From an uncultured virus (IMG/VR IMGVR_UViG_3300029305_005079) (lineage: Duplodnaviria > Heunggongvirae > Uroviricota > Caudoviricetes): a DNA stretch of 20,000 bases. Positions 1 through 20,000 of the stretch are shown here, one piece after another. Both the position numbers and the translations under genes were made by a program. How positions within the stretch are numbered: the first letter of the stretch is position 1; the number at the start of each line of letters is the position of its first letter. The stretch lies in the IMG/VR virus record IMGVR_UViG_3300029305_005079; one strand, written 5' to 3'. Under the pieces are notes generated by a model. The model ran no database searches, was not told the origin of the DNA, and saw only the letters and a list, made by a program, of their open reading frames with translations.

Positions 1-50
1 AGAAAAGAAAAGTTTCTTTAAGAGACTATTTTCCAAATCTTCAAAATAAG

Positions 51-92
51 TATATATTATATTCTAGAATAGGTGTCCGCCTATTCTAGAAT
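51..92 (+). promoter_or_regulatory. Putative phage early promoter (TATATTAT) followed by a 13-bp hairpin
   Basis: TATATATTATA-N5-GAATAGG at 51..73, repeated with identical spacing at 4505..4527. Inverted repeat ATTCTAGAATAGG/CCTATTCTAGAAT at 61..92. Resembles the phiKZ early motif TATATTAC. Confidence 0.55.
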
Positions 93-116
93 TTTTATTT
101 CAAAGGAGACAAAACT

Positions 117-938
117 ATGAAAGAACAACACAAGACGTTCAAAACAAGATTTGGCGAATATCTCGTCTTTTATTGGTTTGAGCAGAAACTCGAAGATCAC
201 ATGAGATTTATATGTGATGACACGTTTGGTCTGATGAAAAACGCAGGCTGTAAACAATATAATTCGATTATTGTAATCGAGCATATTAAACCCCTTTCTA
301 AAACATTCTTTAGAAAGTTTAAAAATGAGCTTAGAGAGCAAGTGTTCGAAGAAACCAAGAGAGCCCTTAAAGCATTCTCTATTTTTCATGATGGTAAGCC
401 TATTGTAATGCAAGTATACCCCGATAAAGATCTCGATAGTGAAATATCTTGCGATATCAATATCGACGGTATAGATAAAGATACGTATCGTATTACTTCT
501 TCTGGACAAATCTACTTCAAAAACTGGTTTGAAGATGAGCATCCTTTGGAACAGATCCTAACCTCTAAAGGTTACTGCGTTCAATTAAGAAAAGAAGATG
601 GATCAGAAGCATGGTTTAATGTAGCATCAATTTTCAATCAACTATTTAAGCCCGAATTACTCGATACCGAAATTGAAAGATATTTCGATACGGAAATCGA
701 ACGGCTTGCTAAGCAATATAATGAACTCGGATTCCTAGATTTGCAAGAGTATAGCTTATTCGAATATTCTCATGCGCTAATCTACGGAAATGAAGTTGGT
801 CATGCTATTTATAATAGAGCTTTAGAGGTAACAGCTAAAGATAGAGATATTATAAATAATGGCCGTATAGTTGAAAATCAAGTTTGGGAGGACGATAATA
901 ATGAATCTCGCAATGACAATAGATCTGAAGAAGACTAA
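117..938 (+). CDS. Hypothetical phage protein (273 aa)
   Basis: Long ORF with AAAGGAG RBS upstream; no recognisable motif. Confidence 0.8.
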   Translation: MKEQHKTFKTRFGEYLVFYWFEQKLEDHMRFICDDTFGLMKNAGCKQYNSIIVIEHIKPLSKTFFRKFKNELREQVFEETKRALKAFSIFHDGKPIVMQVYPDKDLDSEISCDINIDGIDKDTYRITSSGQIYFKNWFEDEHPLEQILTSKGYCVQLRKEDGSEAWFNVASIFNQLFKPELLDTEIERYFDTEIERLAKQYNELGFLDLQEYSLFEYSHALIYGNEVGHAIYNRALEVTAKDRDIINNGRIVENQVWEDDNNESRNDNRSEED

Positions 939-1200
939 TCGTTTTATCGGTCCTAGGCCCGTTATGGAGAAAATCTCTAGAAATCTTGTATTTATAAATA
1001 TAAAAGATACTAGAGAGGCTTATCATGTAATTTGTGATATATATCTTGCAACCGGCAAATATGTAGGATTTGATGTTGTAAGCTGTAATATCATGAACGA
1101 AACCGATGCCTACAATGCATCGGTTATAATCACTAAAAACGAAAAAGGAGAATTCAAGAAATGGGTAAGCACTACAATGACTTGTCGCGCCGAGCATTGA
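901..1200 (+). CDS. Hypothetical protein (~99 aa)
   Basis: GGAGG shortly upstream of the in-frame ATG at 901; part of an overlapping operon. Confidence 0.65.
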   Translation: MNLAMTIDLKKTNRFIGPRPVMEKISRNLVFINIKDTREAYHVICDIYLATGKYVGFDVVSCNIMNETDAYNASVIITKNEKGEFKKWVSTTMTCRAEH

Positions 1201-1454
1201 TCAAGCTCGGTAACGACTTCGACCAAGAACACGATGCTGAACTTCTTCAGTATCTTACGGAGCATGGAGATGAATATGAGAATATTCGTCCCGTAGAAAA
1301 AGTAATAGAAAAAGCAGACCATCTTAAAGAAGTAGCTGGAGTTTCAACTAGCGTTGTTAAGAAGGTCCTTGCTAATGAAGCAGATAGAATGATCGATGCC
1401 GTTATCGATTCTTTAACTGATACAGCGGATGCATTGCTTAAAGGAGGAAAATAA
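1161..1454 (+). CDS. Hypothetical protein (97 aa)
   Basis: AAAGGAG RBS upstream; predicted helical, charged sequence. Confidence 0.7.
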   Translation: MGKHYNDLSRRALIKLGNDFDQEHDAELLQYLTEHGDEYENIRPVEKVIEKADHLKEVAGVSTSVVKKVLANEADRMIDAVIDSLTDTADALLKGGK

Positions 1455-1455
1455 T

Positions 1456-1962
1456 ATGAAAAAGAAAGTTATCTTAAGAGTTTATGATATTAAGAAAGAA
1501 ATGACTTCTATTTTTATCGTAGATGAGGAAGAAGCAAATTCTGTAATCCATATGACAAATGAATGTCCAGTTAAGATATATCTTTCATCCAAGATGGATA
1601 CAGAACCTATTAAGCTGAAGAATAATGCTGAAATTAGCGATTATGCTAAATACTTTGATATTCTGGAAGTATTTGAATGCTGTAAAAATATTAATCCAGA
1701 ATGTATTCATTTTCTTGCAGAAGAAGCAGCATTTTCAGAAGAATATTGCGAATATATTCTTGATCTCTGCGAAAGACTTTCTCAAGACTCTAAGTATGTC
1801 GAAATTGCTAAAAGAATAGCAGATACTATTCTTGAGGAATCGGTTAATATTATAAAAGCTCATATGGCATGGGTAGAGAAAGCGTATTACAGCTTCCATA
1901 ATAAAAATAAACCAGATACTATAGATATAGATGCTATCGATAATCGACCTGAAGAAGGTTGA
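1456..1962 (+). CDS. Hypothetical protein (~168 aa)
   Basis: AAGGAGG at 1441 before the ATG at 1456, in frame with track ORF 1429..1962. Confidence 0.75.
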   Translation: MKKKVILRVYDIKKEMTSIFIVDEEEANSVIHMTNECPVKIYLSSKMDTEPIKLKNNAEISDYAKYFDILEVFECCKNINPECIHFLAEEAAFSEEYCEYILDLCERLSQDSKYVEIAKRIADTILEESVNIIKAHMAWVEKAYYSFHNKNKPDTIDIDAIDNRPEEG

Positions 1963-1978
1963 TTTTTATGGCATCAAA

Positions 1979-1990
1979 AACATTCTAATA
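1979..1990 (+). promoter_or_regulatory. AACA-N6-TA putative late (non-virion RNAP-type) promoter
   Basis: AACAttctaaTA directly before the RBS of the RNAP gene; one of nine copies in the window. Confidence 0.6.
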
Positions 1991-2007
1991 GGAGGTGTTA
2001 ATAACTT

Positions 2008-2880
2008 ATGGCAAAGATGACAGTAAATACAAGGTACTCGAAGGATGACAACTATGAGTACGAAACTCGTCTTGAACGTATTAATATGGATACAGAACGA
2101 AGAAAAGACGTACTTTCAGGTAACGGCTTTATCGTAAGTTCTCCCAAAGCAATCAAAGACGACATTAAAGACCCGAACGGTATCTATTCAACAAAGTATG
2201 GTCCTGGTCTTCAGGATGCTAATGCTTTTGGTAATAGATATAGATGTAAATGTGGACATACTACGTCAAGATTCTATCATGGTCTTGTATGTGAAGTATG
2301 TGGAGAAAAGGTAGAATTTAAGGATGACAACTTTAGCATGTTTGGCTATATTTGTCTTAAGAATCCTTATTATATCATTCATCCCAACCTATTTATGTCT
2401 CTCGCTTTCTTTATTGGTGAAAAAGATTTTATGGGTATAATCACACCAGATGATAGAAAAGACGAAGATGGTCATGAGATTGAAATTAAAAGACCTAAAG
2501 ACGAACCTTTTAGAGGTATCGGTATGATGGATTTCTATGAAAGATTTGATGAAATCATGGAATACTATTGTGCTAAGAAACCTCAGAAACGTGAATATTA
2601 TGATAATATTATGGAAGACAAGGATAAAGTATTTATCCAATCTATTCCTGTATTTACCATTCACTTAAGACCATTCAGATTAGATGGCGGTGTATTCCAC
2701 TTTGAGGGAACTAATGCTACCTATAATATGATGGCAAACATAGCTGCCAGAATTAATGATGATAAGACGGCTATGAATAGAAAAAAGAAACCTAAAAATC
2801 AGCTACTATTTGATCTTCAGATGAAATATAGAGAGCTCTATGATGAAATCAGAAAGATTATAAGTGGTAAGAAAGGATCT
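2008..2880 (+). CDS. rpoC: Phage multisubunit RNA polymerase beta'-like subunit, N-terminal half, exon 1 (291 codons)
   Basis: beta' N-terminal signatures: DPNGIYSTKYGP, zinc-binding CKCG...CEVCG, FGYICL, IIHP. Ends in ISGKKGS (compare beta' L.GK.GR). The ORF track reads on into the intron to 2967. Confidence 0.9.
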
Positions 2881-3270
2881 AGAGAGTTCTTATGGATCCC
2901 TGTAGCGAAATCTACAGAAAACAACCTCTTGAATTGCTGGAAGGCTAAACTCGAAAGAGCATGCTAATCAGCAGCGAAGTAAGATATATGGCAGGATGGC
3001 GAAATTGGAAAACGCAATCGACGGGCTTATATCTATATGAGCTACACACTCATGATATAAGAATTGATTTACTGGTTCTAATCCAGATCCAAACTGGGGG
3101 TTCGAGCCCCTCTCCTGCCACCATTCTTAAACGTTCAACGACTATCGAAAGACGTCTATTATAGATGAATCTAGTAGAGTAGGAGAAATCCGAAGTGGGA
3201 GGATCCCAAACAAGTAAAGCTGTGGGATAAGATATAGTCTGATCCATAGTGAAAACTATGTGGCTCAATG
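2881..3270 (+). ncRNA. Group I self-splicing intron (probably subgroup IA), 390 nt, no homing endonuclease
   Basis: P1: exon GGAUCU pairs with GGAUCC (2894-2899), giving a U.G pair at the splice site. P10: GUUCUUAU (2886-2893) pairs with exon-2 AUAAGAGC. Core: P GAATTGCTGGAA (2931), Q AATCAGCAG (2966), R GTTCAACGACTAT (3133), S AAGATATAGTCT (3229). P9 CATAGT-GAAA-ACTATG; terminal G at 3270. Removal restores the frame KKGS|IRALFGGR. Confidence 0.93.
2990..3123 (+). tRNA. tRNA-like element (Leu-type D arm, long variable arm, CCA end) with an abnormally elongated anticodon arm, nested in the intron
   Basis: Acceptor GGCAGGA/TCCTGCC + A + CCA; D arm GCG-AAATTGGAAAA-CGC; T arm GGGGG-TTCGAGC-CCCTC; variable hairpin CTGG/CCAG. 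The anticodon arm is a 52-nt extended hairpin (3017..3068). Confidence 0.75.
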
Positions 3271-3900
3271 ATAAGAGCACTTTTCGGGGGACGATATAAC
3301 TTTACAGCAAGATCTGTTATTGCCCCCGGTCCTGATCTTAGGATCGATGAAGTTGCTCTGAGTTATCCGTGTTTGTGCGGATTACTTCAGCAACGAATTA
3401 TTAATATACTTCATAAATCTTATTTTATGAAGTATAATGATGCATATAAGCTTCTTCATGAATCCATGCATCAAGAGAATCCTATCATTAGACAGATAAT
3501 AGAAGGTATTATTAAGTCTACCGATAGAGGAATTCCTGTATTGATTAATAGAAATCCTACAATATCTTATGGTGGTATCTTACAAGTATATTGTAGTAGA
3601 ATTTCTGAAGGATATACAATGCTATTGAATCTGCAGATCCTTGAAGGATTGGCTGCAGACTTTGATGGAGACACCTTAAATATCCTTCTTATTATTAATC
3701 AAGATTTTCAACAAGCTGCAGAGTATGTATTTAATCCTCGTAATTCGATGTATATATCTAAGAATGATGGTATGTTTAATAACTCATATAATCATAAGAG
3801 AGATACAATCATTAATATGAATACATTAGTACAGCTTAGTAGAAGTAAATATAGTGCTGATCAGATTGCAGCTATTAAGGCTGCGCAGGCTACTGTATAA
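3271..3900 (+). CDS. rpoC: Phage RNA polymerase beta'-like subunit, exon 2 (catalytic region); spliced product about 500 aa
   Basis: GGRYNFTARSVI (compare GKRVDYSGRSVI), LINRNPTI, catalytic ADFDGD motif. The protein stops soon after the motif, as in the split beta' of phiKZ/AR9-like phages. Confidence 0.92.
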   Translation: MRALFGGRYNFTARSVIAPGPDLRIDEVALSYPCLCGLLQQRIINILHKSYFMKYNDAYKLLHESMHQENPIIRQIIEGIIKSTDRGIPVLINRNPTISYGGILQVYCSRISEGYTMLLNLQILEGLAADFDGDTLNILLIINQDFQQAAEYVFNPRNSMYISKNDGMFNNSYNHKRDTIINMNTLVQLSRSKYSADQIAAIKAAQATV

Positions 3901-3909
3901 AATAATAAT

Positions 3910-3948
3910 AGACTCGGGTTAGAAATAACCCGAGTCTTAATTTTATTA
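3910..3948 (+). terminator. Hairpin / probable terminator
   Basis: AGACTCGGGTTA-GAAA-TAACCCGAGTCT followed by an AT-rich tail. Confidence 0.65.
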
Positions 3949-3964
3949 AAAGGAGATTTTTATT

Positions 3965-4444
3965 ATGCTTTTACTTAAATTTGTAAATAAGATCGTTAAT
4001 AAACAATCTAGGATGCAAAGAGAAAGCATGACGGATATCTTGATATACAAAGATGTAGATAAACGATATCAAGATATACGCATGGCGTATTTTTCTAATG
4101 GTATTAGATATGTAGCTCATAATGTTGTAAATGACAGAGAATCTTATAATGGAAAAATCAAATTCGAAACCAAGAGAGTTCCTGCTGTTCTTACTATTGA
4201 TAGAGTACATGTGTATCAGGTAGGAAATCGCTATGAATGCAGATATAGAATTTGCGATGGCGATAGAGAAGCTATCTATAATTTCAAAGGCATTCCAAAA
4301 TTTAACGAGAAAGATAATAATATAATTAAATCTATAACTGTAAATAATGGTACAACCGGAGTTTGGATAGTTATAGAAATGACCAATGATAAGCCTAGAT
4401 TAATTATATTCAATCTGGAAAAGACATCTATTATTTCCGAATAA
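3965..4444 (+). CDS. Hypothetical protein (159 aa)
   Basis: AAAGGAG RBS; the ORF ends just before a terminator. Confidence 0.75.
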   Translation: MLLLKFVNKIVNKQSRMQRESMTDILIYKDVDKRYQDIRMAYFSNGIRYVAHNVVNDRESYNGKIKFETKRVPAVLTIDRVHVYQVGNRYECRYRICDGDREAIYNFKGIPKFNEKDNNIIKSITVNNGTTGVWIVIEMTNDKPRLIIFNLEKTSIISE

Positions 4445-4447
4445 TAT

Positions 4448-4483
4448 AAAGAAAGGCGATGATCATCGCCTTTCTTTTTTTTT
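4448..4483 (+). terminator. Rho-independent terminator
   Basis: Palindrome AAAGAAAGGCGATGATCATCGCCTTTCTTT running into a T tract. Confidence 0.8.
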
Positions 4484-4504
4484 GTAATCGTAGATATATT
4501 TGAT

Positions 4505-4548
4505 TATATATTATAGCCTTGAATAGGAAGTTCACAGGTCCTATTTAA
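4505..4548 (+). promoter_or_regulatory. Putative phage early promoter (TATATTAT) plus 5' hairpin
   Basis: TATATATTATA-gcctt-GAATAGG, the same pattern as 51..73; hairpin TTGAATAGGA/TCCTATTTAA. Confidence 0.55.
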
Positions 4549-4581
4549 AATCAGACAAAAATTTAAAGGAGGATGTTTAAT

Positions 4582-4830
4582 ATGGAAAGATGTATTAAAC
4601 TCGAAACAACGAAAACCCTTAATGTGAAAATCCCTAAAAAATGGGAGAAAACAAAAGACGGAAAGTATAGAGCTGCTATCCGTTATCGTGAAAGTATGGG
4701 GCGAATAGACCCATGGTCAATACCGGAATGCGTAAGTCTTATTCAAACATTCAAGACAATGTTTGTTATGATAGCAGATGAGCATCCTGTTATTAATGAC
4801 GGAGATTGTTTAATCTTTATGCAATCTTAA
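4582..4830 (+). CDS. Hypothetical protein (~82 aa)
   Basis: AAAGGAGG before the in-frame ATG at 4582. Confidence 0.7.
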   Translation: MERCIKLETTKTLNVKIPKKWEKTKDGKYRAAIRYRESMGRIDPWSIPECVSLIQTFKTMFVMIADEHPVINDGDCLIFMQS

Positions 4831-4864
4831 ACTTACCTATAAAGAAAGATGAGGTAATATAGCT

Positions 4865-5101
4865 ATGGCAAAGAAACCGAAAAGCATCATAGGGTGTCAT
4901 GTAAAATATTTTGACTATCTGGATGCTGAACATTTTGGCACTATAGTAGCAGTAGAGCCATATCCAATGGATCCGGAACAGGTTTATGTGTATATTGAAG
5001 ATGAAGAGTCCGAATTTAATATACATGAAGATGAAGTAAACGGACAAATGGTAAAGTATGCTGAAGTGAGACCAAGCACTGAAGTATATATCGACGACTA
5101 A
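4865..5101 (+). CDS. Hypothetical small acidic protein (78 aa)
   Basis: GAGGT RBS; operon context. Confidence 0.75.
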   Translation: MAKKPKSIIGCHVKYFDYLDAEHFGTIVAVEPYPMDPEQVYVYIEDEESEFNIHEDEVNGQMVKYAEVRPSTEVYIDD

Positions 5102-5123
5102 AAAGAAAGGAAATAAAACCATC

Positions 5124-5714
5124 ATGAAAGAGTATGTTTCTAGCAAAATAATTATAGCAGGATTTCCTGGAGTAGGAAAGTCCGAAGCAGCAAAAATTAT
5201 TCCAGGTGTAGTTATGGACGTCGAAAGTTCAGAATGGCACTGGAATGAGGATAAGACATTAAATCCTCTTTGGCCCGATAACTATCTTGACTACGTTAAG
5301 ATACTTCTTGAGACCGATGGGCTTAAGAATTATAGAGATCTTCTCTATATTTGTATTAGCACACACAATCAGACTTTGGAGAAATTGCGCAAGCTTCAGA
5401 TCCCGTTCATTATCGCTGTACCAGAAGACAAAGAAGAGACTATTGCTCGCTATAAAGCGAGAGGAAATTCTGAAGCTTTTGTTAAGCAGCTTGAAGAGAA
5501 TTGGGAAACTTGGATTGAGGATTTCAAGAAGTATGAGATGCCTATCATTACAGTTCCGAAAGGCCATTATCTCTCAGAGCTTCTCGATAAGCCTTCATAT
5601 TACGATCTTCTCAAATCTAAGATCGATGAAGTTTGTCAATATGTATTAAGCGTCGAAGATGAATATAATCCTATAGATGAATTCTTTGATGGTCTTCTTG
5701 GCGACAAGAAGTGA
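5124..5714 (+). CDS. P-loop NTPase / nucleotide-kinase-like phage protein
   Basis: N-terminal Walker A motif IIAGFPGVGKS, then DVESS, and RYKARGN; size is typical of NMP-kinase-like folds. Confidence 0.7.
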   Translation: MKEYVSSKIIIAGFPGVGKSEAAKIIPGVVMDVESSEWHWNEDKTLNPLWPDNYLDYVKILLETDGLKNYRDLLYICISTHNQTLEKLRKLQIPFIIAVPEDKEETIARYKARGNSEAFVKQLEENWETWIEDFKKYEMPIITVPKGHYLSELLDKPSYYDLLKSKIDEVCQYVLSVEDEYNPIDEFFDGLLGDKK

Positions 5715-5730
5715 TACATATAAAAATATT

Positions 5731-5763
5731 AAAGAAGAGTCCCGTGGGACTCTTCTTTTTTTT
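5731..5763 (+). terminator. Rho-independent terminator
   Basis: AAGAAGAGTCCC/GGGACTCTTCTT stem followed by a T tract. Confidence 0.8.
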
Positions 5764-5780
5764 GTATAATAACCATCTTG

Positions 5781-5792
5781 AACATTACAATA
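5781..5792 (+). promoter_or_regulatory. AACA-N6-TA putative late promoter
   Basis: AACAttacaaTA just upstream of the AGGAGG RBS. Confidence 0.6.
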
Positions 5793-5810
5793 AATTAGGA
5801 GGTGTTTAAT

Positions 5811-7133
5811 ATGGATATGAAAAATATGACTCCTATTTCTATAGATGAACTTCAAGCTCGACATTCTAAGACTCTCTATAGAAGTATTTGTGTTCCGAGT
5901 ACAACTCAGTCATACTCGCTTTGTATTGAATATATTAAAAAATGGTTTTTATCCAAATTCCCTGCTGATACGTTTCCTAGTATTTATGTAGAAGGAAAAA
6001 ATATATATGATGATTTCAGATCTTTAACAAGAAGTGAGCTTCTTAAAAGAAAGAAGCCCGCGCTTACCATCACCCCTTCGATTGATTGGGGGTTTACGAA
6101 TGAGAATCTAGATACATATCCTTATGGAATGGACCTGTATACTCAAACAGGAAGATTCAAAAATTCATTCTTTTCTTGTGTCGATACCAACTCCTATATG
6201 GGTATTGGTATGCAAACGATGTTAATGAACTTCAATTTCCGAATTAAGCTCGAAACTAGATCTCAACAGCTTGATATGTATAATTTTATTAAGCTTGCTT
6301 GTAGAATTGGTTTTACTTGTGGAGAAGATGTAGATCTTGATTTCCATATCCCATATTCACTTATGGTTCAGTTGGCAAAAGATAACGGTTTTGAAACCGT
6401 TATTAGATCTGAACAGGATAACCAAGAAGGGGAGATAATTAAAAATATTCCAGAATTCCTTCATTGGTTAAATCTTCATAGTACATTACCATTCTTGTAT
6501 AAGCATAGAACTTTGAACGGTAAAAATGAGTTCTTCCTTAGAATGAGAGATATGTATGTACATGTAAGACCAAGTGACCTTTCTGCAGATGATGGAGAAA
6601 GAGATGGTCAACTTTTAGGAAATTATACTCTAGAGTTTTCTGCCGAGGTTAGATTCCCAGCTCCTAAAATGTATGCTTACTATTCAAATAATGCACATAA
6701 GCTTCATGTTGTATATGGAGCATGGTATCAACCTTATGGTCCTGTAAGTTCTTGCTATACATTTAAAGGTACACCTATTCCTGATAAAAATGAATATGGA
6801 TGGCCTTTGTTTATGTATACTACTTACGAAAGCGATGAAGAAGATCTTAATAAACCGCTTCATATTGATTTCTCAGAACTATTAGAAGGAGATGTTGGAG
6901 CTTGTATTAAAGATTGTTTATCAAAAGGTATATCTCCATCAATTTTCTGTAATATGACTTTCTATAATGGAGCAGAATATATTTATGGAAAATTAGATTG
7001 GAATACTCTCACATTCGATAGTGATATGATTATTAGGCATTCGGGCACATTTATCGGTATTTATATCGATAATGACTTTGTTACTAATTTTATTACTAGA
7101 GATGTGACAGAAAGACTCGAAAAGTCAAAATAA
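5811..7133 (+). CDS. Hypothetical protein, possibly a virion structural protein (~440 aa)
   Basis: AGGAGG at 5797-5802 before the ATG at 5811. It has its own late-type promoter; the structural role is inference only. Confidence 0.75.
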   Translation: MDMKNMTPISIDELQARHSKTLYRSICVPSTTQSYSLCIEYIKKWFLSKFPADTFPSIYVEGKNIYDDFRSLTRSELLKRKKPALTITPSIDWGFTNENLDTYPYGMDLYTQTGRFKNSFFSCVDTNSYMGIGMQTMLMNFNFRIKLETRSQQLDMYNFIKLACRIGFTCGEDVDLDFHIPYSLMVQLAKDNGFETVIRSEQDNQEGEIIKNIPEFLHWLNLHSTLPFLYKHRTLNGKNEFFLRMRDMYVHVRPSDLSADDGERDGQLLGNYTLEFSAEVRFPAPKMYAYYSNNAHKLHVVYGAWYQPYGPVSSCYTFKGTPIPDKNEYGWPLFMYTTYESDEEDLNKPLHIDFSELLEGDVGACIKDCLSKGISPSIFCNMTFYNGAEYIYGKLDWNTLTFDSDMIIRHSGTFIGIYIDNDFVTNFITRDVTERLEKSK

Positions 7134-7181
7134 AAAAAAAGAGTTAAGGGAAGAGATTACTCTCTTCCCTTTATTTTTTTT
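7134..7181. terminator. Bidirectional terminator between convergent genes
   Basis: AAGGGAAGAG/CTCTTCCCTT stem flanked by an A tract and a T tract. Confidence 0.75.
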
Positions 7182-7629
7182 ACTTACGAACTGCAGCAGC
7201 TGCCACTACCTCATCAGGATAGAGGTTGCTGTGTTCTGCAATAAGGAACGCATCGATAACGGAGAAGATATCGATAGAGTTCTTATGAAGGATGTCGGTA
7301 ACGATTTCAGCAAGCTTATTAGAGTCAACAATATTAAGAATAGCACCATCGATACCAAAAGATGCATAATTCTTTTTAATAGTATCGAGTGCACGAGCAA
7401 TAATTTCTTTCTCGTATTCCTCTCTGGAAGCGAACTGATTCTGATCGACACGAACAAGGATTACAACATCCTTGAGTACAGCTACAATCTTATCACCGTA
7501 GCTGTCGATAAAATCGGTAAGATTAAATTTCTTTCCGGTAGATTTGTAGTGCTTGTAAATCTTAACACCGCCTACGGCAGCGATTGCGATAACAAGAAGA
7601 CCAACACAAATTCCGATAAACCAATCCAT
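7180..7629 (-). CDS. Single N-terminal TM membrane protein (possibly holin-like)
   Basis: Hydrophobic N-terminus WFIGICVGLLVIAIAAVGGV followed by basic residues; AAAGGAAGGT RBS; AACA-N6-TA motif at 7655..7666 (-). Confidence 0.7.
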   Translation of the reverse strand: MDWFIGICVGLLVIAIAAVGGVKIYKHYKSTGKKFNLTDFIDSYGDKIVAVLKDVVILVRVDQNQFASREEYEKEIIARALDTIKKNYASFGIDGAILNIVDSNKLAEIVTDILHKNSIDIFSVIDAFLIAEHSNLYPDEVVAAAAVRK

Positions 7630-7671
7630 AATAAATACCTTCCTTTCATAGAATTATTTAAATGTTGATAT

Positions 7672-7711
7672 AAAGAAAAATAAGTAGAAGTTGACAACAA
7701 CTTCTACTTAT
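7672..7711 (-). terminator. Rho-independent terminator (minus strand)
   Basis: 14-bp stem ATAAGTAGAAGTTG/CAACTTCTACTTAT, followed on the minus strand by TTTTCTTT. Confidence 0.7.
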
Positions 7712-7719
7712 CTATTTAA

Positions 7720-8667
7720 TCATTTTCTATACATATAGTGATATGTAAGGATTGGAGCAATTTTTGTATTCATTTTATCAACAACTGCTCTGATCTCCTC
7801 ATTTCTAACACTATCGGTTTCGAAAGTATCAGCCTCTTCAAATTCTACAGCAATAAATCCTGCAATTACATCATTATCATCTTTAACTGCAGAAAGATAA
7901 AGTGCTTTTGTTTTAGAATAGGCTATGAATTCTTCAATAGAGGGATCTTTGGTTGCAGACTTATGCACATCTTCTGCTTTATAACTACCTTTCTTGTAGA
8001 GATCTTCGATAAAGTCTGCAAAAAGGTGTAAAGGCATATCTGTATGAGATTTTCCTCTTAAAGTATTGCTACCCTTATTAGTCCATTCATGAACACACGA
8101 CATCTTAAAGAAAGGAAGTCCGTGCATGGATTTATTTCCATTATGGAATACATAGATAGCAACTCTACTACAATTCAAAGATGTAAGTGTAGACCTTGAA
8201 GCGTCTTTAAAGGCCATGTTTACATCAATGTATGTGCCAACAAGATCTTTGTGAACTTGATTATCGATAGTCTGCTCAGCAGCTATCGATTCTGCTGCTT
8301 GCTGCATTGGTTTCAAAGCTGACTTTACTTCATCGACTATGTCCTTTGTAACGTCCGACTTCTTTCCAAGTTTTGCATCAAGAGCGTTATCTATAAACTT
8401 AGATAAAAGTTCCTCCTCGAGCTTGTCAGAATGATTTTGATGAGTCATAAAATATTGAGTCATCTTTGCATTATTTCTGAGAACGAAAAAAGTTAAAAGT
8501 ATGAATATAACGAAAAATACGGCCATTATGACTACAGCCAGACCATATGCATTAATATCCTTAGCAATAGTATCTACAGCATCTGCTGCTTCCCCAATAT
8601 TTTCTACAGGATCTTTAACTTCTGATGCTGTTGCTGTAAGAGCCAAGAAAGAAAATAAGAAATTCAT
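7720..8667 (-). CDS. Membrane protein with a TM helix and a possible C-terminal GAF-like domain (candidate holin/lysis protein)
   Basis: TM segment YGLAVVIMAVFFVIFILLTFFVL; C-terminal RVAIYVFHNG...IAGFIAVEF pattern reminiscent of a GAF fold. GGAGG at 8678-8682 and the promoter motif at 8694..8705 favour a start at 8667 rather than 8760. Confidence 0.65.
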   Translation of the reverse strand: MNFLFSFLALTATASEVKDPVENIGEAADAVDTIAKDINAYGLAVVIMAVFFVIFILLTFFVLRNNAKMTQYFMTHQNHSDKLEEELLSKFIDNALDAKLGKKSDVTKDIVDEVKSALKPMQQAAESIAAEQTIDNQVHKDLVGTYIDVNMAFKDASRSTLTSLNCSRVAIYVFHNGNKSMHGLPFFKMSCVHEWTNKGSNTLRGKSHTDMPLHLFADFIEDLYKKGSYKAEDVHKSATKDPSIEEFIAYSKTKALYLSAVKDDNDVIAGFIAVEFEEADTFETDSVRNEEIRAVVDKMNTKIAPILTYHYMYRK

Positions 8668-8760
8668 TACTATCATTCCTCCATTGGTATTCTTACTTAC
8701 ATGTTCAAAGAAGCCTTGAGAGGCAGGCTCAGATAAGACCCGATTCTTCTGGTAAGTCAA

Positions 8761-8772
8761 AACATATAAATA
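8761..8772 (+). promoter_or_regulatory. AACA-N6-TA putative late promoter (divergent partner at 8694..8705 on the minus strand)
   Basis: AACAtataaaTA upstream of the tail fibre RBS. Confidence 0.6.
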
Positions 8773-8800
8773 AATCTTTTTAAATAAGGAGGTTTATGAC

Positions 8801-11800
8801 ATGTCTTCAACTCCAAGGCATCCCATTAGACTTTCTGTATATACTTCGGATGGTGTATACTATCCTAGAGAAATTACAGAAGCTAATGGTAAATTATACT
8901 TGATTAATGATGATGGCTCTGTGGTCGAGTTAAACAAAACCGCAGTGACAAAAATTACTGATGCCGCTGGAACCGCAATTGGTAGTGTGGATCCTACTAC
9001 CGGTGGAACAGTGGCCATTCCTAATGCCTCTACAACTAAAAGAGGTCTTGTTGTATTCGGAACTTCTACAGGTAAGGCGCCTGGTACAGCGTCTGCTGGT
9101 TCTTCCGATTCTGTTGCTAGAGCTGACCATGTACACCCTGTACAGACATCTGTAAGTGGTAATGCTGGTACGGCTACAAAACTAGCTAATGCTATTAACG
9201 TTAGTTTCTCTGGTGTAACTGGAGAATCTTTCAGTTTTGATGGTACTACAGATGTGACACTTAAAATTACAGCTGTACCTGCTAGCATCGTATCTGGTCT
9301 TGCTACAGTTGGCACTAGCGGAAAGTATTCTGATCTTTCCGGTCTTCCTACTATCTATCAGCCTGCTACAACAGCACCCAAAGTTGCTGGTACAGCTGCT
9401 GTAGGTACTGGTACTACATTTGCTAGAGCAGATCATGTACATCCTGCTCAGACTACGATTACTGGTAACGCAGGAAGCGCAACTAAATTAGCTACAGCTA
9501 GAACTATTACGGTTAGTGGCGTGACAGCTACTGGAGCATCTTTTGATGGTTCTGCTGATGCTACTATTGCTATTACCGCAGTACCAGCATCTATCGTATC
9601 TGGTCTTGCTACAGTCGCTACAAGCGGAAAGTACTCTGATCTTTCCGGTCTTCCTACAATTTATGGACCTTCTAGTACCACACCCAAAGCTGCTGGAACA
9701 GCTGCTGTAGGTACTGGTACTACATTTGCTAGAGCAGATCATGTACACCCTGCTCAGACTACTGTATCTGGTAATGCCGGTACGGCTACAAAGCTTAAGA
9801 ATACAGTAACCATTGGACTTTCTGGGGTAACTGCTACAGCACAGGAATTTGATGGATCTGATGATGTAACTATTCCGATTACAGCAGTTCCTGCTAGCAT
9901 AGTATCTGGTCTTGCTACAGTCGCTACAAGCGGAAAGTACTCTGATCTCTCTGGCTTGCCCACTATCTATGGACCTTCTAGTACCACGCCCAAAGCTGCT
10001 GGAACAGCTGCTGTAGGTACTGGTACTACATTTGCTAGAGCAGATCATGTACATCCTGCTCAGACTACGATTACTGGTAACGCAGGAAGCGCAACTAAGC
10101 TTGCTAGTGCAGTAAATATCAAACTCTCTGGGGGAGCAACTGGTACTGGATCTTTTGACGGATCTGGAGATACTACTATTAATGTAACAGCCCTTGACGG
10201 TTCCAAGATTACTGGTACTATTCCGCTCGCTTCTATTCCTAAGGGAGCTCAGGAGCGTCTTATTGTTGTTACAGATGATACTGCTAGACTTGCACTCACC
10301 TCTTCTGGTGCACAGAATGGCGATGTTGTTAAAGTAGAAAGCACTGGTATCATGTATTATATCGTGGATGATACGGCTATGGGTAGCGAAGATGCATTCT
10401 CTGTATTTACTGCAGGAGCTGCTTCCTCTGTTGCTTGGAGTGGCATTACTGGAAAACCTAGCACGTTTACTCCAGCTAGCCATAAACATTCTGCTGATGA
10501 TATCAATTCTGGAACGCTTGGAGTTGCTAGAGGTGGCACAGGCACTACTACATTTACTAGTGGTGCTGTACTTATTGGTAATGGAACTGGAGCTATTCAG
10601 ACTAGAGCTATCGATACAACTTCCGGGGGTACTTCTGGTAGTACTTCTCTTATTACCTCTGGTGCTGTATTTGCTGGACTTTCTGGAAAAGCAAACTCTT
10701 CTCATGGTACTCACGTAACTTATGGTACAGCGGCTCCTGTCGTTGCTGGTACAGCATCTGCCGGTTCTGCAGCAAGTGTATCTAGAAGTGACCACGTTCA
10801 CCCTGCACAGACATCTGTAAGTGGTAATGCTGGTACGGCTACTAAACTTAAGAGCACTGTGTCTATTGGTCTTTCTGGAGTAACAGCTACAGCTCAGGAA
10901 TTTGATGGATCTGATGATGTAACTATTCCGATTACAGCAGTTCCTGCTAGCATAGTATCTGGTCTTGCTACAGTCGCTACAAGCGGAAAGTACTCTGATC
11001 TCTCCGGAACTCCTAGTATCCCTTCAGCATCTAGCACCACTCCTAAGGCTGCTGGAACAGCTGCTGTAGGTACTGGTACTACATTTGCTAGAGCAGATCA
11101 TGTACACCCTGCTCAGACTACAATTACAGGTAATGCCGGAAGTGCTACAAAGGTTAATAGTAACCTTATTATCAAACTCAATGGCGGCACTACAGAAGGC
11201 ACGAATTTATTCACCTTTAATGGATCTGCCGCTAAGACTATTGATATCACCCCTGCAGGTATCGGTGCTGCAACAACTTCTGCACTGAGTACCCATACAT
11301 CCAATACATCTAACCCTCACAGTGTAACAAAATCTCAGATTGGATTAGGTAATGTAGATAATACTGCGGATGCTAATAAGGAAGTCAGATACGCCACAAG
11401 CGCCGGCCAAGCAGAGACTCTTAGCTGGATTAACAGGGCGACAAGCGGATCTGTAACTCCTCTTGGAGCCTCTCTTTCTGCTGAGCATAGCGCAAATAGA
11501 CTTGCATTCCTTAATCCTAATGCACTTACTATCGAATATTCCAATGATGGTGGATCTACTTGGTCTAATGCCGGTATTGCAGATGCAACAAAAGTTGGTT
11601 TTGTAACAACTTCTGGTACGTTAAATATCGGTTCTGCTTCATCCGTAACAACGAATCTTAAGACTAGAGTTACAGTTACAGCTCAAGATGGAACAACAGG
11701 CTATGTTTATACAAGACCCCGCAAACTTTTACTCAATGTCTCTACTGCTGGTCATGGAATATCTGTTACTATAGAAACAAAGACTGGAGCTAGCGGTGCA

Positions 11801-13675
11801 TCTTGGACAACCGTTGGAACTTATCCTCTTTCTGGATGGAGCGGATGGAATGATATTCCGCTTGCTTTCGCTACTCTTGGTGGTGGTGCAAATCAAACCA
11901 CTAATATCTGGTACATGAGGCTGACATTCTCAACAACCTCTGTTAATTCCTCTTATAATACTACTAAAGCAACAGTTCTTGGAATGAGACTGTTTGGCGA
12001 TACTTGTTGGACTAAAACAAGTAATATGGGCGAAACAGGTCATCTGTATTCCTATGATTATCAGCAGAATGCTACATTCCCTGCTGGTGTTACTGCAACA
12101 TCGTTTACTGGAGCTTTGAGTGGTAATGCATCTTCTGCTAATAAAGTAAATAATAATCTTATTATTAAATTTAACAGCGGTACTACAGAAGGTACAAACC
12201 TCTTTACATTTAACGGATCTGGTGCTAAGACTGTTAATATTACCCCTGGTGCTATTGGTGCTGCCGCTAGCAGTCATACTCATAATTATGCAGGATCTTC
12301 TTCTGCAGGTGGTGCTGCTAATAGCGTGGCTAATAGTATCATCATTAAACTTAACGGTGGTTCTACTGAAGGTACAAACTTGTTTACGTTTAACGGTTCT
12401 GGGGCTAAGACAATCAATATTACTCCTAGTGCTATTGGTGCTGCTGCAAGCTCGCATGGTACTCACGTAAGCTATGGAACTTCTGCTCCTGCTGCTGCGG
12501 GCACTGCTTCTGCTGGATCTGCTTCCACAGTATCTAGAAGTGACCACGTTCACCCTGCACAGACTACTATAAGTGGTAATGCTGGCTCTGCAACCAAGGT
12601 TAATAATAATCTTATTATCAAGCTTAATAGTGGTACTACAGAGGGTACAAATCTGTTTACCTTCAACGGTTCTGCTGCTAAGACTATTAATATCACTCCT
12701 AGCGCTATTGGTGCTGCTGCAAGCTCGCACGGTACTCATGTAAGCTTTAGCACAACCAACCCTGTAGTTGCTGGCACAGCTGCTGTGGGTACTGCTACTA
12801 CAGTATCTAGAAGCGACCACGTTCACCCTGCTCAGACTAGTGTAAGTGGAAATGCTGGTACGGCTACTAAATTCGCATCTGCTCAGTCTGTAACTCTTAC
12901 TGGCGACGTAACAGGAACTAAGTCGTCTCAGGCTGGTTGGTCTATAGCTACTACTCTTGCAAACTCTGGAGTAACTGCTGGATCTTATGGTCCTTCTGCA
13001 GATGCTTCTCCTGCTCATAAGGGTACATTTACAGTTCCTTATATCACTGTAGATGCTAAGGGTCGTGTAACAGCGGCTTCTACGAAGACTATCACACTTC
13101 CTGCAGATAATAATACTACCTATAGCCCTGCAACTCTTGGCTTTGGTAGAGGTACTTGTTCTACCGCATATGCTACTGTTGCAAAAGCAGTTACTCTTAG
13201 TGGCTATGCTCTTGTAACTGGAGGTATGGTTGCTGTACAGTTCACCTATGGTGTGCCTGCTGGTGCAACCCTTAATGTAAACTCTAAGGGTGCTAAGGCT
13301 ATTTATCATGGAACTGCTGCAATCAAGGATGGCGTAATTAAGGCTGGTGATACTGCTACATTCGTTTATAATGGTACTTACTATTATCTCGTATCTGTAG
13401 CAAGCGGATCTAATACTTATACTGCATCTATTACTACAACTTGGTCTGGTTCTGCGGCTCCTTATACTCAGACTATTACAGTATCTGGTATGAGCGCTAA
13501 TGATAATCCTATTGTAGATATCGTACCCGATTCGGATTATGATACTGCAGTAGAGCAGATGTATGAATACAATAAGATTTATCGCATTACAACTGCGCTT
13601 AATTCTATTACAGTTTATGCAACTGAGCCTACTGAAGTAGCTATTCCGATTCAGCTTAAATGCGTTAAGGCTTAA
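8801..13675 (+). CDS. Long repetitive tail fibre protein (1624 aa)
   Basis: Rich in T/A/S/G; eight (A/S)R(A/S)DHVHP motifs; GNAGTATKL..FDGS repeats; NPHSVTKSQIGLGNVDNTAD and ITVDAKGRVTAA motifs typical of phage fibres; AAGGAGGT RBS. Confidence 0.9.
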   Translation: MSSTPRHPIRLSVYTSDGVYYPREITEANGKLYLINDDGSVVELNKTAVTKITDAAGTAIGSVDPTTGGTVAIPNASTTKRGLVVFGTSTGKAPGTASAGSSDSVARADHVHPVQTSVSGNAGTATKLANAINVSFSGVTGESFSFDGTTDVTLKITAVPASIVSGLATVGTSGKYSDLSGLPTIYQPATTAPKVAGTAAVGTGTTFARADHVHPAQTTITGNAGSATKLATARTITVSGVTATGASFDGSADATIAITAVPASIVSGLATVATSGKYSDLSGLPTIYGPSSTTPKAAGTAAVGTGTTFARADHVHPAQTTVSGNAGTATKLKNTVTIGLSGVTATAQEFDGSDDVTIPITAVPASIVSGLATVATSGKYSDLSGLPTIYGPSSTTPKAAGTAAVGTGTTFARADHVHPAQTTITGNAGSATKLASAVNIKLSGGATGTGSFDGSGDTTINVTALDGSKITGTIPLASIPKGAQERLIVVTDDTARLALTSSGAQNGDVVKVESTGIMYYIVDDTAMGSEDAFSVFTAGAASSVAWSGITGKPSTFTPASHKHSADDINSGTLGVARGGTGTTTFTSGAVLIGNGTGAIQTRAIDTTSGGTSGSTSLITSGAVFAGLSGKANSSHGTHVTYGTAAPVVAGTASAGSAASVSRSDHVHPAQTSVSGNAGTATKLKSTVSIGLSGVTATAQEFDGSDDVTIPITAVPASIVSGLATVATSGKYSDLSGTPSIPSASSTTPKAAGTAAVGTGTTFARADHVHPAQTTITGNAGSATKVNSNLIIKLNGGTTEGTNLFTFNGSAAKTIDITPAGIGAATTSALSTHTSNTSNPHSVTKSQIGLGNVDNTADANKEVRYATSAGQAETLSWINRATSGSVTPLGASLSAEHSANRLAFLNPNALTIEYSNDGGSTWSNAGIADATKVGFVTTSGTLNIGSASSVTTNLKTRVTVTAQDGTTGYVYTRPRKLLLNVSTAGHGISVTIETKTGASGASWTTVGTYPLSGWSGWNDIPLAFATLGGGANQTTNIWYMRLTFSTTSVNSSYNTTKATVLGMRLFGDTCWTKTSNMGETGHLYSYDYQQNATFPAGVTATSFTGALSGNASSANKVNNNLIIKFNSGTTEGTNLFTFNGSGAKTVNITPGAIGAAASSHTHNYAGSSSAGGAANSVANSIIIKLNGGSTEGTNLFTFNGSGAKTINITPSAIGAAASSHGTHVSYGTSAPAAAGTASAGSASTVSRSDHVHPAQTTISGNAGSATKVNNNLIIKLNSGTTEGTNLFTFNGSAAKTINITPSAIGAAASSHGTHVSFSTTNPVVAGTAAVGTATTVSRSDHVHPAQTSVSGNAGTATKFASAQSVTLTGDVTGTKSSQAGWSIATTLANSGVTAGSYGPSADASPAHKGTFTVPYITVDAKGRVTAASTKTITLPADNNTTYSPATLGFGRGTCSTAYATVAKAVTLSGYALVTGGMVAVQFTYGVPAGATLNVNSKGAKAIYHGTAAIKDGVIKAGDTATFVYNGTYYYLVSVASGSNTYTASITTTWSGSAAPYTQTITVSGMSANDNPIVDIVPDSDYDTAVEQMYEYNKIYRITTALNSITVYATEPTEVAIPIQLKCVKA
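9117..11150 (+). repeat. Intragenic ~306-bp (102-aa) repeats in the tail fibre
   Basis: GCTAGAGCAGATCATGTACA at 9422, 9728, 10034 (306-bp spacing) and 11087, with long near-identical flanks. Confidence 0.85.
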
Positions 13676-13683
13676 ATAACTAA

Positions 13684-13722
13684 GAAAGGATAACGCCGAA
13701 TAAGCGTTATCCTTTCGCTTTA
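13684..13722 (+). terminator. Hairpin / probable terminator
   Basis: 13-bp stem GAAAGGATAACGC/GCGTTATCCTTTC. Confidence 0.65.
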
Positions 13723-13812
13723 TACTCATACTCAAACATAATACTAATAGTTTGAGATAAATAGAGCGTTATAACATTTAATTAAAAACTGCAATCAAGG
13801 AGGTCAGGTACA

Positions 13813-14637
13813 ATGAGTAATGCTGCTGCTAAAGCCAGAATTCCTACTAGACCTTTATCATATGAACACGTAGGTATGGCCCAGCCAAAAGAATTGATTG
13901 TTGATTATAAAAATCATGCAATTTATATTTGTGATGCTGACGGTAATGTCGTCTCTGCATCTACTACTATAGAAACTGCTGATATCGTAAAGGATGTTCT
14001 TACTCAACTTGAAGCCAATCCTGATACGATTAAGGATGTTAAAATCACTCTTGAAGATGGTACTGTTGTTACACTCGAAGAAGGTATTAAGAACAATTCC
14101 GCTTTGCTTTCAAAGATTTTTGATGCAAGCGGTAATCTAATTCTTAAAGTTCCTGCTGCTAATGTAACCACTACAGATAATCTTCAGTTTGTATCTAAAG
14201 CAGAAAAAGAAAAGTGGGGCAAAATTGAAGAAATTCTCGATGAAGAAGGTAATGTTGTTATCGGAGATAGTGATGTTAAAGCCGAGAATGTTATTACTAC
14301 TACTACACTACAGTTTGTTTCTGCTAATGAAAAAGATACTTGGAATGCAAAAGCTTCCATTAAGCATGTAAATGCTACTATATTGAGCGATGAGTCTAAA
14401 TGGACAGAATCTTCTGAAAACTTCGCATATATTCAGAAGCTTGATATCGCCGATATCCTTGAAACTGATTATCCTATCGTGGACGTTCAATTGTCCGATA
14501 ATTATAATACAGCTCTTACAGAGCTTAATGAATATAGTAAGATCTATAAGATCTTGACATACGATGGATATATTGAAATCTATGCAACAGATCCCGTTAT
14601 TGTAGATCTGAATGTAATATTTAAAATAGATAGGTAA
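13813..14637 (+). CDS. Tail-fibre-associated protein (274 aa)
   Basis: C-terminal ~85 aa is similar to the tail fibre C-terminus; two LQFVS..EK..W repeats; AAGGAGGT RBS; AACA-N6-TA motifs at 13735 and 13773. Confidence 0.8.
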   Translation: MSNAAAKARIPTRPLSYEHVGMAQPKELIVDYKNHAIYICDADGNVVSASTTIETADIVKDVLTQLEANPDTIKDVKITLEDGTVVTLEEGIKNNSALLSKIFDASGNLILKVPAANVTTTDNLQFVSKAEKEKWGKIEEILDEEGNVVIGDSDVKAENVITTTTLQFVSANEKDTWNAKASIKHVNATILSDESKWTESSENFAYIQKLDIADILETDYPIVDVQLSDNYNTALTELNEYSKIYKILTYDGYIEIYATDPVIVDLNVIFKIDR

Positions 14638-14654
14638 TACGGAGGTAAATAAAC

Positions 14655-15386
14655 ATGAAAGTATTTCAGATTGTCAACGGAAAATGCCACTGGCATACTC
14701 CGTATGAAAATGTCGGAGAGACATTAAACAGATATCCTAAGAGTTGTGTATTTGTTGAAGCTCCCGATTATGTATTTGAAGGATGGGGTTATCGTACTAA
14801 GGATGACGAAGGTAATGCTGTAACAGGCGATGACAGATTCGTTCAGCCTATCCCTCCTGAAGGATATATTTATGATGAAGATACTGGTCGCTTTGTTCCT
14901 GAAGATGAAGTTGCTAATATTCTTCATAAGGCTCAGCTTGCTAAACAGGAAGAGAATAAAACTCTTTTTGCTAACTTCCTTGCTTCTCACCCTCTCCTCT
15001 ATACAGATGGAAAGTATTACGGTGTAACAATGGAAGACCAGACAGAAATCCAGCTGAATATGTCTCAGTACCAGCTTCAGGTTGGAGCGGGTATCGAGAA
15101 TCCTACTCTTGAATGGCATGCTATTCAGGAAGGTTGTCAGCCTTGGACTTTTGAAAACCTCGCTGCTCTTGCTCTTACAATCAGTAACTATATTTATCCC
15201 TGGTTCAGAAAAATGAATGAGTATAAAACTGCAATCTTTGCTGCTACTACTAAGGCAGAGGTAAATGCTATTGAACTCATTTATATGACTGATGCTGAAA
15301 TATTAGCAGCTTCTGAAGAAGTTGTTGAGGACGATACTACTGTAGAAGAGCCCGTGGCTACAGAAGAAACTACTACTGAAGAGTAA
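14655..15386 (+). CDS. Putative tail fibre assembly chaperone (DUF4376-like C-terminal domain)
   Basis: N-terminal FVEAPDYVFEGWGY; C-terminal DGKYYGVTMEDQ...W...WTFENLAALA...IFAATTKAEVNAI pattern; located downstream of the fibre genes. Confidence 0.65.
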   Translation: MKVFQIVNGKCHWHTPYENVGETLNRYPKSCVFVEAPDYVFEGWGYRTKDDEGNAVTGDDRFVQPIPPEGYIYDEDTGRFVPEDEVANILHKAQLAKQEENKTLFANFLASHPLLYTDGKYYGVTMEDQTEIQLNMSQYQLQVGAGIENPTLEWHAIQEGCQPWTFENLAALALTISNYIYPWFRKMNEYKTAIFAATTKAEVNAIELIYMTDAEILAASEEVVEDDTTVEEPVATEETTTEE

Positions 15387-15393
15387 ATAAATT

Positions 15394-15430
15394 AGAGATA
15401 GAGATCAAGATCGATCTCTATCTCTTTTTT
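15394..15430 (+). terminator. Rho-independent terminator
   Basis: AGAGATAGAGATC/GATCTCTATCTCT stem followed by a T tract. Confidence 0.8.
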
Positions 15431-15515
15431 CGTTTATATTATTATAAACTTATCTTATATACTGATTTCTCCAAACATCTTAATAAATGATAATTAAGAC
15501 TGTGAGGGGATATAT

Positions 15516-15872
15516 ATGAAAGACTTTGATATCAGAAATTATATGTGGAATATTTGGGAAATTTCCAGTCATAATAATCTGAATAATATACGTATAGCTT
15601 TGGATATGTTTTTAGAAAATCTTGAGCTTGGATATGAACGGTATGGTGGTGCAAATGGTGTGGATTACAATTCTCTCTCCAAAATATGGCGAAGACAATC
15701 GGAATCTTATCATACACATGAAAAAATAATTTTCAATAAAGTAATCCATAAATCATATAAAACCTTATGCAACTCCTGGGCGTCTAAAGATAGGGTTAAA
15801 TTTGAAGAGGCATGTTGGGTTAATCTTATGATGTTTGGGATTGCTTATACCGATCCAGATCGTAAACATTAA
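15516..15872 (+). CDS. Hypothetical protein (118 aa)
   Basis: GAGGGG RBS; AACA-N6-TA at 15474..15485; 12-bp hairpin at 15873..15900 downstream. Confidence 0.7.
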   Translation: MKDFDIRNYMWNIWEISSHNNLNNIRIALDMFLENLELGYERYGGANGVDYNSLSKIWRRQSESYHTHEKIIFNKVIHKSYKTLCNSWASKDRVKFEEACWVNLMMFGIAYTDPDRKH

Positions 15873-15945
15873 GAGGAAGGAGAGGCCACTCTCCTTCCTC
15901 AACATTTAAATAAATCAAATCTATAAGAAAGGAGAGTATCTTTCT

Positions 15946-16404
15946 ATGAAAACATTTTTCAAGAAACTTATAGAATACTTTATTTTACTAGTCGTAGGAG
16001 GCTCTATTTACGTAACTATGGAAATCCTTTTTAGAGGATATTCACATATCAGTATGTTTATAGTAGGAGGACTCTGCCTATGTCTAATTGGAGTATTAAA
16101 TGAGTTTTATAAATGGGATATGTATATTGAATGGCAGGTATTGATTGGGGTTGGAATTATTCTTACATTGGAATTTATTTCAGGATGTATTGTAAACCTT
16201 TGGCTTAATTTAAATGTATGGGATTATTCTAATATGCCTCTTAATTTGCTTGGTCAAATATGCTTACCGTTTGCATTACTATGGATTCCATTAGCATTTC
16301 TTGCAATTCTTCTAGATGATCATCTAAGATATAACTGGTTTGGGGAAGAAAAACCTAGATATCGATCTATTATTCTAGAAAAAATAAAATCATTAAAAAA
16401 GTGA
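15946..16404 (+). CDS. Small multi-pass membrane protein, putative ABC-transporter permease-like (CmpB/PF06541-type) family
   Basis: GGSIYVTMEILFRGYSHISMF, LEFISGCIVN, VWDYSNMPLNLLGQICLPF motifs; about four hydrophobic segments. Confidence 0.75.
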   Translation: MKTFFKKLIEYFILLVVGGSIYVTMEILFRGYSHISMFIVGGLCLCLIGVLNEFYKWDMYIEWQVLIGVGIILTLEFISGCIVNLWLNLNVWDYSNMPLNLLGQICLPFALLWIPLAFLAILLDDHLRYNWFGEEKPRYRSIILEKIKSLKK

Positions 16405-16997
16405 TAAAAGAAGGAATAGGGGAAGGTAGAGTATGTTGGAGACCTTCCCCGTATTCCTATTGAAAAGCTTATCACATCTCATTCGGGACCAAATACTACT
16501 TAGACCATCAAAACTAAGTAGCCCGAATTGCTTGTCCGTAAATTCGCCTAGACATGAGCACATACTATAACAATGAGATCAATAAAATATATCTTCATAC
16601 TTAACATGTATCAGTGGTAGCAACACTGATACATGCTTTTGCATGTTGAGTATATTTTAATATGTAGATCTTAAAGGAGGCGAAAAGTAATGGATAATCA
16701 GACCACCGGACGTGAAGAAGATGACGATTAATCCAAAACCCTGGAGATGCTTATGCTTCCCAACCAAAATAATTTAAGGAGACATGTATATGAAACGTAA
16801 AAGCCGATAATGGTCTAGATAGGACACATCTCAAACCTATCTAGACCTAAACAATTTATGTAATATTGAGATACTACTCTTATTATCACGCCAATGATAT
16901 ATAAGAGAATAATAAGACTATTACGATATTAATAATCTTATTATGCCAAGGTCAAACAATATAGGGGTGCCGCCAAGCACCCCTATTATTTTTTTTT
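16401..16997 (+). ncRNA. Candidate large structured non-coding RNA or small-ORF leader region
   Basis: About 600 nt with no long ORF and at least eight stems, including nested ones; ends in a terminator at 16961..16997. Confidence 0.4.
16961..16997 (+). terminator. Rho-independent terminator
   Basis: ATAGGGGTGC-CGCCAA-GCACCCCTAT followed by a T tract. Confidence 0.75.
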
Positions 16998-17316
16998 AGA
17001 CAAAGGTTAATGAAGGAATTCTTCCTTTATCTATTTGACCTTTTACTTTCCACAGAAGACCATTTAAATTTACAAATGAATCGCCAAGATACAACAAGGA
17101 TCGTAGGCAAATATTCATTTCTTCGATATAAACATCATCTTTTTCTTCTGTAAGTTTGATTCCACATATTGTAGCCATTTTATCATTAATTCTCCTAACT
17201 ACATAAGCTTCTGCAACATCAGAATCATCATCGATTGTGACGATATCACCAACGGATATCGCCACATCCTTATCCAGTAAATCTTTTGCTCTTGTTACTT
17301 CCATTGTGTTAGTCAT
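16996..17316 (-). CDS. Hypothetical acidic protein (106 aa)
   Basis: AGAGGA RBS upstream; lies downstream of the RT on the same strand. Confidence 0.7.
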   Translation of the reverse strand: MTNTMEVTRAKDLLDKDVAISVGDIVTIDDDSDVAEAYVVRRINDKMATICGIKLTEEKDDVYIEEMNICLRSLLYLGDSFVNLNGLLWKVKGQIDKGRIPSLTFV

Positions 17317-17422
17317 GATTTTATAAATCCTCTCTTATGTATAAAGTGTAAGAAAATTTGTGTTGTTTTATTTATTACACGTTTTCTTCACCCAAATTAT
17401 ATATAAGAGAAAAATAAGACTT

Positions 17423-18889
17423 TTACAATATAGCTTTAGCAGTTAATTCAATAGACTGTTTAATATCAAGATTATAATCCTTTATTACACTATCTTTATC
17501 TCTTTTATCGAAATAAATATTAGCTGTAGGATAATAATTCTTGTTCTTACTTCGTCTCTTTTTCTTCTTTTCTTTAGGCTTTGGCTTATTAGCCTCTTGG
17601 TATTCTTCCTCATCGGGAAACTGAAATGATGTACTAGCAACTATTCTAGGCCCATCATTATAATACCGTATCAATACCTTATTATTCTCAACAGCTTCTC
17701 TAGATTGTCTAAGATTAGCTATATCTTCTTCAATCTGAAGAAGTTTATTATATTCTGGAGAATTTAATCTAGTTTCTGTAGCTTTACGCTGCAGCTCTTT
17801 TAGTTTCTCCAATTCTAATTCTCTATTACCTTGAAAATGTTCTTCTACATATCCGTTGGTATCAGATCTAAGCATCCAACCATTATATGCTGTAGCAGAA
17901 CTGAGTTTCTTTAGAGTAAATTTGCCCTTATATAATTCCCTATTTGCTTTTAAAGCATTATGGAGAATCTTCTTTCTAAGAGTTGTTTTGCCATAATTGA
18001 ATCTATAGCCGATAAAATCAATATCTCTATCCTCTAAACTAAAGACACAAGAGGTCTCCTTGAGCCAAAGTCCAAGAGGTTTAATATATTCATTTATTTT
18101 ATTCATAAGATTCATCAGTTTTCTCTTATTACTTCCAAGAATAACCATATCATCCATATATCTTATATAAATACTAACACCTGCTTCAGGCATTGCAACC
18201 TCTCTCAACCAATGGTCAAACTCTTGTAAATAGAAATTAGCAAACCACTGAGATGTATAATACCCTAGAGGTAAACCTTTATTCTTATCTCCATTAGTTC
18301 CTGGAGCAGAATAGATTATAATTCGGCAAAGTTCTATAATATCTTTGTCTTTAATCTTCTTCTCCAACATTTCTAACAAACGTCGTCTATCGATATTTTC
18401 AAAGAATTTCTTTATATCCATCTTTAGACAATGTTTATATCTCTTTCTTACAGGTATATGCACCTTCTTATTATCGTCATTAGAATCGTCTAAAGTCTTT
18501 TCAAGAAAGTTTTTAGCATAAAGAACACCTCTGTCCTTTATGCTCGCACAGCACCAATGATCCATACCCTTCATAAAGATATCTTTAAGTACGGTAATAA
18601 GTGCCCAATGTATTAATTGATCAGGGTATAGGATCGGTGCCTGAATATGGCGAACCTTACCACTACCTTTATCCACTCTAAAAGCTTCTCTCGGTTTTCT
18701 AGGCTTAAATTCTTTATCATGTAACAGCCTAGCCGCTTCGGCTATATAATATTCTTTATTATGTTTCATCATGAAAGCTAAAGATGTAGGATCACTCTTA
18801 CGTTTCTTATCTTTCATAACACCTTTATAGGCTTCTTCCATTATAGCTCTGGTATAGAGCTTGTTATATAGATTTCCGACCCGTTTCAC
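17423..18889 (-). CDS. DGR reverse transcriptase (488 aa, with C-terminal extension)
   Basis: MKRVGNLY N-terminus, LKMDIKKFF, GLPLGYYTSQWFAN (DGR-type SQ motif), YIRYMDD, IDFIGY; GTG start after AGAAAGGAG; adjacent TR/VR pair. Confidence 0.95.
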   Translation of the reverse strand: MKRVGNLYNKLYTRAIMEEAYKGVMKDKKRKSDPTSLAFMMKHNKEYYIAEAARLLHDKEFKPRKPREAFRVDKGSGKVRHIQAPILYPDQLIHWALITVLKDIFMKGMDHWCCASIKDRGVLYAKNFLEKTLDDSNDDNKKVHIPVRKRYKHCLKMDIKKFFENIDRRRLLEMLEKKIKDKDIIELCRIIIYSAPGTNGDKNKGLPLGYYTSQWFANFYLQEFDHWLREVAMPEAGVSIYIRYMDDMVILGSNKRKLMNLMNKINEYIKPLGLWLKETSCVFSLEDRDIDFIGYRFNYGKTTLRKKILHNALKANRELYKGKFTLKKLSSATAYNGWMLRSDTNGYVEEHFQGNRELELEKLKELQRKATETRLNSPEYNKLLQIEEDIANLRQSREAVENNKVLIRYYNDGPRIVASTSFQFPDEEEYQEANKPKPKEKKKKRRSKNKNYYPTANIYFDKRDKDSVIKDYNLDIKQSIELTAKAIL

Positions 18890-19051
18890 AATATATCAGG
18901 TCTCCTTTCTTATAATAGTAAATTTGCCATAGAAGCGAATCTATGCCAATCGGATCGATGGGTCATTTTAACCCCTATTCGACCCTAGCGGGCGTTCGAA
19001 TCATTCTTCATGCATTAGCATATATCTCATAATTAGAGAATGTCTGACCTA

Positions 19052-19552
19052 CTAGCCCACCTCGAGGCGGGCAATTTTTATCGAACTTAATCGATAAGGT
19101 TGTAGGATGCAGAAATCATTTACAAGCTTCTTTGTTTCGTTAAATCTATGAAAGAAGTTCCGAGAGAAGAAAGAGTGTAAAGATCCGATGTTCAATCGTG
19201 GTATTACTTCGCCTCGTAGAAGAAAAATACCATCCAGAATAGGGTTAAGCCGCGACAACACGCCCGCAATAATTGTCGTTGTTGTTCGACGGCGTATTGT
19301 TGATATTGGCGTAGAAAGGGCCAACATTCGCAGAGGTGTTGTTGTAGTTGCCGCCAACGTGCGCCACCTTACCCGAGTTGGAATTGACATACCAAGCCCG
19401 AGATTCACCCCACAACCTAATACATACTCATCATAGTATGACTTACAATTCGTTCCCAATGAATTATCATAACTATAATGCATTTTGTACGTATCATTGA
19501 TATGGTTACTTCTGTTAAAAAACAAAATGGAATTTTTCATAAAATTTTTCAT
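19052..19552 (-). CDS. Possible ORF (166 aa) running through the TR
   Basis: Strong AGAAAGGAGG RBS before the ATG at 19552, but the product is not Avd-like and overlaps the TR in a shifted frame. Confidence 0.3.
   Translation of the reverse strand: MKNFMKNSILFFNRSNHINDTYKMHYSYDNSLGTNCKSYYDEYVLGCGVNLGLGMSIPTRVRWRTLAATTTTPLRMLALSTPISTIRRRTTTTIIAGVLSRLNPILDGIFLLRGEVIPRLNIGSLHSFFSRNFFHRFNETKKLVNDFCILQPYRLSSIKIARLEVG
19244..19395 (-). repeat. DGR template repeat (TR)
   Basis: 152-bp ungapped match to 19728..19879; rich in AAC/AAT codons (reads WYVNSNSGKVAHVGGNYNNTSANVGPFYANINNTPSNNNDNYCGRVVAA*). It carries A at all 20 mismatch positions. Confidence 0.95.
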
Positions 19553-19596
19553 CGTATCTACCTCCTTTCTTAAAGGATTTTATATTTATTAATTAT

Positions 19597-19604
19597 GTAA
19601 TATA
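19597..19604 (-). promoter_or_regulatory. TATATTAC putative early promoter for the TR-RT transcript
   Basis: Exact phiKZ-type early motif located between the terminator and the RBS near 19560; the region is AT-rich, so a chance match is possible. Confidence 0.4.
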
Positions 19605-19623
19605 TGTATTATTTTACTATCAT

Positions 19624-19680
19624 AAAAAAGACAACCCCATCACCACGCTCCGCTCCCGCTTCGCTATGGTGATGGGGTTG
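19624..19680 (-). terminator. Terminator-like hairpin after the DGR target gene
   Basis: 14-bp stem CAACCCCATCACCA/TGGTGATGGGGTTG with a 21-nt loop, followed by TCTTTTTT on the minus strand. Confidence 0.65.
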
Positions 19681-19686
19681 GGGAAA

Positions 19687-19709
19687 GCAAGGGAGCTTCG
19701 CTCCCTTGC
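19687..19709 (-). promoter_or_regulatory. DGR target-recognition hairpin/cruciform
   Basis: GCAAGGGAGC-GAA-GCTCCCTTGC, about 19 nt after the VR stop codon; absent after the TR. Confidence 0.8.
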
Positions 19710-19727
19710 AAACCCTCTTCTCGGACT

Positions 19728-19879
19728 GTTAAGCCGCGACAACACGCCCGCAAAAAACGACGTTGTAGTTCGACGGCGCAACGTTGATATAGGCGCAGAA
19801 AGGGCCAACATTCGCAGAGGCGACGTTGCAGTAGCCGCCAACGCGCGCCACCATACCCGAGACGGAATTGACAAACCAA
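19728..19879 (-). repeat. DGR variable repeat (VR)
   Basis: Forms the 3' end of the target ORF; differs from the TR only at TR adenines. Confidence 0.95.
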
Positions 19880-20000
19880 TAGTCACACCATCCCAAAGTA
19901 TCGTCAGACTGACCAACAGAAGCTGTGATTGCAGCCCCATCCATAACAGGAATCATAGATGTAGGATACAATCCAGATCCTCTCGTATAACCATCTGCAA
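19729..20000 (-). CDS. DGR target protein, C-terminal part (C-type-lectin-fold-like variable domain; 5' end outside the window)
   Basis: The frame is open to the window edge. It ends ...RVGGYCNVASANVGPFCAYINVAPSNYNVVFCGRVVAA*, the GG...G.F....S......GR pattern of CLec-type DGR targets. Confidence 0.88.
   Translation of the reverse strand, partial: ADGYTRGSGLYPTSMIPVMDGAAITASVGQSDDTLGWCDYWFVNSVSGMVARVGGYCNVASANVGPFCAYINVAPSNYNVVFCGRVVAA

Follow-up and report, generated by a model that had tools for sequence, protein, structure and literature searches.

The P6 loop of phage group I introns usually houses a homing-endonuclease gene, and to our knowledge these introns have been treated as selfish elements with the endonuclease as their only cargo. 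I-TevI, for instance, is located in the P6 loop of the T4 td intron, as recorded in PMC3073962. The locus described here lies in a 20,000-nucleotide stretch of DNA from an uncultured virus of the Caudoviricetes (IMG/VR record IMGVR_UViG_3300029305_005079), hereafter the window. It resembles the T4 td/I-TevI intron and the introns of phiKZ- and AR9-type RNA polymerase genes in that conserved codons of an essential gene are interrupted and foreign cargo is looped out from P6 or P6a. It differs from introns of the td/I-TevI type in the nature of this cargo, which is a protein gene in those introns and here a structured RNA, and in the window intron no homing function is evident. Cyanobacterial and plastid tRNA-Leu(UAA) genes carry a group I intron in the anticodon loop, an arrangement that is inverted in the window, where a tRNA-like RNA lies inside an intron. 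Intron-encoded tRNAs have also been recorded in the mitochondrial genomes of Ophiostomatales fungi (PMC7902536); these are organellar and decoding, whereas the window RNA is phage-borne and non-decoding.

Phage T5 makes two RNAs, RNA1 and RNA2, that are annotated as 'tRNA-like stable RNA with unknown functions' (AY543070, positions 30501-30644 and 32959-33083). RNA1 folds to a body plan that matches the window RNA arm for arm: the acceptor stem is joined by a D arm of Leu type, an elongated arm of about 56 nt at the anticodon position, a variable hairpin whose loop has 7 nt, and the T arm. Judged by fold and arm sizes, RNA1 appears to be the closest known kind of RNA; by sequence only the tRNA-Leu frame is common to the two, and our family covariance model (R1) gives practically the same score to T5 RNA1 (28.6 bits) and to T5 tRNA-Leu (28.5 bits). 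RNA1 stands on its own in a cluster of tRNA genes, unlike the window RNA, which lies within L6 of a protein-gene intron. We take the T4 species 1 and 2 RNAs to be further members of the T5 RNA1/RNA2 kind. Free-standing RNAs with a leucine frame and large inserts also occur in other viral contigs. Both the group I intron and the tRNA-like RNA are thus of known kinds, and what differs is the nesting of one within the other and the behavior of the nested RNA as an exchangeable cassette. The author of the initial annotation knew of no described example of the arrangement, and as regards the nesting our literature search agrees: in that search, which covered few subscription journals, we found no account of a phage group I intron that houses a tRNA or a tRNA-like RNA, and none is given in the accessible parts of PMC12908238 and PMC11878797. 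The type of RNA itself is old, as T5 RNA1 and RNA2 show.

The sequence comparisons confirmed the earlier placement of a group I intron in a phage RNA polymerase gene, locating it at positions 2881-3270 in the beta-prime gene of a gut jumbo phage, where it is predicted to be self-splicing. The features of the locus, all on the plus strand, are as follows.

2008..2880, plus strand: 5' exon of the gene for phage multisubunit RNA polymerase beta-prime (N-terminal), ending in ...GKKGS (phrog_2987; tblastn)
2881..3270, plus strand: group I intron of 390 nt, with the 5' splice site after U2880 and the 3' splice site after G3270 (RF00028)
2980..2984, plus strand: 5' strand of P6a, TAAGA, paired with 3125-3129 in the whole-intron fold
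2990..3123, plus strand: non-decoding tRNA-like RNA of 134 nt, derived from tRNA-Leu (RF00005, fold, ARAGORN -i and covariation)
2990..2996, plus strand: 5' strand of the acceptor stem, GGCAGGA, pairing with TCCTGCC at 3113-3119 in 7 perfect base pairs
2999..3015, plus strand: D arm resembling that of tRNA-Leu (stem of 3 bp; loop of 11 nt containing GG)
3017..3068, plus strand: elongated arm of 52 nt at the position of the anticodon arm (sequence reading and fold)
3072..3086, plus strand: variable-arm hairpin, CTGG/CCAG with the 7-nt loop TTCTAAT (sequence reading and variant alignment)
3096..3112, plus strand: T arm, GGGGG / TTCGAGC / CCCTC (sequence reading and RF00005)
3113..3123, plus strand: 3' strand of the acceptor stem, discriminator A3120 and encoded CCA at 3121-3123 (direct reading)
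3125..3129, plus strand: 3' strand of P6a, TCTTA, the partner of 2980-2984
3271..3903, plus strand: 3' exon, beginning IRALFGGRYNFTARSVI..., containing the catalytic AADFDGD motif and closed by a stop codon (Pfam, phrog_2987 and translation)

Exon 1 matches phrog_2987 ('RNA polymerase beta subunit') with an E-value of 5.8e-22 over profile positions 46-282, and exon 2 matches the same family with 3e-33 over positions 288-472, as well as Pfam RNA_pol_Rpb1_2 with 3.1e-14. The joined exons therefore cover positions 46-282 and 288-472 of the 478 in the profile, so that removal of the intron restores the conserved reading frame. We collected 33 related loci from IMG/VR by a protein-guided search, mostly from contigs of 150-260 kb; by tblastn, exon-1 residue 290/291 directly abuts exon-2 residue 1 in 23 of them, and the contiguity of the exons in these intronless homologues fixes the intron borders at 2881..3270. 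RF00028 matches at 69.7 bits against a gathering threshold of 50, aligning model positions 1-253 to window positions 2871-3261, and the cmscan alignment places a 147-nt insert in the P6 loop. The core of the intron is of phage type, with P7 GTTCAACGACTA and P7' AAGATATAGTC. The cultured phages that come closest are the AR9/PBS1-like Bacillus phages, jumbo phages of Staphylococcus and Yersinia phage phiR1-37, with a protein identity of about 31%. Introns adjoin or interrupt the DFDGD motif in other related loci.

The tRNA-like module fills the P6 loop. The initial annotation had read a P6a helix, an acceptor stem, a discriminator A, an encoded CCA, a D arm, a 52-nt arm, a variable hairpin and a T loop from the letters alone, and each of these parts was recovered where it had been placed. 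RF00005 scores the module at 35.5 bits (gathering threshold 29) with an E-value of 2.9e-6 when the search is focused on 191 nt, and its alignment shows a 46-nt insertion in the anticodon arm. The unconstrained minimum-energy fold of the module is the cloverleaf (z-score -3.25, with none of 200 shuffled sequences folding as well), and in the fold of the whole intron the cloverleaf again forms a separate domain, closed by P6a. ARAGORN with its intron option returns exactly positions 2990-3123 with a 37-nt 'intron', a call whose amino-acid label is not to be taken literally. Detection by ARAGORN and Infernal, which had been proposed as a check, was thus borne out for RF00028, the focused RF00005 search and the ARAGORN intron option, and failed for ARAGORN at default settings, which called no gene at the module, and for the whole-window Rfam scan at gathering thresholds, which listed the intron and not the tRNA module. 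No match to tmRNA (RF00023) was found in positions 2960-3150 at E-values up to 10.

The top half of the module has the features expected of a tRNA, including the 7-bp acceptor stem, the discriminator, the CCA, the GG of the D loop and a T loop of TTCRA type. At the position of the anticodon arm, a canonical arm (5-bp stem, 7-nt loop, U33 and anticodon) is absent and is replaced by the 52-nt arm, which has three helices. From its base it consists of 5 bp (ATCGA/TTGAT), a 4x2 internal loop, a middle helix of 8 bp (CTTATATC/GATATAAG), a 3-nt bulge, a distal helix of 5 bp (ATGAG/CTCAT) and the 7-nt tip loop CTACACA. A pre-tRNA intron of the bulge-helix-bulge kind, which calls for two 3-nt bulges on opposite strands with 4 bp between them, was ruled out: this arm has only one 3-nt bulge, and its 8-bp helix is bordered on the other side by the 4x2 internal loop. 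With its anticodon arm turned into a rod of roughly 20 bp, the module cannot decode. The 18-mer at positions 2998-3015 recurs unchanged as the D arm of phage tRNA-Leu genes of canonical form (for example L039, L047 and L068), and the best matches of model R1 outside the module family are likewise canonical phage tRNA-Leu genes, at up to 47.4 bits; from these sequence relationships we conclude that the module is a tRNA-Leu derivative.

No homing-endonuclease ORF was detected in the intron, the two mechanically called ORFs of 67 and 76 amino acids having no PHROG match at an E-value of 0.1. We rejected a conserved intron ORF as a candidate, since these frames have no family match and the frame is lost in the related introns L005 and L116. 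No sigma-70-like promoter or terminator was found inside the intron, and expression of the module would therefore depend on the transcript of the host gene. ARAGORN at default settings found no other tRNA genes in the window. An interpretation of the RNA as an amber suppressor, or of the phage as recoding TAG, received no support from a comparison of ORF stop codons.

Three further variants of the module were found, in two other introns at other insertion sites. One sequence, present at three loci (L005, L006 and L007), has a module 87.6% identical to that of the window; the host intron, 440 nt long, interrupts the same polymerase gene elsewhere, within the codons for DFD|GD. Another, shared by L071, L079 and L116, lies in an intron of an unrelated gene without assigned function; the contig is also that of L001, in which the polymerase gene is free of the module. 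The third, L108, is a metagenome variant of this L116-type module. Model R1, run over the whole contigs of 31 related records, found the module in four (G001, G002, G009 and G010), and a weak match in G012 proved to be an ordinary intergenic tRNA-Lys. The window version itself recurs in a 51.5-kb DNA contig from another run, where positions 2990-3123 are identical, and in a second DNA contig that differs from the window module only at position 3035, in the 3-nt bulge.

The proposal that homologues be examined for covariation could be followed up with these variants. The alignment comprises four sequences from three lineages, in which standard pairs occupy 95.9% of the 148 pair cells. Eight pairs have changed on both sides, compared with 0-2 in six slid alignments, which serve as controls and do not yield a probability. 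The doubly changed pairs lie in the acceptor stem (three), the basal helix of the long arm (three), its middle helix (one) and its distal helix (one). All seven acceptor pairs are intact in all four variants. Between the window and L079, 13 substitutions in paired columns have left one broken pair, and between lineages in general 13-15 such substitutions have left 0-1 broken pairs. The sequences point to a module structure that is kept by compensatory changes and is under selection.

Conservation is uneven along the module. ACCA, U8, G9 and the D loop (except for one inserted A) are invariant in the four variants, and ACCA is also kept in variants found by searches that did not require CCA. 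TAAGA of P6a is unchanged in all four. The T loop has a single change, G to A in L108, and the T arm is imperfect in two of the four, through one inserted base in L005 and a U.U pair in L108. The tip loop of the long arm is not conserved, being CTACACA in the window and different in L005, with AGATC also among the variants, and the distal helix is replaced in L005. By eye, the four distal-helix cells scored as unpaired in L005 resemble a one-column register shift of a different hairpin. The loop of the variable hairpin is TTCTAAT in three variants and TTCTAGT in L005, on a stem of about 8 bp in L079 and L108 versus 4 bp in the other two. In the closest pair, L116 and L108 (97.7% identical over 392 nt), five of the nine differences fall within the 138-nt module, so that conservation is not visibly higher here than in the ribozyme.

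RF00005 did not reach an E-value of 0.01 on the L005 variant, Rfam gave nothing at 0.1 for L005 and L001, though L005 clearly contains an intron, and ARAGORN with the intron option called nothing among L001-L033, which indicates that it is insensitive to the variants. Scans of the viral sequences returned 36 stretches for the D-arm 18-mer (three of the L005 type, the others being other tRNAs, tRNA-like genes or unrelated sequence), nine for a T-arm/CCA/P7 pattern (four true) and 29 for a P5-P6 16-mer (four true). In the genome_contigs set, a strict pattern scan returned no stretches, and a loose one returned 72, none with a nested tRNA; one of these, L131, has an intron-core motif without a tRNA. 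Positions 2000-4000 of the window had no near match in the phages collection, where the distant matches were generic pieces of intron core that left the module uncovered.

The window intron is a mosaic. Positions 3-99 and 309-380 of the window intron are 91% and 90% identical to the intron of L020 at the same site (site A), whereas positions 52-264 are 86% identical to the L005 intron at site B and positions 86-266 are 83% identical to the L116 intron in the unrelated gene. The 3' half of the L005 intron is in turn 79% identical to yet another intron of L020. The block common to the introns is bounded by stretches of the universal core, J3/4-P4 and, at its other end, P6'-P7, and three different sets of P1-P2 and P7.1-P9 elements accompany the module. 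Where the window has the module, the same-site intron of L020 has a plain 6-bp hairpin (CTCTAT-ATA-ATAGAG), and two more short versions of P6 occur in metagenome contigs. As an intron 91% identical to that of the window makes do with such a hairpin, the ribozyme probably has no need of the module, which by these comparisons is probably dispensable for splicing. The cassette, made up of the P5-P6 segment and its cargo, presumably passes from one intron to another through recombination in the conserved core on either side, which would be the simplest route.

Related phages carry tRNA genes in the same slot. L109 has a canonical tRNA-Thr(UGU) (70.4 bits, with ARAGORN in agreement) in P6 of a group I intron scoring 83.3 bits, where it is closed by a different P6a helix; in L109, as in L110, other self-complementary sequences take the place of TAAGA. 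L114 (G003) has a tRNA-Leu(UAA) of 54.8 bits inside an intron of 51 bits, and L113 (G002) has a tRNA-Leu(UAG) of 58.4 bits inside an intron of 38.9 bits, below the gathering threshold. These three tRNAs have in common with the window module the slot, the intron family, the strand of the host gene and the encoded CCA, but they are normal tRNAs of 76-88 nt with 7-nt anticodon loops, where the window RNA has its 52-nt rod. As G002 carries this canonical tRNA-Leu in an intron besides the mimic, the latter is not a sole, decaying tRNA-Leu of that phage. L110 has in the same slot an unrelated tRNA-like RNA with an arm of about 44 nt at the anticodon position and no variable hairpin, which differs from the window module in the acceptor stem, the D arm and the long arm. 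Queries of the phages collection with the L113 and L109 introns gave no record in which tRNA and core occur together (best coverage 16% and 34%, respectively).

With moderate confidence, we interpret the module as a cargo RNA gene: a rod-bearing derivative of tRNA-Leu housed in L6, probably not needed by the ribozyme and exchangeable between introns, and probably freed as a tRNA mimic. It would be transcribed within the RNA polymerase pre-mRNA, its tRNA-like domain folding independently, and the ORF-less intron would then excise itself. RNase P makes use of a U at position -1, a G at +1, a 7-bp stem, the T arm and CCA, and it may cut the module between U2989 and G2990; 3' trimming would halt at the encoded CCA and leave a stable, rod-bearing mimic of leucine type. 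The release of this mimic by host tRNA-maturation enzymes is probable, and its main support comes from the canonical tRNAs borne by sister introns, which work only if they are cut out. The P6a-paired 5' leader and 3' trailer adjoin the acceptor stem and could hinder RNase P, and cleavage of the module ahead of splicing would sever the polymerase pre-mRNA. Leucyl-tRNA synthetase does not read the anticodon, and charging of the mimic with leucine is for this reason conceivable. Our best guess is that the mimic would serve as a non-decoding leucine-type substrate or decoy for tRNA-binding enzymes. The initial annotation had suggested that the intron may be a carrier that releases a tRNA mimic, for instance as a decoy for nucleases, synthetases or ribosomes, and the carrier part of this suggestion gains support from the presence of the module in three different introns, its absence from a 91%-identical one, the compensatory changes and the canonical tRNAs in P6; the release, and any such decoy role, are the parts that we infer.

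Other explanations would keep the module in the intron or regard it as a relic. Mitochondrial tyrosyl- and leucyl-tRNA synthetases help group I introns to splice, and the module might stay in place as a peripheral scaffold, or as a handle for a tRNA-binding protein such as leucyl-tRNA synthetase, and so aid folding. Its tRNA-Leu-type top half with A73 and its attachment through the conserved P6a helix would suit such a role in cis, which we nevertheless consider unlikely: the 91%-identical intron at the same site is without the module, the three different sets of P1-P2 and P7.1-P9 elements make specific peripheral tertiary contacts unlikely, and a scaffold gives no reason for an invariant encoded CCA. 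The module could also be a dead tRNA-Leu, a former cargo gene disabled by insertion of a hairpin of about 35 nt in its anticodon loop and tolerated because L6 accepts inserts. The canonical tRNA-Leu genes in related introns, the damaged T arms of L005 and L108 and the lack of extra conservation in the module between L116 and L108 are all consistent with such a history. Simple decay is improbable given that 13-15 paired-column substitutions between lineages have broken at most one pair, that some of the eight doubly changed pairs lie within the inserted arm itself, that the elongated design is kept in three introns and has recurred independently in L110, and that an intact tRNA-Leu coexists with the module in G002.

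Cleavage by RNase P might instead be the point of the arrangement, competing with splicing on the unspliced precursor so that beta-prime output would track the tRNA-processing capacity of the host; the initial annotation had raised a coupling of this sort as its alternative. The module does lie within the pre-mRNA of an essential gene, with an acceptor stem, T arm and CCA that are features used by RNase P, and the other two variant types are also intron-borne, one of them in the same polymerase gene. The cassette of L116, however, sits in a gene without assigned function, and the site-A intron of L020 has no module; we regard a regulatory switch of this kind as very unlikely. We give hardly any credence to an unconventional decoding tRNA, in which UAG would be read by the loop of the variable hairpin (TTCTAAT, with CTA as its middle triplet) or a normal tRNA would result once the extension was removed. 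All four variants have TTCTAAT or TTCTAGT in this loop, and TAG ends none of the 19 plus-strand ORFs of at least 100 amino acids that reach a stop. Reading TAG as sense, however, lengthens ORFs less than reading TGA or TAA as sense and merges no genes, and TAG does end minus-strand ORFs. The structure is no more favorable to decoding: the stem of the variable hairpin is not 5 bp long in any variant, measuring 4 bp in two of them and about 8 bp in the others, it is the long arm and not this hairpin that stacks on the D stem, the bulge-helix-bulge motif is absent, and removal of the 'intron' called by ARAGORN leaves a loop without U33.

The interpretation of the module as intron-borne RNA cargo may extend to the introns themselves, although we advance this only as a tentative and rather doubtful possibility. 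ORF-less introns of jumbo phages, which would have lost an endonuclease or never had one, might be an exchangeable expression platform for genes of tRNAs and tRNA mimics, with cassettes exchanged by recombination in the core and the cargo paying for the upkeep of the intron. Cargo would then be made only when, and because, the phage RNA polymerase gene is transcribed and spliced, and the leucine-type mimic would be purpose-built, perhaps as a leucine acceptor or as a decoy that engages the tRNA-binding, tRNA-cutting or tRNA-charging enzymes of the host.

The window locus is a compact natural test case for the way in which one transcript may be shared by RNase P and a self-splicing ribozyme. 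It also shows look-alikes of the T5 RNA1 type in a genomic setting that is new for them and that would tie their synthesis to the splicing of phage polymerase mRNA. If the cargo interpretation is correct, a structurally selected RNA gene, together with the tRNAs of sister introns, would constitute a second class of cargo in the slot of the endonuclease, and ORF-less introns would gain a reason to persist in essential genes. These observations suggest that introns of this kind double as carriers of small RNA genes.

We found five free-standing tRNA-like RNAs in other viral contigs among the sequence stretches compared. In each of them the acceptor stem and T arm are those of a tRNA and the D arm is of Leu type, but 60-110 nt of different structure occupy the position of the anticodon arm. 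Some of these RNAs are housed in tRNA arrays. Their locations are as follows.

Free-standing tRNA-like RNAs in other viral contigs
L042, 1493-1630: free-standing tRNA-like RNA
L063, 1268-1419, minus strand: free-standing tRNA-like RNA
L066, 1355-1540, minus strand: free-standing tRNA-like RNA
L037, 1366-1533, minus strand: free-standing tRNA-like RNA
L040, 720-867, minus strand: free-standing tRNA-like RNA

Near the pattern match in four stretches (L040, L043, L046 and L067) are tRNA-like genes of about 70 nt, in which the "anticodon loop" consists of 8-9 consecutive A residues.

In the window itself, a diversity-generating retroelement occupies 17423-19940 on the minus strand, with the following components.

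Components of the diversity-generating retroelement
17423-18889, minus strand: reverse transcriptase (Pfam RVT_1, 3e-18)
19244-19395: template repeat, the first copy of a 152-nt repeat pair
19728-19879: variable repeat, the second copy of the pair, at the 3' end of the minus-strand ORF 19620-19940

The template and variable repeats differ at roughly 20 positions, and in every case an A in the template repeat corresponds to a T or G in the variable repeat. A 44-nt direct repeat with 86% identity between its copies (16886-16929 and 17388-17431, spaced 502 nt apart) adjoins the reverse transcriptase gene immediately downstream. The window also contains a long plus-strand ORF with weak PHROG matches to tail-fibre and head-decoration proteins (8801-13675, 1624 aa), which is mostly built of tandem repeats of about 306 nt belonging to families D1-D4. 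Among the 19 plus-strand ORFs of at least 100 aa that reach a stop codon, 14 end in TAA, five in TGA and none in TAG; within the 20 kb window, there is no sign of TAG recoding.

Group I introns are crowded in two of the compared loci. The related polymerase gene in L020 (1985-4165) carries at least four, two of them only about 7 codons apart, and in L114 (1263-2900, reverse strand) the gene surrounding the intron-borne tRNA-Leu has at least three Rfam-confirmed introns within 1.6 kb, followed by a fourth set of intron core motifs. In L005, another related polymerase locus, a clear 440-nt group I intron (3397-3836) interrupts DFD|GD and has no Rfam match even at an E-value of 0.1. Intron counts that rely solely on the group I model RF00028 can be expected to fall short in these phages.
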